A DNA stretch of 32,000 nucleotides from Haloferax volcanii DS2 (GCF_000025685.1 NC_013964.1:390001-422000); one strand, 5' to 3'; positions 1 through 32,000 are shown, counted from the first letter of the stretch. The notes: generated from the letters alone by a model not told the origin. A program made the numbers and translations.

Positions 1-365
1 ATCACCGACTGGAAGCCGGCGGTGAACACCGCGAAGAGGCCACGACAGGCGATTTGGAGCGGGACCGAGGCGGTCACGGTCAGCGGGGCGATGGCGAGCG
101 TCGAGAGGAACGCGGTCCCGATGAGTATCGCTCGCCGCCGACCCGTGATGTCGGCGATTGCGCCCCAGACCGGGGCGAACACGAACAGTCCGAAGGAGAA
201 CGCCGCGTACGCGAGGCTCACCGCGAACGGCGACCCCTGTTCTCCGATGTAGAGCGCCATCGCCGTGCCGAAGAGCGACCCACACGCGACGCGAGAGATA
301 CCGATGAGCGCGAGTGCGCTCCGCTGCCCTCGACTCGCTGGTCGAGCCTGCTGATTGACTACCAC
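1..365 (-). CDS. MFS transporter, N-terminal part (gene continues beyond window start)
   Basis: Minus-strand translation from GTG at 365 gives VVVNQQARPASRGQRSALALIGISRVACGSLFGTAMALYIGEQ...FAPVWGAIADITGRRRAILIG. The GxxxDxxGRR word is MFS motif A, flanked by hydrophobic TM segments. TTTATT (complement of 392-397) lies 32 nt upstream of the GTG, consistent with a leaderless start. It is absent from the ORF track because the window edge truncates it. Confidence 0.6.
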   Translation of the reverse strand, partial: MVVNQQARPASRGQRSALALIGISRVACGSLFGTAMALYIGEQGSPFAVSLAYAAFSFGLFVFAPVWGAIADITGRRRAILIGTAFLSTLAIAPLTVTASVPLQIACRGLFAVFTAGFQSV

Positions 366-455
366 TACGACTCGGTGTGACACTACCACCCAATAAAGAT
401 TGGCGAGCCGGAAGGCGATGCGCCGAGGACGGCGGCGCGAGACTCGATGCGACCG

Positions 456-1343
456 TCAGGTCGACGGGCCGGCGCGGGCGATGGAGAACTCCGTGAGTCC
501 GTGTCGCTCGGCGCACGTCCGGTCGCCGTCGGCGACGGCGAGAAGATACGCTTCGAGGTCGTCCGCGTCGGTCTCGCGGGCGTCGAGGTCGATATCGTCG
601 GGGACGGCCGCGAGCGTGTCCGCGTCGCCCGAGAGTTTCACCACCGGAACGATGGGATGGCCGGCGGGCGTCCCCTGTCCCGTGACGTGGAGGACGAGGT
701 GCGCGCCCGCGGCGGCGAGGCCGGTCGCGGCCTCCTCGACCCGAGAGGGCGCGTCGAGCAGCGTCACCGCGCCGGCGGCGGCATCGGCAGCGTCCGTTTC
801 ATCGACTCGTTGGCCGTACGCCGCGACTCCCGTGACCGGCGCGTTGCCGAGGAATCCCGTCGCCGCGTCGAATCCACGGGCCGCCGCCTCCGTTCCGATG
901 CGCGTCGCCCTCGCGGGGCGGCCCGCCGCGTCGAGCAGTCGGTCGGCGTGCCGTCTGGTCGAGTCCGCGAGGTCGTCGACGACGACGCCGACCGTGAGGT
1001 CACCGAGGGTCGCCGTCTGTTCGTCGGCTGTCGCGGTCGCCCCGTCCGTCCCCTGAGCGGCGGCCGACTCCCGGAGGTCGGCGACGGCGGCCGTGCCGCG
1101 GTCGACGCAAGCGTCGGTCCCCCCGGCGTCCTGTATCGTGAGTTCGCGGACTGGAAGCCCGCGTTCTTCGACCGCCGCGGCGACGACGTCGCTCCGGACC
1201 GTCTCGCAGCCGAGGCCGACGACGACCGTACCCGCGACGTTCGGGTTCCCGGCGAGGCCGACGAGCGTCCGTTCGGTCGGGTCGGCGGTGGCCCGCGAAC
1301 GAGTCTGGGGTGACTCGGCGGCGGTCCGGGTGTGGGTTCCGGG
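456..1343 (-). pseudogene. UxaA/GarD-family large-subunit-like paralog with no canonical start codon, in frame with the upstream SAF ORF across a TGA
   Basis: The frame is open from 1343 to 456. My codon-by-codon translation is PGTHTRTAAESPQTRSRATADPTERTLVGLAGNPNVAGTVVVGLGCETV...GAHLVLHVTGQGTPAGHPIVPVVKLSGDADT.... This aligns with the neighbouring 396-aa UxaA protein (ERVLVGVGRNPNVGAALVVEFG...; GAQIIVFTTGRGSTTGNPVAPVVKVTGNPRT). There is no ATG, GTG or TTG between 1343 and the GVT GTG at 767, which is where the track ORF 456..767 begins. The GVRNHV N-terminal block and the ECGGSD block are missing or degenerate. Confidence 0.5.
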
Positions 1344-1652
1344 TCATCGCTCCACCTCCGCCGCCACGTCGCCGCGGCCGCGGGTGCTCTCGCAATTGTG
1401 CGTGTGGACCCACTCACCGGCCGCGACAGCCGCCGTGGTCCGCCCGATGACCTCACCGTACTTGCGGACCGTCTCGCCGGCCGGCAGCGGGTCGAGGGCG
1501 AACTTGTGGCCGAACGGAACGTCGTCCGCGAGCGTCACCGTCCGGTCTCCGTCGCGGACCTCGCGCCCGTCGTCGAGGTCTCCGAGCGCCGTCGCCACGC
1601 TGTCGCCGTCGGCCAGCACGAGGGCGGCCCCGTCGAGGACGCGGCCCTTCAT
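1344..1652 (-). CDS. UxaA-family hydrolase small subunit (SAF/beta-clip domain)
   Basis: The 102-aa product MKGRVLDGAALVLADGDSVATALGDL...VPFGHKFALDPLPAGETVRKYGEVIGRTTAAVAAGEWVHTHN is the typical N-terminal SAF domain of altronate/galactarate dehydratases. Its ATG overlaps the stop of the upstream large subunit (ATGA at 1649-1652). Confidence 0.8.
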   Translation of the reverse strand: MKGRVLDGAALVLADGDSVATALGDLDDGREVRDGDRTVTLADDVPFGHKFALDPLPAGETVRKYGEVIGRTTAAVAAGEWVHTHNCESTRGRGDVAAEVER

Positions 1653-2839
1653 TTGCCCCGCACCTCCGCGAGTTCGCGCGGGTGGACCTCCGTGATGGCG
1701 AACTCCTCCATCCGGCGCGTCTCGGCCCCGGTTCGCTTCCCGTCGGCGACGGCGAGCACCTCGTCGAAGACGCGCTCGCCCGCCTCGGAAATCGTCGCGT
1801 CGCCCTCGACCACCGCCCCGGCGTTCACGTCCATGTTCGACCGCATGCGCTCCCACGTCCGGGGATTTCCCGTGACCTTCACCACGGGCGCGACGGGGTT
1901 GCCGGTGGTGCTCCCGCGCCCGGTGGTGAAGACGATAATCTGCGCGCCGCCGGCGACCTTGCCGACGACGCTCTCCACGTCGTAGCCCGGCGTGTCCATC
2001 AGGACGAGGCCGCCGCCGACCGGCAGGCGCTCGGCGTAGTCGACGATGCCGCGCACGGGGGTCGTCCCGCCCTTCGAGATGGCTCCGAGGCTCTTTTCCT
2101 CGATGGTCGTGAGGCCGCCCTCCTGATTGCCGGGCGAGGGCTGTGCGCCCCGGAGGTCGACCCCTATCAGGTCGGCGGTCGCCTCGCGGCGCTCGACGCG
2201 GTCGAGCAGTCGGCGGCGGGTCTCCTCGTCGACGCATCGCTCCGCGAGGACGTGTTCCGCGCCGATGAACTCCGGCGTCTCGCTGAACGAGGCGGTTCCC
2301 CCGGCCGCGACGAGACGGTCGCAGGCGTCGCCGACGGCGGGGTTGGCGGCGATGCCCGGGGTGGCGTCACTCCCGCCGCACTCGACGCCGACGACGAGTT
2401 CGCTCGCGTCGGCCGACTCGTGGCGGGCGTCCGCGGCCGCCTCGTTCAGCGAGTCGAGGGCGGTGCGCCCGCGCTGGAGGGCCGCGGCCATCCCGCCGAC
2501 CTCGCGGACCGAGAGCGTCTCGACCGGCTTGCCGTCTCGGGCGATTCGGTCCGCGAGGTCGGCGGCGTCGATGTCCTCGGTTCCGAACTCGACGACGAGC
2601 GCCGCGCCGACGTTCGGGTTGCGCCCGACGCCGACCAGCACCCGCTCGGTCTGCGCTCGCGCCTCGTCCGGTTGGTTCGCTCCCATCTGGTGCGGCGTCG
2701 CGCGCGCCCACGCCCCCGCCTCGGCCGCGATACCGCGGGCGACGCAGGACGACGCGACCGAGGTCGGAAGGACGGCGACGTGGTTTCTGACCCCGATGCG
2801 GCCGCTCTCCCGGCGGTAGCCGGTGAACTCTCGTCTCAT
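1649..2839 (-). CDS. UxaA-family hydrolase large subunit (altronate/galactarate dehydratase or sulfolactate sulfo-lyase beta-like)
   Basis: MRREFTGYRRESGRIGVRNHVAVLPTSV..., VGVECGGSDATPGIAANP, GNQEGGLTTIEEKSLGAISKGG and GAQIIVFTTGRGSTTGNPVAPVVKVTGN are characteristic UxaA/GarD C-terminal blocks. The track starts at TTG 2866. I prefer ATG 2839 because CGAAAC plus CTTTGT lie at about -29. Confidence 0.85.
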   Translation of the reverse strand: MRREFTGYRRESGRIGVRNHVAVLPTSVASSCVARGIAAEAGAWARATPHQMGANQPDEARAQTERVLVGVGRNPNVGAALVVEFGTEDIDAADLADRIARDGKPVETLSVREVGGMAAALQRGRTALDSLNEAAADARHESADASELVVGVECGGSDATPGIAANPAVGDACDRLVAAGGTASFSETPEFIGAEHVLAERCVDEETRRRLLDRVERREATADLIGVDLRGAQPSPGNQEGGLTTIEEKSLGAISKGGTTPVRGIVDYAERLPVGGGLVLMDTPGYDVESVVGKVAGGAQIIVFTTGRGSTTGNPVAPVVKVTGNPRTWERMRSNMDVNAGAVVEGDATISEAGERVFDEVLAVADGKRTGAETRRMEEFAITEVHPRELAEVRGK

Positions 2840-2916
2840 ACCACGCGATTCGGTAGCGCCCGACAAAGTGGTTTCGTCGGGTGCGGGCGGAACGCTCTTG
2901 CGGGCGGGTCGAGTGA

Positions 2917-3609
2917 GTGAGACGTATGCGAACCTACGAGGTCAGCCGCATCGACGCGGACAGGGTGGTCCCGCTGACCGGCGCGGTCGACGGGACGGTG
3001 TGGGAGCGGGCGAACGTCGCCCGACTGGACGAGTACGCGTGGGGCGACGAACCCGGCCCGGAGACGACGGTCAGGGCGCTGTTCGACGCGGAGGCGCTCT
3101 ACCTGCAGTTCCACGTCGAAGACGACGAGATAACCGCCGACGTGACGGAGTTGAACGGTCCGACGTTCGAGGACAGTTCGGTCGAACTGTTCGCCACGCC
3201 GTCCCCGCCCGACGACGGCTCGCCGGGGCGGTACTGCAACTTCGAGGCGAACTGCTGCGGCACGTTCAAACTCGCGTGGCAGGAGCCGAACTGGCGCGAG
3301 CGCGACATCGGCCGCGACCTCGTCTCGGCGACCGACGCGGCGGCCGTCGAGGTGGAAACGTCCGTCCCCGGCCCCACGAAAACCGCGTCCCCGGACGACG
3401 ACGCGTGGTGGCTCGCGGCGCGGCTCCCGCGATCGACGCTCCAGTCGTTGACCGGCCTCCCGCTCGAACTCGACTCGGAGACGGTCTGGCGCGGGAACTT
3501 CTACCGGAGCGGTCTGCCCGACGCGCAGAAGGGGACGTGGAACCGAATCGAACTGCCGGAGCCGACGTACCACTCGCCGGCGTACTTCGGGCGCATCGAG
3601 TTCGAGTGA
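2917..3609 (+). CDS. Carbohydrate-binding family 9-like (DOMON-like) protein, no signal peptide
   Basis: The pattern W.RA....L..........ETTVRALFDAEALYLQFHVEDDEI, then SVELF and a C-terminal WRGNFYR, is the CBM9-like signature. The start is GTG 2917 or, more likely, ATG 2926. Confidence 0.6.
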   Translation: MRRMRTYEVSRIDADRVVPLTGAVDGTVWERANVARLDEYAWGDEPGPETTVRALFDAEALYLQFHVEDDEITADVTELNGPTFEDSSVELFATPSPPDDGSPGRYCNFEANCCGTFKLAWQEPNWRERDIGRDLVSATDAAAVEVETSVPGPTKTASPDDDAWWLAARLPRSTLQSLTGLPLELDSETVWRGNFYRSGLPDAQKGTWNRIELPEPTYHSPAYFGRIEFE

Positions 3610-3702
3610 GCGGTCGCCTCGGGCGGGTGCCCCAGACGGTCGTGCCGAGCAAGCCGTGGTGGCACCGAAACGACTTTTCGCGCGGGAACTGAACGACAGC
3701 CC

Positions 3703-4356
3703 ATGCAGCAGCCGTCCGCGTTAGTCATCGGAGAGACGACCTTCTCGTTCCACGACTTCGAGGAGATGCGACCGCACATCGAGTCCGCCATCGGCGACGC
3801 CGCCGAGGTGACCGCGACGACCGACAAAGACGCCCTCGCCGACCTCGCGGGCTACGACCTCGTCGTGGACTACCTGACGGACGCCACCCTGACACCCGAG
3901 CAGTTAGACGGTCTCCTCAGTTTCGTCCGCGACGGCGGAGCCTATCTGGGTCTCCACTGCGCCGCCGACCTCATCAACGTCCACGACGGCGACGGCGGCC
4001 TCGACAAACGCGACGAGCCGTTTCCCGACCTCCGCGACCTCCTCGGCGGTCACTTCCTCACTCACCCCGAGCGCTCGACGTTCGGCGTCGAAATCGTCTC
4101 CGACCACGCCGTGACAGACGGCGTCGGCGGCTTCGAGGTGTTCGACGAGCCGTATCAGGTCGACGTGGACGACGATGTGACCGTGCTCGCGCGCATGGCC
4201 CACCCCGACCTCACCGACTACCCGGTCGCGTGGGTCCGCGAGTACGGTTCGGGCCGAGTCTGTTACGCGTCGCTCGGCCACACCGCCGAGGCCTTCGAGA
4301 ACGAGGACTACCGGCGACTGCTCCGCAACGCCGTCGGCTGGCTGGTCCGCGACTGA
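3703..4356 (+). CDS. ThuA domain-containing protein (trehalose-utilisation-like, class I glutamine amidotransferase-like fold)
   Basis: 217 aa with GGAYLGLHCAAD, GGHFLTHPE, FEVFDEPYQ and CYASLGHTAEAF blocks. CGAAAC-GA-CTTTTC lies at -37 to -24 from the ATG, consistent with a leaderless start. Confidence 0.75.
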   Translation: MQQPSALVIGETTFSFHDFEEMRPHIESAIGDAAEVTATTDKDALADLAGYDLVVDYLTDATLTPEQLDGLLSFVRDGGAYLGLHCAADLINVHDGDGGLDKRDEPFPDLRDLLGGHFLTHPERSTFGVEIVSDHAVTDGVGGFEVFDEPYQVDVDDDVTVLARMAHPDLTDYPVAWVREYGSGRVCYASLGHTAEAFENEDYRRLLRNAVGWLVRD

Positions 4357-4416
4357 GCGGAGCGCTCGCGCGTCACCGCGTGAACGTTTATCGCGGTCGG
4401 TTCCGAACGTCGGGGC

Positions 4417-4662
4417 ATGAACCTTCGAGCCGCCGACCTGACCGTGTTCGTGTTCGTCCTCGGCGTCATGCTCTCGGGAATGTGGCTAGCCCAGCAGTTC
4501 GGCATGGTGTGGTCGCCGACGCTGTTCGCCATCGTCGCCGTCGTAGCGGCCGTCTGGACGGCGTACTACCGGTTCGGGGTAGAACCGCGAATCGATGCGA
4601 GCAGAGGAGACGACGACGACAACCAGCAGGAACCCGGCGTCAGCGACGGCGCACAGGAGTGA
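4417..4662 (+). CDS. Small two-TM membrane protein with acidic tail, unknown function
   Basis: 81 aa with two hydrophobic helices (LTVFVFVLGVMLSGMWLA; LFAIVAVVAAVWTAYY) and a DDDDNQQE tail. GTTTATCG lies about 28 nt upstream of the ATG. Confidence 0.5.
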   Translation: MNLRAADLTVFVFVLGVMLSGMWLAQQFGMVWSPTLFAIVAVVAAVWTAYYRFGVEPRIDASRGDDDDNQQEPGVSDGAQE

Positions 4663-4718
4663 CCGACTAACCGCATCAGCCGGTGTCGGCGACCGACGCT
4701 CCGACTCGTCCCGCCGCG

Positions 4719-5801
4719 CTACCGCTCGCTGAAGTACGGAATAATCTCGTTTTCGTAGTGCCGCATCGTCTCCTCGTAGTCGCCGACGGGGATGAGAACG
4801 AGGTTGTCGACGCCCGCGTCGCGGAACGCCTCGATTCGCTCGATGACGCGCTCGGGGTCGCCGGCGACGCAGATATCGTCGACGGCCCCGTCCGGGATGC
4901 GCTCGGCCGCCGCCGACAACTGACGCTCCTGTTCCTCGTCGAACGCCATCTGCCACATGATGGGCGTCGACTCCGCGATGTCCTCGTAGCCCATGTCGGC
5001 GAGGAGCGGCGGTCGGAGCGCGAGGTTCACGCGGTTGCGCTCGATGCCGGCCGCGCGAGCCTCGTCGCCGTCCTCGGAGACCGTGGTCGGAACCATCACC
5101 GCGCGGTCGATGGCGTCGGGGTCGCGGCCTCGGTCCGCGGCCACGTCGAGGACTTTCCGAAGGTCGGCCGCGTACTCGTCGGGCGAGTAAATCCACGGGA
5201 ACCAGCCGTCGGCGACCGCGCCCGTCAGACCGCGCATGCTCTCGCCGTAACCGCCTATCCAGAGCGGCGGGCGCGGCTCCTGTGCGGGATTCAGCCCCAT
5301 GTGTGCCTCGTCGAGGTCGAAGTAGTCGCCCGCGAACGAGAACGGCTCGTCAGTCGTCGAGTTCCACAGGCCGTCGATGACGGCGACACACTCCCTGAAC
5401 CGGGTGTACGGGTCGTCCCAGTCGATGTCCGAAATCGGCGCGAAGTTGAACGCCTCGCCGGCCCCGATACCGAGACCGGCGCGGCCGTCCGTCATCCGGT
5501 CGAGCGTGGCCGTGACGTGCGCGAGTTCGGTCGGGTGGCGGCGCACCGAGTCCGCGACGCCGGGCATGAGGGTCACCTCCTCGGTGCGCTGGGCTATCGC
5601 CCCGAGGACGGAGAACGCCTCCCACGGCGGGTCCACCAGATACTCCTCGGAGCCGGTCGGGTGAAACAGGTGGTCCGGAACGGTGACGGTGTCGAACCCG
5701 GCCGTCTCGGCTCGGACCGCTCGCTCGATGGTTTTCTCGACGTTTCCGTAGCTGACAACTTGACAGCCGAGGCTCAAACCGCGGCTATTGGCGCTCGACA
5801 T
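4719..5801 (-). CDS. LLM-class (luciferase-like) flavin/F420-dependent oxidoreductase
   Basis: 360 aa. GFDTVTVPDHL, LGIGAGEAFNF, PPLWIGGYGESMRGLTG and DNLVLIPVG are typical of the bacterial luciferase-like TIM-barrel family. TATTTA lies at -31. Confidence 0.8.
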   Translation of the reverse strand: MSSANSRGLSLGCQVVSYGNVEKTIERAVRAETAGFDTVTVPDHLFHPTGSEEYLVDPPWEAFSVLGAIAQRTEEVTLMPGVADSVRRHPTELAHVTATLDRMTDGRAGLGIGAGEAFNFAPISDIDWDDPYTRFRECVAVIDGLWNSTTDEPFSFAGDYFDLDEAHMGLNPAQEPRPPLWIGGYGESMRGLTGAVADGWFPWIYSPDEYAADLRKVLDVAADRGRDPDAIDRAVMVPTTVSEDGDEARAAGIERNRVNLALRPPLLADMGYEDIAESTPIMWQMAFDEEQERQLSAAAERIPDGAVDDICVAGDPERVIERIEAFRDAGVDNLVLIPVGDYEETMRHYENEIIPYFSER

Positions 5802-5883
5802 CGCGTGTACCGACTGAACGGCGGGATAAATAGCTGCCCCCGAAAGCGGGGAAGTGACGTGTTCGGGGGGTCGAAACGCCGAC

Positions 5884-7317
5884 TTACGCCCGCAGGACCG
5901 ACGCGTCGAGGTCGTAGTCCGTGAAGTACTCCCGCTCTAGTTCGACGAGTTTCGCGAACAACTCCTGTGCCTCGTCGCGCGAGACGGTGACGAGCGGTTC
6001 GTTGAGGAACGCCTGAAACGCGAGGTCGAGGTCGCCCTCGAAGCCCGCGCGGACGAGCGTCTCCTGATTCGTGACGTGGGTTTGCACCATGCTCTCGACC
6101 TCGTCGGGCAGGCCGCCCGCACAGAGGGGCGTCACGTCGTCGCCGGAGAGGAGCGCGTTCGTCTCCACCACCGCGCCCTCGGGGAGACCGTCGACCTGCC
6201 CCTCGTTGGGGTAGTTGAGGTGCGTGACGAACGTCCCCTCGCCGGAGAGCGCCCGCATGATGTCGACCGCCTCCTCGCCGGACTCGCGGAACTCGAACGC
6301 CGCGTCGCCTTCGAGGTAGCGCTCCATCTCGTCCGGACCCTCGTCGTCGGAGACGCGGGCCGAACTCGGCGTGAGCCGGATGCCGTAGCGCTGGATTTCC
6401 GCCGGCTCGTCGATGCTCAGATACCACGGGACGAACTCCACGAGGTGACGGTCGCCCGCCGCGCCGAGGACGCCGAAGCGGTCGTAGAGGTCGAGCGCGA
6501 CTTCCTCGTTGTTCACCCAGTAGGACTCGGCGTCGAGGTCGCCCGACTCGCGGTCGAAAAGCGGCTTCCGGCGGTCGAGTTCCTCGTCGAGGTACTGGAA
6601 CACGTCGCGGTCGCGCCACCGCGCCTCGTCGACCCACGTGAAGTGGTTGACGCCCTTGACGTTCACTCGAACCTCGTCGCGGGCGACGTCCTCGGCCTCG
6701 TCGATGTAGCGCTCCGCCATGTCGGCAAACAGCTCCTGCGTCTTGAACACCTCGTGGCAGAGCCCGATGGCGTTGATGTCGGGGAACTCCTCGTAGAGCG
6801 CCCGCGTGCAGACCGTCATCGGGTTGGTGTAGTTGATAACCCACGCGTCCGGGCAGCGCTCGCGGACCGTCGCGGCGATGTCGCGGTACTGCGGAATCGC
6901 ACGCAGCGCCCGAATCGCCCCGCCGGGACCGACGGTGTCGGCGACCGTCTGATAGATGCCGTACTCCTGTGGCACGTCGATGTCGTGGACGAACGTCTCG
7001 CCCGGCGGGTCCTGAATCGAACAGATGACGAAGTCGGCCCCGTCGAGCGCCTTGTCCATGCTCCGGGTCGCCTCGAACGACCAGTCACCGGCCGCCTCCT
7101 CGCGGTCCATCACGCGGTTGCCGAGGAGGGCGTTCTTCGACGCCATCTCGTAGTTCACGTCGTACAGCGTGACGCTCCCCGCGAGGTCAGGACACTGCGC
7201 GAGGTCGTTGATGAGCGTGTGGGCCCACCCCTGACTCCCGCCGCCGATGTAGCCGATGTCGATGGTTCGGGACGAACCCGACGGTACAGGCTCCGCCTGC
7301 TCCGACAGCTGATACAT
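5884..7317 (-). CDS. Glycoside hydrolase family 4 (NAD+/Mn2+-dependent alpha-glucosidase/alpha-galactosidase/alpha-galacturonidase type)
   Basis: 477 aa. It has the N-terminal Rossmann IGYIGGGSQGWA, then VINYTNPMTVCT, the metal/catalytic GLCHEV, and VNHFTW. These are all GH4 signatures. Confidence 0.85.
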   Translation of the reverse strand: MYQLSEQAEPVPSGSSRTIDIGYIGGGSQGWAHTLINDLAQCPDLAGSVTLYDVNYEMASKNALLGNRVMDREEAAGDWSFEATRSMDKALDGADFVICSIQDPPGETFVHDIDVPQEYGIYQTVADTVGPGGAIRALRAIPQYRDIAATVRERCPDAWVINYTNPMTVCTRALYEEFPDINAIGLCHEVFKTQELFADMAERYIDEAEDVARDEVRVNVKGVNHFTWVDEARWRDRDVFQYLDEELDRRKPLFDRESGDLDAESYWVNNEEVALDLYDRFGVLGAAGDRHLVEFVPWYLSIDEPAEIQRYGIRLTPSSARVSDDEGPDEMERYLEGDAAFEFRESGEEAVDIMRALSGEGTFVTHLNYPNEGQVDGLPEGAVVETNALLSGDDVTPLCAGGLPDEVESMVQTHVTNQETLVRAGFEGDLDLAFQAFLNEPLVTVSRDEAQELFAKLVELEREYFTDYDLDASVLRA

Positions 7318-7380
7318 GTGATAACATATGACGAATCAGGGTCGCAAATAGCTGTCGTTTCGGGGGGTCCGGATGCTCCG

Positions 7381-7845
7381 TCACTCGGTCAGGATGGTGA
7401 CCGGTCCGTCGAAGTTGAGGACGACGCGCTGTGCGGTGTCCCCGAACAGCGCCTTTCCGGTCGGCGAGCGCTGTCGGCCGGCGACGTAGACGTGGTCACA
7501 ACCGCGCTCGGCGGCGACGCGAATCACCTCGTCCGCGAACTCGCCCTCCTCGGCCACGACGGTGACGGCGTCGTACTCGACGGTTCCGTCCACCGACTCG
7601 AACGCCTCGTCCGCTGCCTGCGACGCGAATCGGGTGGCGACCTCCCGCGCGGAGTTCGACTCCAGCGGCGTGTTGGCGGCGTCGCTCATCGCCTGCAACG
7701 TCTCGGCGTTCTCGACGATTTCGTCCTCGGTGATCCGCGTGAGGAGTACGAGCGGCGTGTCCGTGCCGGCCGCGATTTGCCCCGCCTCGGCGAGGAGGCG
7801 CTCGTTGGAGTCCGTACTGTCGACTACCACTAACGATGACTGCAT
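7381..7845 (-). CDS. Universal stress protein (UspA family)
   Basis: 154 aa. It begins VVVDSTDSNERLL and carries the C-terminal ATP-binding motif VAGRQRSPTGKALFGDTAQRVV. TTTTAT lies at -30. Confidence 0.85.
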   Translation of the reverse strand: MQSSLVVVDSTDSNERLLAEAGQIAAGTDTPLVLLTRITEDEIVENAETLQAMSDAANTPLESNSAREVATRFASQAADEAFESVDGTVEYDAVTVVAEEGEFADEVIRVAAERGCDHVYVAGRQRSPTGKALFGDTAQRVVLNFDGPVTILTE

Positions 7846-7953
7846 ACCGGTACCACGGTGCTTTGACGCATAAAACTATCCCGCGAGTCGGAACAGCGCG
7901 GGGTCGGTTCGGCGGCGCGGTGAGGAAGGAGACGAGCGGGCGAACGGCCCGAT

Positions 7954-9090
7954 TCAGTTGTCGGCGCGGTACCGCTCGACCGCGTCTTCGTCGATTTCGA
8001 CGCCCAGTCCGGGGGCCTGTGGCACGTCCACTTCGCCGCCGGTCGGGTCGAACGGCGACTTGAGAATCTCGTCGCGGAGCGGGTTCTCGCTCCGGTCGAA
8101 CTCGACCAGCATCGGGTCCGGGACGTGCCGCGTGTGCGGGTAGTCCGAGACCGAGGCCGCGAACTGGACCGCCGCGGCGAGGCCGACAGCGCTGTTCCAG
8201 ACGTGCGGCCGGACCGCCACGTTCTCCGTGCTGGCGAGGTCGGCGATGCGACTCGCCTCCGAGAGCCCGCCGCACCGACCGAGATTGGGCTGGGCCACGT
8301 CGACCGTCCGGTCGTCCACGAGACGCTTGAACTCGAAGCGGCCGTAGTGCGCCTCGCCGGCCGCCAGCGGCACGTCGACGCCGCGTTTGACCTCGCGGTA
8401 GCCCGAGAGGTTCTCCGGCGGGACCGGTTCTTCCATCCACGTGATGTCGAACTCCTCGATGGCCTTCGCGGTTCGGATCGCCTGTCGCGGCCGGTAGTTC
8501 CCGTTGATGTCGACCATCAGTCGCGCGTCGTCGCCGAGGAGTTGGCGGGCGGTTCGAACCCGCTCCACGTCGGAGTCCGTGCCGGTGCCGATTTTTATCT
8601 TGGCCGCCGAGAAGCCCTCGTCGACGGCGTCTCGAATCGGCGCGGCGATGTCGCGGTCCGCCTCGGTGAAGTACATCGTCGAGGCGTAGGCCGTGAGCGT
8701 CTCGCGGGGCGTCCCGCCGAGGAGCCGGTGGACGGGCTTGCCGGTCGCCTTGCCGACGAGGTCCCAGAGAGCCACGTCGATGCCGCTGAGGGCGCTCTGG
8801 ACGAAGACGCTCCCGCCGAAGTGGTACGGGTCGGTGTACGACTCCTCGGCGAGCCGTCGCACGTCGAAGGGGTCCATGCCGACCACGTCGTCGCGGAAGA
8901 ACTCGTCGACGACGGGCGCGATAACGCTTCCCGGGGCGAACGCCTCGCCCCAGCCGACCTCGCCGGTGTCGGTGTCGACGCGGATGAGCGTCGTCGCCCT
9001 GTCGTGGCCGAACCCGCGCGCGTCGCCGAGACCCTGCCCGTCGGGCAGGCGGTGCGATATCGGGATGACTTCGATGTCGGTTACGTGCAT
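7954..9090 (-). CDS. Enolase-superfamily enzyme, mandelate racemase subgroup (probable sugar-acid dehydratase)
   Basis: 378 aa from ATG 9090 (MHVTDIEVIPISH...). It has the KxK base AAKIKIG, metal ligands DINGNY, WMEEPV and AAGEAH, and RPHVWNS. TATAAT lies at -30 from 9090. The Arg-rich N-terminal extension of track ORF 7954..9477 is non-coding. Confidence 0.85.
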   Translation of the reverse strand: MHVTDIEVIPISHRLPDGQGLGDARGFGHDRATTLIRVDTDTGEVGWGEAFAPGSVIAPVVDEFFRDDVVGMDPFDVRRLAEESYTDPYHFGGSVFVQSALSGIDVALWDLVGKATGKPVHRLLGGTPRETLTAYASTMYFTEADRDIAAPIRDAVDEGFSAAKIKIGTGTDSDVERVRTARQLLGDDARLMVDINGNYRPRQAIRTAKAIEEFDITWMEEPVPPENLSGYREVKRGVDVPLAAGEAHYGRFEFKRLVDDRTVDVAQPNLGRCGGLSEASRIADLASTENVAVRPHVWNSAVGLAAAVQFAASVSDYPHTRHVPDPMLVEFDRSENPLRDEILKSPFDPTGGEVDVPQAPGLGVEIDEDAVERYRADN

Positions 9091-9188
9091 GAAAAGTGTA
9101 CCACGGAGAGACGCATTATAGCTTGTGCAGACGGCGAACGCGGCGAGACAGACGGGACGAAGGCGGCGAGTCGCTTCGAACCGTCGAC

Positions 9189-10430
9189 TCAATCCTCGTC
9201 GTAGTGGAACTCGGTCCACGGCCCGTCGCGGAACGGGTAGTCGTCGAGCGCGTCGAAGTTCACTTCGATTCCCAGTCCCGGCTCGTCGGACAGCGAGAGG
9301 ACGCCGTCCTCGACGGCGGGTTGGCCCTCGATGATGTCGAACGCGAGGTCGAAGGGGTACATTCCGGGGTCGGTCTCGGCGTCGAGGAGCGGGTCGTCCT
9401 CGAAGACCGGGTATTCGAGGAGCGACACCTCGGGCGCGGCCGCGACGAGGTGCGCGTTGGCGAGCAGGCCGACCCACGTCCCGAAGTTGTGCGGGACGAA
9501 CTCCACGTCGCGGCCGACGCAGGACTCGACCGCGGGGCGACAGCCGGTGTAACCGCAGTGGTGGCGAACGTCGCCCTGGAGGAAGGCCACCGCACCCGTC
9601 TCACCGAGCGCGACGAGTCCGTCTGGCGTCGGTTCGCTCTCGCCGCCGGCCAGCGGCGCGCCCGTCGCCGCGAGGTCGACGTAGCCCGCGTGGTCGTCCG
9701 GCGAGACCGGCTCTTCGACCCAGTAGCAGTCCCGCTCGGCGGCGAAGGTGACGAGGTCCTCGACCGTCTCGCGGTCGTAGCCGCCGCGAATCTTCCACCA
9801 CGTGTGCACGTCGAGCATCACTTCCATCTCGCCCGCGACATCAGAGAGCAGTTCGATGGTCCGGCGGTCCCCGTCGGGGCCGATGCCCGGTCGGTACTTG
9901 TAGCCGAAGAAGCCGAGGTCGCGGATGGTCGCCGCCTGCTCGGCGTAGCCCTCGGGTTCCATGTACATCCCGGCGCTCGCGTACAGGGGCATCTCCGTCG
10001 TCGGGTCGGTGCCGTAGTCGTCGGCGAGCAGTTCGTAGATGGGCGCGCCGACCTGCTTCCCGCGGATGTCGTACAGCGCCACGTCGAGCGCCGAAATAGC
10101 CTCGTGGCGGAGTCGGTCGGGCAGGTCGGTGTCGCGGAGTATCGCGTGGGCGTCTTCGACTTCCTCGATTGGCTCGCCTTCGAGCGCGTCGGCGACCGCA
10201 CCGTTTACCACGTCCGCGAAGGTCCCCTGCGAGTCGCCCTCGAAGTACTCCCGCATCGCGGAACTGCTCGCTCCCGCGGTGGCGATGCCGCGGGTGCCGT
10301 CGGCCGATTCGACGACGACGAGCACCACGTCGCGTTTGAGGAGGCGACGGGTGCCACCGTGGAAGGGGCGGTCCTGCGGCGGTTCGATGGGTGACGAGAG
10401 AGCGTAGCCGCTGATAGTCGCGATTCGCAT
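9189..10430 (-). CDS. Enolase-superfamily enzyme (divergent mandelate racemase/muconate lactonizing family member)
   Basis: 413 aa. ALDVALYDIRGK, FGYKYRPG, MLDVHTWW, WVEEPV, LAGGES and VPHNFG correspond to the capping/barrel metal-ligand pattern. TTTTAT lies at -30. Confidence 0.8.
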   Translation of the reverse strand: MRIATISGYALSSPIEPPQDRPFHGGTRRLLKRDVVLVVVESADGTRGIATAGASSSAMREYFEGDSQGTFADVVNGAVADALEGEPIEEVEDAHAILRDTDLPDRLRHEAISALDVALYDIRGKQVGAPIYELLADDYGTDPTTEMPLYASAGMYMEPEGYAEQAATIRDLGFFGYKYRPGIGPDGDRRTIELLSDVAGEMEVMLDVHTWWKIRGGYDRETVEDLVTFAAERDCYWVEEPVSPDDHAGYVDLAATGAPLAGGESEPTPDGLVALGETGAVAFLQGDVRHHCGYTGCRPAVESCVGRDVEFVPHNFGTWVGLLANAHLVAAAPEVSLLEYPVFEDDPLLDAETDPGMYPFDLAFDIIEGQPAVEDGVLSLSDEPGLGIEVNFDALDDYPFRDGPWTEFHYDED

Positions 10431-10522
10431 ATCTCAACAGACTCGGCCATCACGATAAAACTCCGCCTCGCAAGCGGGACTCGGGGAGGGAGCGGAGACA
10501 ACCGGGAGAGAAAGGCGGCGCG

Positions 10523-11575
10523 CTACTGGAAGACGTCGGCGGCGAACGGGTAGAGGTCGTCGAGGGCGACGCGCTCGTTGCGCCGGCCCGACTCGTAGGC
10601 CGCCATGGTGATGAGCACCGCCTTGAGGCCGTCGCGGGCGGTCGCGGGCGGCGTCTCGCCGGTCTCGATGGCGTCGAGGAACGCGGTTCCCTTGCTCAGC
10701 CACCGCTCGTAGCCGTCGTAGGGGTGGTGTTCGGTCCCCTCGTCGTCGATGACGTAGCCGGTGCGGTCGTCCCACTCGTGGCCTTCGAGGTATATCGCGC
10801 CCTCGTCGTCCCAGATGTGGACGTGCTCGCGGGTCCGCGCGACGACGCCCGTGTCGGAGACGTTCGCCACCGCGCCCTCCTCGAACTCGATGATGATGGA
10901 GGACTGGCGGTCGAACACCTGCTCGTCGTCGTGGAAGTCGACGTAGGCGTTGACGTGGGTCGGGGTGAGTCCGGTCGTCCAGAGGATGGCGTCGATGACG
11001 TGCGTGCCGACGTTCAGGAGGTGACCGCCGCCGCTCAGTTCGGGGTTCATCCGCCAGTCGTCTTCCTTCTCGTAGTAGGACTGCCAGTCGTGAGTCACCT
11101 CGCCGGTGATAAAGCGCGGGACGCGGTCGCCGTCGGCCCACTCGTCGCGGGCGCGCTTGTAGGCCGGATTGAAGTGTCGCTGGTAGCCGACCATCACGGT
11201 TTGGTCGCTCGCCTCGGCGCGGGTCGTGAGTTCGTAGGCCTCCTCGGCGTCGGTCGCGAGCGGCTTCTCGCAGAGGACGTGCAGGCCGCGGTCCAACACG
11301 GCCGAGGTCTGTTCGTAGTGGAGGCCGTTGGGCGTCGCGACGGCGACGGCGTCCATCGGGGCCGAGTCGAGGAACGCCTCGAACGACCGGTAGCGGTGCG
11401 CCTCGGGAACGTCGAAGGAGTCACCGACCTCGGTGAGGCCGTCGGGGTCCACGTCGGAGATGGCGACGAGGTCCGACCGGGGGAGTTCGACGAACTGTTG
11501 GCAGAGCCGACGACCGAGGCTACCGAGGCCGACGACGCCGACGGCGATTGGAGACGGGTCTGTCTGACGCGGCAT
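10523..11575 (-). CDS. Gfo/Idh/MocA family NAD(P)-dependent sugar oxidoreductase
   Basis: 350 aa from ATG 11575 (MPRQTDPSPIAVGVVGLGSLGRR Rossmann motif) and the VLCEKPLA EKP motif. TTATCT lies about 29 nt upstream. An alternative ATG is at about 11620. The longer track ORF to 11866 is spurious. Confidence 0.85.
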   Translation of the reverse strand: MPRQTDPSPIAVGVVGLGSLGRRLCQQFVELPRSDLVAISDVDPDGLTEVGDSFDVPEAHRYRSFEAFLDSAPMDAVAVATPNGLHYEQTSAVLDRGLHVLCEKPLATDAEEAYELTTRAEASDQTVMVGYQRHFNPAYKRARDEWADGDRVPRFITGEVTHDWQSYYEKEDDWRMNPELSGGGHLLNVGTHVIDAILWTTGLTPTHVNAYVDFHDDEQVFDRQSSIIIEFEEGAVANVSDTGVVARTREHVHIWDDEGAIYLEGHEWDDRTGYVIDDEGTEHHPYDGYERWLSKGTAFLDAIETGETPPATARDGLKAVLITMAAYESGRRNERVALDDLYPFAADVFQ

Positions 11576-11623
11576 GGATGCGATTACAGAGATAGGGCAG
11601 ATAACTGTTGTGACGGTCATCGG

Positions 11624-11666
11624 GCGCGCGACGCCGCGCGCGACCCCCCTGTCCGAAGATTTTATG
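11624..11666. promoter_or_regulatory. Divergent promoter core between the Gfo/Idh/MocA and DHDPS-family genes
   Basis: The direct repeat GCGCGCGAC-GCC-GCGCGCGAC lies at 11624-11644. It is followed by CCGAAGA plus TTTTAT (11660-11665), which sits at -30 of the plus-strand ATG 11690. Confidence 0.55.
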
Positions 11667-11689
11667 CGCGAGTGCCCGGTGGTTCGGGT

Positions 11690-12628
11690 ATGCCACTCGC
11701 AGAGAGCGGTGTGCGCGAGCACCTGCGCGGCGTCGCCGCCGGGCTCCTCACCCCGTTCGACGACGACCTCGACATCGAACACGACGAACTGGCAGCGAAC
11801 GCGACGACGCTCTACGACGGGGGAATCCGCACGTTCCTCGCGTCGGCGAACATCAGCGAGTACCACTCGCTGACCCGGCAGGAACGCGTCGATGTGACGG
11901 CGACGGCGGTCGACGCGCTCCCGTCAGACGTGTGCGTCCTCGCCGGCGTCGGCGGGAGCACGGCGAGCGCGCGCGAACTCATCGACGCCTACGACCGCAT
12001 CGGCGTCGACGGGATGATGATAATGCCGCCGGACCACACCTACGTCCACGAGCGCGGCCTGCTTCGCTACTACGAGAAACTAGCCGAGGCCTCGACGGCC
12101 CCGCTGGTGCCGTACGTGAAGGGGTTTAACCCGTCAATCAACTATCTCCGTGACCTCGCGGGACTCGACGGCGTGGTCGGCATCAAGTACGCCATCGAAG
12201 ACGCCGTAAAACTCGGCGCGGCCGCCAGCACCACCGGCGACGACGTGGTCTGGGTGGACGGCCTCGCGGAGCCCTTCGCCGTCTCGTTTTGGAACGAGGG
12301 CATCGAGGGGTTCTCGGCGGGCGTGAGCAACTTCCGCCCGGAAGTCGGCCTCGCGCTGTTCGAGGCGCTCACCGAGGAGAACTGGGGGCGCGCCCGCGAG
12401 CTTCGAAACATCTGTCTGCCCTACCAGAACTTCCGCGACCAGACCGGGCAGAACAACAGCCTCGACGGCGCTATCAGCGTCCCAGCGGTGAAGAAGGGGC
12501 TCGAACTGGCCGGCCTGCGCGGCGGGGCAGTCCGCGAGCCGATTCGGTCGCTGTCGGCCGACGACGAGCGCCGCGCCGAGGAACTGTACGACCAACTCGA
12601 CGACGACATCGAACGTCTCATCGACTGA
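11690..12628 (+). CDS. Dihydrodipicolinate synthase/N-acetylneuraminate lyase family protein (candidate keto-deoxy sugar-acid aldolase/dehydratase)
   Basis: 312 aa from ATG 11690. It has the DHDPS-fold pattern with the Schiff-base lysine context VVGIKYA and GVDGMMIMPP. The usual GTTGE block is replaced by SANISEYHSLT. TTTTAT at 11660-11665 is exactly -30. Confidence 0.75.
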   Translation: MPLAESGVREHLRGVAAGLLTPFDDDLDIEHDELAANATTLYDGGIRTFLASANISEYHSLTRQERVDVTATAVDALPSDVCVLAGVGGSTASARELIDAYDRIGVDGMMIMPPDHTYVHERGLLRYYEKLAEASTAPLVPYVKGFNPSINYLRDLAGLDGVVGIKYAIEDAVKLGAAASTTGDDVVWVDGLAEPFAVSFWNEGIEGFSAGVSNFRPEVGLALFEALTEENWGRARELRNICLPYQNFRDQTGQNNSLDGAISVPAVKKGLELAGLRGGAVREPIRSLSADDERRAEELYDQLDDDIERLID

Positions 12629-12725
12629 GTGGGGACGACAGAAGACGCCGACGACCGACAGCGGCGAGAGCGACGGCCACGGACGGGGTCGAGTCGCGTC
12701 GCGGTATCGGCGCGGAGAGTGACGA

Positions 12726-12742
12726 CTGAACCGACGGTTCAG
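12726..12742. promoter_or_regulatory. Perfect 17-bp palindrome CTGAACCG-A-CGGTTCAG
   Basis: Read directly from the sequence. It lies 98 nt after the DHDPS-family stop and about 65 nt upstream of the TATA of the 649-aa gene. Confidence 0.5.
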
Positions 12743-12842
12743 CGACGAGACGGCCGGCCTGCGCACCGCGGGCCGGACCGGACAGCTACCAGTATCTCGC
12801 GCGACCCAAATATTCATCACCCGAGACGCGGGGTATGTTGGC

Positions 12843-14792
12843 ATGCGCGAGTTCGAAGCGACCGCCGAGGCGACTCGGCCGCCGACGTGGGCGCACAAAC
12901 AAAGAGCGCTGTTCGACCTGACCGCCGACGCGGTCGACCGGTTCGTCGCCAACTACACCGGCCCCGACGGGGAGCCGTTCTGGCCGCCAGACGACCACGT
13001 GGGCGTCGACGGCTTCGACGACGTGGTCGAGGGGTTCTACAACTGGCCGCTCGTGTACGCGATGGGCGGCGACGAACGCCTGCTTGACCACGCCCGTCGC
13101 GTGTACGAGTCCGCGTTGGAACGCGGCGCGGCGACGGAGACGCCGTTCGGCCATCCGATGGTCGTCGACGAGTTCGAACAGTGCCGCGACTGGTTCCACC
13201 TCGGGGAGGGCAATCTCTACACGTACAGCATGGGCCTCGCCGCGCCCGACGACGAGGCGGTCGTCGACCGGGCGAAGAAGTTCGCGGAGCTCTACACCGC
13301 CGACTCGGAGACGGGAAACTACGACGCCGACGAGCGGGTGGTTCGCGGGCCGATGAACGGGAGCATGGGCCCGGAGTTCTGCGACTTCTCCGCCTACGAA
13401 CACCACCCCTACGGCGCGGACTACCGCTGGGCCAGACACGGCCTCCCGTGGCGGGACTTGGAGTTCGACGAGGCCGCGGACCTCCTCGACCCGGCGAACG
13501 AAGAGCGCCTGTTCGAGGTGTTGAACGAGCGCTGCGCGAAGGACGACATCCCGCTGAACCTCAACATCACGAGCCTGATGACGAACGCCTACCTCCACAC
13601 CGGAGAGGAACGCTACCGCGAGTGGGTGACCGACTACCTCGGCGCGTGGCGGGAGCGGACGGCCGAGAACGGCGGCATCATCCCCGACAACGTCGGGCGC
13701 TCCGGCGAAATCGGTGAGTACACCGACGGCTCGTGGTACGGCGGCTACTACGGTTGGTCGTGGGGCGGGTGGCACTACGTCGGCATCGGGCCGACGGTCG
13801 CCGCCGAGAACGCGGTCCTGCTCGAAGGCGACAGAGAGTATCTCGACTTCCCGCGGTCGCAGCTCGACATCCTCATGGAGAACGGCATCGAAGTCGCCGA
13901 GGACGACGTACACAGCACGCTCTACATCCCGCACAAGTACGGCGGCGAGGGCGACTACCACTACGACGCGTCGGGCGTCCTCACGGAGGACGACGGGGAG
14001 GTACTGTGGCGGGACGGCTGGTACGAGTTCCAGCCGCACACGGACGACCCCTACGCGGTCCACCTCTGGTATATGTCGATGCGCGACGAGGACCGAGACC
14101 GGATTCGTCGGCTCCGCGACTGGGAGAAACAGGACTGGCGACGCGTCGACCCGCGGGCGAAGACGAAACACGGCGACGGCCACGAGTACGCGTGGCTCGC
14201 CTACCTGGACGGGGAGTTCCCGGACTACCCGGACCGAATCCTCGGCGCGACGCGCGAGCACGTCGACGAGCGACTGCGGCTGTTCGACGCCGAGGGGAAC
14301 GAACCGACGACCGTGGACGAGGACTACCTCAGGGACCGGAACCCGGCGTTCCACAAGGCGCTCCTCCAACTCACGATGGGCGCGCCACAGCCGGTCTACT
14401 ACGGCGGCCTCGTGATAGCCCAAGTGCGCCACTTCGACGCCCGAAGAGAGCGGCCGGGGCTCCCGTCCGGCGTCGCCGCGCTCGTGGAGTCGGTGACGAG
14501 CGACGGCCTCGAACTGACGCTCGTCAACACCGGCGCGAGGCGGGAGGAGGTCGTCGTCCAAGCCGGCGCGTACGGCGAACACCGGTTCACCGCGGTCGAG
14601 ACCGACGGGGCGGAGCGCGGTGTCGACGACGGCGCGGACGACTCCGACAGCGCGAGCGACGGGGAGGACAACAGCGCGGACGCGCTCCGGGTCCGACTCC
14701 CCGCCGGAAGCCGGATGTCGATTCGCGCCGGCCTCGACCGCTTCGTCGACGACCCGAGTTACGACCACCCGTGGTCGGAGACGGAGCCGTAA
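12843..14792 (+). CDS. Large acidic cytoplasmic protein of unknown function (649 aa)
   Basis: This is the only long ORF here with haloarchaeal acidic composition and sensible codon bias. It is Trp/Tyr-rich (GSWYGGYYGWSWGGWHYVGIG). It has no signal peptide, no TM segment and no motif I can assign. ATATTC lies at -33. Confidence 0.7.
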   Translation: MREFEATAEATRPPTWAHKQRALFDLTADAVDRFVANYTGPDGEPFWPPDDHVGVDGFDDVVEGFYNWPLVYAMGGDERLLDHARRVYESALERGAATETPFGHPMVVDEFEQCRDWFHLGEGNLYTYSMGLAAPDDEAVVDRAKKFAELYTADSETGNYDADERVVRGPMNGSMGPEFCDFSAYEHHPYGADYRWARHGLPWRDLEFDEAADLLDPANEERLFEVLNERCAKDDIPLNLNITSLMTNAYLHTGEERYREWVTDYLGAWRERTAENGGIIPDNVGRSGEIGEYTDGSWYGGYYGWSWGGWHYVGIGPTVAAENAVLLEGDREYLDFPRSQLDILMENGIEVAEDDVHSTLYIPHKYGGEGDYHYDASGVLTEDDGEVLWRDGWYEFQPHTDDPYAVHLWYMSMRDEDRDRIRRLRDWEKQDWRRVDPRAKTKHGDGHEYAWLAYLDGEFPDYPDRILGATREHVDERLRLFDAEGNEPTTVDEDYLRDRNPAFHKALLQLTMGAPQPVYYGGLVIAQVRHFDARRERPGLPSGVAALVESVTSDGLELTLVNTGARREEVVVQAGAYGEHRFTAVETDGAERGVDDGADDSDSASDGEDNSADALRVRLPAGSRMSIRAGLDRFVDDPSYDHPWSETEP

Positions 14793-14858
14793 GCGACACG
14801 CCGACCGGGCCGCGCCGGGTTCGGAAGGCGCGTACGAGGACTGGAAATGCGTCGATTC

Positions 14859-15209
14859 GTTCCCGTCACGGGAACGACAGTAGTCGTCGCGTGGCATCTC
14901 AGTATTCGAGAGGGCGACTGAGAAGCCTCGAAACCGATGATTAGCTATCAGGTCGCCCTGCGACGGAAACACCGGGAGAGACGGTGTTCCCGTGTTGGGA
15001 ATTATTAATCGAGATATATTCTACGAGTCCGGAGCGAGGTCCGTGGGAGGAGCTATCAGACACAGATTACACCCATACGTCTGTAACGAAAATGGGTCGG
15101 GAAATCGGGTCAGCATCTCGTAGTTCGTCGGCTCCGAACGCAGGAGTGGCTGATTCGTCGCTGATAGCCGTTCTTCTTCGATTATACACATTGTTCCCTT
15201 TGAGGGAAC
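14859..15209. repeat. Three copies of a 17-bp palindrome GTTCCCN-N3-NGGGAAC in a low-GC spacer
   Basis: 14859-14875 is GTTCCCGTCACGGGAAC (perfect). 14986-15002 is GTTCCCGTGTTGGGAAT (imperfect). 15193-15209 is GTTCCCTTTGAGGGAAC (perfect). I did not find the motif elsewhere in the window. Confidence 0.7.
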
Positions 15210-15284
15210 GGGCTTTGCGCGTGAACGAGGACCGCAGTCACGAGTGGTGAGAGAATTTATCACCGGGGGCGAACACTATGGCGC

Positions 15285-16007
15285 ATGCCCACACGAGTCA
15301 CCGTCTGGAACGAGAACGTCCACGAACGGGAGGAACCGGCCGTTGCGGAGCGGTATCCGACGGGAATCCACGGAACCATCGCGGCGCATCTGGAGGGACC
15401 GGACCGCGAGGTACGAACGGCGACGTTACAGGAACCAGAACACGGCTTAGACGAGGCGACGCTGGACGCGACGGACGTGTTGGTCTGGTGGTCCCACTGC
15501 GCCAACGACGAGGTGACAGACGCCGTCGCGGAGCGCGTCGTCGACCGCGTCCACGAGGGGATGGGCTTCATCCCGCTGCACTCTGGGAAGAACTCGAAGC
15601 CGTTCACGCGACTGATGGGGACGACCTGCAACATCAAATACCGCCACGGCGGCGAGCGCGAGCGGGTGTGGGTCGCGGACCCCGGCCACCCCATCGCCGA
15701 CGGCCTCGACGAGCAGTTCGTCATCCCGGCGACGGAGACGTACGGCGAGCCCTACGACATCCCTGAACCCGATAGAACCGTCTTCATCTCGTGGTTCGAA
15801 GGCGGCGACGTGTTCCGCTCGGGCGTCTGCTACCGCCGCGGCCGCGGACGAATCTTCGCGTTCCGACCGGGCCACGAGGAGTATCCCATCTTCCACCAAG
15901 ACGAGGTCAAACGCGTCATCGACAACGCCGTCGAGTGGGCGACGCCGACCGAGGGCGCGTCGGCGCGGTGGGGGAAGACCGACCCGCTCGAACACGTCGA
16001 GGAGTGA
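15285..16007 (+). CDS. ThuA domain-containing protein (second paralog)
   Basis: 240 aa. [38 protein letters not shown] and [14 protein letters not shown] match the ThuA-like family. TTTATC lies at -29. Confidence 0.8.
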
Positions 16008-16209
16008 GCGGAGCGGCGCGCGTCGGCGCGGAGACTGTTCCCCACTGAAGAACGACGACCACAACTGCTGCTGAACGAATTCGCTCTTTGGTCACTGGGA
16101 GAACTGGGAGGATGTTCGACCTCGGGGTCGAGCAGCGGGACGGCCACACATACCAGATTTAGATATATATTTGAAAATTGGTGATTCAACGTAGAACAGC
16201 AACAGGAGG

Positions 16210-16641
16210 CTACGACGTGCTCGCGGTGGGGTTCCACCGTGAGCCGACAGTCCGCATCAGCCATCCGCCGATTCGACCGCACCCCAGACCGAACATGGAG
16301 GCGAGACAGACGACGACCCCGCCGGCGAATGCGAAGAACGCGACTCTGGACAGCGGCCACGCCACCGTCGTTCCCGTCGTCACCGCGAATATGACCAGTT
16401 CTAGAACGCCGCCAAGAAAACCGGCGTAGAGTCCGGCGGCGTCCGAGTCCACCGAGCGGACCGCGGCGACGACTCCCGCGGTGACCGCCCCGAATATCAT
16501 CATCCCGGCACCGACGGTCGCCTCCGAGTTCGGGAACCAGTTCACCACGGCACTGATGGGAAGCGAGGCTATCGCCCCGACGAGCGCGGCGTTCCATTCC
16601 GGAGAGAGGGCACTGAATCGGGGAATCGAGACCATACGCAC
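16210..16641 (-). CDS. Small polytopic membrane protein, DUF5518-like
   Basis: 143 aa with four hydrophobic Gly/Ala-rich helices. The W.NAL.GA N-terminal pattern resembles haloarchaeal DUF5518 proteins. ATATAT is at -29 from GTG 16641 and -35 from ATG 16635. Confidence 0.5.
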   Translation of the reverse strand: MRMVSIPRFSALSPEWNAALVGAIASLPISAVVNWFPNSEATVGAGMMIFGAVTAGVVAAVRSVDSDAAGLYAGFLGGVLELVIFAVTTGTTVAWPLSRVAFFAFAGGVVVCLASMFGLGCGRIGGWLMRTVGSRWNPTASTS

Positions 16642-16886
16642 GTATGTAAGACGGCTAAGAAGTCATATATTTGGCGGGGTTTGACCGCGGGGGTCGAACT
16701 GTACTCGGCGTCCGGGCCGTTCGTGGTACTGTTCGCAGACTGTGGGGCCGGCGATGACGACAGGACCCTCGGAGCGATAAATGTCATAAGTAGTAGATGA
16801 ATAGAATCTATAAAGTATTTTGATATATTGTAATCGGGGTTCGGTTCCGACGCAAGAGATACTACAATGCCCGCAGAACGTGTTTC

Positions 16887-17240
16887 ATGGCAGACAGTAC
16901 AACAGTCGACGAACTGGTCGTCACGAAGCTTTCCGACGCAACCTCGACAGCACTCGAAGGCGGTCGCACGGAGTCGGTCGAACTACGCGGCGTGTCGGTC
17001 ACGCGAGCGACGCTGGAGCCGGGGTGGGGAGCGGAAGCCGACCGCGACGGAACGGAACCCGACTACTGTCAGAGCGCCCACGACATCTACGTCGTCTCCG
17101 GGACGCTCGGTCTCGAACTGGACGACGGGGCGCGGACGGAGATTGCCGCCGGCTGTGCCGCGACCATCCCGCCGGGGCATCGCGGCTGGACGGTCGGAGA
17201 CGAGCGACTCGTCTATCTGGAGTTCGACCCGAGCGAGTAA
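16887..17240 (+). CDS. Cupin domain protein
   Basis: 117 aa. It shows a beta-barrel pattern: VTRATLEPGWG, H.IYVVSGTLGLELDDG and TIPPGHRGW. Confidence 0.65.
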   Translation: MADSTTVDELVVTKLSDATSTALEGGRTESVELRGVSVTRATLEPGWGAEADRDGTEPDYCQSAHDIYVVSGTLGLELDDGARTEIAAGCAATIPPGHRGWTVGDERLVYLEFDPSE

Positions 17241-17282
17241 CCGTGACTACCATACCGCCGGTCCGCGTAGCCTCCCGACGAG

Positions 17283-18113
17283 ATGTCCCGATTCGTGGCG
17301 GCCGCGTGCCAGCTAGACTCCCGAGACGACAAGGCGGCGAACGTGGAGCGGGCGCTCGGCCTCCTCGACGAGGCCGCGGCCGACGGCGCTGATTTCGTGG
17401 CGTTCCCGGAGATGACGACCTTCATCGGCCCGGAAGAGCGGTTCGCAGAGGTCGCGGAGGCGCTGGATGGCCCGACGATACAACGGTTCTCGGAGAAGGC
17501 CCGCGAGCACGGCGTCTTCGTCCACACGGGCAGTTTCTTCGAGCGGATTCCGGACAGCGACCGAGTCTACAACACGTCGGCGCTCATCGGCCCGAGCGGC
17601 GAGGTGCTCGACACCTACCGGAAGGTCCACCTGTTCGACATCGAACTCGACGGCAGCGTCGAACACCGCGAGTCCGACTACGTCGCCCCCGGCGATAGGC
17701 CGGTGACGGTCGATACCGACCTCGCGACGTTCGGCCTCTCTATCTGCTACGACCTTCGGTTTCCGGGGCTCTACCGGGCGATGGCGCAGTCCGGCGCGAA
17801 CGTCCTACTCGTCCCGTCGGCGTTCACGATGCACACCGGAAAAGACCACTGGGAGCCGCTCCTTCGCGCCCGCGCCATCGAGAATCAGGCGTACGTCATC
17901 GCGCCCGGCCAAATCGGGGACAAGCCGTCGTGGGTCGAGACCTACGGCCGCACGCTCGTCGTCGACCCGTGGGGGAACGTGATTTCGAAGGCGCGGGACC
18001 GCGAGGAAGTCGTCACGGCGACCATCGACCTGTCGCATCTGGACGAGATTCGCCGCGACATGCAGACGCTCCAGCACGCGCGACCGGACGTGTACGAGCG
18101 GTCGGAGAAGTGA
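17283..18113 (+). CDS. Carbon-nitrogen hydrolase (nitrilase superfamily amidohydrolase)
   Basis: 276 aa with the Glu-Lys-Cys triad contexts FVAFPEM, YRKVHLFD and LSICYDLRFP. It is probably co-transcribed with the cupin gene (42-nt gap, no TATA). Confidence 0.85.
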   Translation: MSRFVAAACQLDSRDDKAANVERALGLLDEAAADGADFVAFPEMTTFIGPEERFAEVAEALDGPTIQRFSEKAREHGVFVHTGSFFERIPDSDRVYNTSALIGPSGEVLDTYRKVHLFDIELDGSVEHRESDYVAPGDRPVTVDTDLATFGLSICYDLRFPGLYRAMAQSGANVLLVPSAFTMHTGKDHWEPLLRARAIENQAYVIAPGQIGDKPSWVETYGRTLVVDPWGNVISKARDREEVVTATIDLSHLDEIRRDMQTLQHARPDVYERSEK

Positions 18114-18140
18114 GGACAAGACGCGGGCGACTCGGCTCGA

Positions 18141-20474
18141 TTAGCTCCCGCCGAGGACGCGCTTGAACAGCGTGAACGTGAGCAGGGTGAAGAACAGTCC
18201 GTTCAACATCCCCTGACTCGCCGCGAGCACCCGCGCCGCCGGCCCGAGCGGATTGATATCGCCGTAGCCGACCGTACTGAAGCTGATATAGCTGTAATAG
18301 ACGTTGTCGAAAAGCACTTCCATCGTCGTTTTGTCGACGGCGGCGGGGTCGAAGACGCTCCCCGCCTGCGTCAGGAACGGCCCGCCGAGGGCGTAACACA
18401 GTCCGAACAGCGCCGGGAGGAGGAACGTGAACGCCGCGATTCGCGGGAGTCGGTTGCCGTAGCCACAGGTGACCTGCATGAGCGTGTTCAGCCCCACGCT
18501 GGCGACCTTCTTGCCGCGGGCCCACGTGTTCAGCGAGTACTCGTTGAGGATGATGTCGAAGTTCTTCTGGCGGTTGTAGTAGTAACGCTTGAACTCGAAC
18601 TCGCGGCTCGCGGGGGTGTCGCCGACCGCGTTGGCGCTGTCCTGCGCTTTGCGGTACGTTTCTTCGATGATATCGGGCGTTAGCTCGACGGCGAACTGGC
18701 CGGTCGCGCCGTTGCCGACGAAGTCGTGGATGGTCCAGTCGTTGCGTTCGAGATAGCCGTGGTGGTCGCTGAAGTCGAAGCGGTCGAACTCGGTGAGGCA
18801 AAAGCGGAAGTGGTCCAAAAGCTGGTGTTCGTTGCCGCCGCCCTCCAGCGTCAGGTCGCCGATGGTCGCGCGGGTGAGGTCGTACGGCGTCGGCTCGCCG
18901 GAGCCCTGCGAAATCGTGCCGCCGTCGAGCGTCGCGTCGGTGAAGTCGAGGTAGGTGTCGCGGTCGCCGACGAGCACGCGGAAGCGCGCCGTCTCGAAGT
19001 CCGACTGCCGGAAGTCCGCCCGGTCGTGGAACGTCGTCTCCCAGAACGACGCGCTCGTGAAGTTCGCGGCCTCGAACTCCGCGCCGGCCTCGAAGGTCGC
19101 CCCGTTGAACGAGGCGTTGGCTTCGAGATGTTGCAGTTCGCCCTGGAAGAACGCCCCGCGGAAGGACGCGAGGCCGCGGAACGTGGCGGCGTTGAATCTC
19201 ACGTCCTCTTCGAATCGGGCCTCACCGAACCGGGCGTTCGATTGGAACTCGACCGCCTCGAACGAGGCATCGGAGCCGAACGTCGCTTCCTCGGCGACGA
19301 CGGCGTCGTGGAACTCGCTGTCGTCGAAGTTCGCTTGCCCGCCGAACGACGCCAAAGAGAGGTCGAACGCGCCGTCGACGCGGAGGCGATAGCAGTCGGT
19401 GCGGGCGGTGAACGTCGCGCGGTCGAAGCTGACCGCGCCCTTGAACACGGCGTCTTTGAAGTCCGAATAGCGGAATCGCGCGAGTTTGTAGTCGGCTTCG
19501 CCCTCGAACGTCGCGCCCTCGAACGTCACGTCGTCGTGGGTCGTCCGGCTGCCGCCGTTGAACTCGACGCCGCGGAACTCGGCCAACTGCATGAATCGGG
19601 CGTTTGCGAAGCTCGCGTCGTCGTCGAACCGCGCCTCGTCGAAGTCGGCCATCTCGTTGAAGCGGACGCCGTCGAACCGCGCGTCGCCCTCGAACTCGAC
19701 GTGTTCGAAGTCCGAGCCGGCGGTGAACCGCGCGCCGTCGAACGTCACGTAGTCGAAGAGGGCCTGTCTGAAGCTCGCGTCGTCGCGGAACGTCGCGTCC
19801 GCGAAGGTGATGTGGTCCTCCAGAACGTGACTACTCCCGCTGGTCTCGACGTTGCGGAAACGCGCCGTGCCGTGGAACGTGGCGTCCGCGAAGCTCGTGT
19901 CGCCCTGAAACACCGTCTCGTCGCACCGGACCTCGCCGCGGAAGGTCGCCCCCGAGAAGCGAACGTCCTGTTCGAACGTCGCCTCGTCGGCCGTCACCGC
20001 GCCGGTCACGGTGACTTCCCGGGCGTCCACGTCGCCGGTGACGACCGCCTCATCGAGTTTGAGGCGGTCGACCGTCGCCTCGCGGAGAATCAACCCTTGG
20101 TCGAGGCGGCCGTGGGTGAGGTCCAAGCCCTCGATATCGGCGTGCTGGAAGTTGAGGACGTGGTTCGTCGCGCCGTTGATGTCCTGATAGGTGAGCGAGA
20201 GATGCGGGAGGTCCGCGCCGACGTACTCGTTGACGCGGGTGTCGGGCGACTGGAGGTTCGCCCGGAGCTCGTCGACGATGTCGTCGCCGGTCACGTCGAG
20301 CGATGCGCGCTCGTCGCGGCTCATGTGGAACACGCAGAACTCGCTTTCGGGGTGGGCTTCGTGCGGACACTCCCACGTCGTCTGGAGGTGGGCGTCGGTC
20401 TGGACCGACGGGTCGAACGTGTACCGGCACGACGAGGAGGACATCAACGCCGGCGTGGACTCATTTCTCGACAT
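18141..20474 (-). CDS. Pentapeptide-repeat (beta-helix) protein fused to a 2-TM potassium-channel pore domain
   Basis: 777 aa. About 420 residues of A/S-x-F-x-x type repeats span residues ~100-520, e.g. ADATFHGTARF, FDGARFTAGSDFEHVEFEGDARFDGVRFNEMADFDEARFDDDASFANARF. The C-terminus runs TM1 IAAFTFLLPALFGLCYALGG, then pore helix plus filter YYSYISFSTVGYGDINPLG (TVGYG encoded at 18261-18275), then TM2 VLAASQGMLNGLFFTLLTFTLF. The N-terminus has a Cys/His cluster: CRYT...WECPHEAHPESEFCVFH. Confidence 0.85.
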   Translation of the reverse strand: MSRNESTPALMSSSSCRYTFDPSVQTDAHLQTTWECPHEAHPESEFCVFHMSRDERASLDVTGDDIVDELRANLQSPDTRVNEYVGADLPHLSLTYQDINGATNHVLNFQHADIEGLDLTHGRLDQGLILREATVDRLKLDEAVVTGDVDAREVTVTGAVTADEATFEQDVRFSGATFRGEVRCDETVFQGDTSFADATFHGTARFRNVETSGSSHVLEDHITFADATFRDDASFRQALFDYVTFDGARFTAGSDFEHVEFEGDARFDGVRFNEMADFDEARFDDDASFANARFMQLAEFRGVEFNGGSRTTHDDVTFEGATFEGEADYKLARFRYSDFKDAVFKGAVSFDRATFTARTDCYRLRVDGAFDLSLASFGGQANFDDSEFHDAVVAEEATFGSDASFEAVEFQSNARFGEARFEEDVRFNAATFRGLASFRGAFFQGELQHLEANASFNGATFEAGAEFEAANFTSASFWETTFHDRADFRQSDFETARFRVLVGDRDTYLDFTDATLDGGTISQGSGEPTPYDLTRATIGDLTLEGGGNEHQLLDHFRFCLTEFDRFDFSDHHGYLERNDWTIHDFVGNGATGQFAVELTPDIIEETYRKAQDSANAVGDTPASREFEFKRYYYNRQKNFDIILNEYSLNTWARGKKVASVGLNTLMQVTCGYGNRLPRIAAFTFLLPALFGLCYALGGPFLTQAGSVFDPAAVDKTTMEVLFDNVYYSYISFSTVGYGDINPLGPAARVLAASQGMLNGLFFTLLTFTLFKRVLGGS

Positions 20475-20553
20475 GGCTGGGGAGGGGCGGACGGCTGCGG
20501 TGGGCGCGCTGAGGACGGCGGGCGTGACGGATGCCGCGAGTCCGGCGGCCGAA

Positions 20554-20576
20554 CCGAGTGCGGCGAGCGCACTCGG
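20554..20576 (-). other. 9-bp-stem hairpin in the spacer upstream of the channel gene
   Basis: CCGAGTGCG-GCGAG-CGCACTCGG is a perfect inverted repeat. It lies between an ATATATAT TATA-like element (20637-20644) and the ATG at 20474. Confidence 0.6.
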
Positions 20577-20663
20577 GCGTCGGGGCGACGGTCGAACGCG
20601 CGGACAGTCGTATGTGCAACATTGTCTGGTGTTTTGATATATATCTTCGGACCGCCGTCGGCG

Positions 20664-21635
20664 TCAGTCGAATATCTCGCGGCGCTCGGACGCCGAGAGT
20701 TCGGCGTGAATCGCGTTGGGCGAGCAGTGTTCGCACTCGCGGGCGGGATTAGTGCTCTGCTCGAAGGTCCAAAGCGGCCACCCGAAGAGGAAAAACGCCT
20801 CCATCTGGTGGCGTTCGATGATGGCCTCGGCGGGCTTGCCGCAGTTCGGACACCACTCGTCGCCGTCGGCCGGCTCTTGGAACGTCACCTTCCGGCGGCC
20901 GAATCCGGCGTTCGAGTACGCCTCGCTTCGGGACATCTCGACGAGGTCCTCGGCTGGATACGGGTCGGCGTCGACCGCGTTGTCGAAGCCGGTGTCGGTC
21001 TCGACGCTCGACGCGAGATACGGCCCGACGCTGACGGTGTTGTCGTAGCCGACGAAGTGAACCGAAACGGCCGCGCCCCGACCCTCGACGCGCACCTCGT
21101 GGCCGTGGCCGACGAGGTAGAACTCCACGTCGGCGGTGACTTTCGTGAGGTCGATGTCGTGGGCCATTCCGACCGCGTAGACGCCCGTGTCCGGGTCGGT
21201 CGCGCTCCCCGACTGCTTCCAGCCGAAGGTGGACACGTCGTAGTCGTCGGGGGCGGCCGCGGGCGTTGCCTCGCCAGCGTAGACGTTCTCCGCGCCGGGT
21301 GCCGAAACCGCGCCGTCGGCGGCGTCCGCGGCGATGAACACGTCTTCGGCGTCGCCGAGAAGCACGTCGCCGGCGACCGACTGGACGTAGCCGTCTTCGA
21401 GACTGCCGCGGATTTCGGTCTCGACGGCCGCGTCGCCGCCCGTCCCATCGCCGACGGCCGCGTCGTCGGTCACCGGCGCGTGGGTGAAGACGTACTCGGC
21501 GTTCTGCACCGCGAGGTCGCCGGCGACGCTCGCGCCGCCGACGAACACGTCCGCGGGGTCGCGGAGTTCGACCGGGGGTCGTTCGGAGCCGTTGAGCGTC
21601 ACGTCGCCGTCGTAGGTGGAAGCGTTTCGGGTCAT
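20664..21635 (-). CDS. Acidic hypothetical protein with C-terminal split zinc ribbon
   Basis: 323 aa. The N-terminal half is made of short beta-strand-like repeats (DVFVGGASVAGDLAVQNAEYVF, VQSVAGDVLLGDAEDVFI, VEFYLVGHGHEVRVEGRGAAVSVHFVGYDNTVSV). The C-terminus has CPNCG, then 34 residues including FFLFGWPLWTF, then CEHC. It starts 16 nt after the upstream stop. Confidence 0.6.
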   Translation of the reverse strand: MTRNASTYDGDVTLNGSERPPVELRDPADVFVGGASVAGDLAVQNAEYVFTHAPVTDDAAVGDGTGGDAAVETEIRGSLEDGYVQSVAGDVLLGDAEDVFIAADAADGAVSAPGAENVYAGEATPAAAPDDYDVSTFGWKQSGSATDPDTGVYAVGMAHDIDLTKVTADVEFYLVGHGHEVRVEGRGAAVSVHFVGYDNTVSVGPYLASSVETDTGFDNAVDADPYPAEDLVEMSRSEAYSNAGFGRRKVTFQEPADGDEWCPNCGKPAEAIIERHQMEAFFLFGWPLWTFEQSTNPARECEHCSPNAIHAELSASERREIFD

Positions 21636-21651
21636 CGGTGGGTGTTGGGCG

Positions 21652-22176
21652 TCATCGCTGAGTTTTGGGCGTCATCGTCGTCTCCGTGTGCAGCGCGAGG
21701 TCGTACTCCGGGTAGGTGTGGTACGTCTCGTAGCCGCCGTCTGCGATGCGGATGGTGGTCCACGCCTCCGGGTCGAACCGGTAGGCGACCGTCGCGTCGT
21801 CCGGACCGGGGAAGGCGTCAAGCGGCCGGCCTTCGACGACCGTTTGGGCGTCGAGTCGGTCGCTCTCGAAGCTGAACTCGCGTTCCGCGCCGACGGAAAG
21901 CGGCGTCTCGTGGGTTCGCTCGTACGGCAGCGGCTTGCACGAACACAGCTCGTGGAAGTCGAGCGCCGGCAGGCCGACGTAGTGGGACTCGCCGATGACG
22001 GTGAGGACCGCCGGTTCGCCCGCGAGCGTCGCCGGGGAGACTGTCTTCACGTCCACGGTCGTCAGGTCTGGTGCGTCGGCGCTGTAACCGAAGTACAGTT
22101 CCGTCGGTGTCTCGGCCGGCGGCGACGGGTCGGCGGGGGAAGGCGATTCGGTCGTGGAAGGTGGGTGGGAGGGCAT
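21652..22176 (-). CDS. Hypothetical protein (174 aa), Pro/Ser-rich N-terminus
   Basis: It has acidic composition and starts 6 nt after the stop of the upstream aminopropyltransferase-like gene. Its C-terminal YETYHTYPEYDLALHTETT and central LTVIGESHYVGLP blocks remind me of bacterial DUF2617 proteins. That is from memory only and is unverified. Confidence 0.5.
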   Translation of the reverse strand: MPSHPPSTTESPSPADPSPPAETPTELYFGYSADAPDLTTVDVKTVSPATLAGEPAVLTVIGESHYVGLPALDFHELCSCKPLPYERTHETPLSVGAEREFSFESDRLDAQTVVEGRPLDAFPGPDDATVAYRFDPEAWTTIRIADGGYETYHTYPEYDLALHTETTMTPKTQR

Positions 22177-22182
22177 GGGAAA

Positions 22183-24009
22183 TCAGGTGTCGACGAGGAT
22201 GTCGTAGTTCGGGTGGAAGATGGAGTTCTCGCGGACGCCGCGGTAGTGCGGGACCGCGTGCCACTCGACTGCGCCGTAGTGTTCCTCGCGGGCGCGGACG
22301 TACCGGGTCGCGCCGTCGCCGGTGAGTCGGGGGCGGTCGCCGGGGGCGAGCACGTAGAACTGCTCGACGCGCTCGGTCTCGCCGTCGTCGTCGAGGTCCT
22401 CGCGCACCCAGTAGGAAAGCTCTCGGGTGAAGCCCGCGGCCCCGACGGTGTTGACGAACGCCTTGTGGTGTTCGGGGTAGGCGTCGGGCGAGTAGCCCCA
22501 CGTCACCGCGACGCCGTCCTCGGAGAGGTGGGTTCGGACGGAGCGGTAGAACTCCGTGGAGTAGAGGGTGAGCAGGTCGTCGTCGGTCGCGCCGGGGATG
22601 TCGAGCAACACGAGGTCGTACGTCTCGTTCGTCTTTTGGAGATAGCGGTAGCCGTCCGCGACCGTCGTGTTCAGCCGGTCGTACTCGTAGGCGTCGTCGT
22701 GCCAGCGGGCGAAAAACGGGTCCGTCTTCGCGTCGCGCATGAACTCGCCGTCGAGGTCGACGTGGTCGACGGTGACGCCGTACTCCCGCAGGTGGTCGAC
22801 GGCAATCCAGTCGCCGCCGCCGACGACGAGCACCTTGGTGTCGGGGCCGGGGTCGACCAGCGACATCGGCACGTCGACCAGCCCCTCGTGGTAGCTGTCG
22901 GCCCAACTCTCGCAGAGTTGGACGGCCGCGCCGAGGCGGAGGCACCGTTCTGTCCGCCCGTCGAAGTGCGGGTTCGGGCCGGTGCCGGTCCAGGTTCGGT
23001 CGTACCGGATGACGTGCTGGTAGGCGGTCGTCTCCTGTGAGGTGACCGTCGCGCGTATCGCGCCCGGCGGGTACTCGTTTTCTATCTGCTGTTCGAGGTA
23101 GAGCTGCGACAGGCGCTCGTCGGCGGCGTCGTGCTTGGCGACGACGCCCGCGTAGGTCGCCGTCAAGAGGAGGCAGACGACGAGGAGCGTCTTCGAGACG
23201 CGGGCGGCCGAAAGCGAGCGGTCGGAGCCGTCCGTTCTGGCGCTGGCGGCCGCGTTCCCGCCGGTGCCGGCGCTTGCGGACGCCTCGTCGCCGCCGAGGG
23301 GCCACCACGACCACGCGCCGAAGTGGGCGACGAAGACGAGCGCGGCGACCCCGTTGAGGAGCGCCAGCACGAATATCGTCGGGATGAGGCCGATGCCCGG
23401 GTAGAGGACGCGGGCGTAGACGACGGCACCGGCGAGGCCGCCGACGTAGTCCATCGCGAGGACGACCGAAAGCCCGCTTCTGCGGCCCTCGGTCCGCTCG
23501 ACGGTCCAGAGGGTGCCGACGGCGGCCACGACGAAATCGTGGATTCGCGTGCCGGCGGTCCGGAGCCACGAGGGCGTCGCCGACCCGTCGCCGTCGAGGT
23601 CGTCGAACATGCGGGTCAAAAGCGGGAGTTCGAACCCGGAGAGGAACCCGACGACGACGACCGGCAGGCGGGCGACGGTCCAGACGAGTTCCGCGGGCAC
23701 CGCCTGCGGGATGCGGACGCTGTTGAGGCCGACGATGAGCAGGAAGCCCGCGGGTGCGGCCGCGGCCAAGAGCACCTCGGTGCGGAAGAAGTTCCCGCCG
23801 AGGGTCTCGCCGTCGAGGTCGTCCGAAAGCGCCGCGCCGATGCCGAGGCTGAAGAAGTACAGCCCGACCGTGATGACGTACTGGGTGACCGTTCCGCCGT
23901 ACATCACCGTCAGCAGCTCCGAGTAGACGAACTCGTAGGCGAAGCTACAAAAGGACACCACGAAGGTGAGCGTCAGGAGCGTCGCCGTGTCGGTTCGTGT
24001 GTTAGACAT
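22183..24009 (-). CDS. Membrane-anchored polyamine aminopropyltransferase (spermidine/spermine synthase)-like protein
   Basis: 608 aa. The N-terminal ~250 aa carry about 7 TM helices, followed by an Ala/Gly/Ser linker. The C-terminal Rossmann domain has VLVVGGGDWIAVDHL, VDHVDLDGEF, DLVLLDIPGATDDD and LYSTEFY, which are the SpeE-type blocks. There is no TATA upstream, so it is likely co-transcribed with the lipoprotein gene. Confidence 0.8.
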   Translation of the reverse strand: MSNTRTDTATLLTLTFVVSFCSFAYEFVYSELLTVMYGGTVTQYVITVGLYFFSLGIGAALSDDLDGETLGGNFFRTEVLLAAAAPAGFLLIVGLNSVRIPQAVPAELVWTVARLPVVVVGFLSGFELPLLTRMFDDLDGDGSATPSWLRTAGTRIHDFVVAAVGTLWTVERTEGRRSGLSVVLAMDYVGGLAGAVVYARVLYPGIGLIPTIFVLALLNGVAALVFVAHFGAWSWWPLGGDEASASAGTGGNAAASARTDGSDRSLSAARVSKTLLVVCLLLTATYAGVVAKHDAADERLSQLYLEQQIENEYPPGAIRATVTSQETTAYQHVIRYDRTWTGTGPNPHFDGRTERCLRLGAAVQLCESWADSYHEGLVDVPMSLVDPGPDTKVLVVGGGDWIAVDHLREYGVTVDHVDLDGEFMRDAKTDPFFARWHDDAYEYDRLNTTVADGYRYLQKTNETYDLVLLDIPGATDDDLLTLYSTEFYRSVRTHLSEDGVAVTWGYSPDAYPEHHKAFVNTVGAAGFTRELSYWVREDLDDDGETERVEQFYVLAPGDRPRLTGDGATRYVRAREEHYGAVEWHAVPHYRGVRENSIFHPNYDILVDT

Positions 24010-24078
24010 CGATGGAAGGCGAGTCGGTCGCGGCGGACGCGACGATGTCGCCGCGGCGGTCGTCGTGGTTCGTCCCGC

Positions 24079-24804
24079 TCAGATGCGCGGGGAGACTTTC
24101 CACTCTTCCTCGATGGAGTACCCCGCGTCACCGATGCCGTCGGTGACTTCGAGGTCGTAACACTCCCAGCGGAAGTCGTGGTTCACGTCGTCGCCGACGA
24201 TGTGCGCGCCGACGCGGTACCAGCCGTCGCGACCCAGTTGGCTCCCGTCGGACATGTCGTACTCGGCGGTGCCGCTCGGGTCCTGTATCTCGCGGTCCCA
24301 CGGCACCGGGCCGGCGTCGGGCGCGTCGTCGCGCATCGCCGCGGTCGACCCGAGGTAGGCGATGCCGAGCGCGGCGACGCCGACCGGGAACCGGCTCACT
24401 TTGCCGGCGTTGTTCTCGTACCAGTCGTCGGCGTAGTCGCCGCCGTGGTACCACGCGTGGCCGTGGACGGTCCGCGGAGCGGAGGCGTAGCCGCCTGTGC
24501 CGCGACCGGTCGCACCGCGGCCGCCACCGCCGCCGCCCTTTCCTTTCGCGCTCGCGACCCCGACGGGACTGAGCGCGGCCAGCGACTGCGGGTCGAACCC
24601 TGACAGCGACGACTGGTCGGCGGCTTCGTAGCGGGACATCACCCACGTCTGGTCGGCGAGGTCGACGACGAGCGAGCCGTCGGACACCTCGAAGTCGGAG
24701 ACGACGCTGGACTTTCGCGGGGGAGGGGAGTTCGAGCCGAGACAGCCGGCGAGCCCGCCGGCGGCCCCGAGACCGGTCAGTTGGAGGAACGTGCGGCGCT
24801 TCAT
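24079..24804 (-). CDS. Tat-secreted lipoprotein, unknown function
   Basis: From ATG 24804 the product begins MKRRTFLQLTGLGAAGGLAGCLG, a twin-arginine motif followed by the lipobox LAGC. It has the Gly run GKGGGGGGRGATGRGTGG and an aromatic/acidic mature domain. TTTTCT lies at -29. The track start at TTG 24825 is unlikely. Confidence 0.7.
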   Translation of the reverse strand: MKRRTFLQLTGLGAAGGLAGCLGSNSPPPRKSSVVSDFEVSDGSLVVDLADQTWVMSRYEAADQSSLSGFDPQSLAALSPVGVASAKGKGGGGGGRGATGRGTGGYASAPRTVHGHAWYHGGDYADDWYENNAGKVSRFPVGVAALGIAYLGSTAAMRDDAPDAGPVPWDREIQDPSGTAEYDMSDGSQLGRDGWYRVGAHIVGDDVNHDFRWECYDLEVTDGIGDAGYSIEEEWKVSPRI

Positions 24805-24981
24805 GAGGACTCTCGTCTCTGTCAATCAGAAAACTAGGATAACAGTCTTGTGGTTCGATACGTTCGGCGTGAGAGAAAACCGCGCCGGCCGGTGCGTATC
24901 TCGGAACGGGGCCGCGGTGGGCCCGCGGTGGGCCCGCGACCGCGCCGACCGCCTCGTGTCGCGGCGAACGCACACGAGCGG

Positions 24982-26148
24982 CTACGCGGCCAGCGGGATG
25001 ATGATAACGAGGAGCTTCGCGTAGACGACCATGAACAGGAGCGCGAAGGGGTAGGTGTTACCGTAGCCCGCCGCGACCTCGTCGGCTCCGGTGGCGTCGA
25101 CGGCGGCCGCGAGACCCTTCGTGTCGGTGTGGCCGCCCGTGATACCGCCGGCGGCGCTAATCCAGTCCATGCCCCAGACGTAGCGAGTGAGCGCGAGCCC
25201 GGCGAGGATGGCGATAAAGCTCGTCAGCGCCGAGGCCGCCACGATTTGGAGGCCGTACTCGGAGATGGTTGCGAGGAAGCCGCCGCCGGCACCGATGCCG
25301 ACGACCGCGAGGAACATCGCGAGCGTGAACGCCCGAATCTCCGAGAGGATGCCGGTGTCCATGCGCGTCGGCACGGGACCCACCCGGCCGAAGTAACCGA
25401 AGACGAGCGCGGCGACGAGGACGCCGCCGGTGGTCCCGAGCGAGGGCGTGCCGAACGGTCCCATCGGAATCGGAATCGACCCGATGACCGCGCCGGCGAC
25501 GATGACGAGCGCGTAGCCCATCACGCTGAACGTCACCTCGGTGACCGACGAGCCCGATTCGTCGTCGTCGGTGCCGCCGATAGCCTCGTCGAAGCCGCGC
25601 TTCTCCTCGTCGAGGTCGAGGCGGGCGATGACGGGGTACAACTGCTGGAACACGACGATGACGAGCACGCCGACGACGTAGCCGACCGAGTGGCCGATTT
25701 GGTAGTCCTGCCGGGCGGCCGCGGGGAGGGCCTCGATAGCCGACCCCAGCCCCGGACTGCTCGTCAGCGCGCCCGAGAACGACCCCATGATGAGGGGCGT
25801 CGACGCGTTGGGGAAGACGAACTGCGTCCAGACGTAGGTGAGCGCCAGCGCGACGGTCGGCATCAGCACCGCGACGGCGACGAAGTTGAGCCCGTACGCC
25901 TTGACGGTCCCCTCGATTTCGTGCGCCGCGATGAGACCGACGGCGGCGACGAACAGCGCCAGCGTGAGCCCGCTGTACGCGTCGGGGACGGTGAAGCCGA
26001 AGTGGCCGAGCACCAGCCCCGCAAACAGCGGGCCGGCGACGCCGAACTTGACGCCGCGGAAGCTGATTTTGCCGAGCCCCATCCCGACGAGCACCGCGAG
26101 GAACAGGACGAACAGGCCGTTGCCGACGAGCGACTCGACTATCGCCAC
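24982..26148 (-). CDS. AAE-family (YidE/YbjL/AspT-like) transporter, short form without TrkA-C domains
   Basis: 388 aa with a GTG start. It has two homologous 5-TM halves. The first begins LVGMGLGKISFRGVKFGVAGPLFAGLVLGH and the second GTPSLGTTGGVLVAALVFGYFG. They are joined by a short acidic linker where TrkA-C domains normally sit. Confidence 0.7.
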   Translation of the reverse strand: MAIVESLVGNGLFVLFLAVLVGMGLGKISFRGVKFGVAGPLFAGLVLGHFGFTVPDAYSGLTLALFVAAVGLIAAHEIEGTVKAYGLNFVAVAVLMPTVALALTYVWTQFVFPNASTPLIMGSFSGALTSSPGLGSAIEALPAAARQDYQIGHSVGYVVGVLVIVVFQQLYPVIARLDLDEEKRGFDEAIGGTDDDESGSSVTEVTFSVMGYALVIVAGAVIGSIPIPMGPFGTPSLGTTGGVLVAALVFGYFGRVGPVPTRMDTGILSEIRAFTLAMFLAVVGIGAGGGFLATISEYGLQIVAASALTSFIAILAGLALTRYVWGMDWISAAGGITGGHTDTKGLAAAVDATGADEVAAGYGNTYPFALLFMVVYAKLLVIIIPLAA

Positions 26149-26396
26149 GGGCGGTCACCCCCGAGACCGAGATGCACGCGAGAGGTCGAACCGCACCCGA
26201 CCGAGCACCGTGACGGGCACTGACATAGTTGAATGTTCGGTGACATACACATGGAGATTCACAGATACGGTGGATAAGGCTTGATTCGATTCTCACGGGC
26301 TGACGACGAACCAAAAATCGCAGGACGGCAGCGCACACACTGTATTCTGCGGGATATTATCAGCCGCCACGTCGAGACGGCTCGATCGGCCCACAA

Positions 26397-27659
26397 TCAA
26401 CCATCATCTATGTGAAATGATTCGCGGAGTTCGGTCGTGAGTCGGTGCACGTCCAACTGTTCCGGCAGGTCGTCCCGGCCGTCGTGGTCCGTGAGCGAAC
26501 CGGGTTCGAACGCGGGGTTCCGCTTTTCGACCGTCTCCAGGGGAACCTTGGTCGTGACGGTGAAGTGTTCGACCGGCGAGACGAACCCCCAGAGCGCGCC
26601 CGCGGTGTTGAGAACGACGAGAATCGGCGTCCACGGGACCGCGAGGAGCGTGAGTTTCGACTCGGACCGGTAGCTCGCGACGCCGACGCCCGTCACGACG
26701 AACAGCGTGGCGAACTCGACGAGCGAGCCGATTCGGTAGAGCATCAGGTCGGGGAGCGCGCCGGGGACGAGAAACGTGAGGAGCGTTATCAGCGGGATGA
26801 GCGGCGAAAAGCCCCACGCGACGAGGCGGAACTGGAGGAACACCTGATAATGTAGCGGCAGGAGGTCAGAATCCTGTCGCGTCCCCGAGAACCACCGACG
26901 GCGCTGTTTGAGCATCGTCATCACCGACGGTGGTGCCTGATTGCGGAACTTGCAGTCCAGCACGTTGAACTCGAGGTTCGTCGCGCTGGCGGCGCGCCAC
27001 GCGAAGTCCGTGTCCTCGGTGATGGTCTTCGAGTCCCACGTGATGTCGTTTTCGAGGCGCGTCCGAATCGCGATGCCGCCGCCCCACGCGTACAGCGGGA
27101 ATCTGAACCGGCCGAACGCCCGCTGCTCGCGCTGGTAGCCGATGCGGAACACCTCCGAGAGATACGTCACCCACGACCCGGTGTACAGCGGGAGTTCCGT
27201 AATCTGGACGATGTCGCCCTCCGGCAACCCCTCGAAGTTCGCCATCAGCGTGTCCTCGTCGAGGTAGAGGACGAACTCCTTGTCGCAGGGAATCTCGCGG
27301 CGCGCCCATTCGAGCGCCCGGCCCTTGTGGGTCGCCGTGCAGGTGAACTCCTCGGGGACGACGTGGACCGACGCACCGTCCACCGAAATCGGCTTCTCGG
27401 CGACGACCCGAACGTCCGCGAGGCCGTCGGGCACCGCGTCGACCGTCGATTGGACGATGCCCGCCGCGTCGATGGTGATGATACGGACTTGGATGTCGTC
27501 GTAGCCGTAGGCGACGTCGTCGGCGGCGATAGTCTGTCGCCACGCGAGGACGAGCACCTCGACGAACCACGTGAAGACCGACGCCGAGTAGAGCGCGAAG
27601 ACGGTCCAGACGAGCATCAAGAGGACGAATATCGCCAGCTCGGACTGGACTTCGAACAT
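26397..27659 (-). CDS. Membrane-integrated family 2 glycosyltransferase with processive-synthase-type motifs
   Basis: 420 aa from ATG 27659 (MFEVQSELAIFVLLMLVW TM). It has YLDEDT (DxD), ITEDTDF (TED) and KQRRRWFSG (QxxRW), plus 3-4 C-terminal TM helices. The longer track ORF to 27908 adds a non-coding-looking extension. Confidence 0.8.
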   Translation of the reverse strand: MFEVQSELAIFVLLMLVWTVFALYSASVFTWFVEVLVLAWRQTIAADDVAYGYDDIQVRIITIDAAGIVQSTVDAVPDGLADVRVVAEKPISVDGASVHVVPEEFTCTATHKGRALEWARREIPCDKEFVLYLDEDTLMANFEGLPEGDIVQITELPLYTGSWVTYLSEVFRIGYQREQRAFGRFRFPLYAWGGGIAIRTRLENDITWDSKTITEDTDFAWRAASATNLEFNVLDCKFRNQAPPSVMTMLKQRRRWFSGTRQDSDLLPLHYQVFLQFRLVAWGFSPLIPLITLLTFLVPGALPDLMLYRIGSLVEFATLFVVTGVGVASYRSESKLTLLAVPWTPILVVLNTAGALWGFVSPVEHFTVTTKVPLETVEKRNPAFEPGSLTDHDGRDDLPEQLDVHRLTTELRESFHIDDG

Positions 27660-27817
27660 GTAGATTAGACAGACATTCTTGGAGTAATGAATGTACGGAC
27701 TACGGAATCGACCGACTCGGTGCGGGCCGGGAGCCGTCGCCCGCGACGAGACAGAGCAGTGCTGGAATCTGAGAACCAGCACAACCCACTTCCCCCGTGT
27801 TGACCGACTGACTACCA

Positions 27818-28459
27818 ATGGCTGATTCCACGAGCGGCGTCGCGGAGGCGAAAGCCGACACACTGCGGGAACAACACCTCCAGCTCCTGCTGGAAATCGA
27901 GCCTGCAAAGCGCTGTTCGTGCCCGTTAGCCGGCCCCGACTCGGCGGTCGAAGACGTCCACACGCAGCTCGACGGCGACGTCTGCCACGCCGAGGTGACC
28001 GTCGGCGACGGGGACGCCTCGAAAGTGGTCCACGCGACGACGAGCGTCGGCGACGACTGTCTCTGCCGGGCGTTCGCCGAGTTCGAATGCGTACCGCGAA
28101 TCCGCCGCGCCGACGGCGAGTGTATCGTCGTCGAGACGTATCTCTCGGACCGCGCGGTCATCACCGACCTCGTGGAGCGGCTCGACGAACTGACCGAGCG
28201 GGTCTGTCTCAGGCGACTCACCTCCGACGGGCGCGGCGATTCGACCGAGTCGAAGACGGCGACTATCGACCTCTCGTCGCTCACGGCGAAACAGCGCGAG
28301 GCGGCGCTCATCGCCGTCCACCACGGCTACTACGAGACGCCGCGACGGACGGAGTTGGCGACGCTCGCGGAGGCGCTCGGCATCTCGAAGTCGGCGCTCT
28401 CCCAGCGGTTGAACGCCGTGGAAGCCAAGCTCGCGACGGCGGTGTTCGACTCCGAGTAA
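27818..28459 (+). CDS. dmsR: Cys-rich transcription regulator with C-terminal HTH_10 (Bat-type) domain, DmsR/NarO-like
   Basis: 213 aa. The C-terminal LTAKQREAALIAVHHGYYETPRRTELATLAEALGISKSALSQRLNAVEAKL is the haloarchaeal HTH_10 signature. The N-terminal domain carries 8 Cys (RCSCP, VCHAE, DCLCRAF, ECVP, ECIVV). Its position directly upstream of dmsA matches the haloarchaeal dmsREABCD layout. The symbol is positional. Confidence 0.65.
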   Translation: MADSTSGVAEAKADTLREQHLQLLLEIEPAKRCSCPLAGPDSAVEDVHTQLDGDVCHAEVTVGDGDASKVVHATTSVGDDCLCRAFAEFECVPRIRRADGECIVVETYLSDRAVITDLVERLDELTERVCLRRLTSDGRGDSTESKTATIDLSSLTAKQREAALIAVHHGYYETPRRTELATLAEALGISKSALSQRLNAVEAKLATAVFDSE

Positions 28460-28591
28460 TCCCTCGACTACCCCGCAAAAACGGCAGACAGCTGACGTTC
28501 GAGACGGCTCGGTGCGACGTCGAGTATATAAACCGCTTCATTATCCAGCGGGTGGCCTACCGAGGCCGCCACCCTCGGTACGTGTGTAACC

Positions 28592-28831
28592 ATGAACGAC
28601 CCACAACAGCCGCGACTGACTCCGCTCGACGAGTGGGAGACGGAAGCGGCGAACATCCTCGACGGGGGCGATTACGACGCCGAGTTGGGACTGCGGATGG
28701 CCCGCGACGCGATTCGGGTCTCGAACGGCGAACTCTCAGACGAGGCGTTCCACGAGAAGTACCACGAGGCGGTCGTCGCGGAGTTCGGTGAGGACGCCCG
28801 CCCGACCGAACCGGAGGGGTTCGATGAGTGA
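28592..28831 (+). CDS. Small acidic protein in the dmsE position of the DMSO reductase operon
   Basis: 79 aa with acidic haloarchaeal composition. Its stop overlaps the dmsA start (GATGAGTGA, 28823-28831), indicating translational coupling. A TATATAAA box lies at 28525-28532 upstream. Confidence 0.55.
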   Translation: MNDPQQPRLTPLDEWETEAANILDGGDYDAELGLRMARDAIRVSNGELSDEAFHEKYHEAVVAEFGEDARPTEPEGFDE

Positions 28832-31355
28832 CGACGGACGCGGCTCGACGGGAGGTGGTGGCGACGGCGACGGCGACGGCGTGTTCAGACGCGACGTGCT
28901 GAAAGCCAGCGGGGCCGCGGCCGTCGCGCTCGGACTCGGGGGCGGCGGCTACGCCTCCTCGCTGGCCGAGACCGCCACCGAACCGGCGTCGAGGCAGAAC
29001 CCCGGCATCGAGAGCTACGTCGGACAGGACGAGATTATCAGGACGGCGTGCGCGCCGAACTGTCGCGGGAAGTGTCCGCTCGAAGCGCACGTCCGCGACG
29101 GACGCGTCAGGAAAATCGAGCCGCAGATTCCCGAAGACGAGCGGTACAAACGCGCCTGTACCCTCGGGCTGTCGCACACCCAGCGCATCTACAACGCCAC
29201 GCGGCTCAAGTACCCGATGAAGCGCGTCGGCTGGGAGCCGGGGAGTCCGAACCCCGAGGGCCGCGGCGACGCCGCCGAGTTCGAGCGCGTCACGTGGGAC
29301 GAGGCGCTCGACTACATCGCCGCGGAGATGGAGCGCGTCCGCGACGACTACGGCCCCGAGAGCGTCTACTTCGAGACGGGGTCGGGGAACAACGGCATCA
29401 GCGGCACCATCCAGAGCCGGCTGTCGTCGCTGTTCGGCGGGACTCAGAAGTCGTGGTCCATCGACATCAACGTCGGACTCGGCTTCAGTCGACTCGCCGG
29501 GGCCGGCTTCTTCAACGTCCCGACCAACGAGGTCGTCGACTGGCGGAACGCGAACACGGTCATCGTCTGGGGGTCGGACATCTTCGCCAGCAACCTCCAA
29601 CAGGACGCCTCGAAGCTCCTCGACGCGGTCGAAAACGGCGCGAAGCTCGTCTGCGTCGACCCGGTGTACACGAACACCGCCGCGAAGGCCGACCTCTGGC
29701 TCCCCATCAAGCCGGGGAAGGACACGCTCCTGACCCTGTCGATGATTAAGACAGTCCTCGCCGACGAGACCTACGACACCGAGTTCCTTCGGAAGCGGAC
29801 ACTCGGGCCGGCGCTCGTCCGCGACGACACGGGCGAACTGCTCGACGCGAGCGACGTGTTCGACGACGTGACCGAGGACCTGCCCGTCGCGGTCGACGAA
29901 TCGACGGGCGAGCCGGTCGCGCTCGAACCCGAGACGTACGGTGAGTACGCGCTGTTCGGTGAGTACACCGTCGCTGGCGTCGACTGCCACACGGCGCTTT
30001 CGCTCCTCGAAGAACACGTCTCCGACTACGACCCCGACGCCGTCGCCGCCGAGGTCGGCATCAACGCCGACAACATCCGCACCGCGGTGCGCTGGCTCGC
30101 AACGCGCGGCCCCGGCGGCATCGCCTCCGGCTACGGCGTCGACCGCTACAAGTACGGTCACACCTTCGGGCAGGCGTACGCCATCCTCCTCGGGCTGACC
30201 GGCGACTTCGGTCGCCACGGGAGCATTCAGGGGAGCCACCCGCTCGGCGGGTCGTACGACAACGGCGGCTACGACGCCCCCGAGGACGGGCCCGGAACCA
30301 CGTCGCTCCCGCAGACGGACATCCTCACCGCGATAGAGTCCGGCGACCCCTACCAGCTAAAGGTGATGTACTCACAGGAGTCGAACTTCATCGCCAACCA
30401 GATGCCGGACAGACAGCGGTGGCTGGAGGCGTCGAAGAAACTCGACCTCATCGCCGTCGCCGACATGCACCACACGCCGTCGGTCCAGCACGCGGACATC
30501 ATCCTCCCCGCGTCCCACTGGTTCGAACGCGAGGACGTCGTCGACACGTGGGGCGGCCACCCGCACATCATGTACCGCCAGCCCGCCCACGACCCGCTGT
30601 GGGAGTCGAAGTCCGACCACTGGATGCTGGTCAGGCTGGCCGAGCGCCTCGGCTTCGGTGACTACTTCAACCGCGATAAGTCGGCGACGCTCCGAGAACT
30701 GCTCGCCAACGACGACGAGGTGGACTACGAGACGCTGAAAGAACAGGGAACGGTGAAGGTGAGCACGCCGGTCGTCAAGTTCACTGGGGAGTTCAACACC
30801 CCGTCGGGCCGGCTGGAACTGTACGACGAGGACGCGCCGACCGAAGGCGGCGTCACGCTGGAACTGCCGAAGCACATCGAGAGCCGGACGGCCGACGACT
30901 GGGACACGGCGGAGGACTACCCGCTGATGTTCATCCAGAAGCACTCGAAGTGGCGCATCCACTCGCAGTACGAGTACCAAAACTGGCTGCGGGAGATAAA
31001 CAACGAGCCGCAGTTGGACATCAACCCGAAGGACGCCGCGGCCCGCGGCATCGAAGACGGCGACTACGTCCGCGTCCACAACGAGCGCGGCGAGATGGTC
31101 GTGAAGGCGAAGCTGAACGACGGGATGCAGCCCGGGCTGGTGAACACCGACCAAGGCTGGTGGGGAAGCGACTACGTCCGCGGCCACCACAACGACCTGA
31201 CCCACACGGACGTGTGTGAGGTGACGGGGAACTTCGCGTTCTACGACACCAGAGTCGAGGTCGAACCGGCACCGAGCGACGTCGACACGAGCAAGTACAC
31301 GAGCGACCAGCCGACCGGTTCGGGCGCGACCAGCGCCGGGGCGGGAGGTGACTGA
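28824..31355 (+). CDS. dmsA: DMSO/TMAO reductase catalytic subunit A (molybdopterin oxidoreductase, Tat-exported)
   Basis: 843 aa from ATG 28824. It has the twin-arginine signal GVFRRDVLKASGAAAVALG, the FS0 cluster motif CAPNCRGKCPL (Cx3Cx3C), molybdopterin oxidoreductase blocks, and a C-terminal MopB beta-barrel (GDYVRVHNERGEMVVKAKL). Confidence 0.9.
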   Translation: MSDDGRGSTGGGGDGDGDGVFRRDVLKASGAAAVALGLGGGGYASSLAETATEPASRQNPGIESYVGQDEIIRTACAPNCRGKCPLEAHVRDGRVRKIEPQIPEDERYKRACTLGLSHTQRIYNATRLKYPMKRVGWEPGSPNPEGRGDAAEFERVTWDEALDYIAAEMERVRDDYGPESVYFETGSGNNGISGTIQSRLSSLFGGTQKSWSIDINVGLGFSRLAGAGFFNVPTNEVVDWRNANTVIVWGSDIFASNLQQDASKLLDAVENGAKLVCVDPVYTNTAAKADLWLPIKPGKDTLLTLSMIKTVLADETYDTEFLRKRTLGPALVRDDTGELLDASDVFDDVTEDLPVAVDESTGEPVALEPETYGEYALFGEYTVAGVDCHTALSLLEEHVSDYDPDAVAAEVGINADNIRTAVRWLATRGPGGIASGYGVDRYKYGHTFGQAYAILLGLTGDFGRHGSIQGSHPLGGSYDNGGYDAPEDGPGTTSLPQTDILTAIESGDPYQLKVMYSQESNFIANQMPDRQRWLEASKKLDLIAVADMHHTPSVQHADIILPASHWFEREDVVDTWGGHPHIMYRQPAHDPLWESKSDHWMLVRLAERLGFGDYFNRDKSATLRELLANDDEVDYETLKEQGTVKVSTPVVKFTGEFNTPSGRLELYDEDAPTEGGVTLELPKHIESRTADDWDTAEDYPLMFIQKHSKWRIHSQYEYQNWLREINNEPQLDINPKDAAARGIEDGDYVRVHNERGEMVVKAKLNDGMQPGLVNTDQGWWGSDYVRGHHNDLTHTDVCEVTGNFAFYDTRVEVEPAPSDVDTSKYTSDQPTGSGATSAGAGGD

Positions 31356-31357
31356 CC

Positions 31358-32000
31358 ATGACTAACTACGGCTTAGTAATCGACCAAGAGCGGTGTATCG
31401 GCTGTCACGCCTGCGCCGTGACGTGTAAACAGGAGAACAACGTCGGCCTCGGCCAGTACTGGAACCGCGTGCTCACCGAGGGCGGCGACAAGATGGACAC
31501 GCCGGCCGGGACGTACCCGGAAAACGGCGAGGACGGCACGCTGGAGATGTCCTACCAGCCGACGGCCTGCCAGCACTGCGACAACGCGCCGTGCGTGAAG
31601 GTGTGTCCGGTCAACGCGACCTACACCCGCGAGGACGGCATCGTCGAAATCGACTACGACAAGTGTATCGGCTGTCGCTACTGCATGGCCGCCTGCCCGT
31701 ACAACGCCCGCGTGTTCAACTGGGACGAACCGCAGACGGTCCCCGAAGACGGCACCGGCGACGTGCCGGCCCGGCCGCAGGGCGTCGTCGAGAAGTGTAC
31801 GTTCTGTTCACACCGCGTCGAGGAGGGGCTCGACCCCGCCTGCGTCGTGAACTGCCCGGCGGACGCCCGCATCTTCGGTGACCTCGACAACGAGGAAAGC
31901 ACCGTCTCGAAGTACATCAGAAAGTACCAGACGACGCGACTGCTCGAAGACCGCGGCACCGACCCGAAGACGTACTACATCCGCGGCGAGATGAGTCCGG
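31358..32000 (+). CDS. dmsB: DMSO reductase iron-sulfur subunit B (4x[4Fe-4S] ferredoxin), C-terminally truncated by window end
   Basis: My translation from ATG 31358 is MTNYGLVIDQERCIGCHACAVTCKQEN...CQHCDNAPCVKVCP...CIGCRYCMAACP...CTFCSHR...CVVNCP. There are four Cys clusters, and it starts 2 nt after the dmsA stop. It is not in the track because there is no stop in the window. Confidence 0.9.
   Translation, partial: MTNYGLVIDQERCIGCHACAVTCKQENNVGLGQYWNRVLTEGGDKMDTPAGTYPENGEDGTLEMSYQPTACQHCDNAPCVKVCPVNATYTREDGIVEIDYDKCIGCRYCMAACPYNARVFNWDEPQTVPEDGTGDVPARPQGVVEKCTFCSHRVEEGLDPACVVNCPADARIFGDLDNEESTVSKYIRKYQTTRLLEDRGTDPKTYYIRGEMSP

Follow-up and report, generated by a model that had tools for sequence, protein, structure and literature searches.

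The window analysed here is a 32,000-nucleotide stretch from Haloferax volcanii DS2 (NC_013964.1:390001-422000), a genetically tractable model archaeon. It contains a gene in which a pentapeptide-type solenoid is fused to a K+ channel pore, hereafter the channel, and four neighbouring genes on the same strand. The features are as follows, in window coordinates:

18141..20474, minus strand: full open reading frame of the solenoid/K+ pore fusion (ORF call, Pfam, homologs)
20325..20429, minus strand: Cys/His cluster CRYTFDPSVQTDAHLQTTWECPHEAHPESEFCVFH (C16, C36-P-H38, H41, C47, H50)
18840..20222, minus strand: beta-solenoid, about residues 85-545 (PF13576, AF2, periodicity)
18678..18839, minus strand: C-terminal solenoid cap and linker, residues 546-599 (alignment, AF2)
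18465..18677, minus strand: three-helix connector, helices 600-617, 620-644 and 650-670 (alignment, AF2)
18441..18470, minus strand: pre-TM1 loop TCGYGNRLPR (alignment)
18387..18449, minus strand: TM1, the outer helix, residues 676-696 (hydropathy, AF2 helix)
18276..18326, minus strand: pore helix, residues 717-733 (AF2, Ion_trans_2 alignment)
18258..18275, minus strand: selectivity filter TVGYGD, residues 734-739 (motif position, homolog ORFs)
18156..18242, minus strand: TM2, the inner helix, residues 745-773, followed by a basic tail KRVLGGS (hydropathy, AF2)
20664..21635, minus strand: DUF8108 protein, 323 aa, ADE01362.1 (domain search, locus linkage)
21652..22176, minus strand: DUF2617 protein, 174 aa, ADE01337.1 (PF10936, 24.7 bits, cut-off 22.3; linkage)
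22183..24009, minus strand: multi-TM protein with a spermidine/spermine-synthase-like enzyme domain, 608 aa, ADE01626.1 (Pfam, PDB match, TM segments)
24079..24804, minus strand: DUF8229-like protein with a twin-arginine lipoprotein signal MKRRTFLQLTGLGAAGGLAGC (signal motif, tblastn)

The fusion is encoded by one uninterrupted reading frame (777 aa, coordinates including the stop codon), as the first-pass annotation of this DNA had described. In the GenBank record, ADE01540.1, the start is placed at Met11 (position 20444), which gives a protein of 767 aa, and the same start is annotated in most members of the cluster. Residues 1-10, upstream of Met11, have a pLDDT below 50 in the AF2 model. 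An antisense ORF of 1049 aa on the plus strand (18726..21875) was rejected as a real gene, since it is the minus-strand product that has strong HMM matches and homologs; the antisense ORF arises from the high GC content. The channel gene is megaplasmid-borne in several species, and in H. volcanii both it and its neighbours lie on pHV3.

Two Pfam families are found in the channel, see the coordinates above. PF13576 (Pentapeptide_3) matches in 11 stretches with E=5e-55 and 183.9 bits (cut-off 27), and PF07885 (Ion_trans_2) matches residues 721-772 with 39.3 bits (cut-off 22.5) and E=5.8e-10. The Pfam check proposed earlier is thus borne out for the pore, while on the repeat side PF00805 stays just under its cut-off (18.2 vs 20.2) and PF13576 is matched instead. 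The Pfam/HMM scans of the protein contain no RCK/TrkA, cyclic-nucleotide-binding, voltage-sensor or other domain, in agreement with the earlier statement that canonical gating domains are missing. The full-length AF2 model (pLDDT 89.5, pTM 0.80) has the order Cys/His cap, continuous beta-solenoid, three connector helices, TM1, pore helix, filter and TM2, and the C-terminal module folded alone reaches a pLDDT of 86.7.

The repeat region was expected to form a beta-helix, and the model does show a confident, continuous solenoid with pLDDT mostly 94-98. Its first coils are Leu-centred and canonical-like; Phe takes over the central position at about residue 165. The Phe residues proposed for the centre of the repeats are present from there on; their spacing alternates between 5 and 6, so that the repeat is no strict pentapeptide. 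The periodicity peaks at 5, 6, 11, 22, 33 and 44. One coil consists of 22 residues with faces of 5+6+5+6, a Pentapeptide_3 variant, and not of the four 5-residue faces and 20 residues of the canonical quadrilateral (Rfr) coil that had been assumed. With about 460 residues at 22 per coil the solenoid has ~18-21 coils in total, close to the roughly 20 estimated before. It is followed by a cap and linker with the conserved motif LLDxFRFCxTxFDxFDFSxH...RNDW and a lower-confidence loop.

At the other end, the Cys/His cluster reported by the first-pass annotation is present in the window protein but is not a family trait, as it is confined to ~35/84 homologs, i.e., the clade of the window protein and a few others; it is also present in the distant relative P0177. 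The AF2 confidence is 82-95 for residues 11-60, except for 69 at residues 21-30. The cluster probably binds Zn and caps the distal end of the solenoid.

Between solenoid and membrane lies the three-helix connector, which carries the conserved motif TYxKAxxSAxAVGD...EF..KR and is also common to distant relatives. The connector segment noted earlier, RYYYNRQKNFDIILNEY, falls within the predicted helix 620-644. It is followed by the pre-TM1 loop, in which C670, G671 and R678 are invariant among 83 sequences and which in distant relatives reads GYGE[RK]P. This loop (C-G-[YH]-G-x-R) is predicted to lie at the cytoplasmic face of the membrane beside the inner gate.

The pore itself is conventional. 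AF2 places the T-x-G-[YF]-G filter directly after the pore helix and between TM1 and TM2, confirming the pore-loop topology proposed for TVGYGD, and the cytoplasmic side of both TM ends is flanked by basic residues. T[IV]GYG is found in all 84 homolog ORFs examined; T734, G736, Y737, G738 and P742 are invariant in 83 aligned sequences and the pore helix is strongly conserved in the same alignment. The position after GYG varies in the family between D, G, N and F. A profile of the C-terminal module searched against PDB finds only K+ channels among the best 60 matches listed, including TOK1 (E=2.4e-7), KirBac3.1 (E=1.7e-6), the Slo2 pore and NaK, with E-values between 1e-7 and 1e-5. KirBac3.1 is also superposed by Foldseek over 95-98 residues with an rmsd of 3.2-3.4 Å and probability 1.0.

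The fusion is a single conserved gene. More than 80 Halobacteria loci, from many genera, carry it at full length, and a frameshift or assembly artefact as its source can be rejected on these grounds. The whole architecture is kept in homologs of 33-98% identity in many genera, the family has more than 1000 homologs, and the architecture is also found in Nanohaloarchaea and in bacteria (Paraclostridium). These proteins carry the labels "pentapeptide repeat-containing protein" or "potassium channel family protein" in the databases. The architecture is thus already annotated and not the unseen novelty it had been taken for; the family is nevertheless unstudied. Full-text literature searches returned no report of a solenoid-K+ pore architecture, and the "open issues" annotation paper on H. 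volcanii does not mention the module. The pentapeptide-repeat gene named in an H. volcanii paper of 2026, HVO_2017, is chromosomal and distinct from the channel gene. Among distant relatives with the same connector and TM module, about one in three has no recognisable filter, and K+ conduction is therefore not constant across the family.

The channel is one of five genes, together with those for a DUF8229 lipoprotein, a multi-TM spermidine-synthase-like enzyme, a DUF2617 protein and a DUF8108 protein. The enzyme has ~7-8 hydrophobic segments in residues 9-293, and its synthase domain is matched by PF01564 at residues 371-517 (E=7e-15) and by Thermus SpeE, 1uir (E=3.5e-17); the second active-site Asp of the spermidine-synthase motif may be replaced in it. 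The DUF8108 protein is rich in beta structure and carries a zinc ribbon, CPxC...CxxC, at its C-terminus; where its gene is linked to the channel, it takes several positions and orientations. The DUF8229-like gene of the window is 65% identical (tblastn) to a region of locus L001 with a called DUF8229 gene. PDB sequence searches gave no relatives of DUF8108 or DUF2617.

Linkage was counted in both directions. In the forward count, 83 channel loci were scored for partners within 10 kb, and all four partners are found beside the channel in 60 of them, in six arrangements. The reciprocal count was seeded with the enzyme on independent metagenome contigs with at least 5 kb on both sides (n=25); the channel and the other three genes accompany the enzyme in 24/25 loci, the sole exception being a 31%-identical outgroup enzyme that adjoins an AdoMet decarboxylase. 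A CN-hydrolase neighbour, conserved only within Haloferax, served as negative control. For the same reason it was rejected as a partner, as were the cupin and Asp-Al_Ex neighbours. The survey of haloarchaea proposed earlier thus finds both fusion and neighbourhood conserved. The operon is missing at 22/83 channel loci, including that of the 83%-identical ortholog in Haloferax larsenii, and the contexts examined for nanohaloarchaeal and bacterial members show neither the operon nor defence genes, so the channel can exist without the module. In the window, 190-220 bp separate the channel from the DUF8108 gene, so that co-transcription can only be presumed here. This linkage, which the first-pass annotation had overlooked, is the best clue to function. 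In its two-way form it turns five families of "unknown function" into one testable system, and as a fixed member of this module the channel acquires a testable role.

K+ channels are among the best-understood membrane proteins and, to our knowledge, the gating modules of the well-studied ones are all voltage sensors, RCK or Kir-type domains, cyclic-nucleotide-binding or Ca-binding domains. The function of most pentapeptide-type repeats is not known. A conserved family with a beta-solenoid of 20 coils as the only cytoplasmic module would offer a new means of controlling a K+ pore, and would also give such repeats a new task.

We suggest, with a probability of roughly 0.5, that the protein is a K+ channel in which the solenoid serves the five-gene membrane system as a regulatory module for docking and gating. 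We infer that the protein conducts K+. All TVGYG pores are tetrameric and, by analogy, the channel should form a tetramer, through which K+ would pass. The solenoid, as the sole cytoplasmic module, would be ~100 Å long, an estimate from ~21 coils with the rise of ~4.8 Å per coil of beta-solenoids. It is joined to the pore by the three-helix connector and, at the inner mouth, by the invariant C-G-[YH]-G-x-R loop, and the solenoid/connector assembly would work as the docking and gating module. What it reads might be one of the operon's proteins, DUF8108 or DUF2617, or else the product of the enzyme, and K+ flux would thereby be tied to the membrane enzyme system. The first-pass annotation had listed a ruler, a scaffold, a mechanical element and a receptor for a partner as roles of the solenoid; the last is favoured because of the operon linkage.

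It is unlikely that the protein is instead a stand-alone channel for K+ homeostasis, with the solenoid as a passive spacer, ruler or scaffold and with a neighbourhood that is incidental or purely co-regulatory. The intact and invariant filter agrees with such a role, as do the loci and other lineages in which the operon is missing and the intergenic gap upstream of the gene in the window. However, an incidental neighbourhood is not expected to survive six arrangements and to hold reciprocally in 24/25 loci, and the residue-level conservation of solenoid, connector and pre-TM1 loop exceeds what a passive spacer needs.

The distant relatives without a recognisable filter could also be read differently. 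In many of them solenoid, connector, GYGE[RK]P loop and TM hairpin are all retained, as if the pore domain were mainly a tetrameric membrane anchor and the four solenoids a submembrane platform for an aminopropyltransferase-like complex, with conduction secondary or absent. The solenoid does offer a large rigid surface, and the pentapeptide-repeat domain of SV2 acts as a protein receptor (PMC8145042). Yet T[IV]GYG is kept in 84/84 haloarchaeal sequences, and conservation is also strong in the pore helix and at P742, which points to selection for a filter that works; we regard a mainly anchoring pore domain as improbable.

A docking and gating role for the solenoid would have a parallel in HalA of the Hailong system (PDB 9nyi), which is the top or second Foldseek match of the channel in PDB. 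The statement that no channel with such a module had been characterised needs a correction here, as HalA is a characterised channel with a modest resemblance in structure. Against the full channel model the match has E=2.4e-4 and probability 1.0 over 359 columns, reaching into the end of the solenoid; against the C-terminal module it covers 196/233 columns, comprising connector helices and pore, with a TM-score of 0.40. The resemblance is modest, with TM-scores of 0.40-0.41 and 13% identity, and 9nyi is found neither in the full list of a phmmer search of PDB nor among the best 60 profile matches. HalA is reported to be a tetrameric channel closed by a ligand at the subunit interfaces of its cytoplasmic crown (Tan et al. 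2025, as summarised in PMC13434031). The channel shares with it a long cytoplasmic extension, which in HalA is reported to control gating. The solenoid/connector assembly could act in a similar way, by analogy with the crown-bound ligand that keeps HalA shut. As a tentative extension, it is possible that the family constitutes a new class of K+ channels in which a beta-solenoid "crown" is the gate-controlling receptor for partners or an aminopropylated product, with an ancestry or design in common with HalA. If true, this would be a direct operon-encoded coupling of polyamine-type chemistry to K+ flux in haloarchaea.

A shared function with HalA is another matter. Membership of the Hailong system was rejected: HalA is in neither the phmmer list nor the best 60 profile matches, the module has no HalB gene, and PADLOC gives no match. 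HalA has 333 residues vs 767-777 in the channel and is reported to depolarise the cell with Na+ influx, whereas the filter of the channel is that of a canonical K+ pore. A role as abortive-infection or anti-virus effector of HalA type, shut by a constitutive ligand and opening on infection so that the membrane potential collapses, is very improbable here, even though HalA ranks so high among the structural matches, several species carry the gene on a megaplasmid and the linked enzyme could in principle produce a small-molecule signal. PADLOC, in a 2023 release that may predate Hailong, gives no match for the channel and only a weak methyltransferase-fold match for the enzyme. No HalB-type nucleotidyltransferase is found in the module here or in loci L001-L003, and the module is broad across Halobacteria, without the patchiness of a defence island. 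For a depolarising toxin in a cell with molar K+, a strict K+ filter would also be odd.

That the solenoid mimics DNA like MfpA and Qnr, and so tethers or regulates gyrase or another DNA-binding enzyme at the membrane, is hardly credible: it belongs to the pentapeptide-repeat superfamily and the protein is very acidic (D+E ~17%), but acidity is a generic trait of haloarchaeal proteins, the coil geometry differs (22 residues), the MfpA match is weak and no DNA-metabolism genes are linked in the window module or in L001-L003.

The K+ channel with a docking and gating solenoid, which we prefer, can be compared with four groups of known systems besides HalA. Two-TM K+ channels (KirBac3.1, KcsA, NaK, Lmo2059 and the pore repeats of TOK1) have the same TM1-pore helix-TVGYG-TM2 layout. 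However, the channel has no RCK, Kir-type Ig-like, cyclic-nucleotide-binding or voltage-sensor domain, its cytoplasmic module is N-terminal and not C-terminal and is a beta-solenoid, and the three-helix connector and the C-G-[YH]-G-x-R loop before TM1 are specific to its family.

Solved pentapeptide repeat proteins are likewise built of repeats with an inward-pointing hydrophobic centre residue (Phe or Leu). They have 4-10 coils, against ~20 in the channel solenoid. Qnr and HetL models and designed pentapeptide repeat proteins give weak sequence matches, and MfpA gives a weak Foldseek match to the solenoid with probability 0.25. In contrast to MfpA, Qnr, AlbG and HetL (PF00805, PF13599), the channel solenoid belongs to PF13576, has a 22-residue coil and is fused to a membrane pore. 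In the SV2 synaptic vesicle transporters a pentapeptide-repeat solenoid is also joined to a membrane transport protein. These are however eukaryotic, 12 TM MFS-type transporters with a luminal repeat domain of only four and a half coils, a protein-binding surface that is the receptor of botulinum toxin A (PMC8145042).

By analogy, the likeness to HalA suggests that the gating of tetrameric channels by a solenoid or crown may be a more general design, common to housekeeping and immune functions. For the module as a whole, the closest comparison is with bacterial operons in which DUF2617 and a lipoprotein are encoded together with a 7TM spermine-synthase-like protein; in one variant there is also a ligand-sensing K+ channel (PMC11237479, section 19). 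Enzyme, DUF2617, secreted lipoprotein and K+ channel are likewise clustered in the haloarchaeal module, and in the window a multi-TM N-terminal domain is fused to a spermine/spermidine-synthase domain, next to a DUF2617 gene and a DUF8229-like gene with a Tat lipobox signal. DUF350, DUF4178, DUF4247, PspA and CesT are absent from the Pfam scans of the module genes and the other window ORFs, and from the precomputed Pfam lists for L001-L003. The haloarchaeal module thus has DUF8229 and DUF8108 where the bacterial operons have DUF4247, DUF350 and DUF4178, lacks a PspA or CesT component, and has a channel with a pentapeptide-repeat solenoid. With this module, the polyamine-linked membrane operons of bacteria now extend to archaea.

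The channel is a single polypeptide whose solenoid, connector and two-TM pore fold are confident, and whose K+ filter is invariant. Its 777-codon ORF runs without interruption at 18141..20474 (minus strand), as the first-pass annotation had claimed, and TVGYGD, TCGYGNRLPR and the Cys/His stretch are exact translations of 18258-18275, 18441-18470 and 20325-20429. In Pfam, two families are above the curated cut-offs, i.e., the repeat family Pentapeptide_3 (PF13576; 183.9 bits, E=5e-55, 11 stretches) and Ion_trans_2 (PF07885; 39.3 bits, E=5.8e-10, residues 721-772), and the scan gives no domain besides these two, in line with the earlier claim that other gating domains are missing. K+ channel and Qnr/HetL models from NCBIfam all match below threshold. 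The homolog search returned 1112 proteins, and the best 120 of the 1112 are nearly all full-length with the same two Pfam families, so the fusion is real, as had been proposed. These 120 come from Haloferax, Halopelagius, Halogranum, Haladaptatus, Halorussus, Salinigranum, Halogeometricum, Halarchaeum, Natrinema, Natronomonas, Haloquadratum and Nanohaloarchaea. We regard the fusion and the fold as practically certain.

Two starts have been assigned within window 20442-20474 (minus strand): the first ATG, as in the first-pass ORF, and the GenBank start at Met11 (window 20444), which gives the 767 aa annotated for the named entries with which the channel clusters (ADE01540.1 and others). The model shows residues 1-10 as disordered, the sole stretch with pLDDT <50, and sequence conservation starts at about Cys16. 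Existing entries are called "pentapeptide repeat-containing protein", "Potassium channel domain-containing protein" or "Ion channel", thus the architecture is already in the databases; none of these names implies a studied function. The family is large as well as annotated, and known superfamilies cover both its pore and its repeats. No paper describing the solenoid-K+ channel architecture was found in the full-text literature searched or in the 2021 review of pentapeptide-repeat proteins (PRPs; PMC8145042).

An AlphaFold2 model built from an 83-sequence alignment has a mean pLDDT of 89.5 and a pTM of 0.80, and contains the following parts.

Segments of the channel in the AlphaFold2 model
residues 11-84: N-terminal cap, short strands and three helices
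residues ~85 to 545: solenoid, unbroken short strands, pLDDT mostly 94-98
residues 546-599: cap and lower-confidence loop
residues 600-617, 620-644 and 650-670: connector, three long helices, then a five-residue loop
residues 676-696: TM1, then an external loop
residues 717-733: pore helix, then the filter
residues 745-773: TM2

When residues 545-777 are modelled separately, the helical part is reproduced (pLDDT 86.7). Hydropathy and the Arg/Lys placement agree with an N-in, C-in topology. Two structural points that had been named beforehand as possible refutations both came out in favour of the first-pass annotation: the repeat region models as an unbroken run of strands, and TVGYGD follows the pore helix, between TM1 and TM2.

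The solenoid had been described as a pentapeptide-type beta-helix of about 20 coils. The Phe-centred solenoid itself is borne out, with ~460 residues giving roughly 18-21 coils; however, it is a variant and not a canonical pentapeptide helix. The Phe-to-Phe spacing alternates between 5 and 6, as do the strand starts of the model, sequence autocorrelation has its peaks at 5, 6, 11, 22, 33 and 44, not at 10 and 20, and rows of four strands cover 22 residues, e.g., ATFEQDVRFSGATFRGEVRCDE. The coil therefore consists of 5+6+5+6 residues. A beta-helix rises by about 4.8 A per coil, and with this rise assumed the rod would be ~100 A long. Its length varies among homologs, which bears on the idea that the rod is a ruler: P0038, P0042-P0044, P0049, P0158 and P0261 have 1000-1506 aa and the ORF of locus L062 has 1667 aa, and the longest relatives carry up to ~37 coil hits, about twice the solenoid length, ahead of the shared connector and pore. 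The ORFs extracted from the homolog loci L066, L068, L073, L077 and L081 are truncated (179-429 aa), although tblastn matches almost the entire query in most of them; pseudogenes with frameshifts, sequencing errors and an extraction artefact are all possible explanations. Several of these are additional paralogs outside the operon, and their genomes contain a linked copy as well (e.g., Halosimplex amylolyticum and H. salinum).

By both sequence and fold, the pore is that of a genuine K+ channel. Searched against the PDB, a C-terminal-module profile matches K+ channels exclusively (TOK1 2.4e-7, Slo2 pore 5.7e-7, KirBac3.1 1.7e-6, then Lmo2059, AKT1, KCNQ and NaK), and Foldseek aligns 95-98 residues of the model to KirBac3.1 (rmsd 3.2-3.4, probability 1.0). 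The earlier label "KcsA-like" is acceptable if taken broadly to mean a pore with two TM helices. T734, G736, Y737, G738 and P742 are invariant in 83 aligned sequences, and T[IV]GYG is present in all 84 ORFs extracted from loci, followed by D, G, N or F. Invariant residues also occur at the solenoid cap, in the connector and in the pre-TM1 loop, the last including C670, G671 and R678. A second GYG motif, TCGYGNRLPR, is found here (window 18441-18470, minus strand), just ahead of TM1; its C, G and last R are invariant in the 83 sequences, its counterpart in distant relatives is GYGE[RK]P, also where the selectivity filter is lost, and in the model it is predicted to adjoin the inner gate. The Cys/His cluster (C16, C36-P-H38, C47-x-x-H50) is restricted to ~35 of 84 homologs, the clade of the window and some others; it turns up again, as ECPHPPVGESRFCIFH, in a distant metagenomic relative.

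Upstream of the channel lie four further genes on the same strand.

Genes upstream of the channel (window coordinates)
24079-24804, minus strand: DUF8229-like lipoprotein
22183-24009, minus strand: SpmSyn-like enzyme
21652-22176, minus strand: DUF2617
20664-21635, minus strand: DUF8108

The AT-rich GATATATATCAAAAC (window 20630-20645, minus-strand reading) is located just 3' of the DUF8108 stop and ~155-185 nt 5' of the channel start codons; judging by sequence, it may act as a TATA-like promoter element, giving the channel its own long-leader transcript, or as a terminator region. A 1049-aa antisense ORF at 18726..21875 (plus strand), opposite the channel and DUF8108 genes, lacks gene support and is rejected as a typical by-product of high GC, which is ~67% in the window.

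The same-strand set of DUF8229, a ~590-aa Spermine_synth protein, DUF2617 and DUF8108 adjoins the channel in three homolog loci (75%, 64% and 37% identity), with two variations: in L002 the DUF2617 position is taken by an unannotated gene of about the same size, and in L003 a 318-aa gene that has no Pfam call lies after the channel in place of DUF8108. Scanning species-representative genomes yielded 80 channel loci, every one from Halobacteria. When the window neighbours were used as tblastn queries against 83 channel loci (10 kb range), all four partners were found within 10 kb in 60 loci, two partners in 1 truncated locus and none in 22.

Arrangements of the linked loci
canonical order: 25 loci
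DUF8108 inverted, upstream of the DUF8229-SpmSyn-DUF2617 triad: 14 loci
DUF8108 after the channel: 11 loci
triad inverted, downstream of the channel: 8 loci
two singleton arrangements: 1 + 1 loci

The triad is collinear in every linked locus (n=60), and since the linkage outlasts six arrangements, selection is a better explanation than inherited synteny. The carbon-nitrogen hydrolase (nitrilase-superfamily) neighbour, which serves as an internal negative control, stays near the channel in Haloferax alone; its gene (window 17283-18113, plus strand) is convergent with that of the channel, with 27 bp between the stop codons.

The linkage also holds from the side of the enzyme. We aligned 26 SpmSyn-like orthologs and scanned metagenome contigs with the alignment: the channel, DUF2617, DUF8108 and DUF8229 are all present in 24 of 25 enzyme loci with at least 5 kb of flank on each side, and the channel in 43 of 46 with at least 4 kb downstream. 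The sole well-flanked exception is an archaeal outgroup, a multi-TM SpmSyn-like gene of 31% identity (L164:9998-12587, plus strand) near OapB and OapC, followed by a 219-aa protein and AdoMet decarboxylase, a conventional polyamine-synthesis pairing. This locus has no channel, DUF2617 or DUF8108, and the haloarchaeal module is therefore unlike a plain membrane pair for polyamine synthesis. Functional coupling of the channel to the module is, in our judgement, quite probable.

Three upstream window proteins are identical to Haloferax volcanii entries, the enzyme ADE01626.1, ADE01337.1 (D4GQ03_HALVD) and ADE01362.1 (D4GQ02_HALVD). The 608-aa enzyme has ~7-8 hydrophobic segments and then an aminopropyltransferase-like domain, which aligns to the Thermus polyamine aminopropyltransferase (1uir, E=3.5e-17) and carries a GGGD motif. 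Within residues ~394-480, GGGD and the first Asp of a D-x-x-D-P-type motif are kept (LLDIPGATDDD), while the position of the second Asp, as placed by what we take to be the canonical spermidine-synthase motif, is Gly in all 26 aligned orthologs, with P472 and G473 invariant; thus substrate or chemistry may differ from canonical spermidine synthases. The DUF8229-like protein starts with a twin-arginine lipoprotein signal, MKRRTFLQLTGLGAAGGLAGC, and should therefore sit on the outer membrane face. DUF2617 is above its Pfam cut-off, DUF8108 is rich in beta structure and carries a CPNC...CEHC zinc ribbon at its C-terminus, and PDB sequence searches found no solved relative of either.

We suggest, with a probability of about 0.5, a K+ channel in which the solenoid-connector is a gating module that reads an operon partner or product. 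By homology to K+ channels, the subunits would tetramerise and conduct K+ with their N-terminal solenoids in the cytoplasm. From anatomy, linkage and the precedent of HalA, the effector channel of the Hailong anti-phage system, the solenoid-connector assembly could control the inner gate, with a partner protein or an operon product as input. DUF8108 or DUF2617 might dock on the solenoid, as PRP surfaces are protein-binding platforms, e.g., in SV2 (PMC8145042). The signal could also be an aminopropylated molecule from the SpmSyn-like enzyme. Polyamines are classic cytoplasmic blockers of Kir channels. That a module component gates through the solenoid can be proposed only tentatively.

A K+ homeostasis channel that works alone, with the rod as a passive element, would suit the 22 partnerless loci, but it leaves the two-way linkage aside, and we consider it unlikely. 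L011 and L013 (Haloferax larsenii, H. elongans) are 83%-identity orthologs without the four partners within 10 kb; Haloferax sp. S1W (83%, plasmid) has all four, with extra DNA inserted between.

Searching 1.84 billion representatives with the C-terminal module (545-777) gave 839 clusters at E<=1e-3, of which 124 reach E<=1e-10; the module is always C-terminal, in proteins of ~280-1500 aa, fragments aside. Among the best 150 matches, solenoid coils are hit at least twice in 96, and a TxG[YFL]G filter is kept in 96; ~54 are without a recognisable filter, and most of these retain GYGE[RK]P in the loop that precedes TM1. A protein that conducts little and serves chiefly as a structural anchor or platform would fit these last, but not the filter kept throughout the 84 extracted ORFs, and this reading seems less likely still. 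By charge composition, a rough proxy, ~46% of the best 150 are non-halophile-like. Named members outside the haloarchaea include a 314-aa "potassium channel family protein" of Paraclostridium ghonii, which has both Pfam families, as well as nanohaloarchaeal proteins; the operon is missing from their gene contexts, and so are defence genes. The operon association is thus specific to Halobacteria, and the solenoid-connector-pore design predates it and is more widely distributed.

Among known structures, HalA in complex with oligodeoxyadenylate (9nyi_A) is the top Foldseek match of the full model (E=2.4e-4, probability 1.0, TM 0.41 normalised to HalA, 359 aligned columns against a chain of 333 residues). 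With the C-terminal module alone it ranks second (TM 0.40, rmsd 6.4) and aligns 196 of 233 columns, so the likeness spans the connector helices and the pore; since the score improves with the solenoid included, part of the cytoplasmic region of HalA is also resembled. Short oligo-dA from the nucleotidyltransferase HalB is reported to sit at the HalA subunit interfaces and to hold the tetrameric channel shut, while without ligand it opens and the cell is depolarised (PMC13434031). A HalA-like defence effector would be in keeping with the resemblance, but the module has no HalB-type nucleotidyltransferase gene here or in the three homolog loci, and we think it improbable. Solved PRPs are matched weakly by the solenoid (MfpA, Foldseek probability 0.25), and a DNA-mimic tether is very improbable indeed.

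The system is of interest beyond an ordinary annotated hypothetical protein for its unusual gating-module candidate, its near-obligate five-gene module and its structural link to HalA, and it is present in a genetically tractable organism. No paper describing the module was found in the literature searched. Comparative genomics of PSP envelope stress has reported bacterial operons with a 7TM spermine-synthase-like protein and a lipoprotein, DUF350, DUF4178, DUF4247 and DUF2617, in one variant along with a K+ channel that senses a ligand, and proposed that they monitor polyamines or aminopropylation and adjust membrane-associated complexes (PMC11237479). The haloarchaeal module differs in its channel and its accessory proteins; by analogy, it looks like an archaeal variant of this bacterial theme.

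Follow-up and report, generated by a model that had tools for sequence, protein, structure and literature searches.

The four genes previously picked out of this locus as an envelope cluster are part of a five-gene unit that is conserved across Halobacteria. The fifth member is a pentapeptide-repeat K+ channel. The unit is very likely a functional module, and its core, a membrane-fused SpeE (TM-SpeE; gene B) and a DUF2617 protein (gene C), is homologous to bacterial systems. As an overall explanation we favour, with moderate confidence, an accessory membrane module of Halobacteria that is an archaeal form of the membrane-fused SpeE systems known from bacteria and that would aminopropylate a membrane-associated substrate other than putrescine and would be linked to K+ flux.

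Organization and conservation of the locus

Genes A to D all lie on the minus strand. A reading of the sequence confirmed their coordinates (Table 1) and the close packing reported in the initial annotation, with intergenic gaps of 69 nt (A/B), 6 nt (B/C) and 16 nt (C/D). A TATA-like hexamer precedes gene A, and the sequence upstream of B, C and D is GC-rich. There is an alternative start for gene A, a TTG at 24825, upstream of the ATG; it is unlikely to be used because the orthologues open with M-x-RR. The spacer between D and K measures 189 nt, contains the AT-rich stretch ATATATAT and is structurally unremarkable (z −0.54). No Rfam family was found across the whole window (the complete stretch of 32,000 nucleotides analysed here).

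Table 1. Genes of the module and the promoter-like element, with positions counted from the first letter of the window.
Feature	Coordinates	Strand	Description
Gene A	24079-24804	minus	Putative Tat-exported lipoprotein, 241 aa counted from the ATG
Gene B	22183-24009	minus	7-TM domain and SpeE-like Rossmann domain, 608 aa
Gene C	21652-22176	minus	DUF2617 protein, 174 aa, cytoplasmic
Gene D	20664-21635	minus	Acidic cytoplasmic protein, 323 aa
Gene K	18141-20474	minus	Pentapeptide-repeat domain and C-terminal 2-TM K+ channel pore, 777 aa
TTTTCT	24828-24833	minus	AT-rich TATA-like hexamer, -29 to -24 of the gene A start codon

Synteny was surveyed with one genome per species and flanks of ±8 kb. 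The survey found 53 loci, every one of them in Halobacteria, and the cluster is syntenic across them. Within ±8 kb, family A is present at 51 of the 53 loci, B at 52, C at 53, D at 52 and K at 47. Genes A, B and C adjoin in the same orientation in each of 51–53 loci from different species, a contiguity far beyond chance, and wherever A is present it is placed directly upstream of B. The distance from the B stop to the ATG of C is between −4 and +6 nt (42 of 45 loci). C is translationally coupled to B, as its start codon overlaps or abuts the B stop. D and K stay nearby while their position shifts between lineages: D is seen in three different positions relative to the module, and the channel gene lies near C in differing arrangements. 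At first, the channel had been recorded as the downstream neighbour on the same strand. The adjacency holds, but K is the fifth conserved member rather than a mere neighbour. Besides these five, no further real gene family common to the 53 loci was found.

The product of gene K matches Pfam Pentapeptide_3 (5.2e-55) and Ion_trans_2 (5.8e-10). The pentapeptide-repeat domain is large and cytoplasmic, and the two-TM pore is at the C-terminus. The selectivity filter TVGYGD comprises residues 734–739, with T734, G736, Y737 and G738 conserved across 48 sequences.

The membrane protein B

Hydropathy gives seven hydrophobic segments in B, and residues 371–517 match Pfam Spermine_synth (PF01564; E 7.4e-15, 55.4 bits against a gathering cut-off of 22.9), in line with the earlier description of about seven TM helices joined to a SpeE-like domain. 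NCBIfam PRK03612 also matches (E 9.4e-57). The score of 192.6 bits is below the 472 required by the equivalog cut-off, and B is a divergent relative, not an equivalog. Its best match in the PDB is the triamine/agmatine aminopropyltransferase SpeE of Thermus thermophilus (1UIR; E 3.5e-17), the closest solved relative of the catalytic domain. We compared B with the bacterial TM-SpeE proteins of operons that carry DUF4178, DUF350 and SpeD. The alignments run end to end and take in the TM domain, with 24–27% identity and E values of 1e-31 to 1e-33; the BLASTP alignments span residues 21–528 and 11–552 of the bacterial proteins. Judged by these alignments, B is homologous over its whole length to the membrane-fused SpeE of bacteria, the kind of protein that it had been suggested to be.

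In 52 haloarchaeal B sequences there is no variation at Y373, H374, G397-G-G-D400, D418, D420, D452 and D470. The GGG(D/E) loop, the acidic residue that binds ribose, the Asp that binds adenine and the catalytic Asp are thereby all kept, and B can be aligned with 1UIR at the YH, GGG(D/E) and D-x-D motifs and at that of the catalytic Asp. In SpeE structures, the acidic residue of GGGD is the mark of dcAdoMet users. The acceptor site D-x-x-D-P has lost its second Asp: G473-A474 is found in 52/52 haloarchaeal B proteins, whereas both bacterial TM-SpeE proteins have D-P. The Thermus enzyme also has D-P and, in contrast to the membrane-fused B, is soluble and has no TM domain. B keeps the dcAdoMet-binding residues and the catalytic Asp, but its diamine-acceptor site is always without the second Asp.

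B is of the GGGD(W/Y) type to which HVO_B0357 has been assigned (Gomez et al. 2018, PMC6267482), and the two belong to the same orthologue group, with seven TM segments, the GGGD(W/Y) motif and a short C-terminal tail. As in B, conservation of the putrescine-binding residues has been lost in HVO_B0357, with the same finding on the second acceptor-site Asp reported by Prunetti et al. (2016), and strains deleted for the gene showed no phenotype in the conditions that were tried (PMC5178350). Both papers (PMC5178350, PMC6267482) covered the protein alone and left its partner genes aside. We found no published description of the partner genes or of the coupling of HVO_B0357 to DUF2617.

Protein C and its likeness to AdoMet decarboxylase

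C scores 24.7 bits with Pfam DUF2617 (PF10936), for which the gathering cut-off is 22.3. Within the C family, 22 of 23 members match this model (best E 6.5e-9), and the homologues in the database are all precomputed as PF10936 (75/75). By these matches C is a true DUF2617 member, in keeping with the earlier comparison of its size and C-terminus with the bacterial module. DUF2617 has been described as a β-sandwich enzyme with two conserved histidines and a conserved Glu and Asp (Ravi et al. 2024, PMC11237479). In 125 sequences, G62-x-S64-H65, E76, C80, F134 and the segment ETYHTYPE (residues 150–157) are invariant. Both H65 and H153 are thus fixed, as are E76, E150 and E157, and no Asp is invariant among these 125 sequences. 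Neither C nor D has a signal peptide. A tblastn search of plasmids with C returned haloarchaea only.

The C family and AdoMet decarboxylase (SpeD) resemble each other in searches from both sides. The C-family HMM matched 2 of 4934 ORFs from bacterial loci, both of them Pfam AdoMet_dc, and in reverse the SpeD HMM placed C-family ORFs within the top 20 of 4060 haloarchaeal ORFs. Alignment of C to SpeD by hhalign gave E values of 1.2e-4 to 1.8e-5 at a probability of 54–78%, over only about 33–73 columns, with controls at E 0.1–0.8. The score of 32.4 lies 8.8 SD above the null obtained from 150 column shuffles (11.6 ± 2.4). Among approximately 9000 ORFs, the motif H[TS][WYF]PE is exclusive to the C proteins (53/53) and the SpeD proteins (36/36). 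The best PDB match of the C profile is the AdoMetDC 2III (E 0.4). Pfam AdoMet_dc (PF02675) matched one of 23 C-family members (E 0.27), and the bacterial Pfam DUF2617 model matched 0 of 28 SpeD proteins.

The likeness is to the class 1 pyruvoyl AdoMetDC (SpeD/SpeH, PF02675; 2III), with which C has in common the segment F...G/A-x-T...(15 residues)...H-T-(W/Y)-P-E. This enzyme, like C, sits next to TM-SpeE; in Alteromonas, SpeD is directly downstream of TM-SpeE, the position that C has here. Unlike the class 1 enzymes, C has no Pfam-level match and no conserved Glu-Ser self-cleavage site at the aligned position, where residues 147–148 are variable (D/A/T/G and G/T/A/R/S). C is beta-rich and has an extra N-terminal half with its own invariant G-x-S-H and Cys. 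The invariant G-x-S64-H65 is approximately 85 residues upstream of the aligned cleavage site, and an equivalence of the two is without statistical support. The half that carries S64-H65 and C80 matches SpeD non-significantly (E 0.057). A second AdoMetDC-like unit in this half was considered and rejected, as shuffled and unrelated controls reach comparable E values. The alignment is suggestive at two places, VIGESH with LLAESH and ELCSC with DIFxC.

H. volcanii lacks spermidine, and a homologue of AdoMet decarboxylase is present in no halophile (Prunetti et al. 2016, PMC5178350). Given the lack of a recognisable AdoMet decarboxylase in haloarchaea, C may be an AdoMet-decarboxylase-derived maker or carrier of the donor. 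It may, in other words, be the haloarchaeal version of the missing donor-making enzyme. A wider joint reading, which we put forward as doubtful, is that DUF2617 derives from AdoMetDC and replaces the missing SpeD in Halobacteria, perhaps also in Actinobacteria, M. tuberculosis among them. DUF2617 would then either make dcAdoMet through a relocated pyruvoyl Ser (G-x-S64-H65 with C80) or, in the manner of a prozyme, be a subunit that handles the donor. Its partner in a 1:1 complex would be a membrane-fused SpeE that aminopropylates a non-polyamine envelope substrate.

The same data can be read with C unrelated to AdoMetDC, as another β-sandwich enzyme or a binding subunit. B would then use AdoMet itself (methyl or aminocarboxypropyl transfer), obtain dcAdoMet from an unrecognised source, or have a non-catalytic sensor or transport role. 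Ravi et al. (PMC11237479) say no more of DUF2617 than that it is a β-sandwich enzyme in which His, Asp and Glu are conserved. Pfam keeps DUF2617 and AdoMet_dc separate, the match of C to SpeD is local and of moderate probability, and the canonical Ser is missing at the aligned site. We nevertheless regard this reading as unlikely: weak as the matches are, they are reciprocal and specific to the two families, the hhalign score is far over the shuffle null, the H[TS][WYF]PE motif is confined to both families, C and SpeD have equivalent gene positions, and B retains the acidic residue typical of dcAdoMet users.

Proteins A and D and the bacterial systems

Protein A has a twin-arginine motif (RRTFLQ, residues 3–8), a lipobox (LAGC, residues 18–21) and the run GKGGGGGGRGATGRGTGG at residues 88–105, all features of the Tat lipoprotein with a glycine run that it had been taken for. 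R3, R4, G20 and C21 are invariant in its family, a PPPRKS motif is conserved, and a conserved Gly/Arg-rich loop (residues ~77–119) is set within a β-sandwich. We predict that A is exported by the Tat route and lipid-anchored on the outside. The family is the precomputed PF26682 and was found in haloarchaea only.

Protein D, first described as acidic and ending in a split zinc ribbon, indeed has 59 D+E against 17 K+R, and the four cysteines of C262-x2-C265 and C301-x2-C304 (a C4 zinc ribbon) are invariant in its family. Beta-helix-like repeats (DUF8108, PF26413) make up the N-terminal part, followed by a DUF3060-like β domain and by the C-terminal zinc ribbon plus a helix. The AF2 model has a mean pLDDT of 90.5. 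A fold search of the PDB gave nothing significant, and the best non-significant matches were β-helix/β-roll proteins. D is best classified, from its predicted domains, as DUF8108 joined to a DUF3060-like domain and a zinc ribbon.

The initial annotation had compared the cluster with a bacterial set of DUF4247, TM-SpeE, DUF2617 and DUF4178, accompanied by DUF350 and PspA. In its full form, this comparison makes all four proteins homologues of that set and the locus a copy, in archaea, of an envelope-stress module linked to PspA. B and C are genuine homologues, and the lipoprotein A adjoins B–C, as DUF4247 does in the bacterial variant (PMC11237479). For A itself, however, 0 of 39 family members match DUF4247 at E ≤ 10 in a Pfam scan. 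A profile of the A family, searched against 1.84 billion representative proteins, recovered its own family and no DUF4247-type protein; the sole other match was marginal (E 2e-5), to an unrelated Ig/PKD-repeat protein. A could be too diverged for detection by sequence, but at this level we reject it as DUF4247, and it would be at most a positional analogue. D is likewise rejected as DUF4178: no member of its family matched in a Pfam scan (0/33), and hhalign against 107 bacterial DUF4178 domains gave a probability of 0.1% (E 0.53). The neighbourhoods also differ from the bacterial set. None of the 53 haloarchaeal loci has a DUF4178 ORF, and the DUF350 HMM had no match at E<2 in their 4060 ORFs. 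PspA is not among their conserved families, and the near-identical record of H. lucentense has none annotated within a distance of approximately 9 kb. We therefore consider a copy of the full bacterial set improbable.

Bacterial operons of membrane-fused SpeE carry DUF4178, DUF350 and SpeD together with SPFH or PspA-CesT (Ravi et al. 2024, PMC11237479). We found this operon type on plasmids of Alteromonas and Novosphingobium as well as at 80 metagenome loci. A metagenome scan for bacterial DUF2617/DUF4247 loci returned only the proteobacterial type with DUF4178, DUF350 and SpeD. As in haloarchaea, TM-SpeE stands beside conserved small uncharacterised proteins, but the proteins differ. The haloarchaeal loci are without DUF4178, DUF350, SpeD, SPFH and polyamine oxidase, whereas the scanned bacterial loci are without DUF2617, an A-like protein, a D-like protein and a K+ channel. 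An actinobacterial variant with DUF2617 and DUF4247 is known from M. tuberculosis (CCP45394.1, CCP45395.1; PMC11237479). The pairing of TM-SpeE with DUF2617 and a secreted or lipoprotein partner, proposed early on as the core of the locus, agrees with this variant (PMC11237479). DUF2617 is common to both by Pfam membership, the comparison being with the published description. In contrast to that variant, A has no detectable DUF4247 homology, and in place of DUF4178 and DUF350 the haloarchaea have D and the K+ channel.

Proposed mechanism and significance

A bacterial TM-SpeE is said to have failed to complement an E. coli spermidine synthase mutant (work of Li et al. in 2019), which counts against a spermidine operon. 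An ordinary operon of this kind, with B making spermidine from putrescine among incidental neighbours, would suit the RefSeq label 'spermidine synthase' and the SpeE domain above the Pfam cut-off, but it is highly improbable given that H. volcanii has no spermidine and halophiles no AdoMetDC (PMC5178350), that the acceptor-site Asp is replaced in 52/52 sequences, and that the 7-TM fusion and four unrelated partners are conserved with B.

Our preferred explanation remains the five-gene membrane module. A specific mechanism for it, comprising donor and transfer chemistry by B and C, A on the outside, and coupling by K and D, is offered tentatively. From hydropathy and the cofactor argument, the catalytic domain of B would face the cytoplasm. 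B would transfer an aminopropyl-type group not to putrescine but to another substrate, one that may be held or moved by the TM domain of B, which is conserved and bears charges. C would be a stoichiometric partner of B, possibly derived from AdoMet decarboxylase, that makes or hands over the donor. The co-location of the genes suggests that A could receive or sense the product at the outer face, and that the pentapeptide-gated K+ channel together with D could tie K+ flux or the membrane potential to this cationic chemistry.

Thousands of bacteria have a membrane-fused SpeE, as does M. tuberculosis, and the question of its substrate reaches beyond haloarchaea. The haloarchaeal SpeE homologues are a sharper puzzle, as these organisms have neither spermidine nor AdoMet decarboxylase (PMC5178350). 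What is new here is a conserved set of partners for a membrane SpeE in a genetically tractable archaeon (Haloferax orthologue HVO_B0357), the K+ channel as a member of the module, and DUF2617 as a candidate for the missing donor-forming step. If the candidate is right, a function would be assigned to a so far uncharacterised domain shared by bacteria and archaea, and polyamine-type membrane chemistry would be tied to K+ homeostasis.

In a scan for anti-phage defence genes, B gave only a generic Rossmann-fold match to 'mad2' (E 1e-7) and the other module proteins gave none. The H. lucentense annotation of K begins 10 codons further in. The module is often located on megaplasmids.

Gene layout and conservation of the module

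Four open reading frames were read from the minus strand where the initial annotation had placed them, with spacings of 69, 6 and 16 nt. They encode a lipoprotein (A), a 608-aa protein in which SpeE is fused to a membrane domain (TM-SpeE; B), a 174-aa DUF2617 protein (C) and a 323-aa zinc-ribbon protein (D). A gene for a pentapeptide-repeat K+ channel (K) lies beyond D. The hexamer TTTTCT, claimed to lie near -29 of A, does so, and its function as a TATA box is putative. In the 189-nt spacer between D and K, a ATATATAT stretch follows directly on the stop codon of D, and a GC-rich hairpin of 9 bp (arms CCGAGUGCG...CGCACUCGG) is also present. A search of this spacer against Rfam gave no match, and its folding energy is ordinary (z -0.54).

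Features of the module and its surroundings (window positions)
Feature	Position	Strand	Remark
Putative TATA box, TTTTCT	24828-24833	-	-29 to -24 relative to the ATG of A
Gene A	24079-24804	-	ORF
Gly/Arg-rich loop of A	24448-24576	-	Residues 77-119
Gene B	22183-24009	-	ORF
Gene C	21652-22176	-	ORF
N-terminal extension of C	22099-22176	-	Residues 1-26
Gene D	20664-21635	-	ORF
D-K spacer	20475-20663		189 nt
Gene K	18141-20474	-	Pentapeptide-repeat K+ channel
Carbon-nitrogen hydrolase family gene	17283-18113	+	Adjoins K

When the C-family alignment was scanned against one genome per species, 53 loci were recovered, every one in Halobacteria, and the cluster is conserved across them. Within ±8 kb of C (53 loci), A was counted in 51, B in 52, D in 52 and K in 47. 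The conserved unit is thus five genes including K, not four. All-against-all clustering of the 53 loci revealed no further real gene family common beyond a single clade. A, B and C are contiguous and co-oriented in every locus, D lies past C, past K or divergently upstream of A, and K occurs in several gene orders. The B stop codon lies -4 to +6 nt from the C start codon in 42 of 45 loci, 17 of these being 4-nt overlaps. This proximity speaks for B and C being translationally coupled and working as stoichiometric partners.

A carbon-nitrogen hydrolase family gene adjoins K on the opposite strand. Some members of this family function in polyamine synthesis. Its family is not one of those that recur with the module in the 53 loci, so the gene is probably not a module member.

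The membrane-fused SpeE

The architecture proposed for B was borne out: it has seven hydrophobic segments and a Pfam Spermine_synth domain (E 7.4e-15). Its homology to bacterial TM-SpeE also held, with near full-length alignments that include the membrane domain (E 9e-31 and 3e-33). The aligned bacterial proteins are encoded in operons with DUF4178, DUF350, SpeD and an SPFH or TelA-like gene. Ravi et al. (2024, PMC11237479) have described these operons.

Across the 52 haloarchaeal B proteins, Y373, H374, G397-G-G-D400, D418, D420, D452, D470 and P472 are invariant. Bacterial TM-SpeE and Thermus SpeE have D-P where B has G473-A474. In SpeE structures, the donor, decarboxylated AdoMet, is bound at its aminopropyl amine by the Asp/Glu of GGG(D/E). 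Of the two Asp residues in D-x-x-D-P, the first serves as catalytic base and the second helps to hold the diamine acceptor. Set against these roles, the residue pattern of B looks like that of a protein able to bind the donor and catalyse, with a changed acceptor site. Many invariant polar or charged residues lie within the transmembrane helices (for example Y25, E26, E31, R76, E78, E127 and D187), which suggests a substrate site inside the membrane domain. C356, C366 and W369, just ahead of the SpeE core, are also invariant in all 52 proteins.

An altered acceptor site fits the published data on H. volcanii. The organism has no spermidine, no halophile has an AdoMet decarboxylase homologue, the putrescine-binding residues of HVO_B0357 (the H. 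volcanii orthologue of B) are not conserved, and its deletion gave no phenotype in the conditions tested (Prunetti et al. 2016, PMC5178350). HVO_B0357 was assigned to the GGGD(W/Y) class (Gomez et al. 2018, PMC6267482), to which B also belongs.

Possible relationship of C to AdoMet decarboxylase

C is a DUF2617 member, scoring above the Pfam cut-off, and 22 of 23 family members match the model (best E 6.5e-9). Outside this match is a Pro/Ser/Thr-rich low-complexity N-terminal extension, which differs widely in length and sequence among species and is repeated in H. mediterranei.

The C-family HMM matched only two of the 4934 ORFs from 80 bacterial TM-SpeE loci, both of them Pfam AdoMet_dc, the pyruvoyl AdoMet decarboxylase SpeD. 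In the reverse direction, the top 20 matches of a SpeD HMM among 4060 haloarchaeal-locus ORFs were C-family ORFs (best E 1.3e-3). The best match of the C profile among all PDB sequences was the AdoMet decarboxylase 2III, weak alone at E 0.4. Alignment of C with SpeD by hhalign gave E 1.2e-4 (1.8e-5 for the C-terminal half alone), against 0.1-0.8 for reversed or unrelated alignments. The score was 32.4, compared with 11.6 ± 2.4 and a maximum of 20.3 for 150 column shuffles. The aligned segments read F134...A138-x-T140...(15 residues)...H153-T-Y-P-E157 in C and F...G-x-T...(15 residues)...H-T-W-P-E in SpeD. H[TS][WYF]PE occurs in 53/53 C proteins and 36/36 SpeD proteins and nowhere else in approximately 1.5 million residues of ORF translations. 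The Alteromonas SpeD gene is directly downstream of TM-SpeE, and C holds the same position relative to B.

Homology of this segment to SpeD is plausible. The self-cleaving Ser of SpeD is not kept, the aligned residue being variable in C. The N-terminal half of C holds invariant G62-x-S64-H65, E76 and C80; its likeness to the SpeD motifs AESH ... F-x-C is without statistical support (E 0.057). Pfam AdoMet_dc matched a single C-family member (E 0.27), and the Pfam DUF2617 model matched none of 28 SpeD proteins. That C acts as a decarboxylase or handles the donor is a hypothesis, which we rate as less likely than not.

The lipoprotein, the zinc-ribbon protein and the channel

A is a Tat lipoprotein with a glycine run, as proposed, having a twin-arginine signal, an LAGC lipobox and Gly residues at 88-105. 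The suggested relation to DUF4247 found no support: 0/39 members match, and a family-profile search likewise detected no homology. Against 1.84 billion representative proteins, the A profile gave 74 matches, essentially all its own family, with a marginal Ig/PKD-repeat protein as sole outlier (E 2e-5). The precomputed Pfam label is PF26682, and our local scan gave no family because its Pfam copy does not include this entry (or PF26413). The AF2 model of A is a beta-sandwich (mean pLDDT 70.9) with a low-confidence, predicted disordered Gly/Arg-rich loop at residues 77-119 (pLDDT <50). This loop is among the best-conserved parts of the family (G82, A84, R101, A109 and P110 are invariant or nearly so), which makes a functional motif likely. 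The loop may serve in binding or carry a modification.

D is acidic and ends in a split zinc ribbon (C262-x2-C265 ... C301-x2-C304), invariant across the family. A relation to DUF4178 had been suggested; 0/33 members match, and hhalign against 107 bacterial DUF4178 domains gave a probability of 0.1%. By sequence annotation, D comprises DUF8108 (PF26413, a precomputed Pfam label), a DUF3060-like domain (31/33 members, best E 6.8e-7) and the zinc ribbon. The AF2 model is all-beta (mean pLDDT 90.5), with N-terminal repeat strands, a beta domain in the centre and then the zinc ribbon, which has a terminal helix. Foldseek against the PDB returned only non-significant beta-helix or beta-roll proteins. 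In six Halorientalis loci (L023, L026, L027, L030, L031 and L041; ~8450-9170 (-)), D has ~200 aa and is encoded on the opposite strand. Its DUF3060-like domain and zinc ribbon are kept and the N-terminal repeats are missing, which suggests that the essential part of D is its C-terminal two-thirds. K carries a TVGYGD filter at its extreme C-terminus, preceded by ~650 residues of pentapeptide repeats.

Comparison with bacteria, proposed role and distribution

The 80 bacterial TM-SpeE loci came from a metagenome scan with a TM-SpeE alignment. DUF4178 was present in 57, DUF350 in 46-66 and SpeD in 37-43; none had a K+ channel, DUF2617 or an A-like or D-like protein. HMMs for DUF350 and DUF4178 found none in the 53 haloarchaeal loci, and PspA is neither conserved nor annotated nearby. 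The observed cluster is confirmed, and its reading as the bacterial module is partly supported: homology was upheld for B and C, A has no detectable relation to DUF4247, D is not DUF4178, and DUF350 and PspA were not found.

In this conserved membrane module, a catalytically plausible TM-SpeE and its translationally coupled DUF2617 protein are accompanied by an exported lipoprotein, a K+ channel and a cytoplasmic beta protein with a zinc ribbon. Bacterial TM-SpeE is said to have failed to complement a spermidine synthase mutant in 2019 work by Li et al., the linked AdoMet decarboxylase being active. We propose that B would aminopropylate or otherwise alkylate a membrane-associated substrate other than putrescine, with C supplying or presenting the donor. 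A would work at the outer face, and K and D may link the response to K+ flux. The proposal is consistent with the result reported for bacterial TM-SpeE. It is also in line with Ravi et al. (2024, PMC11237479), who suggest a connection of these operons with 'aminopropylation of other substrates'.

Halophile TM-SpeE, the DUF2617 label on C and the bacterial operons are already public. As far as the literature searched shows, the haloarchaeal module of five genes with its K+ channel, the other partners in place of DUF4178, DUF350 and SpeD, the B-C coupling and the plausible DUF2617-AdoMet decarboxylase link are new.

B shares 99.5% identity with a 'spermidine synthase' of the Haloferax lucentense plasmid pSVX82-1. 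The genes beside it there carry the annotation of hypothetical proteins and, in one case, of a pentapeptide-repeat protein. Some 20 haloarchaeal plasmid records, from Haloferax, Haloarcula, Halorussus, Natribaculum and Salinibaculum, place the module on megaplasmids or secondary replicons. This location and its restriction to 53 species representatives suggest that the module is accessory and may be mobile.
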